Positions 1 through 64,000 of a stretch of DNA of 64,000 bases are shown here, piece after piece. This stretch comes from Blastocladiella emersonii ATCC 22665 (Eukaryota; Fungi; Blastocladiomycota), in the NCBI GenBank assembly GCA_025594325.1, contig JANHCV010000001.1, positions 5,022,001 to 5,086,000 on the forward strand, in the 5' to 3' direction. Both the position numbers and the translations under genes were made by a program. The notes beneath the pieces were generated by a model. That model was not told the DNA's origin. It saw only the letters and a program-made list of their open reading frames with translations, and did not search any database. Position 1 is the stretch's first letter. Every line of letters starts with the position of its first letter.

Positions 1-15
1 CACTTTGCCGCCGCC

Positions 16-2595
16 ATGGCCCAGCACCAGCATCAACAGCACCAACAGCAGCAGCAGTCGCAGCAGCAGCAGCAGGGCGACGACCAGGCCTCGCAGGCCG
101 GCGCAGCGGCTGCCCAGGGTACCCCCGACCAGCCGCAGTCGCCGACGAGCTTCGCCGCTGCAGCTGCTGCTGCGGCCGCGGCCGGTGTCCCGCCGCACCT
201 CGCCATGCAGCACCACCTCTCGCCGCACGCGCACCTGCAGAACGCGCACGCCTCGGCCTTCCACGCCCAGCACCAGTTCGCCATGGCCGCGCAGGCGCAC
301 GCGCAGGCGCACGCGCAGGCACAGGGCGGCGCCCACCCGACCCCGCTCGGCATGCACCCCATGGCCGCCGCTGCTGCCGCCGCCGCAGCTGCGGGCCACC
401 ACCCGTACATGGCGTACCCGCACCACCCCGCGGCCTTCGGCCTGCCGCCGTTCCTGGACCCGGCCGCCGCCGGCATGCCCGGCCCGCCCAAGTCGGTCAT
501 CTTCGAGACCTTCTTCAACGCCATCGAGAAGATCGCCGTGTCGCGCAAGGTGCGCGGCTTCACCTACGACGACCGCGTCTACGCGCAAGAGTTTCTGCGG
601 AAAAAGGACCAGATGCGCCTCCTCTCCGACGCCGCCGAGGCCGCGTGCCTGCAGCAGCGCGACCTCATCAAGCTCGCCCTCGAGGGCGCCTTTGACGAGC
701 AGGCCAGCCAGCACGCCGCGCCCGACGGCACCCTGTTCGAGATTGCCCAGAAGCGCTTCACCCTCAGCCCGAATGTCGTGCTCGACTTTGGCGACTACAT
801 GGACCGGTGCCGCGAGCACCTCGCCAAGCTGCCCGAGGAGACCCCCGACGCCGTACACGAGACGCTCGGCCTGCGCACCCGCAAGGCCAAGGAGCTGTTC
901 GCCGAGACCCGCAAGCTGTACCAGCGCACCGCGCACCAGCTGTCCGAGATGATGCAGCAGCAGTACGAGGTGCGCAAGGACCTGATCGCCCGCACCTACG
1001 CCCCGCTGTGCGCGTTCCAGTGCGCCCACCACAAGTCGTGGGCCCCGCCGTACCAGCACATCCGCAACCTCGACGTGCACTTTGCGCAGCTGTGGAACCG
1101 CTTCGAGGCCCGCCTCGCCGCCGTCTTCACCCTGTGGCTCCAGGACATCAAGGTGCAGCAGAACCCCGACGAGATGGAGGAGCCGACGTCGACGCCCGCC
1201 GACCGCGCCGCCGCCATGGCCGAAAAGTCGTCGCAGCTGCACATGCTCGGGCTCGGGCTCACGGGCGTCGTCGGCGCCCTCGCCACCATGGACGGCCGCA
1301 CCGTCGGCCGCAAGGACTCGTTCACCCCGGCCGTCCTGTGCGCGCTGCGCGCGTCCTACTCGCAGGAGAAGTACCCGTCCGAGGACGAGAAGGAGCGCCT
1401 TGCGCGCGTCTGCCACCTCACCGTTGACCAGGTCAACGTCTGGTTCACCAACAAGCGGTCCCGCGACAAGCAGCGCGAGGAGCGCGAGCGGCTCGCCCGC
1501 GAGGCCGTCGAGAAGCAGCGCGCCAAGTCCGAGCAGCAGAACCAGGCCGAGCTCCAGCTCCGCGTCGGACCCGATTTCGCACACGCCGTCCAGGCTCAGG
1601 CCGACGTCCACGCCGCACAGTACGGCGCCGCCACGTTCGCCGCCGCCGCGGCTGCCGCAGCGGCTGCGTCCCAGCCGCCTACCGCCGAGAGCGACGCGGC
1701 CGCCGCCGCTGCGGCTGTTGCTGCCGCCGAGGCCGGGTACCCCGCAGGCCCGCCGCCGCACGTCGGGTTCCCCGGCTCGCCCACGTCCGCGGCAGCCGCC
1801 GCCGCCGCCGCCATGATGGGCCCGCCCGGCGGTATCCCGTTCCCCATGGGCATGATGCACATGCACATGGGCATGCCGCCCGCGTACGGCTTCCCCGGCT
1901 ACCCGCCCCCGCCCCCGCCGCCACCTCAGCAGCACCACCCGCACGTCCACCCGCACCCGCACACGCACCCGGCTGCGCCCAACGAGGAACCCATGCCCGC
2001 ATCCGCTGGCGGTGGCGACACGACGCCGCCGACGGGGACCGTCGACGGGCCCGAGTCGGCTGCCGCTGCCGCGGCCGCCGCCATCATGTCGTCGTCCGAA
2101 CCTCTTGCTGCGTCCTCGTCGGCGGCCGGTGTCCCGCCCCAGTTCGCCGGATACCACCCGCACCACCCGCACGCGCACGCACCGCCGCCGCCCCCGCCGC
2201 ACGGGTTCTACCCGTACATGTTCGGCGCACCCATGCCGCCGCCGCCCCAGCAGCAGCAGCACCCGCACCACGCGCAGGTCCCGGTCCCGGTCGCGGCGCA
2301 GCCTGGGATCGAGGCGCATGCGGCTGCCGCGGCGTCGTCGCCGTTCCCGCCGGCTTCCGCGGAGCAGCAGCAGCAGCAGGCCGAGCAGCAGGCCAACGGC
2401 GAGATCGCCGCCGCCGCGGGGACCGAGCAGCAGCAGCAGCCGGCGATCACTGAGGGCGAGGCTGTCGTCCCCGCGGGCACCGAGGACGAGTTCGGCCCGC
2501 CGGTCGGCATGGACACAGACGAGGCCGCGGCTCCGGCGCCGGCGCCGGCGACTGAGTTGGAGAAGATGTTTGCGACGGGCGAGGCGAGTGGGTAG
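16..2595 (+). CDS. Homeodomain transcription factor (60-aa non-TALE HD with PBX-like helices 2-3; N-terminal helical domain; poly-Q/A/P/H tracts)
   Basis: Intronless 859-aa ORF. HD at about 1300-1480: F8 (1321), L16, Y25-P26, WFTNKRSR (W48 at 1441). Confidence 0.85.
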   Translation: MAQHQHQQHQQQQQSQQQQQGDDQASQAGAAAAQGTPDQPQSPTSFAAAAAAAAAAGVPPHLAMQHHLSPHAHLQNAHASAFHAQHQFAMAAQAHAQAHAQAQGGAHPTPLGMHPMAAAAAAAAAAGHHPYMAYPHHPAAFGLPPFLDPAAAGMPGPPKSVIFETFFNAIEKIAVSRKVRGFTYDDRVYAQEFLRKKDQMRLLSDAAEAACLQQRDLIKLALEGAFDEQASQHAAPDGTLFEIAQKRFTLSPNVVLDFGDYMDRCREHLAKLPEETPDAVHETLGLRTRKAKELFAETRKLYQRTAHQLSEMMQQQYEVRKDLIARTYAPLCAFQCAHHKSWAPPYQHIRNLDVHFAQLWNRFEARLAAVFTLWLQDIKVQQNPDEMEEPTSTPADRAAAMAEKSSQLHMLGLGLTGVVGALATMDGRTVGRKDSFTPAVLCALRASYSQEKYPSEDEKERLARVCHLTVDQVNVWFTNKRSRDKQREERERLAREAVEKQRAKSEQQNQAELQLRVGPDFAHAVQAQADVHAAQYGAATFAAAAAAAAAASQPPTAESDAAAAAAAVAAAEAGYPAGPPPHVGFPGSPTSAAAAAAAAMMGPPGGIPFPMGMMHMHMGMPPAYGFPGYPPPPPPPPQQHHPHVHPHPHTHPAAPNEEPMPASAGGGDTTPPTGTVDGPESAAAAAAAAIMSSSEPLAASSSAAGVPPQFAGYHPHHPHAHAPPPPPPHGFYPYMFGAPMPPPPQQQQHPHHAQVPVPVAAQPGIEAHAAAAASSPFPPASAEQQQQQAEQQANGEIAAAAGTEQQQQPAITEGEAVVPAGTEDEFGPPVGMDTDEAAAPAPAPATELEKMFATGEASG

Positions 2596-3377
2596 TTGGT
2601 CGATCGGTAATACACAGTTTTGGTTGCAAACGGACAGGAATTGGTGGCAGGATGCGAGCGAGCTCGAAACGCATCGCGACAGGACGCGACGCGGCGCGAC
2701 TCGAAGCTAAGCTCAACGCGGCGCGACGGTCGCGACCACGCCCCTTCGTGATGGCCGACGTGATGCGAGCCGGATTGCGCGCTGATCTGGCCGCTTATCC
2801 AATAAAGTAGCAACACATCCGATCCACGAGAGTCGGCGGTCCTGAGCGACAATAAAGTAGCACCATATCCACACTCCATGGTGGGCGGAGGCCGTACCAC
2901 ATCCGCTGTCTTTACACGTCGCCATGATCGCTTGGCCGTGGTCCAAGGAGCCTGCGCCGCTGCCACAGACGCGGCTCGAACTCGGCACGGATAGGGGGGA
3001 GCGCGCGGTGGAACAAGCTAGGCATTGACGCAACAGTAGATGTCATTCGCTCTTGGGGTGAGAGAGCGAGGGGATGGCCGGGGATCAGGCCGGCAGACCG
3101 GTATTTGAGGGGCGGGAGCGGGCCCGCGAGCGCTCGCCGTTGCACCGAGTGTTGACTCGAGCCACGGGATACCCTCACGCCGCCTCACTGAGTCATGCGG
3201 TGGCGTCGGGATGATACTTGGTCACTGGGAGATGATGTCCGAGGTGGGAGAAACGCGTCTCGCTGAAACACGACGCGTCGTTCATCTCGATTTCTGGTGT
3301 GCGCGTCACTCAAACTGAAGTGCTCCAGGCGATTCAGATTATTTCTGATGTATTTAGAGCTACAGAGCTAAACTAGC

Positions 3378-5984
3378 CTACAGAACGAGGGCAAAGAGAA
3401 CCGGAACTGCCGAAAGTAATAGCGTCGTACAAACAGCAAGGAACCCGCTCGAACCGTCCACCAGCGCGCCGTGCCGCTGCGGCGGCGACGCGTTGGTCGA
3501 GTTGGTCGAGTTCCAGCCTTTGAAATCGGATGACGTTGGCAAAGTTGTTAAGTTTGCGGTCGTTGTAGTCGGCGTGGTCGAGTACGTGGTCGTGCTGGAC
3601 GACGTGGAGGAACTCGATGGCGGAGTAGACCAGCGATTGATCGGAGTCGGCGTGGGGGTCGGAGTCGGCGTGGAGGTTGGAGACAGCGTTGAAGTAGTCG
3701 TAGCCGTTGGAGTCGGAGTTGATGAGGGTGATGATGATGAGGGACTCGATGTGGAGGTCGATGTTGGGGGCGCCGCGGTGCCGCGAGTCGTGGTGCAGGA
3801 GCCGGCGAGGCAGTACCCAGTCACGCCCGACGCGTGCGGGCACGACGTGTAGTCGGGCGCGAATGCGACGAGCGACGACGTGATGCTGAGGTTGACGCAC
3901 TGTCCGCTGTCGTTCCGACAGAACAGTTTGCATGCGCTGTTTCCCACGCCCAAATCGCACGACGGCGAGTAGCCGTAACCGTAGCTCGAGCACACGCTGG
4001 CCCGCGACTGGCAGAAACCGCGGTTACACGTCCCGGTGGAAGAGTTGGTGGTCGAGTTGAGGAAGCACGACGCGCCGTTGGCGACCTTGCGAACCGTGCA
4101 CACGAACGAGTTTCCGGTACACGTATCCACCACGTCGCACTGCTGCTGTACCGCGTCCGTCGCGCGCTGGCGACAGATGGTGCCGGCGGCGGCAAACTGG
4201 CAGTTCCGGCAGCACTTGCCGTTCTTGTCGGCGCAAACGGCGCCCGTGCGAAGGCGGCAGCGCGCGGTACAGCAGGCGCTGCCGGTGAGCGGGTTGCCCG
4301 AGTCGCACTGCTCTCCGGGATCGACGATCCAGTTTCTACACAAGGGTCGTTGTTAGAGAGAGAGAGATCGGACGTGTCGATACGCAGCGTTGAGTGTACC
4401 CGCAGAGCGCCGGCACGTTGTCGAGACACCTCGTGTCCACGCTGGCGAGAAAGCTGGTGATGGCCGTGTCCGAGCAGCTCGAGAACTGGGTCGGGAGCGC
4501 ACCAGACGAAGTGCACGTCGACTCCTGCATGATAAAGCCATGCTCCGGGCAGTCGTCCTGCACCGAGTCATGTCCCGCACCAAAACTGTGGCCCATTTCG
4601 TGCGCCATCATGGTCCCCTGGTACGCGAGATCGACGACGCGCGGGGCATGGACCACGGCACACGAGTTGGCCGTGCACATGCCGCCGTAGTAGCCGTACC
4701 CCTCGAGGGTGTCCTGGCTGCCCATAACCGTGAGATTGCGGCCGCTGAGCAGGTGGCCGAGGTCGTTGGACGCGAGAAAGGAGCCGGCGTTGGCCGGATC
4801 CGAGGCCTGCGACTGCCGCCACTCGCAAAATTCGATGAGCAGCCTCCAGGCGTTGACGCCCGTTGTGCTCTCGGCAACCCACATGGGCGCGGTCGCCGTG
4901 TACTGGCCGGCGACGGTGATGATGATGCGGTACGGGTCGGCGATCAGGTTGGAGCGCAGGTACAGCGCGGCAGCGACGTAGACGATCTCGAGCGCCGAGA
5001 GTTACGTATCGTCGCCGAAGATCTGGTACCGCTGGTAGTCGTTGGCGATCATGAGCTCGACCCTCAGGTTGGCCGTAGATGCGATCTGGCGGCGGACGAG
5101 CTGCGTCATCTCGAGTGCCGACGAGTGGAAGGAGGTGCCGCCGATCAGGCTGAGCTCGGCCGGGTCGCGGTTCTGCAGCCGTTTACGACGCGGCGCCGAC
5201 GGCGGGAACCCGGGGTCCTTGTTCAGGCAGAAATGTTCCGAGTTCGAGTTGGGCGACGTTGCGGTCTCACGGAGCAGGACGTGGCGACGCGCGAGGCCAG
5301 TGGTTTTGGTCGTGTCCTGCTCGAGCGCGTGGATCGAGTAGCGGAACGTCGAGTTGATCTGGATCAGTCCGTGCTACTCGGTCGAAAGTCACTGTTAGCG
5401 TTTTTGGACTCGTGTGAGAGAAGGAACCCGCGAACGCACCAGCCCGACACACGCACTCACAGCGACGACTGAGCCCAGCTCGCCGAGAACGTGGCCATGG
5501 AAGAGGCAGTCGACACGCCCATTCGCTGCATCCTTGACTTCGCCCCCACTGTAGATGTGCTGGTATCCCGGGCTGATCAGCTCCTTGTTGCGCTACATTC
5601 CGTGCCGCGTCAGCAAGCGGCGTCGCCAGCTTCACAAGTAGGTCGAAAGTACCTTGAGCTGGATCGTCAATCCATCTGACCCGACGCCCGAGAGTTTCAC
5701 GAACGCGTGGTCGCGGTACGTGGAGGTGCCTTCGAGATCACGGCGCTGCAGCGTCGAAAGCGCGTGGCCCGTCGCTGGGTGGACCAGTGTTGCGTCCACG
5801 AGAACCTGCTCGACGGAACTCGGTAGCTCGAGTCCTACACCATTTTCCATCGGCTAGATGCTTGACGGCGGTACGGCGACGCATGACCTACCGCGCTTGG
5901 TGAGCACGGCGTGACCCTGGCCTTGCGTCGCGAGCACGACAAGCGGCAGGCCGAGACTTAACAGTCGAGTTGTATGATTTTCAT
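3378..5984 (-). pseudogene. ADAM/reprolysin metalloprotease (prodomain, M12B, disintegrin, Cys-rich, S/T stalk, hydrophobic C-terminus) with an in-frame TAA
   Basis: HEMGHSFGAGHD zinc motif (4567-4602) plus Met-turn (GFIM); CGNWIVDPGEQCD disintegrin start; prodomain CLFHGHV..SVVAVSACVGLHG; RRKR. Introns 5891-5835, 5652-5593, 5439-5374, 4399-4336. TAA at 5004-5002 is in frame. The family call is firm; pseudogene versus sequence error is unresolved. Confidence 0.6.
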
Positions 5985-6495
5985 GGCTTCTACGGTCTAT
6001 GCTTGGTGATCTCGGGGAGAGCGATCCGGGGACGGGTGTCTCCTTGACGCTTGGGGCTGGCAGCCGGTGTGGCGCGACGCGCCGAGACGCGCCGAGATGT
6101 CACGTGTGGTGTCTCCCGCAGTGTCTCGCACCGCGGCACGTGCGCGGGCACTTCCATCCCTTCCTTTCCTTGCTCAGCTCAGCCATGTGCTCGTTGAGGA
6201 GCATGGCGCGCGTCGCGCGAGCGTCGCGACCGATTGTGAAAGCAGCGACCGGGAACCCGACGGCTGTGGTGGCGCCACTCGCTGCTGAGCCACCCGTCTC
6301 CCAGGCTGACGTAAATGGCAAGCAGACGCGCGTAACGTCGTTACGTTGCAACGAGACGCTTACGGAAAACTCCTCGAACTCGACCACAAGCGGCGGCAAT
6401 TGCTACATAACCCGACCAGCGCCCGCACCATCCTCCTGCTGCAACACCAACTCCCCGAGTACCAGCACCCTTGCTACGAACCGCCTCGCACCACC

Positions 6496-7927
6496 ATGCC
6501 ATCGACAACCGCCTCGCCCAGCGCTCGCCCGATCCGCGTCGTCGTGTACGGCCCGCACGCCCTTGCCCTTACCCCTCGCGGCCACGATCCTTACACCCGT
6601 CCCCTCGCTTAGCCTCGGCGCCGGTCCCGGCGGCGTGCAGACCTACAACAACCTCGCCGCGCGCCTGACAGCGGCCAAGCTTCGCGCCGAGCTGGTGCTC
6701 GTGAACGACCGCGACTACTTCTACTCGCCGATCTCCGCGCCGCGCGCGCTCGCCGACGCCACGGACGCGACGCCGGCCGAGGCCCTCATGTTCCCGCTGC
6801 GCGCGCTCGTCGATGACGCGCCCGCCGCGCAGGCAGCGTACATTACGCGCCGCGTGCTCGTCGCGCGCGTGCAGGCCGTGACGTCGACCCGCGTCAGCGT
6901 GGTCCCCGCGCGCCCCGGCGCCGTGTTCCTCCCGCTGCTGTGGCATCCGGCGGCTCCGAGCGCCGAGTCTGGGTTCGTCGATGCGTGGACGGGGACCGAC
7001 CTCGGCGCGGATCTCAGCTTCGACTACCTCGTCGTCGCGCTCGGGTCCAAGTACCCGTTCCCCGGCCGCCCGCTGCCCGCGGCGACGGCGGACGAGACGG
7101 CGGCGGCGTACGCGGCGGTGCGCGGTAAGCTGGCCGCCGCCAAGGACGTGCTCGTCATCGGCGCAGGGATCGTCGGCGTCGAGTTCGCCGGCGAGGTCAA
7201 GACTGAGTTCCCCAAGGCCAACGTGACGCTCGTCGGCCCGTCGCTCCTCGCGGGCTCGCCCGCCGCGTTCACAACCCAGGTGCGCAAGATCCTCGCCAAT
7301 AAGGGCGTGACGCTGATCGAGCACGCGTCGGCCGACGCCGACGCGCTGCTCGCGGCCACGGGCGACGCGCAATTCCCGCTCACGCGCCCGCAGCTGTCGG
7401 TCCCGCTCGTCGCCGCCAAGGGCGCGTCGGCCCCGCCTTCCGTGTCGTCCGTGACCGCCGACCTCGTCCTGCTCGCGACGGGCGTCAAGCCCAACTCGGA
7501 GCCCCTCGCCGCGCTCCCGACGACCGACCGCGGGTACCTCAAGGTGACGCCGACGCTGCAGGTCGAGGGCCACGCGCACATCTTTGCCGCGGGCGATATC
7601 GCCGAGGGGTCCGCCAAGCTCGCGTACATTGCGGGCGAACACGCCAAGCTCGTGGCCAAGAACCTCGCCCGCGTGGCGGCGGCCAAGGCCGCGGGCAAGA
7701 ACGGTAAGAAGCCCCTGCGCGAGTGGAAGACGCCGCCGCCCGTGGCCATCGCCGCTGTCGGCCGCGACGCGGGCGCGGGGTTCCTGCCCGGCGTCGGCAC
7801 CGCGTTCGGGATCGGCGCGTCGCTCGCCAAGAAGCTCAAGGGCAAGGACGGCGGTGTCGCGCTCCCGGCCGCGTACGCGGGGACCTCGCTGCACCAGCGC
7901 GTGCAGGCAGTGGCGAGCAAGGCGTGA
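6496..7927 (+). CDS. AIF/AMID (AIFM2/FSP1-like) FAD-dependent pyridine nucleotide oxidoreductase
   Basis: After intron 6546-6612 reads RVVVLGAGPGG; second Rossmann motif GAGIVGVE; LATG; IFAAGD. Confidence 0.85.
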
Positions 7928-8010
7928 TCGTGTCGATGGTCGGGGCGTGTAATGAAAATTATAGAATATTTATTACGCAAGTTTCGCCAGTGTATTCTCC
8001 CCCTCATCGT

Positions 8011-10659
8011 TCACCGCCGCCCCTCGATATCCGAGTCCGAGTCAGACATGACGAGCACCGCGCCCGCGGCCGCCGACCCGCTCCCGCCTCCGCCACGGCT
8101 GCTTGTACTCGTCCGGCTGCTCAGGAGCCCGAGCTCGAGCTGATCCCCGCGCCGCGTGCTCCCGCCGCCAACCATCGACGGTCCCGGCGCGCTACCACCG
8201 CCGCCGGGAACGTGCAGGCCACCGGTATGCTCGAAGAGCACGTCGCGCCCGCCAAACTCCAGGTCCTCGTCAAGCCCGAGCCCAAAATCGTCGTCGTCGC
8301 TGTCCGAGTTGGTCGCCACGGCCATACGCTCACCACCGGGCTTGCCCGCGGGGCGGACACCGCGGCCGCGGCCACGGCCGAACCGCGACGGCGACGCGGC
8401 GGCGGCGCGCGCGAACATGCGCCGGAAGACGCCCGGGCGGCCGTACGTCAGCGAGGCGACCAGCGCGCACGCGAAGACGAGCGAGGCGGCGACGCCGGTT
8501 GCGCTACACGGTCCGGTCAGGTTAAGCGACAGTCGCGGCGTGGGGAGCAGAAAGGGGTAACGTACACGCCAGCGCCAAAGGTGGGGCCACCGCTCTTGCC
8601 CTGGGCCTGCTCCGCGGCAGGCGCGCCCGTCTCGGTCGTCGGCGTGGTCTCCTTGGGCAGCGCGGTCATGAGGGGCTCCACGCCGATCACGTCGCGGACG
8701 AGCGCCGCCATGCCCGCGGGCTGGTCGATGGGGACCATGTGGCTCGCGTTCTTGTACAGGACGTACGTGATATTGTCGCGGCGCTGGACCGTCGCGACGG
8801 GGGCCTCACCGGCGCCGGGCACGTAGACGGGTTTCGCGGCCGCGACGAGGTCGGCGGTCCACCCGAACCGCGAGCGCAGCATGGCCTCGGTGCCCTCGTG
8901 GTTGCAGATGAAATCCATGTCGCCGCTGTACAGGACGAGCGGGACGTGTCGCACGAGGTCGGGGAGCAGCTCGATGGCGGGCGTCGACACGTCGCCGCGC
9001 ATCGCGTTGAAGACAGGGCCCGCGCACTCGACCCACACGTTCGTGCTCGTGTTCGCGTGGATGTACTCCAGGTTGTCCTTATTCTACTCGTCCGTGCATG
9101 AGTTAGTCGGATTCTTCGCTCCTAAAGTGTGAACGGCGTACCCGCAGCATGTGGTACGTGCCGGGGAGCGCCGGCGGCCACGCGGCGCCGCACTGGTCGC
9201 CGGGGGCCTCGTCACGCAGGCGAATGTCGTAGACGTTGATGCAAAGGCTGTCGTGGTTGACCTTGGACTGCTCCATGACCTGCTCGCTGATTTTCTCGCA
9301 CACGGGCACGTGGATGTGCGCGCCGCGCCCGCCGAGCATGTCCTTGCACTGCGCCCACAGGAGCTCGGCGTTGTTCTACGGCGCTGGGTCAGCGTCACAC
9401 GCATGATGAGTTGTGATAAAGTGAACGTGCCAGGTACTCGCCCGAGAGAATGTTGTGGCGGACAGCGTAGTCGATGATGGCGCGGTACTGGCTGAGCGGG
9501 TCGATCCAGCCGTTCCCGATGACCATGCCGGCGAGCGACCACGGGATCCGCGTCGCGTCGGCGGTGATGGCCGGGGCCACCGAGTTGCGCTCGAGGATGG
9601 CCGAGGCAATGTACGGGATGTACGTGCCCGCGAACGACTCGCCGGCGAGGTAAAGCTGTTTGGGAACATGTCAGTTGGGTGGACGGGATGGGAAGAGAGG
9701 ACGGCGGCCGTACGTCGTTGCGCTGCAGGTCGGGGAACACGAGAAACAGGCGGTCGAGGAACCGGACGAACAGGCTCGCCATCTACACGACCGATCATCA
9801 GCGAGTGTTTGAGCAGTTGACGAGAGAGGGTGCACGAGCGGACCTCCATCTGCGAGTCGACGGACTTGCCGGCCCCGGCGAAGCTGAACCCGGCGCCGAC
9901 GGGCTGATCGACTGTACGAGCGGCGACGCGTCAGCAACTGGCCGAGGGCAACCCGGCGAGAACGCACCGTAGAGCACGTTGGCATGCTGGTGCCAGCTGT
10001 GCGGGTTGGCGGTCAGGTTGCCATGCGGGTCGACGAGTAGCGGGCCGTTCTCGAGCAGCATACCCTCGAGGCTACACGTGTGGGCGTCAGTCGCCGTGGC
10101 CGTTGACCGGCACTGGTTCGGCGTACCTCGAACTACATACACCAGACAATCGTTAGTTCACGCGACGTGTCCACCACGAATGCACGAATCGTACCATCCA
10201 GGCCCGCCATTGAGCCAGATGACCGTCTTGTCGCGCTTACCGCCGGCGCGGCGCGTCGACTCGGCGCGGACCAGCCAAAAGTACATGCTGGCCGAGTCGG
10301 GCGCGTCCGTGTCGTTGAGCGGGATCAGACTGCGGGGCGGCGGCGAGTCAGTCGGGCGTCGGGTCCGTACGACACGGATGCGCGTACCCGGCATACTGCT
10401 CGAGCTTGGCCACGGCGTCGGCCGGCGCGTTGGGCAGCGCGTGGATGTACAGCTCGGCGGCTGTCCCGGGAATCTGTCAGAGTCGTTCGTGACCGGATCG
10501 AGGACCGGGCGTACCGCTGGGCAGCCTTCCCGCGCTTGCCGAGGTCGCAGCGAGCGCCAGGGTCGCCAGCACGGCGAGGGCGGCGAGCAGGGCGCCGCCG
10601 CGTTGCGTGCGGCGTGGCCCGTGGTGCATGGCGGGTCGGCTTCGTTGCATCAGGTCCAT
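8011..10659 (-). CDS. KEX1: Kex1-like S10 serine carboxypeptidase with signal peptide, C-terminal TM helix and acidic tail
   Basis: Spliced reading gives [37 protein letters not shown] (catalytic Ser), GDMDFICN, ASHMVPIDQP, TM VATGVAASLVFACALVASL. Multi-intron; start at 10659 or 10629. Confidence 0.85.
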
Positions 10660-10899
10660 GAGCGGGGAGCGTGCATGTGCAAAAGAGTAGGGGGAGAATG
10701 GCTGGGCGTCGCGCGGCGAGGCGACCAGAGAGACGCGTCGTTCGTGGTGGCGCAAGCCGCTGCCGCGGCCGAACGACGCCCACCTCTCCGACGTGCCACA
10801 CACGAACAAGCAGGAGAAGGGGAGGCAAACAATGATACAGTCGACAAAAACTGGCGGTTACAAAAAAGAGGAAGGGCGAGAGAGAAGCAACTAAGACAC

Positions 10900-12729
10900 T
10901 CAGCGGGCCGTGACAATGTCGTCGATCTTGAGGACCATCCGGACCGTCTCGGCGGCGAGCTCGATGGCCGAGGTGCAGACGAGGAGGGGCTGGATGACGT
11001 GCTCGTCGAGGATGTTGGTGATGGTGCCCTTGCGCACGTTGATGCCGGCCGTCTTCTCGCCGAGCGCGTGGCGGTTGCGCAGCTCCGTGACGATCGAGAT
11101 CGGGTTGAGCCCGGCGTTCTCGGCGAGCGTGGTCGGGATCACCTCGAGCGCCTCGGCAAACGCCTGGAAGCAGTACTGGTGCATGCCCGTGAGCGTCTTG
11201 GCGTACTTGGACAGCTGGTGCGACACCTCCATCTCGGGCGCGCCGCCGCCGGCAATCAGCGCGCGCTTCTTGACCAGGCACCGGATCACGCACAGCGCGT
11301 CGTGCAGGGACCGCTCCGCCTCCTCGAGGACGAGGCCGTTGGCGCCGCGGCAGATCACCGAAACGGTCTTGGTGGGCACCTTGGCGCCGGCAAACTTGAC
11401 GTAGCGCGAACCCGCCGACTGCACCTCCTCGACGAGGTCCGCGTACCCGAGCTTGTCCTCGGTGAATGAGTCAATGTCGGCGATCGGGCGGCACCCCGTC
11501 GACTTGCAGATGAACTCGACTTCGTCGCGCTCAATGTCCTTGATGACCATGATCTTGAGCTTGGCGAGGAAGTGCAGCGACAGCTCGTTGACCGCGTCGC
11601 GCAGGATCGACTTCTGGATCAGGATCACGTTGGCGCCCGCCTTCTTGATCTTCTTGCACATGTTGAGCAGGTACTGGCGCTCCTCCTTGAGGATCTTGTC
11701 CATTTGGCGGTAGTCGTTGACGACAATCTGGTTCTCCATGTCGGGCTTGGGCGGCGACAGCTGGAACTGGACCAGCGCGATCTTGGCCTTCTCGATGCGC
11801 GACGGGCCGCCGGCCGACTTGATCACGTTCTGGGTCAGGACGAGCCCGTCCATCATCTCCGTGTCGTCGATGGTGCCGCCCACCTTCTTGATGAGGCGCA
11901 CGTCGCGCAGGTCGACGTTGGTGGCCGTGGCCGGGTCAATGACGCGCAGCACCGCGTCGACGGCGATCGGGGACAGCAGCGACGAGTACTGCGACACGAC
12001 CTTGGAGTTGAGCGACGTGGACGCGGCGCGCAGCAGGGACTCGCGGTCGGCCAGGTCGACGGGCGTCGCCATGGCGGTCAGGATCTCGACCGCCTTGCCG
12101 GCGGCGGCCTGGAACGACTCGGCGATCACGGTCGGGTGGATGCCCTTAGACAGCATCTTCTCGGCCGCGTTGAGCAGCGAGCCGCCGAGCACGACCACCG
12201 ACGTGGTGCCGTCGCCGGCCTCGACGTCCTGAGCAGCCGACAGGTCGACGAGCTACGCGATCGGTGGCAGGAGGTTAGCGGGACTCGTGGGTCGCTGCTT
12301 ACAAGAATCGCGTACCATGCGACCAGCGGGGTGCATGACGCTCATGTGCTTGAGGATGGTGGCGCCGTCGTTGGTGACGATCACCTCGCCGGTGCCGGTC
12401 TGGATCTGTTTTCGGTGGAGAACGCGTCGTCGTGGTCGTCAGCGGTCCGGTTCTGCGGAAAGGCGCAGAGTTGCACGGCAGACGCGCACCATCTTGTCCA
12501 TGCCGCGGGGGCCGAGACTGGTGCGGACCGCGTCCGAGACGGCTACACACGTTACGCGGACGAGAATCAGTCTCCGTGTCCCGGGCACGCGACAGCGACG
12601 CGAAGCAGACGCACCCTTGGCGGCCACAATGTTGGACTTGCGGACCTCCTCGGGCTTGGTCTTGTCCTTGAAGGTTCCGCCCTGGTTGCCGCCCGAGGAC
12701 GGCGCAGAGGGTGCGGCGGCGGCAGACAT
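10900..12729 (-). CDS. CCT4: T-complex protein 1 subunit delta (chaperonin CCT4)
   Basis: [70 protein letters not shown]; introns in the 5' part. Confidence 0.95.
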
Positions 12730-13189
12730 GGTTGGGTGCTGGGTGATGGGTTTCCTGGGTGATCCGCTTTCGTGAAGCGTGTGCGCGCGGCCGTTGATCC
12801 GTTGCAGCGAGTGGTGGGGGAGATCCGTTCGAGGGATGCTTCCTTGCCGAGGTCGGTCTCGAGGCAGCGCAGGAGCGTGAGACTATGGGGGCGACGCGAG
12901 GGGGTCGCCGGTGGCCGTGGAGGTGGGCGTTCGCTGCCGCCGTGTTTCTCACACGCGCCGCCAGGGGGGCGCGCCCTGAAGGTCTTCCTTGCCGATCAGT
13001 CCCCTTCGCGACGGGCGTGGCAGCCGCCCAACGTGAGCAGCCCACCCCGACGCGCGTGGCAGGCGGTGCCGGTGACCTCAGCCCCGCCCGGACGTCAGCA
13101 CGCGCCGCTCACCGACCGACCGCGTTCGCTCGGCCAGCCATCGCGTCGCCGCTCGCGCTCCCTGCAACGCATCGACCACCACCGTCACC

Positions 13190-14475
13190 ATGTCCAGTGC
13201 TATGCAGATCGACCTCAACCCGCGCGGCTACCTGCGCTCCGCGCGGGCCGCCGCCCAGGCCGCCGGCGCCGCCGACGTCGTGGCCGCCCTCAACGTCTTT
13301 GAGGACCTCTACGACCGCAAGTGCGTGGCACTGTGGGACACACCGGTTGCACCAACCTGACCACGCAAACGCTCCTGCGTAGGCTCTGGCACCAGCTGTC
13401 GACCGAGATCGACCGGTTCCTGACGCTGCCTGCGGCGGGCACCTACCTCGTGGACCTGTACGAGCAGTTTGTGCGCGACTTCGAGTCCAAGCTCAACAAG
13501 TTGTCGCTGGTTGCGGGCATCGGCGAGGCCGTGGCGCGCCACCTGCCCGACCACCCGGCGCGCATCGAGTTCCTGACTTCGCTCGCCGAGCGCGTGGCCC
13601 CCGCGCCGCCGAAAAAGGACGAGGAGCACCTGCACACGGTCGACGTCGAGGCCGTGTCGGCGCACCTCCTCGCCTCGACCCACGCCGCCTACTACCAGCT
13701 GCTCGCCGCCCAGTACGACGCGGTCGCCGCCCACATTGCCGCGTCCGAGAAGGTGCTCGACGCCATGGACGGCGTCGACACGCGTGTCTCGTCCGCCTTC
13801 TACCGCGTCGCCGCCGACTACTACAAGGCCAAGTCGGCGTTCGCCAAGTTCTACAAGACGTCGCTGCTGTACCTCGGGTGCGTCGGCGATGTCGCCGAGC
13901 TGCCCGTCGCCGAGGCGACGGACCGCGCCTACGAGCTCGGCATCGCCGCGCTGCTGTCGGACGAGATCTACAACTTTGGCGAGCTGCTCATGCACCCGAT
14001 CCTCGACAAGCTCGACGGCACGCCGCGCGCGTGGCTCAAGTCGCTGCTGTTCGCCTTCAACGCCGGCGACATTGCCGCGTTCGAGAAGATGGCGTCGGCG
14101 CTCACCGCCGAGCCCCTGCTCGTCCAGAACATGACGCTGCTGCGGCAAAAGATCTGCCTCATGGCCCTCATCGACTTTGTCTTCAAGCGCAAGCCCAGCG
14201 ACCGCGTCGTCCCCTTTGCCGCCGTCGCCCAGCACACGCGTCTGCCGATCGGCGAGGTCGAGCACCTCCTCATGAAGGCCCTCGCCCTCAACCTCATCAA
14301 GGGGTCCATGGACCAGGTCGACGCCACCGTCACCGTCACCTGGGTCGCGCCCCGCGTCCTCGACCGCTCCCAGATCCTCGTCATGGCCGACCTCCTCGCC
14401 GGATGGACCGCGCGCGTCCAGGACGTGGCCAAGGAGCTCGAGGCCAACGGCGCCGAGCTCTTCACGTCCGCTTAA
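13190..14475 (+). CDS. RPN9: 26S proteasome lid subunit Rpn9/PSMD13 (PCI domain)
   Basis: FEDLYDRKLWHQL across intron 13321-13383; IYNFGELLMHPIL, KICLMAL, VEHLLMKAL..LIKGSMDQV, TWVAPRVL. Confidence 0.93.
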
Positions 14476-14523
14476 TCGCGTTCGTTGCGACCGATGAGAG
14501 AGCGAGAGAGAATACATGGTGGT

Positions 14524-16905
14524 TTACATTCCGAAAAACTTGCGATCCCCATCCGCCCGCTTCTTGCGCGCCACCACCTCTTCGACGATTTTACTCTTGA
14601 CCTTGCCGTACGCGCGCGCCCGCAGGTACCCGCGCACGAGCGCGTCGGTCCGCGGCCGCATGTTCGCGACCGTCTGCATCGCCGCCAGCGTCGCGTCGCT
14701 CGCCGCCTTGAGGAACGCCGCGTTCGGGAACTCGACTACCTCCGTGTCCGCCTCGTCCGCGATGTACGTCGCCTGCGCCGCGAAGACCGCGTACGCGTCG
14801 ACGACGTGCCGCGACGCATCGCCCGTGGTGGCAGTGGTGGCCGTGGAACGGGGGGAGGCGGTGGTGTTGGGCGTGATATGGATCGACTGCTCCTCGAAGA
14901 AATCGCCCGCCTTGAGCACCCCGACGACCAAGAACCGCCCATCAACGCGATCCCCGCGCCGCTCGTCGTACGCGGCCGCGTTCGCGGGGATTCGGTGCCA
15001 CACCATAAACCGCGGGGTCGCCACGGCGTCGCGGTGCCGATGGTCCGCGACTTCAGAGTCCGGCGCCGCGTACACCCCGTCGAGCGGCGTGGTCGCCGGG
15101 ATCGTGTCGATGCGCTGGCGCCAGAACTCGACCCACCGCACCACGCGCACGGTGCCGCGCCGCACAAAGTACACGGCGCGCAGCGACTGGCCCTGGTGCA
15201 CGACGACATCGTCGCGGTTCAGCTCGCGCACGATCCCGACCCCGGCAAGCGCCGCGCGCTCCGCGTCTGTCATGGCGCGCCCGACGGGCGTGGTGGGGGC
15301 GAGGAAGGCCAAGTGCAGCGCGGCTTCCGCGGTGCGGTCGGCGGCCAGGATCCGGTCGATTTCCGGTTTATCGATGCGCAGCAGCTCGCACTGCGACGTC
15401 GTCACGACCGACGCCGTGCGCGGCGTGTCGTGGAACACGGCCAGGTCGCCGAACATGTCCCCCGCGGCGAGCGGGCGCAGCACGCGGCGTAGCACGCGGC
15501 CGTCGTCGAGCGTCTCGGTCTTGTACGCCTCGCACGTCCCGCTCACGATCAGGTAGATGGACACGGCGCGGTGGCCCTCGCGCAGCACGACGCGCCGCGC
15601 GTGCACGGTGCCCAGGTCCACGGCGCCCGCGATGTCGCGGACCACGCGCCGCGAGAAGCGTTTGAGCCCGACGTAGTGACGCAGGTACGTCGCGATCAGG
15701 TGCACGTCCGCGTCGGTCCGTGGGACCGCGCGCAGCGCGCGGCGGACGGCGGGGGACAGGGCGAACATGGCGCGCGACGCCGCAAAGTCGCTCAGCACGA
15801 GGCTCAGCGACGCGCCGAACCCGGACCCGCCGCCACTTCCCGCCGCCTGCCCCTTCGCGGGCGTAGCAAACGGCGCGTGCCCCTTGCGACCCGTCGTCGG
15901 CCCGTGGTGGTGGTAGTGCATATCGCGGTGCGTCCCGTCGAGGTCGCGCATCACGACCACAGGCCCCGCCCCCGCGGCCGCCGTCGTGGGCCCGACCACG
16001 GTCGTCGCGTCGGCGCGCTCGTACAGGGCAAACACGCGGAACACGATGCCCAGCAGCCGCACGCACTTGCGCCACCGCACCAGGTTGCGCTGCGCGCGCT
16101 CCGACTGCCCCGGCGTGTTGGTGTTCGGGTTCGCGAGCGGGCCCGCGCGGAGGGCGAGGACGGGGACGACCAGGCAGCTCGCGCTGCTGCCGGTGCTGCT
16201 CGCGTTGCTGGTCGAGCGGCCGAGTGGGACGGGGTCGGGGGTCAGCGAGGACATGGAGGAGAGGGACGAGGAGGCCGAGGCCGCGGTCCACGACACACCC
16301 GGCTTGAGCCGCCCGCTGCCCGTCCACCCGCCCGCGGGACGCACGGGCGTGGTGCGGCCGTGGCTGCTCGCGTTGAGCGAGTTGGTGGAGCTACCGTCTG
16401 CCGGGGAGTGGATCGCGACGGACGGGAGCTCGGCGACGGGGACCGTGCTCGTATCCACCTCCTCTTCTTCCACCTTGGCGCTGGAAGCGACCGAGGACGC
16501 AGACCCAGTCGGCGGCGCGACGGCGAGCGGGAGCTTGAGAAACCCCGACCCGCCCGTGCTCCCCGCAAAGCTGCCGCGGCGGATCGTGCGCGGGCTGCCG
16601 AGCGACGCGTTGGGCGCGCTCAGGCTCAGCGCCGTCTGGATATCGGCCGTCAGCACGCTCGCGGTCACGGTGGCTCGGCGCGCCGTTAGTCCGCGGGGTG
16701 GCGGGGCAGCGGCAGCAGCCGGGGAGATGATCATGGGCGGCGGAGGGCCACCGACATCGAGGGCGAGCGGACGGGTTGGGGAGATCGAGATGCTCTTGCG
16801 GCGCTGCGGCGACCCGCCGCCGCCCGCAAACAGCGCCGAGGCGCGCAGGGGCGGCGGCGAGCCCGGGTTCACGTCGTTGAGGCCGAGCGAGGTGAGGCGG
16901 TCCAT
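14524..16905 (-). CDS. Tandem cyclic-nucleotide-binding domain protein (CNBD1/2-like), no kinase or channel domain
   Basis: GDMFGDLAVFHDTPRTASV phosphate-binding cassette; second, degenerate CNB (VVHQGQSLRAVYFVRRGTVRV...GDFFEE). Confidence 0.8.
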   Translation of the reverse strand: MDRLTSLGLNDVNPGSPPPLRASALFAGGGGSPQRRKSISISPTRPLALDVGGPPPPMIISPAAAAAPPPRGLTARRATVTASVLTADIQTALSLSAPNASLGSPRTIRRGSFAGSTGGSGFLKLPLAVAPPTGSASSVASSAKVEEEEVDTSTVPVAELPSVAIHSPADGSSTNSLNASSHGRTTPVRPAGGWTGSGRLKPGVSWTAASASSSLSSMSSLTPDPVPLGRSTSNASSTGSSASCLVVPVLALRAGPLANPNTNTPGQSERAQRNLVRWRKCVRLLGIVFRVFALYERADATTVVGPTTAAAGAGPVVVMRDLDGTHRDMHYHHHGPTTGRKGHAPFATPAKGQAAGSGGGSGFGASLSLVLSDFAASRAMFALSPAVRRALRAVPRTDADVHLIATYLRHYVGLKRFSRRVVRDIAGAVDLGTVHARRVVLREGHRAVSIYLIVSGTCEAYKTETLDDGRVLRRVLRPLAAGDMFGDLAVFHDTPRTASVVTTSQCELLRIDKPEIDRILAADRTAEAALHLAFLAPTTPVGRAMTDAERAALAGVGIVRELNRDDVVVHQGQSLRAVYFVRRGTVRVVRWVEFWRQRIDTIPATTPLDGVYAAPDSEVADHRHRDAVATPRFMVWHRIPANAAAYDERRGDRVDGRFLVVGVLKAGDFFEEQSIHITPNTTASPRSTATTATTGDASRHVVDAYAVFAAQATYIADEADTEVVEFPNAAFLKAASDATLAAMQTVANMRPRTDALVRGYLRARAYGKVKSKIVEEVVARKKRADGDRKFFGM

Positions 16906-17650
16906 TTGCTACATCGCTGCTGTTTGGTTTCGATGAAGGTGCTTGGGAGCAGGTCTCGAGAGGTGCGTGCGGTGCGAGACAGCGGCCGAGGAAACGCGAG
17001 ACGCGTCGCGTAAAGGGGTGCGTCTCACGTGGAACGCGTGTTTGATTTTCGCCGGGCGAGCGCGAGTGGCGAGAGGTCGGCGAACGTGCGCGTGCCCGCC
17101 CGTCGCCGTCGCTGCTGCCCCACCCGCACCGCGCCGCCCATCCTCCCGCCTCCCGCCCGCTGCCCCGCCTGCCCTCCGTGCCCCCCACCTCGATCGCAGC
17201 GGGACTTGCTGCAACGGCCCTCCGCCCGCCCGCCCTGCACCCCTCCGCCCCCTGGACCGGATCGGACGGACCGGACCCCGCCCGACCAGACACGTCCCTC
17301 CCTCCCCGCTGCTCGGCCTTGGCCTCGGCTCGCACGGCTCTTCTGCTTCGCTGTCCGCCATCTGCCTACCGGCCGACCATCACTCGTGCGCGCGGCGAGC
17401 ACTGGTCTTGTCCCCGACGTCTCGCTCGGCGACTCGACCGCTCCTCTCCGCGACGACTTTTGCGGCTGGTCCTGCACCCCACCACCCCCTCCAAGGTACG
17501 CCGACTCGGGTCGTCCCGGCATAGCCGCCGCACCGTCCTGATCCTGGTCTGATCGCTGATCTGTCGCGTTTAGCTCCGCCCGCCCCTCACCGTCTCTCCC
17601 CCTTCCGCTGACGTGAGGCCCTCGGAGCTCCGCCCACCCCATTCGCGACC

Positions 17651-20600
17651 ATGCTGGGCTTCCGGCTCGCGTCGCCCGACGACGGGTCGCCGCAGTACCA
17701 GCAGCAACACGCCGCGCCGGCCGCGCCCAACGACTCCGTCTCGCCCGGCCCCGCCGTATCGGATCTCGCGCCTGGCGGCGGCGGCGGCCAGTATCAGCAG
17801 CAGCAGTACCCGTTCCCGAGCTACTATGGCGGTGATGGGCAGCAGCAGCAGCAGCAGCAGTCGTTCCAGCAACAGCAGCAGCCCGCCTACGTCGCTCGTC
17901 CCGGTCCCGGGTCCCTTCGCAAAATCGCGTCGCTGCCCGCCCTCGACATGACCGTCGGCGGCTCGCTCGCCGCTGCTCGGTCCGTGCCGAGCCCGCTCGG
18001 GTCTCCGCCGGCGACGGCCACCGCCACGGGCCGGTTCCGCTCGTTCCACCCGCAGCAGCAGCAGCAGCAGTCACCGCCGCAGCAGCAGCAGGACCAGCTT
18101 CTCGGGTCCTCCTCGGCCGCCGACCACCTCGACGCGACCGAGGCCTCGCTTGCGAACATGGCCGCGCGCCTGACGCTTGACGAGGACGAAGAGGTCGCTG
18201 CCGCCACAACGGCGGCTGGCCAGCAGCGTGCCGACGGTAACGACTCGGGCCTGCTCTTCTCCGACGGTCTCGGCACCGCCCGCGCGACCTCGGCCCTCCA
18301 GTCCGTGATCCTCAACTGGCAAGACATGCCCAACGACAGCTTGCACCAGCAACAGCAGCACTCGGACCAGCAGCAGCAAGACCAGCAGCAGCAGCAGTAC
18401 TATCCCTCGTCCTCTTCCTCCTCGTCCTCCACGGCGCGCCATGCGTCGTCGTCCTCCACTTCCTCGTCGTCTCAGCATACCCCACTCCCCTCGCCGCCCT
18501 CGTCGGCCTCGGTCACCACCCCGCCGACCTCGGCGCTCGGTCTCGGCCGCCTGCCCTCCTCGATCCTGGACCCGGCCGCAGGCTTCGACTTCCAGCGCTC
18601 GCACCACCACCAGCAGCTCCAGCAGCAGCAGCACCAGTCCCGGCTGCACCGCGCCTCGACTACGCTCTCGGCCGCCAAGCAGCTCCCCAACCCGTTCAAG
18701 CCGTCGGCCGCCGGCTCCGCCGACCTCCACCATACCACGTCGCTGCCCTCGTTGCGCCGGCACTTTAACCCCACCTCCTCTACCTCCACCACCAGCAACA
18801 ACAACCCGTCTTTGGGTGGCACCGGCAGCGGCCCGCGCGCCGCCTTTGCCGCGTCCGCGACCACCGTGGCCCCCGCCCACTTCTACCCGCCCCACCAGTT
18901 CACGTCCTCGACCGCCGCCGAGCCCGAGCCGATCCTGACCGCCGACGACGCGCACGCCATGGAGTCGAGCGTCGCCGCCCTCCCCGCGTCCTCGCTCCGC
19001 CCGCTCCCGCCCCACGGCCACGGCCCGCGCCCGACGTCCATGATCTTCCTCCCGCCCAGTATCGGCGGCGAGCATGACGACCGCGAGAGCGCCGGCAGCG
19101 GCAGCAACTTCCAGCAGTTCCACCCGCCGCAGCCCTCGCAGCACCACCAGCCGCAGCAGCAGCACCATCACCCGCAGCTCGGCCGGTCCCGCTCGACGCC
19201 GTTCCTCGGCCGCTACGCCCCGCCCATGTCGCCCAGCAGCGGGTCCGCTGCCGCTACGGGTCCGGGGCTCTTTGCTTCGCCCCCGGGCGGCGCGTCTATC
19301 AGCAACATGGGATCGCCCGCCGGGTCCGGCAGCGGTCTCCGCCACTCGATGACCATGGACGACGATTTCATGTACCAGCAGCACGCGCACGCGCACCAGT
19401 TCGAGCAGCAGCAGCAGCAGCAACACCAGGGGTACCACCCGCAGCAGCAGCAGCAGCACGGCGGCCACCACCAGTTCCGCGGCGGTCCTCACGCCACCCC
19501 GCCCGCGTCGCAGTCGCACTCGCAGGCCTCGTCCCCGCCGCTCGTGCCCACGGGCCAGGGCTGGGGCCAGTACCCGGGCGATGGTGCCGATGCGTTCGGG
19601 CATCCCGACGATGTTCATTTCGGCGCCGACTACCAGAAGCAGCAGCACGACCTCGCGTACTACGACGACGGCAGCGACCTCGCGCTCCCGCCGACCCCGC
19701 CGGGCTCGTCGGCGCGGTACTCGCCGCGCAACGGGCCGCGCGAGATCGACATGGGTCCCGACGCCGGCGGTAACGAGTTCGGCGCCGCCGGTGCCGCGTA
19801 CTACGGGTACCACCACGACGGCGGTAGTGGCGCACTCCCGCCCCAGTCGCCGCACCACCCGCTCGAGTATAACCCATACCATCCTCATCAGCACCAGCTG
19901 CCGCCCTCGGCGCATCACCACCAGCAGTACGCGCACCCGCCCCCGCTCTCGCCGCCCGCGCACCAGCAGCAGCACCACCACGGGTACCACCCGCAGCAGC
20001 AGCACCAGTCGCGGTCGCATCAGCACCAGCAGTACCAGCAGTACCAGGACGGGTGCCCCGCAGCCCCGCAGCGGTACCACCACCACCAGCAGCACCAGCA
20101 GCAGTACGCGCCGCCGCCGCCTGGCGTGCCGTATCCGGGCGCCCCGTCGCCCTCGCGCGGTGGCTACGCCGCCGACCCCGGTTTCTCGCACGCGCACCAG
20201 ACCAGCTCGCTCGGCCGCGCCGCTGGCGCCCGGCTGGCCCACGCCGCCGTCCTCGCCAACAGCAATCGCCCGCGGTCCTTCTCGGCGTCCGCGTCGCCCG
20301 TTCCGCCGTCGCCGCCGTCCCGTCCCCCGATCCCGAGCTACGTGCCCTTCTACCCGCAGTCCCAGCGTCAGCAGCAGCAGGCGCAGGCGCAGGCGGCCCA
20401 GCAGGCGGCCCAGCAGTTTGACGCCAACGCCGAGCAGCAGCTCCCCGCCATCTCGCGCGGCGGATCGCCCGTCGGCTCGCGGCCCGGCTCGAGCCGCGGC
20501 GGCGCCCTGGTCCCGACCAGCAAGCCCAAGCCCAGCGGGCACGCGCGCACGTCGAGTCTCGGCGGCGCGAACCGCGTGCTCGTCCTCGCCAACCTGCCGC

Positions 20601-23600
20601 CGCCCGGCACCGTTGTGCAGGCGCTCGGCTCGCCGACGACTCCAACGACGCCCAAGGCGCCCGCGCTGATGACCGTGGCGGCGTCGACCTCGCCCGTGAC
20701 GTTTGTCCCGAGCCAGTCCCCGATCGCCGCGTCGCTCGTGCCGTCGCTCCAGGCGCTCGGCGGGTGGGCCGCGACGCGCATCCACCACCACGCGCTCAAG
20801 CTCGTCACCTCGCACGCCGGCACCTCGGCGTTCCCGTCGTACCTCTCGATCCTCGGCGGCGACAACGTCGAGTTCCAGTTCGGGTTCCCGCCCGCGCCCG
20901 GGTCCGCCGCCGCGCTCTCGGCCATGTCCGGGCCCGGTGGGATGGGGCTCGGGTCGGGCTCGCTTGGTAAGAGTGCCGGTGCCGCAGCCGCCGCGGCGCT
21001 TGCCGCGCAGCAGCAGCTCCAGCTCCAGGCCCAGCAGCAGCAGCAGCACCACCCCAACACGGTCGCGTTCGTCCTCGTCGAGCAGGTCGCGCTCGGCGCG
21101 CGCGCGGTCGAGCTGCATGTCCCGACGTGCACCAGGTGCGTTCGCTTTTGGGATTGTTCCGCTCTCGTGAGCCTCGATCTAACCCACCATGATTCCATAG
21201 CGCCCCGAACCACCTCCTGTCGTGGACCACCGTGTACGCGGCCAACAGCTTTGGCATCTACCGGCTGACGCCGCTGCAGGCGCACGTGCTCCCGCTGTTT
21301 GTCCGCCCGCTCGTGCAGTACTCGGAGCGCATCATCAACAAGGAGAAGATGCCGCACCTCGTGCTCGCCGTTGGCGAGGGCGGCGCCGGCAAGACGTGGT
21401 CGTACCTCCTCGGGTGCATCGACTACATTGTCCGCGGAAGCCACTTCCAGCGGGGCGGGCAGCAGCAGAACCAGAACCAGCAGCAGGGTAATGGACAGCA
21501 GCAGGGTCAGGGCGACGGACGTACGTCTTCGTGGGGTTTTGAGCGGGGATTGGCGATTGGCTAACGATCGTACCGTGTACCCTATAGGTGGTCGCAACAA
21601 CGGGAACAACAACGCCGGCGGCGCGGGCCCCAAGGCCGTCATCCTGCTCCCGACCAAGGAGGCCGTTGTCAAGATGCGCAACCTGCTCGCCGAGCTCGCC
21701 ACGGCCATCACCAACTCGTGGATGAAGAGCCAGGACATTGCCTGCACCACGTCGCCCGGTGGCGGGAGCCCCGTCGTCAACCCTGGGTCGCGCCAGCAGC
21801 AGCAACCGCAGCAGCCGCAGCAGGCGGGGCAGCCGCCGCAGCAGGGCCAGCAGGCCGGCGGCGCGTCCGCGGCCAAGCCGCACCGGCTCGTGTCGTACAT
21901 TGCGATCCTCGGCAACATCCTCAAGACGCGTCTCGTCAAGCAGCTCAACGACCACGACATCATCGTGTCGACGCCCAACAGCCTGCGGCAGGTGGTCGAG
22001 GCCAACCGGCTGCGCCTCGACAACATCAAGTACTTTGTCCTCGACGAGATCACGCGCGTGCACGAGGCGCCCAGCCTGCACCAGCTCGCCGACGATGTCG
22101 CCGCCGTCGTCGCGCGCCTCCCCGTCTCGACCAAGCAGCACCCGATCAAGCTCGTCCTCTTCTCGCGCCACTGGAACAACAACGTCCAGTTCCTCACCGA
22201 GCGCATCGCCGGCGTCTTCCGCGTCGTCCCGCCCACGATGCCCGCGAACAGCAGCAACGGCGCGCAGCAGCACCAGCAGCAGGCCGCCGCGCACGCCGAT
22301 GGGACGCCCGCGGGCACCCGCGCGTCGTCGCCTGTCCTCCCGACGGGGCCCGCGGTGCCGGCGACCACGACGTGCGAGTCGTACCTCAAAATCGTCGTGT
22401 GCCCCAAGGCGTTCCCCAACACGCTGTTCCCGCGGCCGTGCCTCGTCCCGTTCGCGCGCCACGTGTTCCGGTGCCTCGCGCACATCCCGCACCACTTCAT
22501 CCGGTGCCCGCGCGGCCAGCCCGGCGCCAAGCTCGACACGCTCCTCGATGTGCTCATGGGCGAGTTCCCGATGCATGACCCCGCGCTCGTCGACTCGGTC
22601 CACGGCGCGCCCGTCCCGCCGCAGTACGCGCACCAGCTCGTTGCGCAGCAGCAGCCGGCCATGGGCCGGTACGGGCACCACCACCACCACCACCATCGTG
22701 CCGCGAGTGTCGGGATCCAGTCGTCGGCGCGCGGCGGTGGTGGGTACCACCACCAGCAGCAGCAGCTCCCGCCGCTCGGGCCCGGGTTCATTGTCCTCGT
22801 CAACTCGCGGCACGAGGCCATTGAGCTCCACTCGGCGCTCATCCACTCGCCCATCGCGCGCGCCGTGCACCTGGTCCTCCCCGAGACGCTCGAGTCGACG
22901 CTGGCCGCCGTGCGCAACGGCGCCTTTGCCGACCTGCACGCGCACCACCAGTACCAGCACCAGCAGCAGCAGTACCCGACGTACGTGCCGCAGCAGCAGG
23001 CTGGGTTCGGCGTGCCGTGGCAGCAGCAGGCGCTCCAGGCTAGCGGGATCCGGATCCCGCCGCCGCTCCAGCAGCAGCCGGGTGTCCCCGTTGCGTCGCC
23101 CAGCTCGTCGGCCTCGTCGCCGCTCCTCGGCCACTCCGCGTCGGGCGCCACGTCGCCAACGCCCGCGGCGGTCCCGCCCGCGCTCGTCCTCATCACGGTG
23201 CGGCCCGACCCGCAGGCGGCCGGCGCCGACGCGTGGATGCCGGACCTCAAGGCCGTCGCGCACGAGCTCAGCTACACGATCGTCAACTACACGTGCCCCG
23301 CGGCCGTCGACGACTACTACCTGTCGCTGCTCACCTACGTCACGCCCAACGTCGCCACGGGCGTCGACGTGTCTCTCAAGGTCGCGCTGTCGCCCAACAA
23401 GGTGCCGCTTCGCATGCTCCCCGTCGCCCTCGTCACGCTGTTCGCGGGCGAGCTGCCCGCGCCTGCGGGGTCTGCTGCGGCGGAGCCTGCCGCAGTCGAT
23501 GAGAGCGGCGAGGACGCCGAAGACGCGGCGGCACCTGGCGGTGACGCGACGACGTCTGCGTCTGCGTCCGCGTCCCCGACGGCGCCTGTTGCCGCGGGCC

Positions 23601-23692
23601 CCATGGCCGTCAGCGAGTACATGCCGACGACCGAGGCGGACCGCGTCGCCGTGTACCGCAACGTGGCCAAGGTCATCACCGAGTCGCGGTGA
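17651..23692 (+). CDS. Q/H/P-rich N-terminus, RRM-like segment and degenerate DEAD-box helicase-like protein
   Basis: Introns 21136-21200 and 21521-21587 join three ORFs. Motifs: Q (FGIYRLTPLQ), I (GEGGAGKT), Ia (LLPTKEA), Ib (STPNSL), II (DEIT), III (FSRH); motif VI absent. Confidence 0.75.
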
Positions 23693-23998
23693 AGTAGGGC
23701 GGCGGCGACTTTCCCCCCGCTTTCATACCATCCATTCGCCCTCCCTCTCCTTCGCCGTCCTCCCGGCCTCGGACCACCAACCACCACCACCATGTAGACG
23801 ATGACAAACCATCCTCTCGCCCAACCGCTCCCTCCTCTCCTTTCTCCCGCTCTCTGTTCTCTCTCCACTCGTGTTAGCTCCAATTTGCTCGTCTCTGTTT
23901 TTGATCCATCGCCTCCCCTCCATGTCCTGTCCTCCCATCGTGGCAGCACGAGTTTTCCATGCCAAGAAATATCATATCATTGTACTTTTATTCCCTCG

Positions 23999-24956
23999 TT
24001 ACGCTCCTCTTGCCGCGCCCGGCCGCGCGTCTGCGAGCAGCTCGGCCAGCTCTTGTCCTGACACGGATGCCGTCACGCCAGGCGGTTGTGGTCCCAGAAT
24101 GCGCTGCACCTCGGCCGCGGCCCACGCGTGGTGCGCGGCCGTGGGTTGCGTGGGTGGCGGGACCAGGTCGGGCACCGCGGTCGCTGCGGCCGCGAGCTCG
24201 GTCTGGATGTACTGTGCGGCGGCTTCGGGGTCTACACAGTGGTGAGGGATGAGCGCTCGGACCACCGCACACCGATCGACAGTCCGTACCGGAGACGTGC
24301 AAGGCCTGCTCAACGCCCTCGAGAATCCGGTCCGCGGCCTCGAGGTAATGCGCGTGCGCGTCGACGACGCGGACGCGGCGTTCCGCGACGCTTCGCGCGT
24401 GCGCTGCGTCGGGCAAGATACGCCGGATCGCGGCGGCGCGCGCCTCGAGCTGCGCGGTCTCTGCGTCGAGCAGCGCGATCTCGGCGTCGAGCTCGTCCTC
24501 GGTCATCTCGCACCCCTCGGCGAGCGCGAGCTGCGACGGGAGCGGCATCTGGGCCGCGATCGTCTCCGGGACCTCGAACGCAAAGTGGGTCAGGTACATC
24601 TCGTAGAAGTCGCCGCGGCGGTCCTCGATCACGTTCATGGCCGACGACAGCGCGAACAGGCCTTGCTCGGCGCTCCGGTCGTGTGCGGGCCCGACGCCAA
24701 GATCGTCGAGGGCCGGGCGAAGGCACGCGTCGAGGGCAAGCTCGGCCGACTCGCTCACGATGTTCACCAGCTGGTCGATGATGTCACGCCGACACGTCCC
24801 GAGGTACTCGTACTCGAGCTGCGCCGTGTGTGCGAGGAGCAGCATCGCGGGGTCGGCGGGCGGTGGGGGCGCAGCAGCGGCTGGCGCGGGCGCGGGGCGC
24901 GGTGGCGAGGAGCCGACGACGGACTCGGGCGAGTGCGCCGAGTCGTAGTATTCCAT
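23999..24956 (-). CDS. MIS12: Kinetochore MIND complex subunit Mis12/Mtw1-like
   Basis: EYEYLG..RDIIDQLVNIV and EQGLFAL...DFYEMYLTHFAFEVP match the Mis12 N-terminal pattern, followed by coiled coil; one intron near 24232-24288. Confidence 0.65.
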
Positions 24957-25211
24957 TGCAGTGACTGGCGGGGTATGTTGAAGGGGGAGCGAGAGGACGG
25001 GGTCGTGCTCAAAACGAGAACGGGGGCGTGAGATCGGCAGGAAACGCTCACGCGGCGCGGCTGCCAGGCGCGTCAAGTTGCCTCGCAGACGCGTTTCACA
25101 CATTTTTGAGGGGTCGTACAACCAATGGCCATGTATGTATATCATCATCGTCTTCATCTCTTGTACACGACAGCAAAACTGGCTACTGAGTCTTGTCGAC
25201 GAGCCAGCGAC

Positions 25212-25502
25212 TTACGGGCGCGGGCGGGGCGGGCGCGACGGGCACGCGTCCGAGCAGAAGTTGAAGCAGTTGCAGTTCTTGCCCGACCCGCACTGGTTCT
25301 TGCAGTCGCGGTAGCAGTCGCCCCACGAGCACGAGACTACGCAAGTTTGGACGGAGGATTGTCAGCGAGTGGCCGGACAGAGGCGGCACGGCGAAGTGGA
25401 TCACGTACTCGACATCTCGGGCTCGGCAGGAGCAGCCGAAACGGCCGTGGCCGTAAGGCCGAGGACGGCGACGAGCGCGAAGACGAGGGTGGTCGCACGC
25501 AT
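25212..25502 (-). CDS. Small secreted cysteine-rich peptide (72 aa, 8 Cys)
   Basis: Exons 25502-25409 and 25336-25212; 72-nt GTACGT..GCTGAC..TAG intron. Product MRATTLVFALVAVLGLTATAVSAAPAEPEMSISCSWGDCYRDCKNQCGSGKNCNCFNFCSDACPSRPPRPRP; strong GC3 codon bias. Confidence 0.85.
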
Positions 25503-25556
25503 CTTGGGTGAGAGTGAGTCTGTCGAGCAGCGCTGGGTCGGCGGGCGGTGGCCGGG

Positions 25557-25563
25557 TTTTATA
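25557..25563 (-). promoter_or_regulatory. TATA box of the Cys-rich peptide gene
   Basis: TATAAAA on the minus strand about 55 bp upstream of the ATG, in otherwise GC-rich DNA. Confidence 0.65.
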
Positions 25564-26129
25564 CTCCCGGGCGCTCCGAGATGACCGACTCGCCGCCAAG
25601 GGTTTCGCGTTGGTCGGCTGCCGTTCTCGTCAACATGCAAGTCGATGAGCTGCACTCTGCCGATGCATTGAAGCGCCGGTCCTGGAGGGTCGCGCACCCC
25701 TTGCCAAACGAGGACGTTCAAGTGTCCATTGCGACGGTCTGGTGCCGTATTCTTGCGCGTGCATCTCGACGCTGTGAACGAAACGAGATGATGTCCACGA
25801 TCAGCTGTTCGATCACGCGCACGACGTGCATAAGCTCGCGTCCTTTCGTTTCGTCCGGTGCGCGTACGCGTCGCGCGTCTGCCGTCCCTCTCACCGGCGC
25901 CGACCAAGTTTTTTCGGCGCCGACGATGATTTTGGGGACATTGCCGCTGGGTCACAGGATCGACGTAATATTCGAGCCTGGTGCTAGCTCGGTCGGCACC
26001 TTCCGCGATGGGACGGACCGCAGCGGGTCGCACCTTGCCCATCTCCGCTCCGCTGAGATCACATGCAGCAGATCATTCGTCCAATCACACTCGTATTGCA
26101 CAAATCACACCCACCATCAACACCAACAA

Positions 26130-29100
26130 CTACGGAACAAACACCTGCACCTCCGACTTGTGCTTGCGCAGCGAGAACCGGCTCCCGCCCGCGTCCGCCC
26201 CACCGCCGCCGAGACTCTTCTCCGACGGCTGGCGCGCGAGGTGCTCAAACTTCATCCCTATCTGCTTCTTGTGTGCCGTGAGGGCAAACGACGCCGCGAC
26301 CTTGACGTTGACGCGGCGGCCGGCGCGGCGCAGGAGGAGCCAGACGAGCGACGCGACAGCCACAACGTGCTCCTCGGACCGCAGAATCACGTCGCCTTTC
26401 GGCTCGCGCACCGGGTCGCAGTGCAGCACTACGAGCCCGTCGGCGAGCGGCGACGTCGAAATGGATGTGACGTGCGCGAGCGGGATCTGCGCCTTGACGA
26501 GAATGGGGGTCGGGCCCGCAGCGCCGGCGGCGGCGGCCTCGGCGGGGAACAGGAACAGGTGCTTGCGCGTGACGACGACGAGCCGCTCCGACGGCTTGAA
26601 GTCGGTGCGGCGGATCTTGTTCCCGACGAACGCGTACGCGATCTCGGCGCCGGGCTCCTGGCGCGCGACCGTGTCGCGGACCGCGGGCGTGACGACGGCG
26701 GGGTCCCAGGTGAACGGGCGCGGGACGGACGCCGCGTACCCCTCCTTCTCGCTGAGAATCTCGCCCGCGACCATCTTCCACTCGAGCATCTCGCGTTGCT
26801 CCGGCGGGAGGGACCGGAGGTACCGGGTGCCCTCCACGCTGCGGTACAGCTTGGCGAGGGCGGCGCCGAGCCGCGGGTTCCACGGACACTTCGGGATCGC
26901 AACCTTGTGCCACGGCTTGCCCTCGGCCGTGCGCTGGTGCCGCTCGGCGACGCGCACCTGCTTGAGGTACTCGCGGCGGTGGCGGACGCGCCACCACTTC
27001 TGCAGGTACGGCACCGCGTACTTGGGCATGGTGCGCTGCAGCCGCGCGAACTTGCGCCGCGCCGCGTGGCCGCGCGCGACGCGGGAGATGTTGGTGGCGG
27101 CGCGCCGCATGCGGAGGTACCGCCGCCGCAGGACCCACCGCCGCGCGAGAGACTGTACCGTGACGATGGCGCGGCGCTCGGCGAGGTACGCGCGACGCTG
27201 AACGTGCATTCGCCATGTCGCCTGGATCTTGGTCGCGAGACGCGTCTTGATCTCATTGCGCTTCAGCTCGAGCGCGTGGAGCTACGTACGGCGGCGGCGG
27301 TGTGTCAATGAGCCATCTTCGAGCGGAACCATCGAACCAAGTACCGTCTTGGGGCTCGCGATAAAGATCTTAGTCTTCCCCCACGCGCACTCGCTGGGCG
27401 CGATCCCGAACGCCTCGAGGATCTTGACGATCCCGTCCTTGACGTCGCCGTGCCAGTCGGGCCACGTCGCGGGGCACAGCATCTTGTACCGGAACAAAAA
27501 CTTGTCGAGTCGCTCGCGGTAGCAGTACCCGGCGCGGACACAGCGGATATTCTCGAGCAGGCCGAGGTACGTGGCCTGGTGGACGACGAGCTGCGGGTCG
27601 AACTCGCCGGCGCGCTTGTTGGCGTTGGGCTTGATGCACCGGATGTAGTGCGGGGTCTTGGCCAGCATGTTGGCGACGAGCGCCGCGAGCGAGGTCCGGA
27701 ACTGCGTCACGAGCGACTCGGGCCGCTTGAACGACTCGGCGGCGCCGGGCGCGGTCCCGAACAGGGTGTGAAGGAGCGGGAGAGAGCTGCCGCCGAGGCA
27801 GGACTTGACGTCGGGCAGCAGCGCGTCGCGGTTCTTCTCGAGAAACCCGCGCGTGTGGTACGTGACGTTGCCCGCGTAGTGGCGCAGGCGGAACGAGTCG
27901 TGGTCGAGCGACTTGTCGTTGCGCGTCTTCTCGCGCGAGTCAAAGTGCTTGTTTGCGAGGACGTGCCGGTTGAGCTTGGCGAGGAAGGTCGCGTCGGTCA
28001 CGTCGCCGACCATGTTGGTCTCCTCGTCGAGCAGGGCGAGGATCCCGCCCTTGCGGCTCTCGATCAGGTCGACAATCGCCTGGTTGTTGGCAAACTCGAC
28101 AAACGTCCACGGGATCCCCTCGGCCTCGTACTCGGCCTGCTCGCCGCGCAGCGTCAGCTCGATGAACAGCTGCTGCAGCTTCTCGTTGGCGTAGTTGATG
28201 CTGAACTGCTCGAGCCCGTTGGACGGGAAGATCTCGAACCCGAAGATGTCGAGCACGCCGATCACGCGCGTCCGTGTCCCAGGCGCCGCCGTCGACTTGC
28301 TCGCCGAAAGTCGCCCGTTGAGCCACTCGACGAGCCACGCGAACACGCGCCCGTAGATGGCCCGCGCGCACGCGTGCCGCGACTGCTCGGCCTGCGCGAC
28401 CGTCAGCGGGATCACCATGTCCTCGCCCTTGGCCGCCTTGTCGCGCATCGTCCGGTGCGTCAGGCTGAACTCGAGCCCGGAGCGCGGGACGCCCAGCAGC
28501 TCGGCCGCGTGGTCGAGCGACTTGGCCGACGCCGCTGCAATGCGCGAGCCGACGGGCGTCGCTGCTGCACCACCCTCGGCAGCCGCGGGTTCGGCAGCGG
28601 CCGCTGCGTCCTCGAACACAAGGTTGCCGAGATGCAGGATCCCCGCGACGCACCGGAATAGCTCGGTGCGCTGGTCCTCGGGCATCCCGAGCTTTTCGAG
28701 TGCGCTGACGAGCGCCGCGAACTGGGCCGCGTCGTCGACGCCGGCGGCCGTGACCTCGCCCTCGCGGAGGAACGCGTAGGCGCGCGGGTCGTCGTGCTCG
28801 AGCTTGAGCGTAGCCCGGAGTGCGGCGGGGGCGCGGAGCAGCTGGTAGAAGATGTGGAAGGAGCGCTCGCCGTCGGCGTGGTGGTTGACGCGCGACTTCT
28901 CGAGCAGGTACGTGGTGATGCGGCCGCCGACGGGCTGGCCGCGGTAGTTGAACTCGAGCTCCGTGTACTTGCCGAACCGCGAGCTGTTCTCGTTCAGCTT
29001 GGTCTTGGCGTTGCCGAAGGATTCGAGAACGGGCGACGCGAGCAGGAGCTTCTGGTTGATCTCCTGGACCTGGGCCGAGTTGCCCGTGACCTTGGCAATG

Positions 29101-29540
29101 TACTGCATGAAGATCTTGCTGGCCTCGGTCTTGCCCGCGCCCGACTCGCCCGTGATCAGCACGCACTGGTCCTGGTTGCGGTCGCGCATGTTGCGGTACG
29201 CCTGGTCCGCGATCGAGTAGATGTGCGGCGGCACCTCGTAGATGCCCTTTTCGCGGTAGTAGTCGATGTAGTTGTCCGTGTACAGGCCCGAAAGCTGCTT
29301 GTGCGGGTTCACCGACAGGATCACGTTGCCGATGCGGGTCTACACGATGTCCGAGAGTCAGCCGGGAGTCGCGTCGCTGCCTTCTTCGTTTTTGGATCGT
29401 ACGTAGGGCAGGTCCGCCGCATGGCGCGCCTTGAGGTTCTCGGCGAGCGCCTCGAGCGTGACATCGTGCAGCAGGACGCAGTCGTCGACGCCGGCCGCGC
29501 CGGTTCCCGTGCCTGTAGCGGCGGGGTTGGCTGAAGCCAT
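26130..29540 (-). CDS. MYO1: Class I myosin, short-tailed (motor, 3-4 IQ motifs, TH1; no TH2/SH3/acidic tail)
   Basis: GESGAGKTEASK, ENSSRFGKY, DIFGFE, NYANEKLQQ, PHYIRCIKPN; IQ motifs; TH1 KIRR...ERLVVVTRKHLFL; ends VQVFVP. Two introns. Confidence 0.92.
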
Positions 29541-29973
29541 GATGTGATGATGTTCGTTAAGTCCAGATCGGTCAAGGGGTAGGGAGTCCAGATAGAGGCG
29601 AGCGTGCAGTTGCGGCGAGTGGGCACATTCTAACTTGATCCATGGTGCGTGTGCAGCTAAGCATACAGTGCGGGGCGGGATACATTTTGAGCCGGCGGCG
29701 CGAGACAACTGACCAAGTGTGGCGTTTCGCGTGTGCGCGGCTCACGTGTTTGATTGACGCGTCTCACGGTGCGAGACATTTTTTGCGGCGAGAGAAGGAA
29801 AACGAATCAAATGCAGACGAGGGGGGAACGGAAAACGGATGGCGGAAACGACAAAAAGGGAGGGAGAGAGAATGGGACAAGGAAGATGAGCGGGGGGAAA
29901 ATGGTCATCGAGGGGAGGAGGGGGGAGACGAGAGGGAGGAGGATGATGAGGCAGAAGGTCTAGACGCGGCGAG

Positions 29974-32532
29974 CTACTTGCACACGCGGAACTCGGCCAG
30001 CAGCGGAATGTGGCTACACGAACACGGAAAGAGTCAGCACCGCGAACCAGTCACGCGCAAGCGAACAGCGGGAACGTACTCGGACGGAAAGTGGGCATTT
30101 GGGAACCCGACCACCTTCTTGCAGTAGTTCTTGTCGACGCCGCCGAGGAGCCCGATCACGGACAGCGTGTTGTTGGTGTACCAGATGTAGTCGATGACGC
30201 CGACGAAGTTGGGCACCATGTTGGTGAAGGTGACCTTGGAGTCGGCGTACGACGACTTGAGGGACATGCGGTGGCTGAGCCCCTCCTTGGTGTAGTTGCC
30301 GTAGTTGAACGACTTGAAGTCGGCGTGGTCCTTGGCGACGCGCCCCGTGCGCAGCAGCTCGTAGACGCCCGACGTCGGCAGTGAGTTGAAGTCGCCGCAG
30401 ATGAGCACGGGCAGTTGTGGCGGCTGCGCGCTGCGCGCGGCCCCGTTGCTGCCGACCGAGTCGAGCGCCGCGAGCTCCTTGGAGTACTTGGAGCACACGG
30501 CCTCGAGCTGCTCCATGAGCATGGCGACCTGGACCAGCTTGACGTCGCAGAACACGGGGTCCCAGTGGATGTGGCAGTTGGCGACCAGGATGTGCGACCC
30601 GGTCTCGACGTTCTGCAGCAGCGCGAGCACCGCGACGTTGTCCTTGGTCATGAGCCGGTTGTACACGTCCTCGGTCTTCTTGAAGTCGGGCTTCTGCAGC
30701 GCCATCTGGTTGAACTCGATCACCTGCTGGTCGACGAGCGAGTATTTCGACGCGCGGAAGAAGGTAGCGCACCCGTCGACGGACTTGCGCTCCCAGTCGG
30801 ACATGGTGCGCGCGCGGGTCTTTGGCCAGAAGACGGACTCGTACCCGCCGAGCTCCTTGAGCTGGGTGGTGAAGAAGTTGTCGTACTGCTGCATCTCCAC
30901 CTCCTGCAGGCACACAATGTCGGCCGAGTACAGCAAGATCTCCTGCAGGATCGCGTCGCTGCGGTAGCTCCAGTCGAGCGCCCACGACGGCGTGTACCCG
31001 TACATTTTCTGCGTCGCGTACTTTTCCGACAGGATGTTGTAGCAGAACACGGAGCACGTTTCGCTCGGCCCCGCGGGCGCCTGCGTCTCGAGCACGATCC
31101 ACTCGCGCTCTGGCGGCTGGTTGCCGACTACACGTGCGCGCGGTGGGTCAGTAAATGGCGACGGCGGTACGTTCCACAACGAAAGCGTACCGGGCGCGTG
31201 GTCGCGGAGGTAGGAGACGAGCGCCTGGGTGCCCTCCTTCTGGATAATGGCGAGGATGTTATCCTGGATCGGGTTGCCCTCAATCCCCAGACTCTCGAGC
31301 TGGTACAGGTTGCCTAGCTCCCACGGGAGCGTGTTGAGCTGGTTGTCGAACATGTACAGGCACTGGAGGTTGACGAGCATGCCGATCTCGGGCGGGACGG
31401 CGGCGAGCCGGTTGCCGGACACGTCGAGGAGGACGAGCGAGCGGAGCTGCTCGATGGCGGGCGGCAGCGCCACGAGGTAGTTGTGGTTGAGGTACAGCAT
31501 GGTCAGGAACGAGTAGTGGAAGATGGCCGGCGACAGGTTGCGCAGGGACATGCCGCCCAAGTCGAGCGTGGTCCACGACGACGTGGTGCCCGTCGACTTG
31601 GACCCGGCCGCGCCGTCCTCGACCTCGTCGGACGTCGACGAGTTGCTGTTGGTGTTGTTGTTCGCGGTCCCGGGCCGCTGCGAGGCCGCCTGCGGCGCGT
31701 TCGGGTCAAACTGGTTGGCGAGCAGCGCGTTGCCGTTATTGCTGCGCGAGAGCGCGGCCGCGGTCCTTGCGCGGAGGTGCGGCTGCGCCGACTGCCGCGA
31801 CACCTGCTGCTGCGAGATGGACGCCTGGTGGATCGTCGACACGGGCGTGGCGAGCGGCGGTGGCGGCATCGGCACGATGGGTGGTGGCATACCCCCACCG
31901 CTCCCGCCGTGCTGCTGGGATTGCTGTTGCTGAGACTGCTGCTGCTGCTGCTGCGAGTGCAGCGAGTGCGCGTGGTGCGACGACAGCGAGTGCGCGTGCG
32001 CTGCGGCAGCGGCGTGCGGGTGGCCGTGCGTGTGCGGGAGGGCGCGCGGGTGTGCGGCACCCGCACCGGCGTGCGCGTGGCCGTGCGCGTGGTGCATGTG
32101 GGCGCCCATGGACAGGCCGGCGAGCCCGTTGGACGCAGCCGACGCGTACATGGCGGATCCGGCGCCGCCGGGGCCCGAGCCGGCGAGGCCTGCGGGTCCG
32201 TTGGCGGGGTTGAGGCCGAGGCCGCCGAGCGACTGCTGCCCCTGGCTGCCACCGCCCGGCTGCTGGGCGCCGCCGCCCCCCTGCTGCTGCTGTGACAGCT
32301 GGAACAGGTTCGGGAACGCGGGCGGGTTCATGGCCATGGACATGGCGGCGGCGGCGTGCTGGTTCTGGCCGAGGCCGAGGTGCAGCGGCTGTTGCTGCTG
32401 CTGCTGCTGCTGCGGTGGGGGAGGCGGCGGCTGGCCGTTGAGGGCGCCGAGCGAGCCCTTGGCGCCGGCGGCGGCCGCGCCGGCATACAGCGGCCAGGCG
32501 TCCTTGTCCGGGCCGTCGTTGCCGGAGAACAT
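29974..32532 (-). CDS. CCR4: CCR4-NOT deadenylase Ccr4/CNOT6 (Q/H-rich N-terminus, LRR, EEP nuclease)
   Basis: LRR repeats, YNILSEKYAT, DIVCLQEV, ANCHIHWDP, CGDFNS, VIDYIWY; last exon after an intron gives FPSDHIPLLAEF; in-frame intron 31190-31128. Confidence 0.95.
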
Positions 32533-33560
32533 GGCCTGGGCGCGCGCAGGAAGGAGGAGGGTGGTGGCGGACGTGGAGGTAGCGGTGGGCGGCGCAGGAT
32601 GGAGGGTGGAGGTCGTGAAGGCGACGGCAGCGACAGCGACAGCGGAGGCGAGGGGAGTCGTGAGCGATACACGATCGGGTGCGGGTACAGGTCGGCGGCG
32701 GTCGTCGTTGGCGTCGGCGCGCGCGGAGGTGGAGCAGCAGCGGCAGGACGGAGCCGGGCGGCGGCGGCAACAGGTCTGAACGACGCGTTCTGCGGGAGAT
32801 GGGCAGAGCCGCGGGCAGGACAGGCGTCAGGAAGACAAACTATCGGTTGGCCGGGTCGCGTATCGATGCGGGGTCGGTTCGAGGGCGGCGGGACGCGGGC
32901 ACGCAATCGAGGGCCGTGTGGCACAGCACGGCGGGGTCCACGAGGCGAGTGGCGGGCTACACGCGAAGCAGGGAGGGTCCATTGAGCACACGGAGGGCGA
33001 GTACGGGTAGAACTGCGGGGAGGAGACGGGGACGAGGAGCGACCATGCAGGTAACGCATGACCCCTTCGCCGAGCTTGTCTCCCCGCCGGTTCTCGTAGG
33101 CCGACGTACTTCTTGCGGTTGCGCGTCGCGTCGGTGGATGCTTTCGCGGGTGCAGAGTCGTCCAGAGCAGTTGCGGGTAGAGCGGGTCGACGACCAGGTC
33201 GAGCGGGGTGCGGACACTAGCGGGGTCGTCGCGATGGCAGGCGCGGCGGTGTGGTGCTCCGGGCGGCGGGCGGGCAGAGCGTGCGGATGCGTTGCAGGGG
33301 TCGGCGGGAGTGTGCACGCGACGGAGCGTCGTCGGCTTCGGCGTCGCGGTCGTGGGTCGGCGGGCTGGTGAAGCGACGTTGTTCGCGCCGCGGCGGCGGG
33401 GCGATGCGAGTGGCACGCCGAGCGGCTGACCGCGCCCTTCATTTTTCGACTCGAGAACGCGTCACGCGTTTCAGCCCCACTTTTTCGGGTCCTCCATCGA
33501 CGTGGAGTACAGTCATTGATCTTCTCTGTGGTATGCCATACACAACAACAACTCTCTCAC

Positions 33561-34302
33561 TCAGTGCCCGCCGTGCTCCTCGCGGCACGCCTGCGTCTGG
33601 AAGATCATGGGCCCCGCGACCATGTTCATGGCGGCGGTCCCCGCGAGCGCCTCGACGATGGCAAGCGCAAAGTCAAACGTGGTCCCGGGCCCGCGGCTCG
33701 TGATGAGGCGGCCGCCGAGCGCCGACACGACGCGCAGCTCGGGCCCGCCCGTCTTGAACTCGAACGCAACCCCGTGGGGTGCGCCCGCCGCGGTGAGCTG
33801 CTCGGTCACCTCGCGCTGCACCGACGGGTGCGCCGTGACCGCCATGGGCGCCGACTTGTCGAGCGTCGCCGCGAGCTGCGGCAGCGCCTCGCCCATGGCG
33901 GGGCCGAGCGCGAGCGGCGCCGCGCACACCATGGCCACGTGCTTGCCGGCGGCCAGGTGCCGCGCGACGACGGCGTGGACCGCGGGCGAGGCCTGGAACG
34001 CGCGCGCGCCGTCGATGCCGCCGGGGAGCGCGACCACGTCAAACACCTGGTCCTTGACGCTGTCGAAGCTCGCGTCGGGCGTCAGCTTGATCCCGCGGCT
34101 GCACGTCACCACACCTACGCGCCGGCGTGTCAGCCATGGTCCTGCTCGTCGTCCCCGAGAGGGCGCACGCACCAGTGCCCGTCAGGCCCGCGACGACCAC
34201 GTCGATCTTGGCGCGGCGCAGAATGTCGATGGTGATGACCGCCTCCATCTCCTCGCTGCCCTCGGCGATCACCACGAGCGCGCGCTTTGCCTCGAGTGCC
34301 AT
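33561..34302 (-). CDS. DJ-1/PfpI family protein (PARK7-like)
   Basis: [30 protein letters not shown] (nucleophile Cys), ITSRGPGT; one intron. Confidence 0.9.
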
Positions 34303-34660
34303 GTTTCGTTTGATACGTGTGTCGTACGCGTTGCTTTTGCGGGAGAGCGAGTGCTGGCGAGGTTAAACGCGCGCCGCCAAAAAACGCGCACGGACGCGTG
34401 CGACTCACTCGTCGCTGGTCACCGGAATCGTCCAATCACGTTGGCGCAGCACGCGCATGACCGACGCGTCTCGCACCCGCGTCTCGCATCCGCTCGAGTG
34501 TCTCCACCTCGCCACTCTCTTGTTCGAGCGACCGCCAGAATCACGCGGACACATCGCACCCCTGTCTGATGCGATCGCTGAAAATGCATCGACCCAACCT
34601 CCTTGAAACGACCGATCACTCCATGCATCTCTCTTGAAACCCCTCTATGCATCCGTTGCC

Positions 34661-36500
34661 ATGTCGACGCCCAACCTGCCGTCGGACGTGTGCGCGACCG
34701 ACTCAACAACCAAGCTGCGCGCGAAAGCCAAGAGCACATGGTCGCTGACCCGCTACGGGTCGAGCCTGCTGACGCGGCTACGTCGGCTCGCGTCGACCAC
34801 GGTCCCAGGCCTGGCCGGTGCAGCCGACGGCGGCGCGAACGGGCTCACCTTCGACGCGCTGCTGCTGCGCGACAAGATCGGTGACGTGACGCTGGCCGAG
34901 TTCGAGGCGCACCTGCGCGACAGGCACTGCGTCGAGCAGCTCGAGTTTATCATGGCGCTGCACGAGGCGTGGAAGCCGCTGCTCCTCGAGGACGGGGACG
35001 AGGAGGCTGAGCCGGATCCGCCGCCGCTGCACTTGCTCCCGCACGCCGTGGCCAGGGCGGGTGGTGGACGTGGCCGCGGGTCGTCCGAGGGCAACGATGC
35101 GCGGCCCTTTGCCGCCCCGCTCGTCGTGTCGACGGTCGGCAGCTCGCTCGGATCGCCCGACTACGACGCCTCCAGCCAGCCGCTCGTCGCGTCGCCGCAC
35201 CCGATGCCCGGCCGCGCATCGGCACCGCTCGCGAGGGCGCGCATGGTTCATTCAAGTACGTTAACCACCCGCTTGCAATCATACCAGACCTCTGACACGT
35301 TCGAGACGTGTAGTGGACCAACTCTCCTCGCGCCCACGGCAGCTCCACGAGCTGTCGTCGCACAGCCTGTTCGTCGCGACCGCGAAACGCACCAGCATGG
35401 GCGGTGGAGGCGGCAGTGCATCTCCGTCACCCACCCGCGGCGGCGGCGCGTTTGGCACGAGCCCATCGAGCGCCGCGAGCCGGGGCAGCCACGGGAGCGG
35501 GCCGCTCGCCGACAGCCCCGTAGCGGTGCCCGTCTCGCCGCCGAAACGCCCGTCGCTGAGCCCGCTGTCGCCAGACCGCGGCCGCCCCGGGTTCACGGGA
35601 GGCTCGCGGCCGGGATCTTGCCACGCGTCGTCGGCGTCGCTGATCGCGAGCCCAGACCCTGCGCCTGGGAGCGGGACGGGCACGCCGCCGGCCCACCAAA
35701 CGCACGGGTCTTCTGGCGACACATCCTCGCGCGACACGTCGTCGCGGTCGTCAAGCGCCGAGCGGGCCGGCACCCTCGCGCCGTTCCCATCCACCACCAC
35801 TGCCGCCGCCACCGGCACCGCGGCGGTGCACCAGTCGACGCTCCCGCACATCCCGCGCCGTCCACGCTCGCGCTCGCACGTCCCGTGGCGCTCGATCTCA
35901 TCCATCTGGCCGAGCATCGAGGACCGGCCGCGGTCCAAGTCGGAGATGGCGACCACCAACGGTCGCCGGCACCCGTCCTCGTCGTCTGACGTCGGGAGCA
36001 CGCTCCCGCTGTTCGCCGCGCTGTCACAAGCCTTCTCCGCAACGGCGTCGCGCGGGTCGCGCGGGTCGACGTCATCCCTCACCTCGCGGTCCTCGGACGG
36101 CTCGCTGACAGGCGGTGGGCGGATTCGGACCCCGTCGGCACGCACGGCAAGGGAACGCGTCTCGGGGGCGAGCGCGTCGAGCCTGCTGTACCTGCCGGAC
36201 CTCCCCGAGACGGAGCCGCGCGCGCGGCGGCGGGTGCGGACCGCGCAGCAGATCGCGGCCACGTTCATCGATCCGCGCGCGCCGAGGACGGTGGGCGTCA
36301 GGGAGAAGGTGGCCAAGGGCGTGCTGAGCGCGGTCAAGCGCGCGGCGGCGACGGGCGGGATCGCGGGCGACGTGTTCGACATGGCCGAGGCCGAGGTCAT
36401 GAGCACGCTGCGCGCTGTGTTCCAGTTATTCCTCGCGTCGCGACGACAACAAAGCTCTCCCTCCCCCCAAACCCCGACGAAGGTCCCACTTTTGCCTTAG
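34661..36500 (+). CDS. Regulator of G-protein signalling (RGS) domain protein with a split domain
   Basis: N-half TLAEFEAHLRDRHCVEQLEF; C-half AQQIAATFIDPRAPRTVGV...DVFDMAEAEVMSTL..VFQLFLAS; intron 35256-35313. Confidence 0.75.
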
Positions 36501-36539
36501 CCACATTGATATATACACACGACCTCGCCTCCCTCCCCC

Positions 36540-39500
36540 TCAACACGCGTCGCACCACACCTTGGCGCGGTACACGGTGCCGTTGCCGTTCTGCGGGCGC
36601 CACCGGATGCCGGGGAACGCGACAAGCACCACAACCCCTGCGGCGCCGTCGTCGAGGGAGAACCCGGCGTCGTGCCGCGCGATATCGAACGAGGCCCGTG
36701 CGCCGGGCGCGTCGTAGTCCATGGCGCGCGTGCCGCTGACGACGAGGTGCGTCGCCGCGAGCCGCGCGACCACGGCCCATGGCGGCGGGGCGAGGGCCAA
36801 TGGAGCACTGCCGCCGTCCAAGAGTTGAGGTGGTGGGGAGGGGACGTACTGCTGGAACAGCCGCGCGACCTGGTTCGCCGCGGGCGCGAGCGCCGTCGCG
36901 ATCGCCGTGAGGAACCGCTGGACGAGTGCCGCCGCGTCAGCTTCCGCCAACCCGCCCTCGCGTGGCGCCGGGGGCGCGGGCAGCGGCGCGCGTGTCGGGT
37001 CCTTGCCCCACTGCGCGACCGCGTCGGGCGTCGCGGCAATCAGGGCCGCCGCAATGACCGCCGCGGGGTCGCCCGTCACGGTCCTCTCCACCGCGGCGTT
37101 CCACGCGCGCGCGACGAGCCGCGGGTCGTCATCCAAAACACGCCAGATCGAGTCCCGCGCGACGGTCGCGACGCGGCCAATAAGGGCGGCGAGGGCGGCG
37201 CGCGGGTGCGGCGCGGGCCGGCCGACCGCCGCTAAAAACGCGTCGCGGCCGTGCGGCAGCGCCTGCTGCACGCCGCGGTGCAGTGACGAGTGCAGCCACC
37301 CGTACGTCCCGTCGTAGTAGTCGTGCACGGCCTGCGTCGACAGCGTGCTGGTGAGGGACCGGGAGACGGCCGTCGCGGCGGGTGCTGGTGGTGACGGGGA
37401 TGACGCTGATAAAACGGCAGCGGCGGGTTGCGGCGGCGGCGTGGTCCGCCGGTGCTGGTGCGGCGACGCGCCGCGGACGACGTCGGCGGGCCGCGGCAGC
37501 CGTTCGCGCGACGACGACCGGCGCGGGATCGGCGGGAGGTCCGCGTCCGACTGCGGAACGGGAACCGGTGCACGACGGAGACTGCGCGACCGCATCGGCG
37601 ACGTGTGCGGGGACACCGTGGGCGGCGGCGGCGCGCCGGGCAGCCCGGCGACGTTCATGCTGAGGCCCGACGGAAACGGCGCCCCACTGGTACTGTGCCG
37701 CGGGTGGTCCGCGACAACCGGGCTGTGCGCGGACGGGCTGTCGGGAACCGTCGGCGACAGGACCATGATGCTCTCGGGCGCCGCCATGCTCGCCGCTGAT
37801 GACCGGTGGTGGTGCTGCAGGGGCTTCGCGGGCGCGAGGTGCAGGTCCGCGGCGGACGGCCGGCGCATACGGATACTCGGCGAGCCCGTGGTGGGTTCCG
37901 GTAAACTCGGCGCGTTGCTCGCGTCGTACGGCGGCGGCACGCTCGCGGCGGCGCGGGACGCCGAGCGGCGCAGCGTGCTCTTGAGCGGGGCGAGCGGCGA
38001 GGGCGCGGGCGGCAGCACCGCCGTCGTCTGCAATGGCGCAGGCTGCGACCATAGCGGCGGGGGCGGCGGGTAGTCGGCGACGGTCGCGAGCGGGTGCTGC
38101 GCGGCGGTCGACGAGGTCGCGGGCGAGCTCTGCTGCGAGAGCGACGGGCTGCGCGGCGAGATGCTCGGGCTCGCGATGCCCAGGCCCATGCCGTCCATGG
38201 CGTCGATCAGGCTAAGCTCGACGAACGTCGGGACCTCGGGCGAGGGGCCGACGGCGGGCGACCGCACGGCACCGCCATTGGCGAGCGGCTGCGGGATCGC
38301 GCGCTGGCTCGGCGACACGTCCTCGGGCGCCGCTGGCGAGTCGGGTTGGTCGGGTGCACCCACAGAATCGAGCGAGCCCGACCCGCTGTGTCGTAGGCCC
38401 ATACGCGCGGGCCGCGAGGTCGAGCGGAGCGAGGCGCGGCGTTTCGGCAGCTTGGTGAGCATCGAAGGCGACGTGGTGGTCGAGTCGGGCTCGGCAGCGG
38501 GCAGACCCACCGTGTGGATGGGCGTGGTCAGCGAGCGGCGCGCGACCGCGGGGCTCGGCGCGCTCGAGAGCGGCGGGTAGGCGGGCGGGAGCGGGTCCGG
38601 CGTCGAGAGCGGGCGCGACGCGGCAGCGGCGCCGTGCAGGAGGTGAGAAACGGGGCTCTGCTCGACGCTGGTCGCAGCGCTCGTGTAGTGCGAGCCCGAG
38701 TCCGTATGGCCGTGCGACTCGGTCAGGTACTGCCCAGCAGCTGCAGCGTCGTAGCCGGACGAGGAGCGGCCAATGGTGCCGCCGTTCTCGCGCATGCGGT
38801 GGCGCGACGAGGGGCGGGATGGCGGGCGCACGGGCTCGGCGGCGGCGTAGCCGTCGTACTGCTGGTGGTACGACGGCTGCTGGCGGTGCAAGCTGCCGTA
38901 CGACGGAGCGTCGTGGCTGCCCGAGGACGCGTCGTAGTGGTCCGAGTAGTACTGCTGCTGCTGTTGTTGTTGCTGGTACTCTTCCGCCTGATGCTGATGG
39001 TGGTGGCGGTGATGGTACGCGTGGCCCTGCTCCTCGTACGAGTAGGCCTGCTGCTGGTCGTAGAGCGGCGGCGTGGTGCCGAGGGCCGCAGCCGAGGCCG
39101 AGTGATCCTCGTACTGATAGTACTGCTGCTGCTGCGACTGCGCGTGGTGCTGGTGCGCGTACTCGTCGGCATGGTGGTGCGAGTGGCCGTAGGCGTGCGA
39201 CGACTCGGGCGCGGACCAGGACCGCTACATGGTGGTCGAGGCGAGGTCAGCGCCCATGGCATCGCGAGAGCCCTGTGAACAGTCGTACCGCGCCGTGCTC
39301 ATCGTGGCTACTGTGGCGGTACTCGTACTGCTGCTGCTGTTGCTGCGGGTACTGAGCACGCGTGAGCGTCGCGTGGCCGAGGCTCGTAGACGCGCCAGCA
39401 GCAGCGCCCGATGCGGGTCGCGGTGTGGAGCCGGAGCGGCGCTTGGACGACGACATGACGGCGTCGAGGACGCGGCGGAACCGGTGTTTGCCGGACGATG

Positions 39501-39873
39501 GCTTCTCAGCCGGCGGGGTATCGTTGTTGCTGAGGTGCTCGAGCGGCGGCGGGAGCGGCGAGCTCGGGAGCGAGGCGTGGCCGTCGTCGCTGGTGGTCGG
39601 GTAGAGTGCCGGCGAGGAGAGCGGGGAGGGGCCCGCGCTCAGCGAGGGCTCGGCGGCGGGGAGCGGCGGCGGGAGCGGGTGCAGCTGTTGCTGGTGCGAG
39701 AGCGAGTGCGGGACGCAGAGCGAGTCGCGAAGCGAGCGATGGCGCAGTAGTCCGGGTGCGGGTGCAGTGGGCGTCGAGGGCACGACGCGGAGCGAGATGG
39801 CGCGGGCGAGGCCGGGCGCGGGTGCAGGCAGAGACCCGTTGTCGACGGGAGGGGAGGAGGAGGAAGCGAGCAT
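36540..39873 (-). CDS. Large S/P/Q-rich protein with a C-terminal helical plus beta domain resembling MIEAP/GIL1-IRKI/GrpE-head types
   Basis: Phase-0 intron (GTACGA..ATGTAG, about 39288-39225) joins two ORFs; C-terminus FDIARHD...VVVLVAFPGI...TVYRAKVWC. Confidence 0.6.
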
Positions 39874-40277
39874 GGACTGACCGGCGAGTGGCTGAGGCGA
39901 TGCAGGCGGGCTTGGAGGACGCGCGCGCTTCGCGTGATGGAAGGGCGGGCGGTCGTCTTGCAAGGGTGCTAGTGCAGCGATTTCATGGCAGATCGCCCGA
40001 GGCGAGGAGGGAGGGAGGTCGTCGATGGAAGCGGGCAGCGGCGAACCGCAAGCGGGCCAGCGAGCGGTCGCGGTCAAGACAAGGGAGGGAGAGACACTGC
40101 GAAAAAAAACGCGAACCGCGGACCGCAGCCGGCGCACGTGGGGTCCGCTGACGGCTGAGGCCGAGCTTGTCTTCTCGCCTCTTTCGCGCGCGATGATTCC
40201 AGCGCCGATCCCATTGCATGTATCTCGCGCGCGCCTAGCCGCCGCCGCACGCAACTCGACGCAACGCACACGCATCA

Positions 40278-40751
40278 ATGCCGCAGATCCACAACGTGTG
40301 CTCGCACCTGCAGAACGCCTTCCGGGCGCGGCTCCGGGCCACGTCGCTGCCGCAGTCGCGGCTCAACGAGTCGCTGCTGACGCTGCTGCGCGACCAGGGC
40401 TTCGTGAGCGCCGTGATGCGCGGGAGCCCCGCGGGGCCGCACGTGCCCGCTCAGGGCGTCGCCCAGCGCCGCCTGTGGGTCAACCTCAAGTACACGGGCG
40501 CCGCCCTCGACACCCCCGTCATGTCCGCCATGCGCACCGTGTCCAAGCCGTCGCGCCGCGTCTTTGCGACTGCCGACGAGCTCGCCGAGGTCGCCGCCGG
40601 ACGCAAGTGCCCGCGCCTGCAGCACCTCGGCCTCAAGATGCCCCTCACCCCCGGCGAGGTCGTCGCCATCAACACGCCCAAGGGCGTCGTCGACCTGCAC
40701 ACCGCCGTGAAGATGAACCTCGGCGGCGAGGTGCTGTGCACCGCCAAGTAA
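40278..40751 (+). CDS. MRPS8: Mitochondrial ribosomal protein uS8m
   Basis: CSHLQNA, LRDQGFVSAV, VSKPSRRV, TPKGVVD..AVKMNLGGEVLC. Confidence 0.92.
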   Translation: MPQIHNVCSHLQNAFRARLRATSLPQSRLNESLLTLLRDQGFVSAVMRGSPAGPHVPAQGVAQRRLWVNLKYTGAALDTPVMSAMRTVSKPSRRVFATADELAEVAAGRKCPRLQHLGLKMPLTPGEVVAINTPKGVVDLHTAVKMNLGGEVLCTAK

Positions 40752-40822
40752 CTTGTTCCTTCCTACCTGCGTTCTTTATTTTGTGTTGTTACAATAGGAT
40801 CTCTACCCCACCTCACCCGCTC

Positions 40823-42268
40823 TCACTCGACCACCTCGACCAGCACCGGCGCGTGCACCCGGCACATGGCGTGCCGCACCATGCGCCGGTACCGCACCGA
40901 ACCGCCCGCCCACGGCATCCACCACCGCGTCGCGCCCGCCGCACCCACTGCGATCGCCCGGTCTGCGCGCTGCCACTCGGTGCTCGGCGTCCACGGCCCG
41001 CCCTCGGTCTCTTCCTCCCACGCCCACGCGATCTGCGACTCGCTCACGTCCTCGACCTTGTTCACGCCCATGCGCTCGCACACGCCGCGCACAAACGCGC
41101 GTGCCGCGTCGCCGCCCTCGGCCTCGAGCGACGTGAGCGATGGAAGCCCGCGCGCGTGCCGCGCCGACCACCGCCACGCGTCCACGTCGCCCTCGCATCC
41201 AGCTGCGACGAGCGCCTCGACCAGCGCCGCCTCCTCGCGCGGCGACAGCGGAATGTACCCGAGGAACGGCACCCACCGCTGCACCTGCACCAGGTGCTCG
41301 GTCCACCCGAGCTCGAGCCACGCGCGCACCGGGTCCACGGGTGCCGGGTCCGACGGGAGCGGGAGCCATCGGCCGGGCGTCGCCTCGCCCGCCATCACCG
41401 CCGCTGACTTCTTACTCTGCGAGACCGCGAGCGGTGGCACGACGAAATCGAGCCCGCGCATCACGCCGTCCGCGATCCGCCGCGGCGCGCGCCAGCACAG
41501 CGGGACGAGCCCGGCGACCGCCACCGCGTGGTTGAGGGGAAGCAGCAGGTTGAGCGCGATCCACACGGGGAACGTGGCCAGCAGGAAGGCCGTCGTCTGC
41601 GCCGCCGTGTCCCGGTCGCGCCACGTCACCACCGCGCGCGGCGTCGCCACGAGCGACTGGACCTGCGATGCCGCGCGAGCCACGGTGCGCACGTCTGACC
41701 ATGTCGTCGACCAGTCGAGATCGGCTATGAGTCCGCCGAACGCCGGAACCGGTGGCGCGTCTTGTTGTTGTTGGGGAACCGCCGTCGGCCGCGCCGCGCG
41801 AAAACGTGGTGGCGACGGGGTCCGCGGCATCGCGTTGCGCCTTGGCTGGACTGGAACCGTGGGTGCAGCGATATCCCTTGCGACCCGCGCGATCGTCTCG
41901 GCAACCGCCACCGGTGTCGCCGCGACAGGGTTCGCCGCAGCCGCGGCCGCGATATGCGCCTGGACGGCCGGGTGGTTGGCGACGAGGACCGAGAGCGCGG
42001 CGAGGTGCGGGCCGAGCACGACGAGCGGCTGCGCCGCGGCACACAGCGCGACCCACGCCGTGCACAGGGCGAGCGCGGCGGCCGGATCGTCCCACGCCAG
42101 CGCCGACGTCAGCGTGCGGCCCGCGCGCGTCGCGAGGTGGAGTGCCTGACGCGACTGCGCCACCGACTGGATCTCGCCCGCCGCGCGGAGCAACTTGCGT
42201 GGGCTTAGCCGCGTGGGGGAGAGGAGGAGGAGGCTGCTGGTGGTTGTTGTGGCGGTTGTTGTTGCCAT
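40823..42268 (-). CDS. Pex23/Pex24-family peroxin-like protein (hydrophobic hairpins plus dysferlin-like C-terminus)
   Basis: W-D-P/W-D hydrophobic blocks; QVQRWVPFLGY, W.W repeats and VRYRRMVR resemble DysF motifs. Confidence 0.6.
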   Translation of the reverse strand: MATTTATTTTSSLLLLSPTRLSPRKLLRAAGEIQSVAQSRQALHLATRAGRTLTSALAWDDPAAALALCTAWVALCAAAQPLVVLGPHLAALSVLVANHPAVQAHIAAAAAANPVAATPVAVAETIARVARDIAAPTVPVQPRRNAMPRTPSPPRFRAARPTAVPQQQQDAPPVPAFGGLIADLDWSTTWSDVRTVARAASQVQSLVATPRAVVTWRDRDTAAQTTAFLLATFPVWIALNLLLPLNHAVAVAGLVPLCWRAPRRIADGVMRGLDFVVPPLAVSQSKKSAAVMAGEATPGRWLPLPSDPAPVDPVRAWLELGWTEHLVQVQRWVPFLGYIPLSPREEAALVEALVAAGCEGDVDAWRWSARHARGLPSLTSLEAEGGDAARAFVRGVCERMGVNKVEDVSESQIAWAWEEETEGGPWTPSTEWQRADRAIAVGAAGATRWWMPWAGGSVRYRRMVRHAMCRVHAPVLVEVVE

Positions 42269-42593
42269 GGTTGATGGTTGGTTGAGAGAGCGTAAGCCGA
42301 TCGAGCAGGCCACGATGCATCAAGTCGCGATGGACTCCGTGTCTAAGCAGAGGGGGTGGCACCTTCCGGCAGTGTGATTTCGCAGCGACCGACCTTGCCG
42401 AGTGGCACCGCCGCATGTCGTCACACCACGGCCTCGAACAAAACACGCGCGAAAAACGCGAGACATAGGTGCGAGACACTTTTATTACACGCGTCGCTTG
42501 GTCGCGCCGACCTCCGCCAGCCCCAAGCACCGACTCTTCAACTCCAACTCCGGCCGAGTTATCACTTATAACTGCAACGCATCAACAACAACC

Positions 42594-43713
42594 ATGGCAG
42601 AGAAACTCAAGTCGGCCGTGGGCCTGAAGCCCGACTTCCGGTCGCACCGCATGGCCGCGCGCGACACGCGCATCAAGGAGGCCAAGACCTTTGCCGACCA
42701 GGGCAACCGCGAGCTCGCGCGCGAGCGGTCCACGATTGATCGCAAGGAGGCCAAGCTGGTTCGCATCACGACATCGCCCTTGCAACCCGAACTCATCCCT
42801 CCCTACCCGCGAGTGTAGCTCTCCGAGGTCAAGAAGCTCGTCCAGCGCGGCGACCTGCACGGCGCGCGGCAGCTCGCCAAACAGATCGCCATGTACCGGC
42901 GGATCGGCGCGCGCAGCTTCGAGGCCTCGGTCGCGATTGACGTCAAGCTGCAGGCCATGAGCTCCAACAACAAGATCAACAAGCGCCACATGGAGACGCT
43001 CAAGAGCATCCAGTACGTGAACGGCGGCTCGTCGCTCAAGGACGTGGCCAACCGCGAGTACAAGGCCATGCTCAAGATGGAGGAGTGTAACGCCATGGAG
43101 GCCATCAGTACGTTCCTGCGCCCGTTCGGTGTCGAGACAGCGCTGACGCGCTGCGCGGGATCGTGTAGTGAACGAGGGCATGGACGAAATCTACTCGCTC
43201 AACTGGGACGACGAGGACGGCGACACGGACGACGCGGCGCACCTCGTCGGCGCGCGCAGCGGCCGTGTCAGCGACATCGAGGTCGACTCGATCGTCTCGC
43301 AGGCGCTCGACTCGAGCCAGGCCCGTGAGTACTTTGAGCACGCCGCGCGGTCCGGGTCGGGCGCCGGGTCCGGCGGGAAACTCAACTCGGTCGTCTTCAT
43401 CAAGGTCCACGGCCAGCCGGGCCTCGGCACCAGCATCCCGATCGACTCGCTCGAGCTGTCCGTCGACATGGTCAAGCGCGCCCTGTCCAAGGACCCGTTC
43501 GCCGTGCACCAGCTCGGCCTCGCCCTCGATGGCGGGGCCGCCGCGACCAAGGGCGCCAAAGGCGCGCGGGCCGCGGTCGGGTGCTGCCGGCCCTTCGTGC
43601 TCGGGCGCGTCGACGCCGAGACGGGCGAGTTCGAGGCGCTACCCATCGACGCGTCGCTCAAGAGGTGCGGGGTGCGCGCCAAGGAGGTGCTGCACATCAA
43701 GACGCTCGACTAG
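42594..43713 (+). CDS. ESCRT-III (Vps2/CHMP2-like) core fused to a C-terminal ubiquitin-like domain, 332 aa
   Basis: Exons 42594-42758, 42819-43107, 43169-43713. RELARERSTIDRKEAKLLSEVKKLVQRGDLHGARQLAKQI and MNEGMDEI..EVDSIVSQALD align by eye with CHMP2; C-terminus VFIKV..SVDMVKRAL..LPIDASLKRCGVRAKEVLHIK. Confidence 0.8.
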
Positions 43714-43789
43714 ACGATGCGCACGACGCGGACAGACGAGGATTATGATAGCTAATAGATATATCTACACGGGTGAGGTTGGCGGGAGT

Positions 43790-44304
43790 CTAGTCCCACA
43801 GGTGCTTGCGCTGGATCTTCTGCAGCTTGCGGTGCATGTGCTTCGCTGCGCGAGCCTCGAGCTTGTCCGACACGATCTTTCCGCGCTCCTTGATCTTGCG
43901 CTTGGTGATCTTCTTCTTGACGCGCAGCGCCGACGACGGCTTGCCGCCCGCCTTGCCGCCGTCTTCGTCGTCCGAGTCCACCCAGTTGCTCTCGTCGTCG
44001 GCGCCACCGGCGGCCTTGAACTCGGGCGCGTCGTCCACGGCCATGCTGCCAGCGGGCTCGGCGTCAGCGGCGGCGGCAACCTTCTTGCCGCCCTTCGCCT
44101 TACCCTTGCCGCCCTTCTTGAACTTGGACGCGGCGCCGCCGGCACCCGCCTCCTTCTCGTGCTTGGCCTTCTCCCACGGGTTCACGGGCCGGTACACGAC
44201 TGACGCGCGGGATCAGTCATCAGCTGCCATCGCGGCGATGGCCGCCGCCGTCACGGCGAGACACAAAGGCACTCACTCTGCGACTTTTGTTTCGACTTGC
44301 CCAT
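43790..44304 (-). CDS. Small basic nucleolar-type protein, Ecm1/Alb1-like pre-60S factor
   Basis: MGKSKQKSQ|IVYRPVNPWEK across one intron; C-terminal KERGKIVSDKLEARAAK...KIQRKHLWD resembles the Ecm1 C-terminal motif. Confidence 0.5.
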
Positions 44305-44743
44305 GGTGTCGATCCGTTCTTTCAAATGAGAAACATTCGCGTTGGGACACGCTGTCGCCCACCGCCCGGGGGTAAGAACTGCCTCCCTGTGCATTGCGCC
44401 ACTATTGTCGCAGTCACGCCGCATCACCTGACGCGTGTCTCGCAGAGAGACACGCGCGCGTCGCGACGCGTCGCGCCACCCGAATCCGCAGGTGGGGGAC
44501 GCGCGGCCTGCTAATCAGGGAACCACATGAAAACGCGCGCGCGTGTGTCTCAAGCACAAGCTGAAAATACTCGGCGTCGAGTGCAAGTGTTGTGTTGGCG
44601 ACGCGAGGTCGCGTCCCCCACTTGCCCAACCGAGCCACCCGCTGTCCCCAGGTCGGGACACTGGCCAAGGCTAGGAAACTGAATTCAATGGGACGCACGG
44701 CGCTGTTTGTCGGATCACCCGGCGCAGCGGCCGCGGCCAGGGG

Positions 44744-44749
44744 TATAAA
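44744..44749 (+). promoter_or_regulatory. TATA box upstream of the lipoxygenase-like gene
   Basis: TATAAA followed by a pyrimidine-rich leader, 135 bp before ATG 44885. Confidence 0.6.
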
Positions 44750-44884
44750 GTCGCCCCCGCTTCCCCGCCCTCCCCGCTCTCACGGATCCCCACTCGAGGG
44801 CTGTCAAGTCGGGCCCATCTCGTGTCTTCACCTTCCTCACCCTAGATCCACCCTCGCACACCGGCCCTCGACTAGACCGCCACC

Positions 44885-46803
44885 ATGATCAACGCCAAGC
44901 GGCTGCAGCCGCGGTCGCCGCTGCAAAAGGCCGCCATGGCGCTGTACTGGCCCGCGCTGATCGCCGTCCTCCCGATCACGACGCTCGTGCTCACGCCGTT
45001 CCTGGTGCCCGGCGCCATCGTCGCGGGCATCCTGGCCCTCGTGATCGGCGGTAACCCGATCCCCTACACGATGCAGTTTCTCGCCGACGCCGGACCCCGC
45101 GCGCGCGCCTTCCTCGGCTCGCTCGGCCCGCGCTGGCTCGATAACTCGCCCCCGCACCCGACCTACGTCCACGATGGGGTACGCGCGTGTTTTGCGGCAT
45201 CATCCGGCGCGGGACGTGTCACTGACTCTGCCATCGCCCGAGTGTAGGAGTTCCCGACGATTGAGAACGTGCCGTCGTCGTTCCGCTGGCAGTTTGCTGT
45301 GGTCCGCGGCCCGGCGTACCTGCGCAAGATGATCACCAGCTTCTTCTACGCCACCTACCTCGCGCTCTTCCGCCACAAGATCCGGCCCATGGAGGACGAG
45401 GAGATGGGCAAGATGTACGCGTCGCTGCACCCGCTGTCCGTGTACCCGACCTCGAACTGACCCACCACCTCTCGCTCTCGCATAGCGTGCTCCGCTCGAC
45501 GTACGTCAAGTTCCTCAAGAAGATCGACAAGGTGCCCGACTGGGCGGTCGAGGCGGGCGTGACGCCGGCTGCGCCGACGGACAAGATCGCGTACTACCTC
45601 GCCGACTGCACGTACGTCGGGCAGGTCAAGCCGTACAAGGGCATGCACATTGCGCCGACCGTGACGCTGTGGCGGTCGATGGACCGCACGGACCGCCCGC
45701 TCGATTCGCCGCGCGACCTGTACACGCCGCGCCGCGAGCGCGACTTCCCCGAGCTCGTGCCCGTCGCCATCAAGGTGTTCCCCAAGAAGCGCGAGGCGTA
45801 CGTCGCGCGCCCCGGCGACGCGGCGTGGGACGGCGGCAAGACCTACGCCCTCCATGGCATGAACCACCTGGGCACGCTCCGCGACCACCCCAAGATCCAC
45901 TTCCCGTTCGACACCATCAACGTCTACACGCTCCGCCTCCCGCGCAACCATATCATCCGTCAGCTTCTCACCCCGCACCAGCAGCTCACGCTCACGCTTA
46001 ACGACATTGTGCTCAACGTACGTCGCTCGCTTGCGCCGAACCTTATTCGATCAAACTGCTGACTACCGCACCGCAACAACTCGTAGAGCTACATTGCGTC
46101 GGTCGTCGTCAACCCGTTCATGACCCAGAGCCCGTTCGACGCGTCGCCCGAGGAGCTGCGCAAGTACCTGCAGGGCACCAAGGACGAGTTCGTGTTCTCT
46201 ACGAAGCCCTTCCCCGAGGACGCCTTCACCAACTCGCCGTACGTGCTGCAGCTGCAGCGGTACTACGCGGCGACGCGCACGTTCGTCGGCCAGGTGCTCG
46301 CGACGTCGGCGGCGACGGGCAGCGCGCGCGTCGACGACAAGGCGGCGAGCGAGTGGGCCGACGCGATCGCGGCGATCCTCCCTGGGTTCCCCAACGGCGA
46401 CGCGTGGGTGGAAGGCGGTGACGCGTACCGGGCTGACGTGCTGGCGCTCATCATGTGGAACCTCTCCTTCTCTCACACGCTCGACCACTACTCGTTCTAC
46501 GCGATCCCGTGGGACGTGAACCCGTGGCGTCTCCGCGTGCCCGTCCCGCCGACGCGCGACGACGACTTTGACTACGAGCGCGCCCACGACCGCGTCGACG
46601 CGTGGAAGCTCGCGCAGTGCGAGATGACCTTCTTCTACACGGGCTCGTCCACGTCCATGGCCAAGGTCGACTACCGCTTCAACGACCCCAAGCTCAAGCA
46701 GCTCAACCGCGACTTCATCAAGTCGATGCACAAGATCGACGCGATCAAGGACTCGGCCAAGATCCTGCCGCTCGCCGACATTGGCCAGAGCATCGACTTC
46801 TAG
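44885..46803 (+). CDS. Divergent lipoxygenase-like metalloenzyme with an N-terminal membrane anchor, 578 aa
   Basis: Exons 44885-45178, 45248-45441, 45486-46017, 46087-46803. AW..GK..A......L.DHPKIHF..D.I...T.RLPRNHIIRQLLTPH..LTL.LN follows the LOX core helix; SFSHTLDH; ends GQSIDF. Confidence 0.75.
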
Positions 46804-47232
46804 ACGGGCGGCTCGGTCACGGTCGGGAGCGTGCATTCGGTGTTGTCCAGTGTGTGGAATACCCTCCTCCCTCACCCGTCGCTCTTTGCTCTCGGCTTGT
46901 TGTGCATACGATTAGATCCTCATTTTTCGCACTAAATGCCTTGGAAAGAACTACGCGAACTACGTAGCGGAGGGCCAGACTCGGCTGTTGATGCCTGAGG
47001 TGATCACGCGAGGCCGAAGCCTCCGGTGGTTGCGGCCACGCTGAGTGTATGCAGTCTGCACTCGCTCTCCGATATAGCGTATAACTCGTCAAGTGGCTCT
47101 CTCTTTCCTCATACATCATCAGGTTGACACTTCCCGCGTTTTGCTGTGCAAGGCCCTCCTCACTCACTCCTGCTCCTGCCGCACCCCCGCTGCGCCGAAA
47201 TCTCTCCAAGCAGCACACAAAGCCTCTACACA

Positions 47233-47604
47233 ATGTCGACGTGGACGAAAAAGCTCCGGTTGCTCAACCGCTGCCACACAATTCGCACCAACATCTCGCC
47301 GTTGGCGGGGTCCATGGTGCCATTCCAGGGCACCGCGTCGACGCTTGTGGACGGCACGCCGACCCCCACCCCCACCCCAACTCCCGCGCTCAAGCAGCCA
47401 GCGGAGCAAGGTTTTAGCCCGTGCCAGCTACTCAGGATCCAGCTGTCCAAGTACGAACCGCTTACCTGGCGTTGGTCTTCCGACGTGCCCAAGCCGAAGC
47501 ATGAGCTTTTCGCCCCCGCATTTGAAGGGTCAGCGGAGGTGTCCATCCTTGGTGCTGCGGGCGTCACGGTTCTGGCTGCTGCGCTCTTCTGGATGGTCAA
47601 ATAA
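47233..47604 (+). CDS. Possible orphan tail-anchored protein (123 aa)
   Basis: CT-rich leader, ACAATG start, PT repeat, C-terminal hydrophobic VSILGAAGVTVLAAALFWMVK; weaker codon bias than neighbours; no recognisable family. Confidence 0.35.
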   Translation: MSTWTKKLRLLNRCHTIRTNISPLAGSMVPFQGTASTLVDGTPTPTPTPTPALKQPAEQGFSPCQLLRIQLSKYEPLTWRWSSDVPKPKHELFAPAFEGSAEVSILGAAGVTVLAAALFWMVK

Positions 47605-48015
47605 AGATTGTAAGTGTTGGTTGGTGGTTTAACCACTACTTGATCGAGACTGTCGAGAAGGTGAGGAATGAGCGGGTAAGCGACACGGCCATTGTGACGG
47701 GATGTTTGCGTTCGTAGCCCACTTCCGCCTTTCCCTCTCGCTGAGCCGGAAGTCTGCTTTCAGCAACAACTCTTCTCTAACGATTCTTTAGTCGTACGAG
47801 CACTCGAGTCGAGCAGCAATTACTTTCGCGCTGCTTCGGTCCGCGGCCAATGGACGCGTTGCGCCACAACTGATCCACCGTCCGCCAGCGTACGAACCAT
47901 GTGATCCCGTTCCAGACGTCAATTTGTATGTAACAAAGTCGCTGATTAAGAAAAATTAACAACGATTAACAAACCCGACCCACACACACATTCGTACTCG
48001 CGAGCTTGCGCGACT

Positions 48016-48068
48016 GCAGCACCCGCACGGCAGGCGCGACCTTTCCACGACGGCCGCGCGGACGCTGC
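48016..48068. repeat. 53-bp hairpin repeat, copy 1
   Basis: GCAGCACCCGCACGGCAG-17 nt-CGGCCGCGCGGACGCTGC; 14/18 Watson-Crick pairs. Confidence 0.85.
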
Positions 48069-48697
48069 ATTGCAGGAACCACGCTCGAATGAGGGTGTGA
48101 TTTGAAGAGCTGGATTGATGGTATGAATGCTGAGAGTGAAGGGAATGGCGTGACAACAACCTCGCTCTGTCCGCGCTAGCTTAGTAGCCACAAGCTTCCT
48201 TGAGAAATGTGGGAGGTAGCGAGAGGTGCCCAGCCGCGTTATCGCGGGATTCCTTGATCAAGCAAGCACACCGCCAAAATGGACATCGAGAGACTACCGC
48301 ATGTCCATCATATCGGAAACCGGGCCAAGAAGCCCCAGAACAATATGAAAATGCGCACTAGACCGCCAGTCAGGCTGGCAAGCGCGGGAATCAGGATTGC
48401 CAACGGAACACGAGAAGAAGTTGCGCGAATAATGACAATCGAGCATGGTCGCGAAAGACTTGCAGCACTTCGACCGTGAAAATCAACACACGAAGGCGCG
48501 GATGGCTGAGGGAGCCCGACGCGCGTGACGCGCCAAGTGATCGGTACGCGTTGCGCCACTCGCGCCACAGCTGAGCCACTTACGTCATCGGGCGGAGGGC
48601 GTGCGAACCCGCTGCAAGCTCCGGTACGGGAGATTGGAAGCATATTATCGCGGTAGTCACGAACAAGAAATCTCACGCAGCACGATTATAAACGTCC

Positions 48698-48750
48698 GCA
48701 GCGCCCGCGCGGCCGGCGCGGCTTTTTCACGGCGGCCGCGCGGATGCCGC
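48698..48750. repeat. 53-bp hairpin repeat, copy 2
   Basis: GCAGCGCCCGCGCGGCCG-GCGCGGCTTTTTCACGG-CGGCCGCGCGGATGCCGC; 15/18 Watson-Crick pairs. Confidence 0.9.
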
Positions 48751-48914
48751 GAGCCAAAGCCAAGGCTTGCGTGAGATGATGGTCAAATCTGGCCCGAGTG
48801 AGCGAAGCAGGCTTCTGATTGCACAAATTCGCTGAGATTCGTGAGAGTAGGGGCCGATCAAGCGCGCGAACGGTCGTAGAGGAAGGACACGGTTGTGAAA
48901 TTAGAAAGCAAATG

Positions 48915-48938
48915 TCAGCGTCAGCGTCAGCGTCAGCG
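48915..48938. repeat. (TCAGCG)4 microsatellite
   Basis: Four perfect hexamer units. Confidence 0.9.
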
Positions 48939-49266
48939 AGTAGCTTCGCACTCGTCGCAACCATTCTCAGTCCTTTGAACACCGGTAATAGTGCGCCAGA
49001 CCGCACCGGCTGCAGCGTCGTGGACACCGGCCTCCGATCACATCCATGACATAGCGCACAAACCGCTCAACGCGCGGATCAACTCGGAAGTCGACGCGTG
49101 CAAGATCAAGTTGTGTGGTTATCGGCCAATGAGACTACCTCGCTCCACTAAAGCTCAAGATTGGTATCAGGTACGTGTAGATTTGCCCGAAAACTTCGAA
49201 TCGCTTGAAGCAACACCCGCAGACCGATGAGAGCCGCGACCCAACACTCGCGCGACATTCGCGTGG

Positions 49267-49319
49267 GCAGCGGCCGCGCGACCGGCGCGGTCTTTTCACG
49301 GCGGCCGCGCGGGCGCTGC
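49267..49319. repeat. 53-bp hairpin repeat, copy 3
   Basis: GCAGCGGCCGCGCGACCG-GCGCGGTCTTTTCACGG-CGGCCGCGCGGGCGCTGC; 16/18 Watson-Crick pairs. Confidence 0.9.
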
Positions 49320-50211
49320 GTCGAGCAGTACCGCGTGAGGGCGAGGTCCGGGTCCAAGCGATCCAGGAGTGAGACAGAGATGATGCGAGCGGAATGTGTG
49401 AAGCTGACGAAGTGTCCAAGCGATATGTGGCTCTCGTTCAGGAAGTGACGAATGACCAGTGAGCTGTGAAGCGGACGTAATCTGGCCAGCGAGGGCGTTG
49501 TTCGACCTCGGCGTGCTGAGAGCATCGACAGTTGAACAGCGCAGACCAAGCCGATTAAAGGATGGCGATGCCGAGAATGTTGTTTTGCGACTCGGCATGC
49601 AGCACTGCAACTCAGACGCTATGCCTTGCCGCTGATCCACATGAGGGAACGCGAGTCGACCTGGAACGTCAGCGCGGCCAAGCCAAACGACACAACGGTG
49701 CTGGGATTGGCAGTCACTTCCAATTGCGAAAAAAAAAGTGCCCCGGATGTTGCCCAAACAACGGGCAAGCTGCTCGTCACGACCCAACAAACACTTGACA
49801 GCTCATCTTTACTGCAGTCGATGCGCGCGCGAAGCTGGCAAGTGCCATTGAGCGATGTCCCACGATTAGTGCTGTCCTGGACCTCGAGTACCAAGTGGAT
49901 CGACTGATTGCTGCAAGGCGAAACCGGCGAGGACCGAGCGAAGCCAGGACGCGTGCGTGAACCAGAGAACGCGCGCCCGCCATGATAGCAAGAGGCACGG
50001 CGGTGCTTGTTATACATGTTGCTGCAAGTGATACATGGTCTACGGTTGAGGGTGCGATGATACGCGCGGCGAGCGGAAGAGCGAGTGCGGTGGCCGGGGC
50101 TGGGCCGCGCACGGCACCGACCGCGGCGCGTCGCGTTTCAGGCTTGCCACCTCCACCTCGCTCAGAAACCATCGACAAAAATCGATATCTTACACGCTCA
50201 ACACACTCGCT

Positions 50212-53200
50212 TTACAAAACCTCGAGCCGGCGGAGCGTGCCCTCGAGGACCTGGCGGGGCACGATCTTGGAGTTACCGATGGTGGCGCTGACCGAGAGCC
50301 GCGGGAGGTACTCGTGGAGCAGCTGGCCGAGGAGCTCGCGCTGCTCCTCGGGGTCGAACACCCTGGGCGACGAGTCGAACGCGAACCCGCCCGCGGTCCC
50401 GTCGGCGGGCACGAACACGGACGGCAGCTCGGCGAACATGCTGGACAGCAGGACTGCGTAGTCGGCAAAGTGCGGCATGGCGAGCAGCTTGCGGTACAGC
50501 TCGCCGAGCCGCTTGCCGTGGAACAGCGCCGACGGGTCCGACTTGCGGTGCTGGACGAACAGGCGCACGTAAAACCGCAGGATGTTCGAGTACACGGGCA
50601 GCTTGTTGACGTCGGGCGGCGTGGCGGGCGTGAAGTTGGCCGCGTCGACGAGCGGGCACGCACGCTCGAGCGCCGACCACATGGCGACCACGAACATCGG
50701 GTTCTGCAGCGCGACGCCCTGCGTGAAGATGGCCAGGATCCGGCGGTTGCCCTCGCTGCCGAGGTTGTCGAGGAGCAGCTTGATCACCGTCTGCCGCAGC
50801 GCGTCGCCGTGGCCCTGCTGCTCGGCGCGCGACAGGCACGCGCGCACGACGCCCGTCGCCTGCGAGAGCGGCTTGCCCGACGGATCGGGGGCCTCGAGCA
50901 GCGCGCGGACGTGCCGCTCGACCTCGGCCTTGAGGTCCGCGAGCGAGCGCGCGGGCTCGTGCGACGACGCAGCCGCCGCCATGCTCGCGGCGCCCGAGTA
51001 CGACATGGAGCTTATGGGCCGGGAGGTCGGAGCGGGAGCGGGCGCGGGCGACGGCGGCGCAAAGATGTTGGCGGCGGTGGTCCCGTTGGGCGGGAAGCTG
51101 GTGCGGCTGCCGGCGCCACCGACGCGGCTGGCCATGTCGTTGGCGAGCGACGCGAACACGGCCGACGGGTAGATGGGCTCCGAGTCGACCGAGTCGGCGA
51201 CCGAGGCCGGGGCCGGCGCGGGCTGCTGCTGCTGCGAGTGCTGCTGCTGCTGCATGCGCGCGGGCGTCGACGCCGTAGTGCCCGAGTACCCGCCCGAGTA
51301 CGCGTTTGTGAACGCGTCCATGTCAAAGAGGTCGGCCGTTGAGGTACCCGACGCGGTCGGCGGAATCGAGGCGGGCGCCGAGGCGGTGCGGGCCGAGTCG
51401 TACGAGCCGAACAGCGAGTGCTCGGCCTGGACCTGCGCGATCGGCGTGGACGGCGCATCGAACGCGCCGATGAGCGGGTCCGCCGCTGACGACGAGTACG
51501 AGGGCGCGGGCTGCTCCATCTTGGGCAGCGCGGGCGCGGGCGTCGGTGCAGCGGCGGCCGCCCCGCCGAGCATCTGGACCTCGGCCGCGTGCGCGTCGGT
51601 GGCGCGCTGGACGGCGGCCACGAGCTCGTCGCCGGCGGGGTGGACGCTGACGGTCGAGATGAGGTTGTCGAGGCGGTCGCCCTCGAACTTGGCGATCGCC
51701 GTCGTCGCGCGCTCGGACCCGAGCACCGCGGCGGCGAGGGTGACGGGCGGCTCGGACTCGGCGTGCGACGAGTGCTTGAGGGCCTCCTCGACGGCGACGA
51801 GCAGCGGCATGGCAAAGTAGTTGTGGGTCTCGCCCGACCACGGGATCGTCGCGCAGATCTCGACCCACAGGCGCAAAAAGTTGACGTCGTCGGCGCCCGT
51901 GGCCGTCGACGTGGTAAAGGCGCGGGTCACGGACGGGCACCGCGTCAGCACCTCGACGAGGAACGCCAGCTTGGCCTCGCGCAGCGTCATGACACCGACC
52001 ACGGCCTGGCACAGGTACTCGAGCTTGGCCGACGCGAGGAACGAGGGCGACAGGAGGTGCTTCTACAGGGGCAGATGCAAGCGAGAGTCAGTTGATGATT
52101 TCGCTCCACTGGGCCAACCCAGCAAAAAAGCGTACCGCGATGGCGCAGTAAATGAGGCGACACGCGGCGAGCGTCCACGGCAACTGCCCCGCGGGCTCGA
52201 GGCTGCCGCTGAGCGTGCGCGCGCGCTGGTAGATGCCGCGGACGTGGCGCGTGAACCGGCGGATCCAGACCGTGGACGGCCACATGGGCTTGATGACCTC
52301 GTCGACGAACCCCTTGTAGTCGATGCCGGCCATGAGGGCGCCAATGTCGACGCGGTCGAACAGCGGGAGCACCTCGAGCGCGTCGAGGTGGATCTTGAAC
52401 ACGGTGTTGCCGGCGATGCACTGGACAGCGGTACCCTGGAGCTCGGTCGCGGGCCACTCGGCGCGGTCCATGACGAACAGGGGCCACTCGGGGCGCACCG
52501 CGTTGGCGCGGTTGTGCGCGACCGTCGCCCAGTGCGGCTCGTGCGGCGGCACAAAATCGGACTGCTGCAGGGCGCCGTCAAGGAGGCCGCGGTTCTGGAA
52601 CGACTCGAGGAGGTCCTGGGTCGCGGCACGGTCCTCGGCGAACATGGCGTAGCCGGCGAGGTTGAAGACGATCGGGACGAGCAGCTCGAGGATGTGGCGC
52701 GGCGGCAGCCGCGGGTCGTCGTCGAGCACGGCGCGCAGCCACACGACGACGGGCGCGACGTACAGCTCGGGGCACGTCTCCTTGACGGCGTCGTGCACAG
52801 CGATACACGTCCACAGGGCGACGGCGTTGGCCTGGCACGCGTGCCACGCGGGCTCGTTGGTCGGGGCGGGCCGCTCCATGATGGGCCCCCACAGGGCGGG
52901 CACGAGGCGGAGGCAGCCCGAGAAGGCGGCGAGGATGAAGGGGCGGCCGGTGCTGCGCGAGAAGTGGCCCGAGTGGCGGACAACGTGCTTCTCGGGCCCG
53001 CGCGACCGCATCGTGATCTGCTCGACGGCGTGCGCCATGGACCGGATGATGGCAACGGCGGCGGCCGCGCGGCCGTACTTTTCGCGCAGCGTCTGCGAGT
53101 GGGCGAGCAGCTCGCGCATGACGCCGGCGTCGGGCCGGCGCGAGTTGAATGAGTTGGCGAAATGGTCGACGACAAAGTCGAGCAGCTTGTGGGCCTCGCC

Positions 53201-54642
53201 GTGCGCCGACGCCATCTCGGCCTCGCACCGCTGCGCCCACTCGAGGTGCTCGGTCGTGCACTTTTGGATGGCGGTGCGCGCGCGGACCGTGTCGGAGATG
53301 GAGACCGGGAACGACGACAGCGCCATGGACCAGTCCTCGTCGTGGTCGGCCGAGGTGGCGGCAGCAGCGGCCGGCGCGCGCGACTTGGGCTCGGAGGCGC
53401 GGCGGCCCGGACCCGAGCCGCGCAGGCTGGGCGAGACGAGGGCAGCGAGGCGCGCGGCGTTGGCAGCCGACTTTTCGGGATCGGGCAGCGGGGTGGGGAT
53501 GCGGCCCTGGGCGGGCGCCGCGGGAGCAGTGGAGCGAGGTGCGGGCGCGGGAGTCGGGGTGCGCGCAGTGGTGGCGTCGGCGAGCATGTTCTCCCACGAC
53601 TGGTCCTGCTGCTGCTGCTGCTGCTGCTGCGGGGCGGCGGGCTCGGGCGCATGGTGGTGCTGATGGGGCTCGTAGGCGGGCGCAGCGGTCTCGAGCTTGC
53701 GGAACTCGACCTCGGGCGCGGGCGCGGGCTTGGTGTAGGCGGTGGTGCCGTTCGCGGTGGTAGCGGTGCCGTTGGTAGCGGGGGCGGGCCAGTCGAACAG
53801 GCTGTTGACGAGGTCGGTGGCGGCACCGTTCCCGGCGGTCGACGGGCGCGTCGCGGCGGGCGTGTGCTGCGCCTGCTGCTGCTGCGACGGCGGGTGGAAC
53901 GCGTCGGCAAGCTGCTCGCGGACAGGAGCAGCGATCGGCGCGTCGCCCTCGATGAGCGCGAGCGCGGCGCGTAGGTGCGCGGCGAGGTCGCCCGAGAGCG
54001 CCGTGGCGTCGATCTCGGTCTCCTTGTCGGTCGCGCGCGCAAAGTCGGCATGGGCGTCAGCGACCTGGCGGTGCAGCGCGGTCTCGGCGTCGCGGAGCTG
54101 GTGCTTAAGCTGCTCGGTGCTGGCGCGGGTGGCGCTCTGGAAGAAGGCGGCCTTGATCTCGGCGGCGCGCTGCGCGTCAAGCAGGACCAGCATGGTGCGG
54201 TACAGGGCGTGGCGGTACGCGTGCAGGTCGGCCGGGCGGGCGTCGGCGAGCGCGCCCGCGGCGTACCGCGCGGCGAGCAGGCGGAACAGGTCGAGCTGCA
54301 CGGTGGGAGCCATGGCGGCCCACGGCGCCGAGTTGGTGGTGGGGGCGAGAGGCTCCGAGACAGCGGCAGGCGCGGGCGGCGGTGCCGGAGCGGGCGGCGG
54401 CGGCTGCGCGTAGCCCCCGAACATGTCGAGGTCGGCCTGCGAGAGGATCGGCGGCGCCGGGTCGTCCACTACTCGCCGGCGGCGGTGGCGAGGGTGTCAG
54501 CGCAATGCCATCGGTGGATGCGCGAGAGCCGAGCGAGACAGTGCATACACAGAGACGGGTGGTTCGGCGTGCTGAGCTCGCTACGCGGGGTCGGCGTCCA
54601 GTCGTCAGAGAGAAGCGAGGGCGAGAGGAGGTCGGCGGTCAT
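50212..54642 (-). CDS. Large hypothetical alpha-helical protein (about 1425 aa)
   Basis: Introns 54548-54469 and 52135-52063 join the ORFs in frame; strong GC3 bias; no motif recognised. Confidence 0.7.
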
Positions 54643-55102
54643 GGTTTGAGGGATGGGCGAGGTCCGACGCGAAGGGCAGCGGCGACGAATGGGGTTTAAG
54701 GCCGTTCCCACGCATGGACTCGCCCTGGACACCAACCCGCGCCGCGCATGACCTCGCTTCCCACCCGCAAATTATTCAAGACGGCAACGTACGCTGAGCG
54801 GCTGCGATTGCCGAGAGTTACGCGACGACGGCGACGCAGACTTTTCAAGTCGAGCTCGATGATGGGAGCCAACGCGACGTGCATTGCATATTGCGCCACC
54901 GCCACACGCAACGCGGCGGGCCAAACGCGTGTGTCTCGGGTCCGAGCGGCGGTCGCGCGAGCCCACGTGAGGCGTTGCTACCACAGCGCGGGCGGCGGGC
55001 GGCGACTTGTGTGGGCGCCGCGGCTTTCGGTGCTCCCTCTCCCCGGCTTTTCCAAGACCTTTCGGTACACGCATGCCGTCCGCCCGCCCGCTGGGCCTGC
55101 CG

Positions 55103-55269
55103 GCCTGCCCTGCCCATGTCTGCTCGGCCACCGTCCCCCCAGGCTGCTGTCGCGCCCGTTCTGTTGCAGCTGGCGCTCGGGTCGCCTGCGACGGCTGGTG
55201 GAGGACCGAGGTCGCCCGATCAGACCAGCGACCATCGCCAACACTCCGAGCAGACATGGACAGGCAGGC
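55103..55269 (+). other. Long-range RNA stem within the RPL28 5'UTR intron
   Basis: 55103-55127 pairs with 55246-55269 (14 perfect bp CCATGTCTGCTCGG/CCGAGCAGACATGG plus 9 more). Branch CTAAC at 55305, acceptor CAG ending 55331, candidate donor 55065. Confidence 0.7.
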
Positions 55270-55346
55270 TTGCAGCGCGCTGGGCACTCGATGTATCACC
55301 GCGGCTAACCGACGTTTGCCTCCTCCTGCAGGACAAATACTTCAAC

Positions 55347-55688
55347 ATGTCGTCGTCGCTCGTCTGGATGCTCCTCAAGTCGAACAACTCGTTCCTTGTT
55401 CGCCGCAACGGCGTCGAGTTCTCCGCTGAGAAGTCGAACCTCACCCAGCGCAACACCCCCCGCTTCTCCGGCCTCGTCGCTGCCAAGCCCGTGACCGTCC
55501 GCAAGATCGGCGGCAAGCACAACAAGGTCGCCATCCGCGTCGGCTCGGTCAAGACCACCATCACCAAGGCTGGCAACGCCGCCCTCCTCAAGAAGGCCGG
55601 CAACTTCATCGGCAAGATCCGCCCCGACCTGAAGGCCGTCGCCCTCAAGCGCATCTCGGCTGCCTCCCGCAAGGCCTTCAAGGCCTAA
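55347..55688 (+). CDS. RPL28: 60S ribosomal protein eL28
   Basis: SSSLVWMLLKSNNSFLVRR, FSAEKSNLT.RN..RFSGL, RPDLK..AL.R.SA. Confidence 0.93.
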   Translation: MSSSLVWMLLKSNNSFLVRRNGVEFSAEKSNLTQRNTPRFSGLVAAKPVTVRKIGGKHNKVAIRVGSVKTTITKAGNAALLKKAGNFIGKIRPDLKAVALKRISAASRKAFKA

Positions 55689-55886
55689 AGCGGTCGTCGC
55701 TCGACTGTTTTGGTGCTTGTCCGCTCTTGGAGCGTGCGTGCAATATACACACGTAAAAATTCGAATCTACACAGTCCGTGGCGACCGCTCGTGTGATGCT
55801 CATGTGAGCGCGTTTTACTCTCGCTTTCACCTCGCGTCTCGTCCACCGCACCTTCCCTCTCCCCTCCACCCACCCCACTTCTTGCT

Positions 55887-57407
55887 ATGACATCTCGCCG
55901 GGACCTGCAGGACCTGCCCGTCGACAACGACGGCCCCGCGACCCTCGTCGGCGCCGCCCCGCCCGCGCTGCACGCCGCGCCCGTCGCGACCATGGCCACC
56001 GTCTCGTTCCGGCACCGCCTCGTCGGCGCGCTCCGCCGCGGCACCCTCACCCTCGAGCGCACCGCGATCGCCGCCCCTGCCTCCTCTCCCGAAACCCTCC
56101 CGCCCGCGTCGGCCACACCCTCGCCCGCGCTGTCCGCGACGATCGAGACCCCGGGCCTCGCCGTGTACACGCGGCGGCTCGTCGTCCCGCACATGACGCA
56201 CGACACGCTTGCTCTCGCGAAACCCGCGCCGGCGCTCATGGACCTGCCGCTCGAGAGCTCCATGAACGCGCTCCCCGCGACGTACCCGGGCACGCTGCGG
56301 TCGCTGGCCAACCTGCACGACGCCTTCACGCTGTTCACGGGCCGCGACGCGGCGGCCGCCATGGACAAGAACGCGGCGCACGGGAAAGATTTCGTGCACG
56401 TGCGCACCGAGCGCGGGCTCGGGAAGTTGACGGCCGACGGGTTCGCGGACCTCGTCAAGAAGTGGAACCCGGACGTGGCCGCGGCGCCTGCCGCGGTCCT
56501 CGCGGGGGAGGTTTCGGACAAGGTGGCGAGCCGCGCCGTCGACCGCACGCTGGGGATGCTCGACAAGTCCCTCCCGCTGCTCCCCGCCTCGACCCCCGTG
56601 TTCGCGACGGTCACGGGCACGTCGCCCGCGACGCTCGATAAGTGCGCCGCGCACATCGCGAGCCGGCCCCGGATCGCCGGCTACGTGCTCGACGCGCCGC
56701 GCCTCGCGTCCGGTGCGGACCTGACCCCGGCCCTCGCCGCGCTCGACCCCGCGAAACCGCGGTACGCCGCGTCGCTCCTGACGCCCGACGCCATGGCGCG
56801 GAATCTCGGGGCGGCGGACATGTTCTCGTCGGCGTTCGCGTACTCCCTCGCGTCGCACGGGTACGCGCTGCACCTCAGCCTGCACGACGGCGAGAATGCG
56901 ATCCATAACCTCGCGAGCGGCGAGTTCCGCACCGACACGACGCCACTGCTCACTGGGTGCGAGTGCTGGGCGTGCGCCAAGCATACGCGCGCGTACGTGT
57001 TCCACCTGCTCGATTGCCATGAGATGCTGGGCTGGACGCTGCTCGCCATGTACGTTTCGCTGCTACGCTTGCTTCGCGAGAACGAGTTACTGATACGGGA
57101 GTTCTGTAGCCACAACGTGCACCAGCTCGACGCGTTCCTGGCCTCGATCCGCGCGGCCATCGACACGAACGTCGGCGCCGCGGCGCAGGCCGCCGTCGAC
57201 GCGTGGCTCGCGCGGTACGAGCGCGACGTCGGGCCCGAGCAGAAGCGTATCGTCGACGAGGTCCTCGGCCTCGGCCTGCCCACCGCGACCGCGGCCAAGG
57301 CGGCGACCGAGAAGCCGCAGCTCAAGCGGCCACGGTCCACGGACTCTGCGGCGGCCGCCGAGTCCGAGAAGAAGACGAAGAAGCAGAAGACGGGCAGCAG
57401 CGAGTGA
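55887..57407 (+). CDS. QTRT2: Queuine tRNA-ribosyltransferase accessory subunit
   Basis: GCECWACAKHTRAYVFHLLDCHEMLGWTLLAIHN (after removing in-frame intron 57050-57109); TPH-like ETPG..VYTRR..VPHMT.D N-terminus. Confidence 0.88.
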   Translation: MTSRRDLQDLPVDNDGPATLVGAAPPALHAAPVATMATVSFRHRLVGALRRGTLTLERTAIAAPASSPETLPPASATPSPALSATIETPGLAVYTRRLVVPHMTHDTLALAKPAPALMDLPLESSMNALPATYPGTLRSLANLHDAFTLFTGRDAAAAMDKNAAHGKDFVHVRTERGLGKLTADGFADLVKKWNPDVAAAPAAVLAGEVSDKVASRAVDRTLGMLDKSLPLLPASTPVFATVTGTSPATLDKCAAHIASRPRIAGYVLDAPRLASGADLTPALAALDPAKPRYAASLLTPDAMARNLGAADMFSSAFAYSLASHGYALHLSLHDGENAIHNLASGEFRTDTTPLLTGCECWACAKHTRAYVFHLLDCHEMLGWTLLAMYVSLLRLLRENELLIREFCSHNVHQLDAFLASIRAAIDTNVGAAAQAAVDAWLARYERDVGPEQKRIVDEVLGLGLPTATAAKAATEKPQLKRPRSTDSAAAAESEKKTKKQKTGSSE

Positions 57408-57458
57408 ACAGAACCTACTACTACTAGTACATTGTATTTTGCGCCAACCACCACCGAC

Positions 57459-60389
57459 TTAGATGTACGGGAACGCGGCAAACTCAGCAACCCGACTCAG
57501 CTCGCGCGTCCGCGCATCGTCCTCCTCCTCGTCCCCCTCATCCTCGCCGTCGTACTCGCCGTCCTCCTCGCCCTCGTACTCGTCGTCGTAAGACTCCTCC
57601 CCCTCCTCAAAGTACTCCTCGCCCTCGATCCCGAGCCCGGCGTCGGCCGCGTCGATGGCGTCGGGGTCGCCGAGCCCGTCGCCGTCGGTATCCTCGTCGT
57701 CGTCCTCGAGCCCGGGCACGTCGATGGGCACCGCGGGCAGCTCGCGGCGCCAGTACGACCAGTCGTTGAACTGGGCGTCGAACCCGCGCGTGCCGACGGC
57801 CGGGAAGATCTGGTCGACGAGGTGGTTGAGGTCGAGGTACGTCGCGCGGTACCCCTCGAGCAGCTCGCGCTTCACCTCGCCGGCGGGGTTGATGGTGAAG
57901 ATGCGCGAGGTCGGGACGCCGACGGCGCGGTACGAGTACGCGTCCGTGTGCCGGTTGCCGAACCCGGCGTAGAACGGGTGCTTGGTGTCGGGGGAGAAGA
58001 GGGCGCGGATGTCGCGGAGACAGGCGACCTTGAACTCCTCGGGGCGGCGCTGGATCACCTCGCGGGTGAATGCGGCGACGAGGCGGTCGGGCGACAGGAA
58101 CACGGGACCGTCGGGCAGCTGGTACTGGCCCTGCTCGACCTTGTTGAGGTAGTTGCGCGTGTACTGGGCCTGGCCGATGGCGCGCGACGTCAGGTACAGC
58201 ATCTGGTACCCGTTCTTGCGCACCCCCGTGTACAGCGACGCCACGCCCGAGTGCGTCCAGTCGCGCCCGACCATGGTGAACAGGTGCCCGAGCGCGTCCG
58301 ACTTGGTGATGGTCCCGTCAATGTCCGAGATCACCACCTGTTCCGTCGACGACCACAGGAAGATGCGGCTGTGGCACACGGCCGCGCCCTGCAGCCCGCT
58401 CGTCACCGTGAACGTGACGTGGTTCGGCCCGGGCTGCAGGCCCAGCGACTTGAGCTGCTCGGACGTCAGTCGCAGCGTCTTGAGGTAGTGCTTGGCGGGC
58501 GCGACGCCCATCGCGAGCTCCGAGTCCGACACGGCGCCCTCGTCGCCCGAGCTGTTGGCGGCAGCCGCAGCGGCAGCGGCCGCAGCACCGGCGCTCGAGT
58601 CGAGCACGTCGGACGCCGACTGCGACCGGACGGGCGGGGACCCGGCGTTGGCATTGCCGACCTTGAGCAGGCCGTCGGCGGACTCGCCGCCCGAGATGGC
58701 GGGCATCGCGGTCTGCGCGCGGGACTCGTGGGTAAGCCGCGGCCCGTTCCCGGTGCCGGGCGTGGGCGGGTCGTCGTGGAACCCGCCGAGGGCAGGAACC
58801 CCGCGGTTCGCGGCCTTGTCCTCGCGGGAGCTGCGGGACCACCACGAACGCCACGCGCTGCGGCGCGACCCGGCGGACGAAGTCGCAGGCGGCGGGGTGG
58901 CGGGCGGGGCGGCGGCGAGCAGCGTGTCGACGGTGGCCGAGGGGAGCGCGCGGTTGAAGGCGAGCATGGCGACGAGCATGGGCCCGGCGACGGACCACGG
59001 GTAGAACTGGCGGTCCATGCGCACGACCAGGTCGCGCGACGCGAGCAACTTTGCGGGCTGCGAGACAAACTGGTCGTACGTGATGCGCTTGGCGTCAAAG
59101 TCGGCGTCGGTCAGGTCCTTGCGGTAGCCCGCGAGGGAGACCTCGATGGGGCCCTCCTGCTGCGGCTGCTGCGGCGCGTCGAGGGCGCGTGACATGGCGG
59201 CACCGTCCTGCGAGTCGCCGGCGGCGGCGGCGGTCGCGACGAGCTCCGGGTTGGACGGCGACGCCGAGATGGTGCCGTCGGGCAGCGCGCGCGAGGTCGA
59301 CGGCGTCGGGTCAGTCTTGACGGGCATCTTGCCCCAGCCCCAGCTCCACTTGTTGGCGTTGGACGCGGACGAGGGCGAGGCGGACGAGCCGAGCTCGTGG
59401 TACTCGAGCTCCGTGTCGCTGAGCGCGCTCTGGTGCGCCTTGGCCTGCTGGATGCGGGTCTCGACCTCGAGCTCCGTGTCCGAGAAGGGGTGGACGTCTG
59501 CGAGGCAGGGGATGTTAGTGCTGCTCGCACGGATCAGTGACCCCCAAAAAAGCGTACCAGTGGTGGACGTCTCGCCGTCGACGGTGATGGCAACGTGGGG
59601 TGATGGCGGGAGGTCGATCTCGGCGACGACGGCGGCCTCCTGGTCCGAGAACTCGAACTCGGAGGCGCTGTGGTAGCCGCCGTTGACCGTCTCGTCGGCG
59701 ACGGTGACGGAGACCGAGTCCGGGTCGTTGGCGAGCACCGCCGTGACGGTTGTGGTCGTGGTGGTCGTCGTCGTGGCGGTCGCGGCGGCCGTGAAGTCGG
59801 TCGTTGTGGTCGGCGGCACCTCGCCGATCGGGGTATTGACGGCGGTCACGATGATGGGCTCCTCTTCCACGACAGTCTCGACGACCTCGATGATGGTCTG
59901 GGCGGGCGACTCGGACATGGGGATGGTGGTGGTGGTGACGGTGGTCTCGGGGCTGAGGTGGTCGACGTGCACGGTGTGCTCGGCGGGCGGGAGGGTGGCG
60001 GCGGAGAGCGATGCGCCGAGGTCAAGCGGCTCGAGCTCGTCGACGGCCGAGTCGGCGGTGGGCGGGGACGCCGAGGCGATGGGCGAGGTGGCGAGGTCGG
60101 TCGGGACGGGGTCGTCGGTCTCGACGACGAAGAAGGCCTCGCCGTGCTCGCCGACCTTCATCTGCACGTCGACGACCTTGTCGTTGACGCGCACCTCGAC
60201 CACCTTCTCGTGCGGGCGCAGCAGCTGCAGCTTGCCGAAGCGCACGTGGAACGGCGACGCGGCCATGGACCCGTCGGCGTGCTCGACGCACACAATGTCG
60301 ATGGACCCGGACAGCGTCGACGGGTTGATGTCCTTGTAGAAGTCGGTGACCGTCATGAGCAGCGACGTCACCTTGGACATCATCGACAT
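57459..60389 (-). CDS. PAH1: Lipin / phosphatidate phosphatase Pah1
   Basis: N-LIP (INPSTLSGSIDI...SPFHVRFGK), C-LIP with DIDGTITKSD, YLTSRAIGQA, FYAGFGNR; in-frame intron 59557-59498. Confidence 0.95.
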   Translation of the reverse strand: MSMMSKVTSLLMTVTDFYKDINPSTLSGSIDIVCVEHADGSMAASPFHVRFGKLQLLRPHEKVVEVRVNDKVVDVQMKVGEHGEAFFVVETDDPVPTDLATSPIASASPPTADSAVDELEPLDLGASLSAATLPPAEHTVHVDHLSPETTVTTTTIPMSESPAQTIIEVVETVVEEEPIIVTAVNTPIGEVPPTTTTDFTAAATATTTTTTTTTVTAVLANDPDSVSVTVADETVNGGYHSASEFEFSDQEAAVVAEIDLPPSPHVAITVDGETSTTGTLFWGSLIRASSTNIPCLADVHPFSDTELEVETRIQQAKAHQSALSDTELEYHELGSSASPSSASNANKWSWGWGKMPVKTDPTPSTSRALPDGTISASPSNPELVATAAAAGDSQDGAAMSRALDAPQQPQQEGPIEVSLAGYRKDLTDADFDAKRITYDQFVSQPAKLLASRDLVVRMDRQFYPWSVAGPMLVAMLAFNRALPSATVDTLLAAAPPATPPPATSSAGSRRSAWRSWWSRSSREDKAANRGVPALGGFHDDPPTPGTGNGPRLTHESRAQTAMPAISGGESADGLLKVGNANAGSPPVRSQSASDVLDSSAGAAAAAAAAAANSSGDEGAVSDSELAMGVAPAKHYLKTLRLTSEQLKSLGLQPGPNHVTFTVTSGLQGAAVCHSRIFLWSSTEQVVISDIDGTITKSDALGHLFTMVGRDWTHSGVASLYTGVRKNGYQMLYLTSRAIGQAQYTRNYLNKVEQGQYQLPDGPVFLSPDRLVAAFTREVIQRRPEEFKVACLRDIRALFSPDTKHPFYAGFGNRHTDAYSYRAVGVPTSRIFTINPAGEVKRELLEGYRATYLDLNHLVDQIFPAVGTRGFDAQFNDWSYWRRELPAVPIDVPGLEDDDEDTDGDGLGDPDAIDAADAGLGIEGEEYFEEGEESYDDEYEGEEDGEYDGEDEGDEEEDDARTRELSRVAEFAAFPYI

Positions 60390-60814
60390 GGCGGGCAGGC
60401 GGTGTGGAGCCCCGAGTCCGTCGGCGGCTAGCGGATGATGGTGGCGGTGCTGGGAGTGTGTGGGGGCGGCTGTCGCGCGAGGTTGTTGATGCGTAGCAGA
60501 TGTGTTACGTTGCTTTGGGGGAAAGGGAGAGAGAGCGAGGGCGTTGGGGGGCGTCGCTGCAAGGGACAGGCGACTCGCCGTGCAAGCGTCGACGTGGCGG
60601 CGCGAAACGCGTCGGCACGGTGGATGATGTCACGGTGATCTCACTGCGACGCGTCACATTTGGCGCGACGGGCGTGGCAGGCCGTCCACAGGATGCACAT
60701 CTCGAGCGCGTCTCACGGCCGGTCCGCGGGTCGCGACCGCTCGCTCGATCGAATCCAGCCGCCTCGACCCCCTCCCCTCGCACCCGCAACCTTTCGCTTA
60801 CACACACCCTTGCA

Positions 60815-63800
60815 ATGTCATCTTCGCGCTCGCGCCGGTCGGCCGCCGGTGGCGGGGCCAGCTCGCGGCTCGACAAGCTGCGCAGCCTGCGCGAGGTGCG
60901 CGACGGCGTCACGTCGCGCGAGGAGCAGTACCACGCCGGCGACGAGGACGACGCCGCCATCTACGACGAGGTCGACGACGAGGAGTTTGGCCGCATCCGC
61001 CGCGACCACCTGCGCCACGACAACTTCATCGTCGACGACGACGGCGGCGGCTACGGCAACGTGCTCGAGGACTGGGACCAGCCGCAGGAGTTTGACTCGG
61101 ACGACGACGAGGGCGGTGCCGCCGCGTCAAAGTCCAAGCGCGGCGCGGCCGCCGCCAAGGGGAAGGGCAAGGGCAAGGCCGCCGCGGCTGCTGCCGCCGC
61201 CGTCGCGACGGCACCGGCCAAGAAGCGCCCGCACGAGCAGTCCATTGCTGCCGCATTTTCCAAGGTCGAGGCCAAGGCTGCCATGGCGCCGCGGGTACGA
61301 TTGTATTCGTTGTGCACTTCGCCTCGCGCATGATTGACGCGTCTCGCCGCGTAGACGAAACCGGCGCCGAAACCGACGAGCAAGGACGAGTCGCAGTTCC
61401 TCGACAGCCTGCTCGCCGACATTGACTCGGCACCGACCGCCTCATCCTCCCTGCCGGCTGCGCGGACCGCGTCCCTCGCGTCCGACGCGCCGCGCAAGAA
61501 GCAGCGCCTGATCCCCAACTCGGTGCGCTCGGGCCTCGCTCCCGTCTCGGGCCCGCGTCCGTCGGCCGCGTCGCGCTCCACGCCGTTCGCATCGCGTCCC
61601 GACGCGTCCGCCGCCCTCCCGTCGGGCAGCCAGGACGACCTGAGCTTCACCTTCGAGGACCGCATGGACCTCGCCCTCAGCAGCGACGCGCCCACCGGCC
61701 TCGACGCCGATTTCGGCGACCTGCTCGACGACGACCACCGCCACCCCGTCGCACCAGCTCGGACCACGACGCCGAGCGCCGACCGCTTTGCCGGCGCCGC
61801 GATCCCGGCTTTCACGGACGACGCCGACGCCAACGCCATGGACGTGGATGCCGACGCGGATGCGGCCGTCAAGCCCGAGCCGGGCACCGCCGAGCCCGCC
61901 GTGCGCAAGATCTCGACCGTCAAGCCCAAGGTCAAGGTCAAGGCGCTCGACGTGCCGCTGTTCCCGACATCCAACTTTGTCCCCGTCGGCGCCGTCAACC
62001 CGGCCTCGGTCGTCGAGCCCGACGGCCGCCTGCTCATGTTCTACCTGGACGCGGCCGAGATCAACGGCGTCGTGTTCCTGTTCGGCAAGGTGCGCGCCAG
62101 TGCCGGCGCCGGTGAGCAGCGCGACCAGTGGGCCAGCTGCTGCGTCGCGGTGCGCGGCGTCGAGCGCAACATGTTCCTCCTGCCGCGCGAGTTCCGCACC
62201 AGCCCCGGCGGCGAGGTCTCGGACGCCGCTGTCGGACCAATGGACGTGTACTCGGAGTTTGACGCGATCCGCCGCCAGCACCGCATCGCGCGGTTCGCGT
62301 CCAAGTTCGTCGAGCGCAACTACGCCTTCGAGGTGCCCGGCGTCCCCGCCTCGGCGCAGTGGATGAAGATCGCGTACAGCTTCGACGACCCGGCGCTCCC
62401 CGCCGACCTCGCCGGCGAAACCTTCTCGCACGCGTTCGGCACCAACACGTCCGCGCTCGAGCTGCTCATCCTCAAGCGCAAGCTCATGGGCCCATGCTGG
62501 ATCGCTGTCGCCGACGCGGCCGTGACTGCGCCGTCCGTGTCGTGGTGCAAGGTCGAGTGCACCGTGACCGACCCCAAGTCCATCTCGGTGCTCAAGCAAC
62601 AGCCGCCCGCGCCGCCAATCACGCTCATGGCGCTGTCTATCAAGACCACGCTCAACGCCAAGAGCCAGCAGGAGATCCTCACGCTGACGACGCTGACCTA
62701 CACGGCGGGGCTCGAGGACACGGCGGCGCCGGCGCCCGTGCAGCAGATGATCCTGGTGCGGCCGCCAACCGCCGGCATGCCGCTGCACGTCTCGGGGCGC
62801 GACATCAAGCCGCACCAGTCGGAGCGCAGCCTGCTCAACCAGTTCATGGCCAACCTGCAGATGCAGGACCCGGACGTGCTCGTCGGGCACAACATCTGCG
62901 GGTTCGACGTGGACGTGCTCATGGCGCGGTTCAAGGTGCTCAACGTGACGCAGTGGTCCAAGATCGGCCGGCTGCGCCGCGGCCAGTTCCCGAAGTCGCC
63001 CGCGCAGTTCCGCGCCGCCGCGTCCGGCCGCCTGCTGCTCGACACGTACCTCGCCGCCAAGGAGTTCATCGGGTCGTCGAAATCCTACTCACTCAACTTC
63101 CTCGCCGAGGAGCACCTCAAGCACGCGCGCGCCGACCTCGACTTCGCGGCCGTGCGCCACCAGTTCGACGCCCCGCACACGCTCAACGCCCTGCTCCAGT
63201 ACACGGTCCAGGACTGCCTGCTCGTCGTCGCCCTCATGACCCACCTCCAATGCCTCTCGCTGTACAAGCAGATCGCCAACACGTGCGGGAGCGTCCTGTC
63301 GCGCACCATGGTCGGCGGCCGCGCCGAGCGCAACGAGTTCCTCCTCCTCCACGAGTTCCACGCCGCGAAATACGTCGTCCCGGACAAGCTGGCCTTTGGC
63401 AAGTCGGGCGACGCGGGCGCTGGTGCTGCTGGAGCGGGTCGCGCGGCGGCGGCTGCTGCGAGTGCGGCGGCACCCGTCGCGGGGCTCGACGGCGACGACG
63501 AGGACGAGGACGTGCAGGCCGAGGCGGCGGCCGCCGCGTTCGGGCCCGACGTCATTCCCACGCACGCCGCGGGCGGCAACAACAACAACGCGGCCGGCGG
63601 TAAGGGCAAGCGGCGCAAGCCGCAGTACGCGGGCGGTCTCGTGCTGGAGCCCAAGCGCGGGTTCTACGACTCGTACGTGCTGCTGCTCGATTTCCTGTCG
63701 CTGTACCCGTCGATCATCCGCGAGTACAACATCTGCTTCACGACGGTCAGCCGCACGCAGCTCGACGCGTCCGGGTTCCCGCCGCTGCCCAAGGCCGACG

Positions 63801-64000
63801 GCGAGGGGATCCTGCCGCGGCTCATCACGACGCTGGTGATGCGGCGGCGGCAGGTCAAGTCGCTCATGAAGTCGTGCACGCCCGCCGAGCACGCCCAGTA
63901 CAACATCCGCCAGCTCGCCCTCAAGCTCACGGCCAACTCCATGTACGGGTGCCTCGGGTTCTCCTTCTCGCGCTTCTACTGCAAGCCGCTCGCCGCCCTC
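60815..64000 (+). CDS. POL1: DNA polymerase alpha catalytic subunit (runs off the window end)
   Basis: DEVDDEEF..I...LRHDNFIVDDDGGGY; intron 61295-61354; FYLDA.E..GVVFLFGKV, FGTNTSALEL, GRAERNEFLLLHEF, YAGGLVLEPKRGFYD, QLALKLTANSMYGCLG. Confidence 0.96.

Follow-up and report, generated by a model that had tools for sequence, protein, structure and literature searches.

A CHMP2-type ESCRT-III protein with a C-terminal β-grasp domain in Blastocladiella emersonii

Gene structure at the locus

The window analyzed here, a 64,000-nucleotide stretch of the Blastocladiella emersonii ATCC 22665 genome, includes a three-exon gene on the + strand whose 999-nt coding sequence (42594-42758, 42819-43107 and 43169-43713) encodes a protein of 332 residues plus the stop codon. 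The splice sites were checked directly. Both introns are of the GT..AG type, and the product is identical to KAI9190477.1 (P0001) from the same strain, in agreement with the three-exon gene originally predicted from the sequence; all the peptide strings quoted in that prediction are found in the protein. KAI9190477.1 carries the automatic GenBank name "Charged multivesicular body protein 2b". The gene annotated in GCA_025594325.1 spans these 1120 nt as well; over 21 kb, the window matches this record base for base. The features of the gene are listed below.

42594..42758, + strand: exon 1 (aa 1-55), with a short N-terminal helix (α0) and the first half of ESCRT-III α1; ATG at 42594, donor GT at 42759
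42759..42818, + strand: intron 1 (60 nt, GT..AG), closing with an in-frame TAG
42819..43107, + strand: exon 2 (aa 56-152, last codon split), ESCRT-III core with the end of α1, α2/3 and most of α4
43108..43168, + strand: intron 2, 61 nt, GT..AG, with the same position implied in B. britannica and in a metagenome locus (L005)
43169..43713, + strand: exon 3 (aa 152-332 and stop), with the end of α4, acidic linker, α5, Gly/Ser linker and the whole β-grasp domain in one open frame (ORF 43168-43713)
43195..43272, + strand: acidic α4-α5 linker (aa 161-186), predicted to be disordered (pLDDT <50 at aa 160-183); segment pI 4.05
43273..43335, + strand: helix α5 of the AF2 model (aa 187-198, with EVDSIVSQALD), then a conserved R-E-Y-F motif (aa 204-207); block pLDDT ~85
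43348..43377, + strand: Gly/Ser linker RSGSGAGSGG (aa 212-221), pLDDT <50 at aa 210-223; length and sequence differ among orthologues
43387..43710, + strand: C-terminal β-grasp (ubiquitin-like fold) domain (aa 225-332), assigned by AF2 model and Foldseek; ends ...HIKTLD
43534..43578, + strand: Ala/Gly/Lys-rich loop within the β-grasp domain (aa 274-288), predicted to be disordered (pLDDT <50); length differs among orthologues

Excision of intron 1 restores AKL|LSEVKK, which is kept across the aligned full-length orthologues, and B. britannica has an orthologue of exon 1 that lies in a frame of its own. The annotated neighbors are uS8, DJ-1/PfpI and unnamed proteins, which give no hint on function, and a Pfam scan of six long neighboring ORFs returned no match.

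Predicted structure of the two domains

In the AF2 model of the full-length protein, helices span residues 2 to 8, 18 to 65, 68 to 122, 128 to 160, and 187 to 198, which corresponds to the helical architecture of the Snf7 superfamily with an α1-α2 hairpin followed by α3 to α5. We compared this model, whose ESCRT-III core covers aa ~18-200, with structures from the PDB using Foldseek; CHMP2A (7zcg_B) ranks first and CHMP1B and CHMP3 come next, with a probability of 1.0. The charge split typical of ESCRT-III is also present, with a pI of 10.6 for residues 1 to 125 and of 4.2 for residues 126 to 215. Taken alone, the protein matches the Pfam Snf7 family (PF03357) with an E-value of 7e-4 and 19.7 bits, under the 27.3-bit cut-off; a match was observed for 6 of the 10 members scanned, all of them weak, and one reaches the cut-off, which the Catenaria orthologue clears at 37.1 bits. 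The family profile searched against PDB sequences finds the CHMP2A chain 7zcg_B over profile positions 24 to 159 with an E-value of 4.8e-12, which is better by about nine orders of magnitude than CHMP3 (E=7e-3) and CHMP1B (E=1.6e-2). In sequence, a significant Snf7 match is therefore reached at the level of the family and not by the single protein. The CHMP2/Vps2 resemblance originally noted is real, weak for the protein by itself and strong for the family profile. Exon 2 alone yields a marginal match to CHMP2A (phmmer against the PDB, E=0.064). Pfam scans of the three exon pieces and of the isolated C-terminus gave nothing useful, the exon pieces being too short. A homologue search with the N-terminal alignment returned further family members and no canonical CHMP2 among its matches. 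Family profile and predicted structure together assign the protein to the ESCRT-III (Snf7) superfamily, most probably as a divergent representative of its Vps2/CHMP2 branch.

The C-terminal domain (aa ~225-332) was modeled by AF2 from its own alignment (A2) with a pLDDT of 83.3 and a pTM of 0.72, and its β-β-α-α-β-β-β order is that of a β-grasp, the fold anticipated by the original prediction. Among the 50 Foldseek PDB matches listed, almost all are ubiquitin, UBL, RAWUL, FERM-F1 or EccD folds (probability ~1.0, E-values of 2e-3 to 3e-2). Ubiquitin itself is found among these listed matches with a TMt of 0.74-0.79, as is PB1, and the best neighbors among them are the integral UBLs of USP4/11/15 and RAWUL (E-values of 2e-3 to 7e-3). 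Since the E-values are modest (2e-3 or weaker), the fold assignment is based on the consistency of the matches and on the confident model, and not on any single strong match. The UBLs of USP4, USP11 and USP15 and the RAWUL of Ring1B are, like the domain described here, β-grasps that are not conjugated, and they serve as protein-protein interaction modules in their host proteins. They differ from it in that the identity is only 10-15%, with no detectable sequence homology, and the host proteins are unrelated.

At the sequence level, no ubiquitin or UBL match was found in Pfam for 14 members at E≤10, the sole match being the unrelated AH_C at E=0.11, and neither phmmer nor the domain profile found a UBL among PDB sequences. 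A match of the C-terminal profile to a nucleosidase among PDB sequences covers 18 residues with E=1.7 and was dismissed as chance. A control alignment of the C-terminal profile with the N-terminal profile using hhalign indicated no relation. The alignment with ubiquitin that had been drawn by eye is thus left with no statistical support in sequence (Pfam, PDB, E≤10), but the predicted fold places β1, α1 and β5 where that alignment had put them. A terminal Gly-Gly, as expected of a conjugatable modifier, is absent from all 26 family sequences, which extends to the family what had been noted for the window protein.

The original prediction went further and proposed that the domain mimics ubiquitin, being read by ubiquitin or UBL receptors, with recruitment or recycling of the polymer depending on the ubiquitin system and not on MIM-MIT contacts. 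We regard this as unlikely. The fold itself, with ubiquitin among the best structural matches listed, would suit such a role, as would two of the four invariant motifs of the domain (LSxDMxKR, DP..QL.L, PFxxG, F...SLK..G): DP..QL.L after α1 and SLK..G before β5 are typical of UBLs and resemble ubiquitin. The exposed position of β5 that is equivalent to His68 is mostly aromatic (H/Y/F/W), so a binding site may exist on the sheet face. However, neither ubiquitin nor any UBL family resembles the domain significantly in sequence, and the closest of the listed structural neighbors are integral interaction UBLs rather than ubiquitin proper. The position matching Ile44 by strand register is variable (V/A/S/K/R/Q/L/I) and often Lys or Arg, and the Leu8 loop accepts insertions of ~100 residues in chytrids, each of which weakens the proposal a little. 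The receptors that could be named for a ubiquitin mimic are Cdc48/p97 adaptors, the proteasome subunits Rpn10/13, DUBs such as AMSH/Doa4, and the modules through which ESCRT-0/I/II and Bro1 bind ubiquitin.

Alternatively, the β-grasp might act in cis or between subunits, either as an autoinhibitory cap that replaces α6 or as a subunit or filament cross-linker in the manner of RAWUL and PB1, both of which are among the structural neighbors listed. The domain occupies the exact place of the autoinhibitory tail of ESCRT-III, directly behind a retained α5 and the conserved REYF motif, whose R204 is invariant in the family alignment (A1), and it is mildly basic (pI 8.9) and adjoins an acidic region. 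Against this, the full-length AF2 model does not place the domain against the core with confidence (pTM 0.39, linkers pLDDT <50), and the flexible Gly/Ser linker of variable length suggests a tethered, independent module. An action in cis or between subunits is improbable in our estimation.

Homologues and integrity of the two-domain gene

About 25 homologues with the same architecture were found, and those with a named source are all from Chytridiomycota or Blastocladiomycota; the architecture was not detected among the non-flagellated fungi searched. Exon 3 used as a phmmer query returned 18 representative proteins and the full alignment at least five, whereas the C-terminal region of one chytrid member returned only itself. 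The family tree splits by phylum with a support of 97/94, and mean pairwise identity is 48% for the core and 35-36% for the β-grasp domain. The two-domain protein represents an old family that is vertically inherited in both phyla.

The fusion could in principle be an annotation artefact, with two adjacent genes, or a gene and non-coding DNA, wrongly merged. Automated gene models are generally unreliable in a genome of ~68% GC, and two related models do contain errors, one being truncated (P0005) and the other over-extended (P0009). In the window gene, however, the end of α4, α5, the linker and the whole β-grasp domain lie in one stop-free exon, α5 and the β-grasp domain also share an exon in B. 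britannica, and two contigs (L001 and L002) carry uninterrupted ORFs across both domains. The same arrangement recurs in more than 20 species. Because α5 and the β-grasp domain are encoded together and the open frames of relatives span both domains, we consider an artefact of the gene model exceedingly improbable. Four short proteins (P0002, P0011, P0016 and P0018) were considered as stand-alone versions of the domain and rejected: their starts lie inside the ESCRT-III core or behind it, as would be expected of partial gene calls, and for P0016 the ESCRT-III exons are found directly upstream. Short "proteins" from metagenomes are just the last exons of the same gene.

The combination of an ESCRT-III core with a β-grasp domain appears to be undescribed, as the original prediction had supposed. 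We found no description in the literature of an ESCRT-III core with a ubiquitin-like or β-grasp domain, or of such a protein from chytrids or Blastocladiella. The relatives are annotated as "hypothetical protein". Pfam contains no model of the C-terminal domain, which makes the family invisible to domain-based annotation; its current labels are "hypothetical" or, misleadingly, "CHMP2b".

Vps4-binding motifs and proposed role

ESCRT-III subunits are normally defined by their helical core and short C-terminal MIT-interacting motifs. In canonical Vps2/CHMP2, the main Vps4 recruiter, a terminal MIM1 helix binds the Vps4 MIT domain. We searched the 26 family sequences for the MIM1 consensus (D/E)xxLxxRLxxL(K/R) using strict and loose patterns, and neither pattern found a match in any of them. 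The AF2 models contain no helix after α5 outside the β-grasp domain. These results bear out the absence of MIM1 that was originally proposed and, with it, the overall architecture of a CHMP2-type core, a Gly/Ser linker and a non-conjugatable β-grasp domain. The conserved helix LSVDMLKRL was considered as a cryptic MIM1 and rejected, being the buried α1 of the β-grasp (pLDDT >90) and failing motif positions 1, 11 and 12. Relative to Vps2/Did4 and CHMP2A (PF03357), the protein thus retains the α1-α5 helical core and the basic/acidic split, and has there its best profile and structural match, whereas the MIM1 helix is replaced by a β-grasp, the core has diverged (19.7 bits against the 27.3 of the cut-off), and named homologues occur only in zoosporic fungi.

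In Chytridiales-type members of the family, a loop insertion contains an aligned motif, (F/L)P(S/D)(V/T)P, which resembles the φ-P-x-φ-P core of the MIM2 consensus (PMC5840170). These orthologues may therefore still bind Vps4, which would blur the idea of a Vps4-independent subunit for the family as a whole. The motif is relevant to another reading, in which the protein is the only Vps2 orthologue of its lineage and acts in ordinary multivesicular-body sorting, Vps4 being brought by Did2, Ist1, the MIM2 of Vps20/Snf7, or the MIM2-like loop. That CHMP2A outranks every other match by a wide margin, and that GenBank names the protein CHMP2b, would fit as well. Nevertheless, the insertion and its Pro motif are absent from the Blastocladiomycota proteins, including the window protein. 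Housekeeping Vps2/CHMP2 shows good conservation between yeast and human, whereas the core is strongly diverged here, with the weak Snf7 matches described above, and the narrow distribution speaks for an additional paralogue. We judge this reading quite unlikely.

We favor, with somewhat more confidence than doubt, an accessory CHMP2-type subunit that co-polymerizes with ESCRT-III and, where the Vps4 handle would be, bears a β-grasp for docking. Such a protein would be a paralogue distinct from the housekeeping Vps2. From what is generally known of ESCRT-III, its core would co-assemble into filaments on membranes, and as the C-terminal region of polymerized subunits is exposed, the β-grasp domains might be displayed as a repeated docking surface along the filament. 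By the same reasoning, a subunit with no MIM1 should engage Vps4 poorly, and would therefore stabilize the polymer, or pass it to another partner that recognizes the β-grasp. The outcome could be a specialized ESCRT-III assembly for zoosporic fungi, with zoospore cleavage, the flagellar base, the nuclear envelope and the endosome as candidate sites.

Several known systems share parts of this arrangement. CHMP7, a eukaryotic ESCRT-III subunit, carries an additional globular module for targeting; in contrast to the β-grasp, this lies at the N-terminus and is made of ESCRT-II-like winged helices, and CHMP7 belongs to the Snf7/CHMP4 branch. CHMP2B interacts more weakly with Vps4 and forms stable polymers. 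It is a second CHMP2-type paralogue beside the housekeeping CHMP2A in some lineages, but it has a MIM1 (PMC5840170) and no globular C-terminal domain. The closest architectural analogue is the crenarchaeal CdvB, with a core of the Vps2/24/Did2 class and a C-terminal globular adaptor domain, a winged helix that binds CdvA (PMC5840170). This module is not homologous to the β-grasp, CdvB has retained a MIM2 that serves CdvC, its Vps4 homologue, and it comes from another phylogenetic domain. A precedent for a ubiquitin-fold moiety on an ESCRT-III subunit is found in vertebrates, where conjugation of ISG15 to CHMP2A, CHMP5 and CHMP6 is reported to lower binding to Vps4 and LIP5 (PMC3362814). Those conjugates are post-translational, inducible and linked to lysines by isopeptide bonds, whereas the moiety of the window protein is genetically encoded, C-terminal and constitutive.

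If the favored accessory role is true, a conserved CHMP2-type subunit with a folded ubiquitin-like domain instead of MIM1 would represent a new wiring of ESCRT-III to its partners, and a natural experiment on a filament with a subunit that Vps4 cannot grab as usual. The link to the zoospore or flagellum that was originally suggested is a possible one, drawn from the phyletic distribution. A broader version of the accessory role, which we put forward tentatively and with considerable doubt, is that of a dedicated ESCRT-III polymer of zoosporic fungi that goes back to the ancestor shared by chytrids and blastoclads, in which a CHMP2-type subunit with a ubiquitin-fold adaptor swapped for the Vps4 handle would link membrane scission or scaffolding with a partner other than Vps4 in a zoospore-specific process. 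The family would also be a candidate marker of zoospore-specific membrane remodeling in early-diverging fungi, among them the plant pathogen Synchytrium endobioticum. Zoospore-specific processes that can be named for such a polymer are sporangium cleavage, flagellar base or ectosome events, and the remodeling of the nuclear cap and nuclear envelope.

Gene model and fused architecture

The target gene and its neighbours are laid out as follows.

42594, + strand: start codon (ATG) of the target gene
42759-42818, + strand: intron 1, 60 nt, GT..AG ends
43108-43168, + strand: intron 2, 61 nt, GT..AG ends
43169-43713, + strand: exon 3, a stop-free stretch
40278-40751, + strand: ribosomal protein uS8 gene (annotation, Pfam Ribosomal_S8)
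33561-34302, - strand: DJ-1/PfpI family gene (annotation)
43790-44304, - strand: gene for a small Lys-rich 145-aa protein, convergent with the 3' end of the target gene

Splicing yields a CDS of 999 nt and a product of 332 aa, identical to GenBank KAI9190477.1 (P0001 among the family proteins retrieved), which was also 100% identical over the exon-3 translation used as query in an exhaustive phmmer search. GenBank names this protein "Charged multivesicular body protein 2b". The annotated gene in GCA_025594325.1 covers the identical 1120 nt on JANHCV010000001.1, and the window is base-identical to this record across the 21 kb compared. The gene model and coordinates of the original prediction are thus correct. 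None of the annotated neighbours (uS8, DJ-1/PfpI and the 145-aa protein) suggests a functional link to the target gene. The DNA at 36000-44300 is ~65-72% GC, and on both strands real genes are overlapped, in several frames, by long open frames such as 43265-44203 (+) and 42582-43181 (-). ORF length by itself is no sign of coding here.

Four observations show that the fusion of an ESCRT-III core with a β-grasp domain, as originally proposed, is real. A single exon encodes the end of α4, α5, the Gly/Ser linker and the β-grasp. Blastocladiella britannica has the same three exon blocks in three frames, with the β-grasp in the exon-3 frame (tblastn); its full three-exon gene lies at 2956-4061 of contig L003 (GCA_025349905.2 MU624680.1), and the deposited 257-aa model (P0005, KAI9222136.1) is a truncated mis-call. 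In each of the short public contigs L001 and L002, one unbroken ORF (317 and 328 aa, respectively) spans both domains. Finally, short metagenome "proteins" begin within or after the ESCRT-III core, which fits partial gene calls, and one of the family proteins, P0016, has ESCRT-III exons directly upstream.

The family members P0002, P0011 and P0018, which are prokaryote-style gene calls on environmental eukaryotic contigs, begin on or immediately ahead of the (N/T)E(G/S)(M/L)(D/E) motif of α4, near the start of target exon 3. These starts hint at a conserved position of intron 2 across the family. In P0009 (Cladochytrium replicatum KAI8799781.1), ~160 residues (aa ~306-471) extend beyond the β-grasp and have no counterpart in other members; a stop or an intron was probably missed when this gene was modelled.

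ESCRT-III core and absence of MIM1

The ESCRT-III signal is weak in the single sequence and clear once relatives are included. Pfam returned no matches with the separate exon pieces, exon 2 matched CHMP2A weakly (E=0.064), and the whole protein scored 19.7 bits (E=7e-4) against Snf7 (PF03357), below the Pfam cut-off of 27.3 bits. A profile of ten full-length family members matched human CHMP2A (7zcg_B) over positions 24-159 with E=4.8e-12, versus 7e-3 for CHMP3 and 1.6e-2 for CHMP1B. The AlphaFold2 (AF2) model built on the family alignment has helices predicted at aa 18-65, 68-122, 128-160 and 187-198, and Foldseek with the full-length model ranked CHMP2A best, then CHMP1B and CHMP3. The basic/acidic split typical of ESCRT-III is retained (pI 10.6 for aa 1-125 and 4.2 for aa 126-215). 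Sequence profile and predicted fold thus agree with the CHMP2-type helical core of the original prediction; they place the protein in the ESCRT-III superfamily, to whose working it is likened, as a diverged subunit closest to the Vps2/CHMP2 branch.

The protein nevertheless lacks MIM1, the feature that defines its nearest group. With MIM definitions as summarised in PMC5840170, neither strict nor loose MIM1 patterns matched any of 26 family sequences, and AF2 predicted no helix beyond α5 except inside the β-grasp, in line with the absence first noticed by eye.

Six Chytridiales-type proteins (P0008, P0012, P0014, P0017, P0021 and P0024) carry a long Ser/Pro-rich insertion in the β1-β2 loop of the β-grasp, within which the motif (F/L)P(S/D)(V/T)P, e.g. 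FPSVPSIP, is aligned (alignment A4, columns ~310-325). This motif is similar to the core of MIM2, the consensus that binds Vps4, φ-P-x-φ-P-x-x-P (PMC5840170). The Vps4 handle may have moved to this loop, or the motif may be a coincidence of low-complexity sequence. The Blastocladiomycota proteins, including the target (β-grasp at 43387-43710), are without the insertion.

The β-grasp domain and its family

The last ~110 residues gave no sequence match even at E<=10 (Pfam with 14 family members, PDB by phmmer and PDB by profile), and Pfam has no model covering this domain in the 14 members scanned. AF2 with a 14-sequence alignment gave a model with pLDDT 83.3 and pTM 0.72, comprising strands at domain positions 10-16 and 19-28, helices at 35-44 and 46-51, and strands at 79-84, 91-93 and 110-115. 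Among the 50 Foldseek PDB matches listed, almost all are ubiquitin-fold domains. They include the UBLs of USP4/11/15 (E from 2e-3), ubiquitin itself (TMt 0.74-0.79), Ring1B RAWUL, EccD UBL, talin/FARP FERM F1, TmoB, SUMO-like and PB1 domains; their probabilities are near 1.0, though with E-values of just 2e-3 to 3e-2 and identities of 9-19%. The alignment to ubiquitin made by eye is therefore without statistical support as a sequence match, although the predicted fold puts β1, α1 and β5 where it had proposed. The protein ends in ...HIKTLD, without a Gly-Gly terminus, as originally stated, and no orthologue checked has one. The C-terminal part is, according to the model, an integral, non-conjugatable β-grasp domain. 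It is possible that ubiquitin readers recognise it, as first suggested, though the signs point both ways: the His68-like position is mostly aromatic, but long insertions are tolerated in the Leu8 loop and, by strand register, the Ile44-like position varies and often holds a basic residue.

The exon-3 query gave 18 matches at E<=1e-3 among 1.84 billion cluster representatives, and a word-based search added seven further members. Every match with a named organism is a zoosporic fungus, from either Blastocladiomycota (Blastocladiella emersonii, B. britannica, Paraphysoderma, Catenaria) or Chytridiomycota (Phlyctochytrium, Chytridium, Zopfochytrium, Dinochytrium, Rhizoclosmatium, Cladochytrium, Quaeritorhiza, Thoreauomyces, Rhizophlyctis and two Synchytrium species). 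No Dikarya, Mucoromycota, animal or protist protein was matched, so the distribution is restricted at phmmer sensitivity with this query. A maximum-likelihood tree separates blastoclad from chytrid sequences (support 97/94); Synchytrium and Spizellomycetales+Rhizophlyctidales also form strongly supported groups. The tree fits vertical descent from the common ancestor of Chytridiomycota and Blastocladiomycota. Mean pairwise identity is 48% in the core and 35-36% in the β-grasp, where LSxDMxKR, DP..QL.L, PFxxG and F...SLK..G are invariant.

Between B. britannica and B. emersonii, identity is only 43% in exon 3 versus 64% in exon 2; the tail is therefore evolving faster than the core within Blastocladiella. 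Both L001 (Logan ERR11260129), which is very AT-rich, and L002 (Logan SRR31163102), which falls with Blastocladiomycota in the tree, encode complete members.

Proposed role and comparison with known systems

The analysis shows a conserved family with this architecture, in which MIM1 has been lost and no conjugation site is present. Our preferred explanation is an accessory CHMP2-type subunit, which would either stabilise the polymer or connect it to a partner that binds the β-grasp specifically. The architectural part of this explanation is held with high confidence; the statement as a whole stands slightly better than even. From established ESCRT-III biology, the core would let the protein join ESCRT-III polymers on membranes. 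Polymerised subunits expose their C-terminal region, so the β-grasp would be displayed repeatedly along the filament. Direct engagement of Vps4 would be weak without MIM1. It is because of these expected properties that an accessory subunit, stabilising the polymer or tying it to such a partner, is preferred. An extra paralogue is the more likely reading, rather than the sole Vps2 of the genome, because the core is strongly diverged and the distribution narrow.

Literature searches turned up no account of a ubiquitin-fold domain built into an ESCRT-III subunit, and most relatives are annotated "hypothetical protein"; together with the missing Pfam model, this bears out the suggestion that the family is undescribed. 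Among eukaryotes, CHMP7 is the precedent for an additional globular module on an ESCRT-III subunit; the module is N-terminal in CHMP7, whereas the β-grasp is C-terminal here. The closest architectural analogue is crenarchaeal CdvB, in which an ESCRT-III core is followed by a C-terminal winged-helix adaptor (PMC5840170). One published parallel to a UBL-bearing ESCRT-III is the conjugation of ISG15, a UBL, to CHMP2A, CHMP5 and CHMP6, which weakens their binding to Vps4 or LIP5 (PMC3362814).

Follow-up and report, generated by a model that had tools for sequence, protein, structure and literature searches.

The window, by which we mean the whole 64-kb stretch of Blastocladiella emersonii DNA analysed here, contains a 3.3-kb island (46800-50150) bounded by two convergent genes, one on the plus strand that ends near 46800 and one on the minus strand with its stop at 50212. 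Because codon periodicity is absent from 46800-50150, we regard this interval as non-coding. The neighbouring minus-strand gene (50212-54642, 1425 aa, with open reading frames of 596 and 793 aa) has no Pfam match, and its stop abuts the stretch that we call block B. The island carries three short hairpins in tandem, and the features used in the analysis are as follows:

46800..50150, no strand: gene-free, lower-GC island with the array; GC 54-64% against about 70%, no GC3 periodicity

47854..47867, plus strand: 14-mer ACGCGTTGCGCCAC, with a second copy at 48546-48559

47930..47990, minus strand: GU/U-rich tract, downstream of hairpin 1 on that strand; seen in the sequence and matching a G+U-rich zone found family-wide

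48011..48069, minus strand: hairpin copy 1 (core 48016-48068; covariance-model match with flanks 47995-48117, 72.1 bits)

48693..48751, minus strand: hairpin copy 2 (core 48698-48750; covariance-model match 48672-48798, 81.9 bits)

49262..49320, minus strand: hairpin copy 3 (core 49267-49319; covariance-model match 49243-49369, 73.9 bits)

49912..50217, minus strand: block B of unit 3 (nhmmer E=2e-13 to 3e-15, and motif alignment)

The array and its spacers

The hairpins are imperfect palindromes of 53-59 nt whose starts lie 682 and 569 nt apart. Their coordinates bear out the first-pass annotation, which had described three copies in one orientation with no indels relative to each other, and a recount returns exactly the anatomy it gave (18-nt arm, 17-nt centre, 18-nt arm), as well as its tally of nine non-Watson-Crick arm positions, made up of six A.C, one G.T and two other. 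Pair 7 is indeed non-canonical in 3/3 window copies (C.A, C.A and G.G), and the CGUG/CGCG pairing that the centre was said to add on the minus strand, enclosing a purine-rich loop of 7 nt, is seen in folding. Copy 1 carries the loop variant TTTCCAC (plus strand). A 29-nt degenerate core pattern finds three matches in the 64-kb window, precisely the three hairpins, and none in 100 shuffles. The claim that a minus-strand stem is favoured stands in part when both strands of each window copy are folded: it holds for copy 1 (-41.0 kcal/mol on the minus strand vs -34.6 on the plus strand) and copy 2 (-48.0 vs -42.1 kcal/mol) and fails for copy 3, where the plus strand is slightly better (-43.5 on the minus strand vs -46.4 kcal/mol).

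The GU/U-rich tract reported at 47930-47990 on the minus strand is present, and BLAST between the window spacers agrees with the earlier statement that they share no clear homology. The sole homology left outside the hairpin between the window's short units is the 14-mer ACGCGTTGCGCCAC, found at nearly equal offsets, 162 nt ahead of hairpin 1 and 152 nt ahead of hairpin 2. Block B occurs once in the window and belongs to hairpin 3; read on the minus strand, it comprises a promoter-like part, a CT-rich leader, an ATG and the word ACTTnnTGCAA, 620-925 nt before that hairpin. None was detected for hairpins 1 and 2, a profile search of the two short spacers giving no significant match (E about 0.6), and resemblances to block B seen there by eye were dropped as not significant and inconsistent in order. 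Of the three units in the window array, the one with hairpin 3 and block B is canonical; the other two are shortened and retain no recognisable part but the hairpin. Its spacing is the shortest among the arrays of the family, and a local arm variant is present. A side observation concerns the word TGGTATCAG at 49161-49169, a 9-nt match to the classical initiator-tRNA primer-binding site of LTR elements, which occurs a single time and without LTR-like ends around it.

A hairpin family with co-varying arms

The window hairpins are members of a conserved, co-varying family of about 110 copies in the B. emersonii genome. The genome searched spans 32.6 Mb in 21 contigs at about 70% GC; this assembly has been published, in a genome paper that includes no repeat or small-RNA analysis (PMC9730499). 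Our literature search found no paper linking Blastocladiella to such a hairpin and none describing the family. A genome-wide search for the hairpin, proposed in the first-pass annotation, gave 30 matches to the core pattern vs 0 for the reversed control. Covariance model R1, built from alignment A1 of 28 copies, finds at least 125 matches, which after removal of opposite-strand echoes represent at least about 110 distinct places, a lower bound because 150 candidates were scored; the three window copies all match it, at 72-82 bits. Most copies fall into about 27 clusters of two to four, with the same orientation in all but one cluster and a spacing mostly of 0.6-1.6 kb, and the arrays examined sit in non-coding, gene-free islands, several of them between convergent genes. 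Outside this genome, an exact-core scan of metagenome contigs gave 84 matches, the best with 11/20 stem pairs, and the same scan of viral contigs gave three, 0 of them with a hairpin; diverged relatives would escape such scans.

Some local observations accompany the search. Among the matches listed, copies are unevenly spread over contigs C5, C18, C11 and C3 vs C1: C5 (1.4 Mb) has about 20, and C1 (5.1 Mb) has five, namely the three of the window and two singletons. At locus L034, an apparently intact gamma-glutamyltranspeptidase gene (4913-6473, plus strand) lies between the hairpin units of one array; it is an ordinary gene in two frames, probably with one intron, and its direction is that of the inferred hairpin RNA. 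No protein is shared near the copies, the open reading frames that cluster between loci being translations of the repeat itself. On contig 18, a segmental duplication (loci L008 and L009, at about 484 kb and 788 kb) contains a two-hairpin array, and its two copies are identical for 2.4 kb or more. Its edge, which is 5-12% diverged, crosses one hairpin, in which 4/57 positions differ, including a loop change to TTTCCAC; because this hairpin sits at the edge of the identical tract, the duplicate is uninformative on constraint.

Across the family, the centre GCGCGGnCTTTTCACGGCG (plus strand) hardly varies, if at all, the upper stem is strongly conserved, and the lower stem shows compensatory pair changes; the window copies have the same make-up, a 57-nt hairpin with the invariant centre and co-varying arms. 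The covariation sought in a larger alignment is significant in A1. Paired cells make up 85.6% vs 28-53% when the partners are slid, and both sides have changed in 40 cells vs 13.6 in shuffles. The observed value is reached by 0 of 500 shuffles on four of five measures and by 28/500 on the remaining one, pairs changed on both sides.

Homology between places ends within about 60-90 nt of the centre, and between arrays only the hairpin aligns. In the arrays examined, neighbouring units are 85% identical over the 57-nt core and 53-55% identical over the adjacent 200 nt, with a background of 48%. With the core kept and the flanks decayed, the hairpin is either constrained in place or homogenised on its own, and GC-biased gene conversion among copies could imitate constraint. 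Two extensions of the structure were rejected. RNAfold pairs up to 80-90 bp in a long foldback; however, palindromy at the DNA level ends about 25 nt from the centre and the outer pairing equals that of shuffled arms, an effect of composition, since pairing between a C-rich and a G-rich arm is trivial. A second helix, CCGCGCUG/CAGCGCGG, is 69% paired and its covariation is not significant.

The shape and conservation of the core bear on a reading that we consider very unlikely, in which the palindrome acts as DNA, either as a cruciform or single-strand hairpin for recombination, replication or protein binding, or as a foldback/MITE insertion, and is kept by gene conversion. In its favour, the palindrome is GC-rich and nearly perfect, repeats of such composition are readily subject to biased gene conversion, and single-stranded DNA, too, tolerates G.T better than any other mismatch. 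The core is far better kept than its flanks, as it would be in a short module that spreads or converts alone. Yet the limit of DNA-level palindromy noted above argues against this reading, and the compensatory changes lead to different base pairs, which points to pairing and not to a protein half-site. It is the centre that is conserved and not the ends, the opposite of a terminal-inverted-repeat element: terminal inverted repeats are absent, and conservation is highest at the centre and falls off over about 60-90 nt. The first-pass annotation had set hundreds of dispersed copies with target-site duplications (a MITE) against its own reading; of this pattern, about 110 dispersed copies are found, and their ends are not conserved. 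Also against a DNA-level element, a promoter/start-like block lies 0.4-0.85 kb from the hairpin and the two are linked in position and orientation, as would not be expected of a free short insertion.

The suggestion that the hairpins are recombination sites delimiting cassettes finds no backing either, for the spacers elsewhere in the genome are decayed copies of one unit of about 1 kb, and GTTRRRY-type and CTRR ends are lacking. Integrase-type end motifs are absent. No integron attC cores (RYYYAAC / GTTRRRY) flank the hairpins, and the spacers lack codon periodicity. The family alignment has no Helitron-type CTRR at a fixed distance on either strand, in agreement with the earlier statement that a CTRR end is missing.

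Unit architecture and the strand of the structure

A second, weakly conserved stretch recurs within the arrays. It was recognised by the word TTGCAnnAAGT, which on the plus strand lies 534-931 nt after the hairpin in most units with enough flank and is rare on the other strand. In most of about 30 units with enough flank, arrayed units and singletons alike, the profile of this stretch, block B (~300 bp), has its match past the hairpin at +420 to +850, on the hairpin's own strand; one match has the opposite orientation. No block B precedes the first hairpins (plus strand) wherever 1.5 kb of upstream flank was examined. Read on the minus strand, the block begins with a two-part element, CGCG-NN-G-NN-CA-N3-4-CACGTG, followed about 50-80 nt on (about 100 nt in the canonical unit) by a CT-rich stretch, then by CCATGAA and ACTTnnTGCAA. 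In the loci examined, all nine strict two-part sites with a downstream hairpin have ACTTnnTGCAA at +87 to +110 and the hairpin at +700 to +1003, with 0 coding windows between the block B motifs and the hairpin. Open reading frames that begin at the block B ATG stop after a few codons.

Genome-wide, the two-part element has 297 sites vs 25 in a reversed control (for example L034:6568-6588 and, on the minus strand, L025 near 527-547), and, by reading of coordinates, three of the 100 first-listed sites fall in hairpin units. Because it is common and mostly outside the units, it looks like a general promoter element that they share. Downstream of the hairpin on the minus strand, G+U content is about 60% over +40 to +140 throughout the family, and in arrays the promoter element of the next unit follows some 190-210 nt later. 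Intact coding members of the family that would have lent the promoter and start were not found in the locus DNA examined. Judged by its sequence, the hairpin-ended unit is a directional, gene-like, non-coding element of roughly 1 kb with a promoter/start-like block at its beginning.

The direction of block B agrees with the asymmetry of G.U pairs in the stem and is independent evidence for the minus strand. Over 20 main stem positions, 72 distinct copies have 1199 Watson-Crick pairs, 112 A.C, 48 G.T and 81 other; with A.C at 112 vs G.T at 48, the share of standard RNA pairs is thus 91% for the minus strand and 87% for the plus strand, counts that come from related copies and for which a hand-computed sign test over stem positions gives about p=0.05. 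Part of the A.C excess could be compositional because the spacers are purine-rich on the plus strand, where their A/T ratio is about 1.2 vs a stem A.C/G.T ratio of 2.3. The folding energy is lower on the minus strand in 54/72 copies, and the alignment fold gives -36.6 on the minus strand vs -17.3 on the plus strand. The earlier claim that a structured element pairs better on the minus strand is upheld by the stem mismatches, the alignment fold, covariation and the orientation of block B.

Units of this form could also be mobile. On that account, the unit of about 1 kb would be a non-autonomous transposable element with a captured host promoter and start, its hairpin would be needed by the mobilising enzyme, in the way a reverse transcriptase reads a 3' stem-loop, and the covariation would stem from active masters whose copies decay. 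For it speak the direction of the units and the conserved structure at their 3' end, the tandem arrays and one segmental duplication. The roughly 110 copies are also scattered over gene-free islands that tolerate insertions, several of these islands separating convergent genes. Nevertheless, we judge this account unlikely. Of 72 RVT_1 matches, 0 lie within about 10 kb of a listed hairpin copy, the coordinates being compared by eye; young, near-identical full-length copies were not found; and the family alignment has neither sharp ends nor a poly(A), A-rich or simple-repeat tail. Moreover, the excess of hairpin identity over the rest of the unit between neighbours points to constraint in place and not to neutral decay.

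Candidate functions and related systems

The first-pass annotation favoured a polycistronic locus of microRNA-like or structured non-coding RNA. The polycistronic part does not fit the presence of a separate promoter-like block in each canonical unit. On the microRNA-like part, a Dicer-type enzyme would turn the hairpins into RNAs of 20-24 nt, members of a microRNA-like or hairpin-siRNA family that are loaded onto Argonaute. At about 24+4 bp, the stem has the size expected of a precursor, the canonical units resemble independent non-coding transcription units like MIR genes, and four Piwi-domain matches in the genome (C17:1404132, C17:1586553, C11:2504843 and C20:476549) speak for an Argonaute. 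(Two of the four have identical scores and are possibly a recent duplicate.) We nonetheless find such precursors quite unlikely. A miRNA family would be expected to conserve the mature arm best and to let the loop vary. Here the opposite holds: the loop and apical stem stay invariant and the arms drift and co-vary, which makes the microRNA reading weak. An RNase III domain appears as a single weak match (C1:2959876, 31 bits), and an Rfam scan of eight loci at E up to 1 returned mir-7950 alone, at chance level (27.1 bits vs a cut-off of 82, E=0.11).

Quite possibly, and this is the reading that we tentatively favour, the hairpin would instead be a 3'-proximal RNA stem-loop with a protein-read apex and a possible role in marking, processing or stabilising the 3' ends of a family of non-coding Pol II transcripts. 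The proposed mechanism can be laid out in three steps:

(i) A transcript of the minus strand would start at the promoter-like block, pass through the leader, the ATG and ACTTnnTGCAA, continue over 0.4-0.85 kb of non-coding sequence and reach the hairpin and then the G+U-rich zone.

(ii) The hairpin would fold into a stem of about 24 bp; above it come the apical helix CGUG/CGCG, of 4 bp, and the loop AAAAGNC, of 7 nt. A protein would probably read the sequence of the invariant loop and of the upper stem, and in the lower stem pairing alone would be required.

(iii) So recognised, the hairpin may mark the 3' end of the transcript, direct its processing or stabilise it; the concrete options are an RNase-III-type cut or a dedicated RNA-binding protein.

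The function of the hairpin units can be addressed by direct experiment because their gene-like architecture (promoter, leader, hairpin, GU-rich zone) is clear. A broader version of this 3'-end reading, which we regard as doubtful though conceivable, is that about a hundred lineage-specific Pol II non-coding genes have their origin in the promoter and start region of one host gene family, and that the 3' hairpin is the sole part of their RNA under selection. It could then serve as the recognition module of an RNA-binding or RNase-III/Argonaute-linked pathway, for example in RNA storage or silencing in the course of the zoospore cycle, with no counterpart among described RNA families. If the 3'-end reading is right, selection in an early-diverging fungus maintains roughly a hundred copies of a single structured RNA module while their surroundings decay. 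The hairpin would then define a new RNA family and probably also a new pairing of an RNA with the protein that recognises it, in a lineage whose non-coding RNA is almost unexplored. Should it prove to be a transposon relic or an artefact of gene conversion, the hairpin would still mark gene-free islands in a wall-to-wall coding genome.

Each of the readings has its model among known systems. Integron attC arrays likewise consist of imperfect palindromes in one orientation, with unlike spacers of 0.5-0.7 kb and strand-specific folding; unlike them, the present array lies in a eukaryotic genome, has no R''/R' core sites, integrase or spacer ORFs, and has homologous decayed units elsewhere. The 3' stem-loops shared by stringent LINE/SINE pairs and the foldback/MITE repeats share with it the dispersed, multi-copy occurrence in gene-poor DNA and a structure at one end of a directional unit, whereas here there is no nearby reverse transcriptase, tail, young copy or conserved end, and conservation in place exceeds that of the flanks. 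Plant and fungal microRNA-like gene families resemble it in their intergenic, non-coding, promoter-bearing units of about 1 kb, in that a precursor-size hairpin alone is conserved between paralogues, and in their frequent tandem duplicates. The B. emersonii family differs from these in its invariant loop and apex, its co-varying arms and the place of the hairpin near the 3' end of the unit, before a GU-rich zone.

The remaining comparison is with protein-recognised 3'-end stem-loops, namely that of histone mRNA and the RNase III/Rnt1 hairpins of yeast snoRNA and snRNA precursors. The host units in B. emersonii are neither histone nor snoRNA genes. Set against the histone mRNA stem-loop, with its 6-bp stem and 4-nt loop, the B. 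emersonii hairpin has a stem of 24+4 bp, a loop of 7 nt and flanking units that are non-coding, and the resemblance is limited to the word UCUUUUCA (plus strand); set against Rnt1 sites, its 7-nt loop AAAAGNC is no AGNN tetraloop. What the hairpin has in common with both is a conserved apex, a stem kept by pairing and a predicted position near the 3' end of a transcript. An apex that is read by its sequence, above a lower stem for which pairing suffices, is the logic of protein-recognised 3'-end stem-loops.
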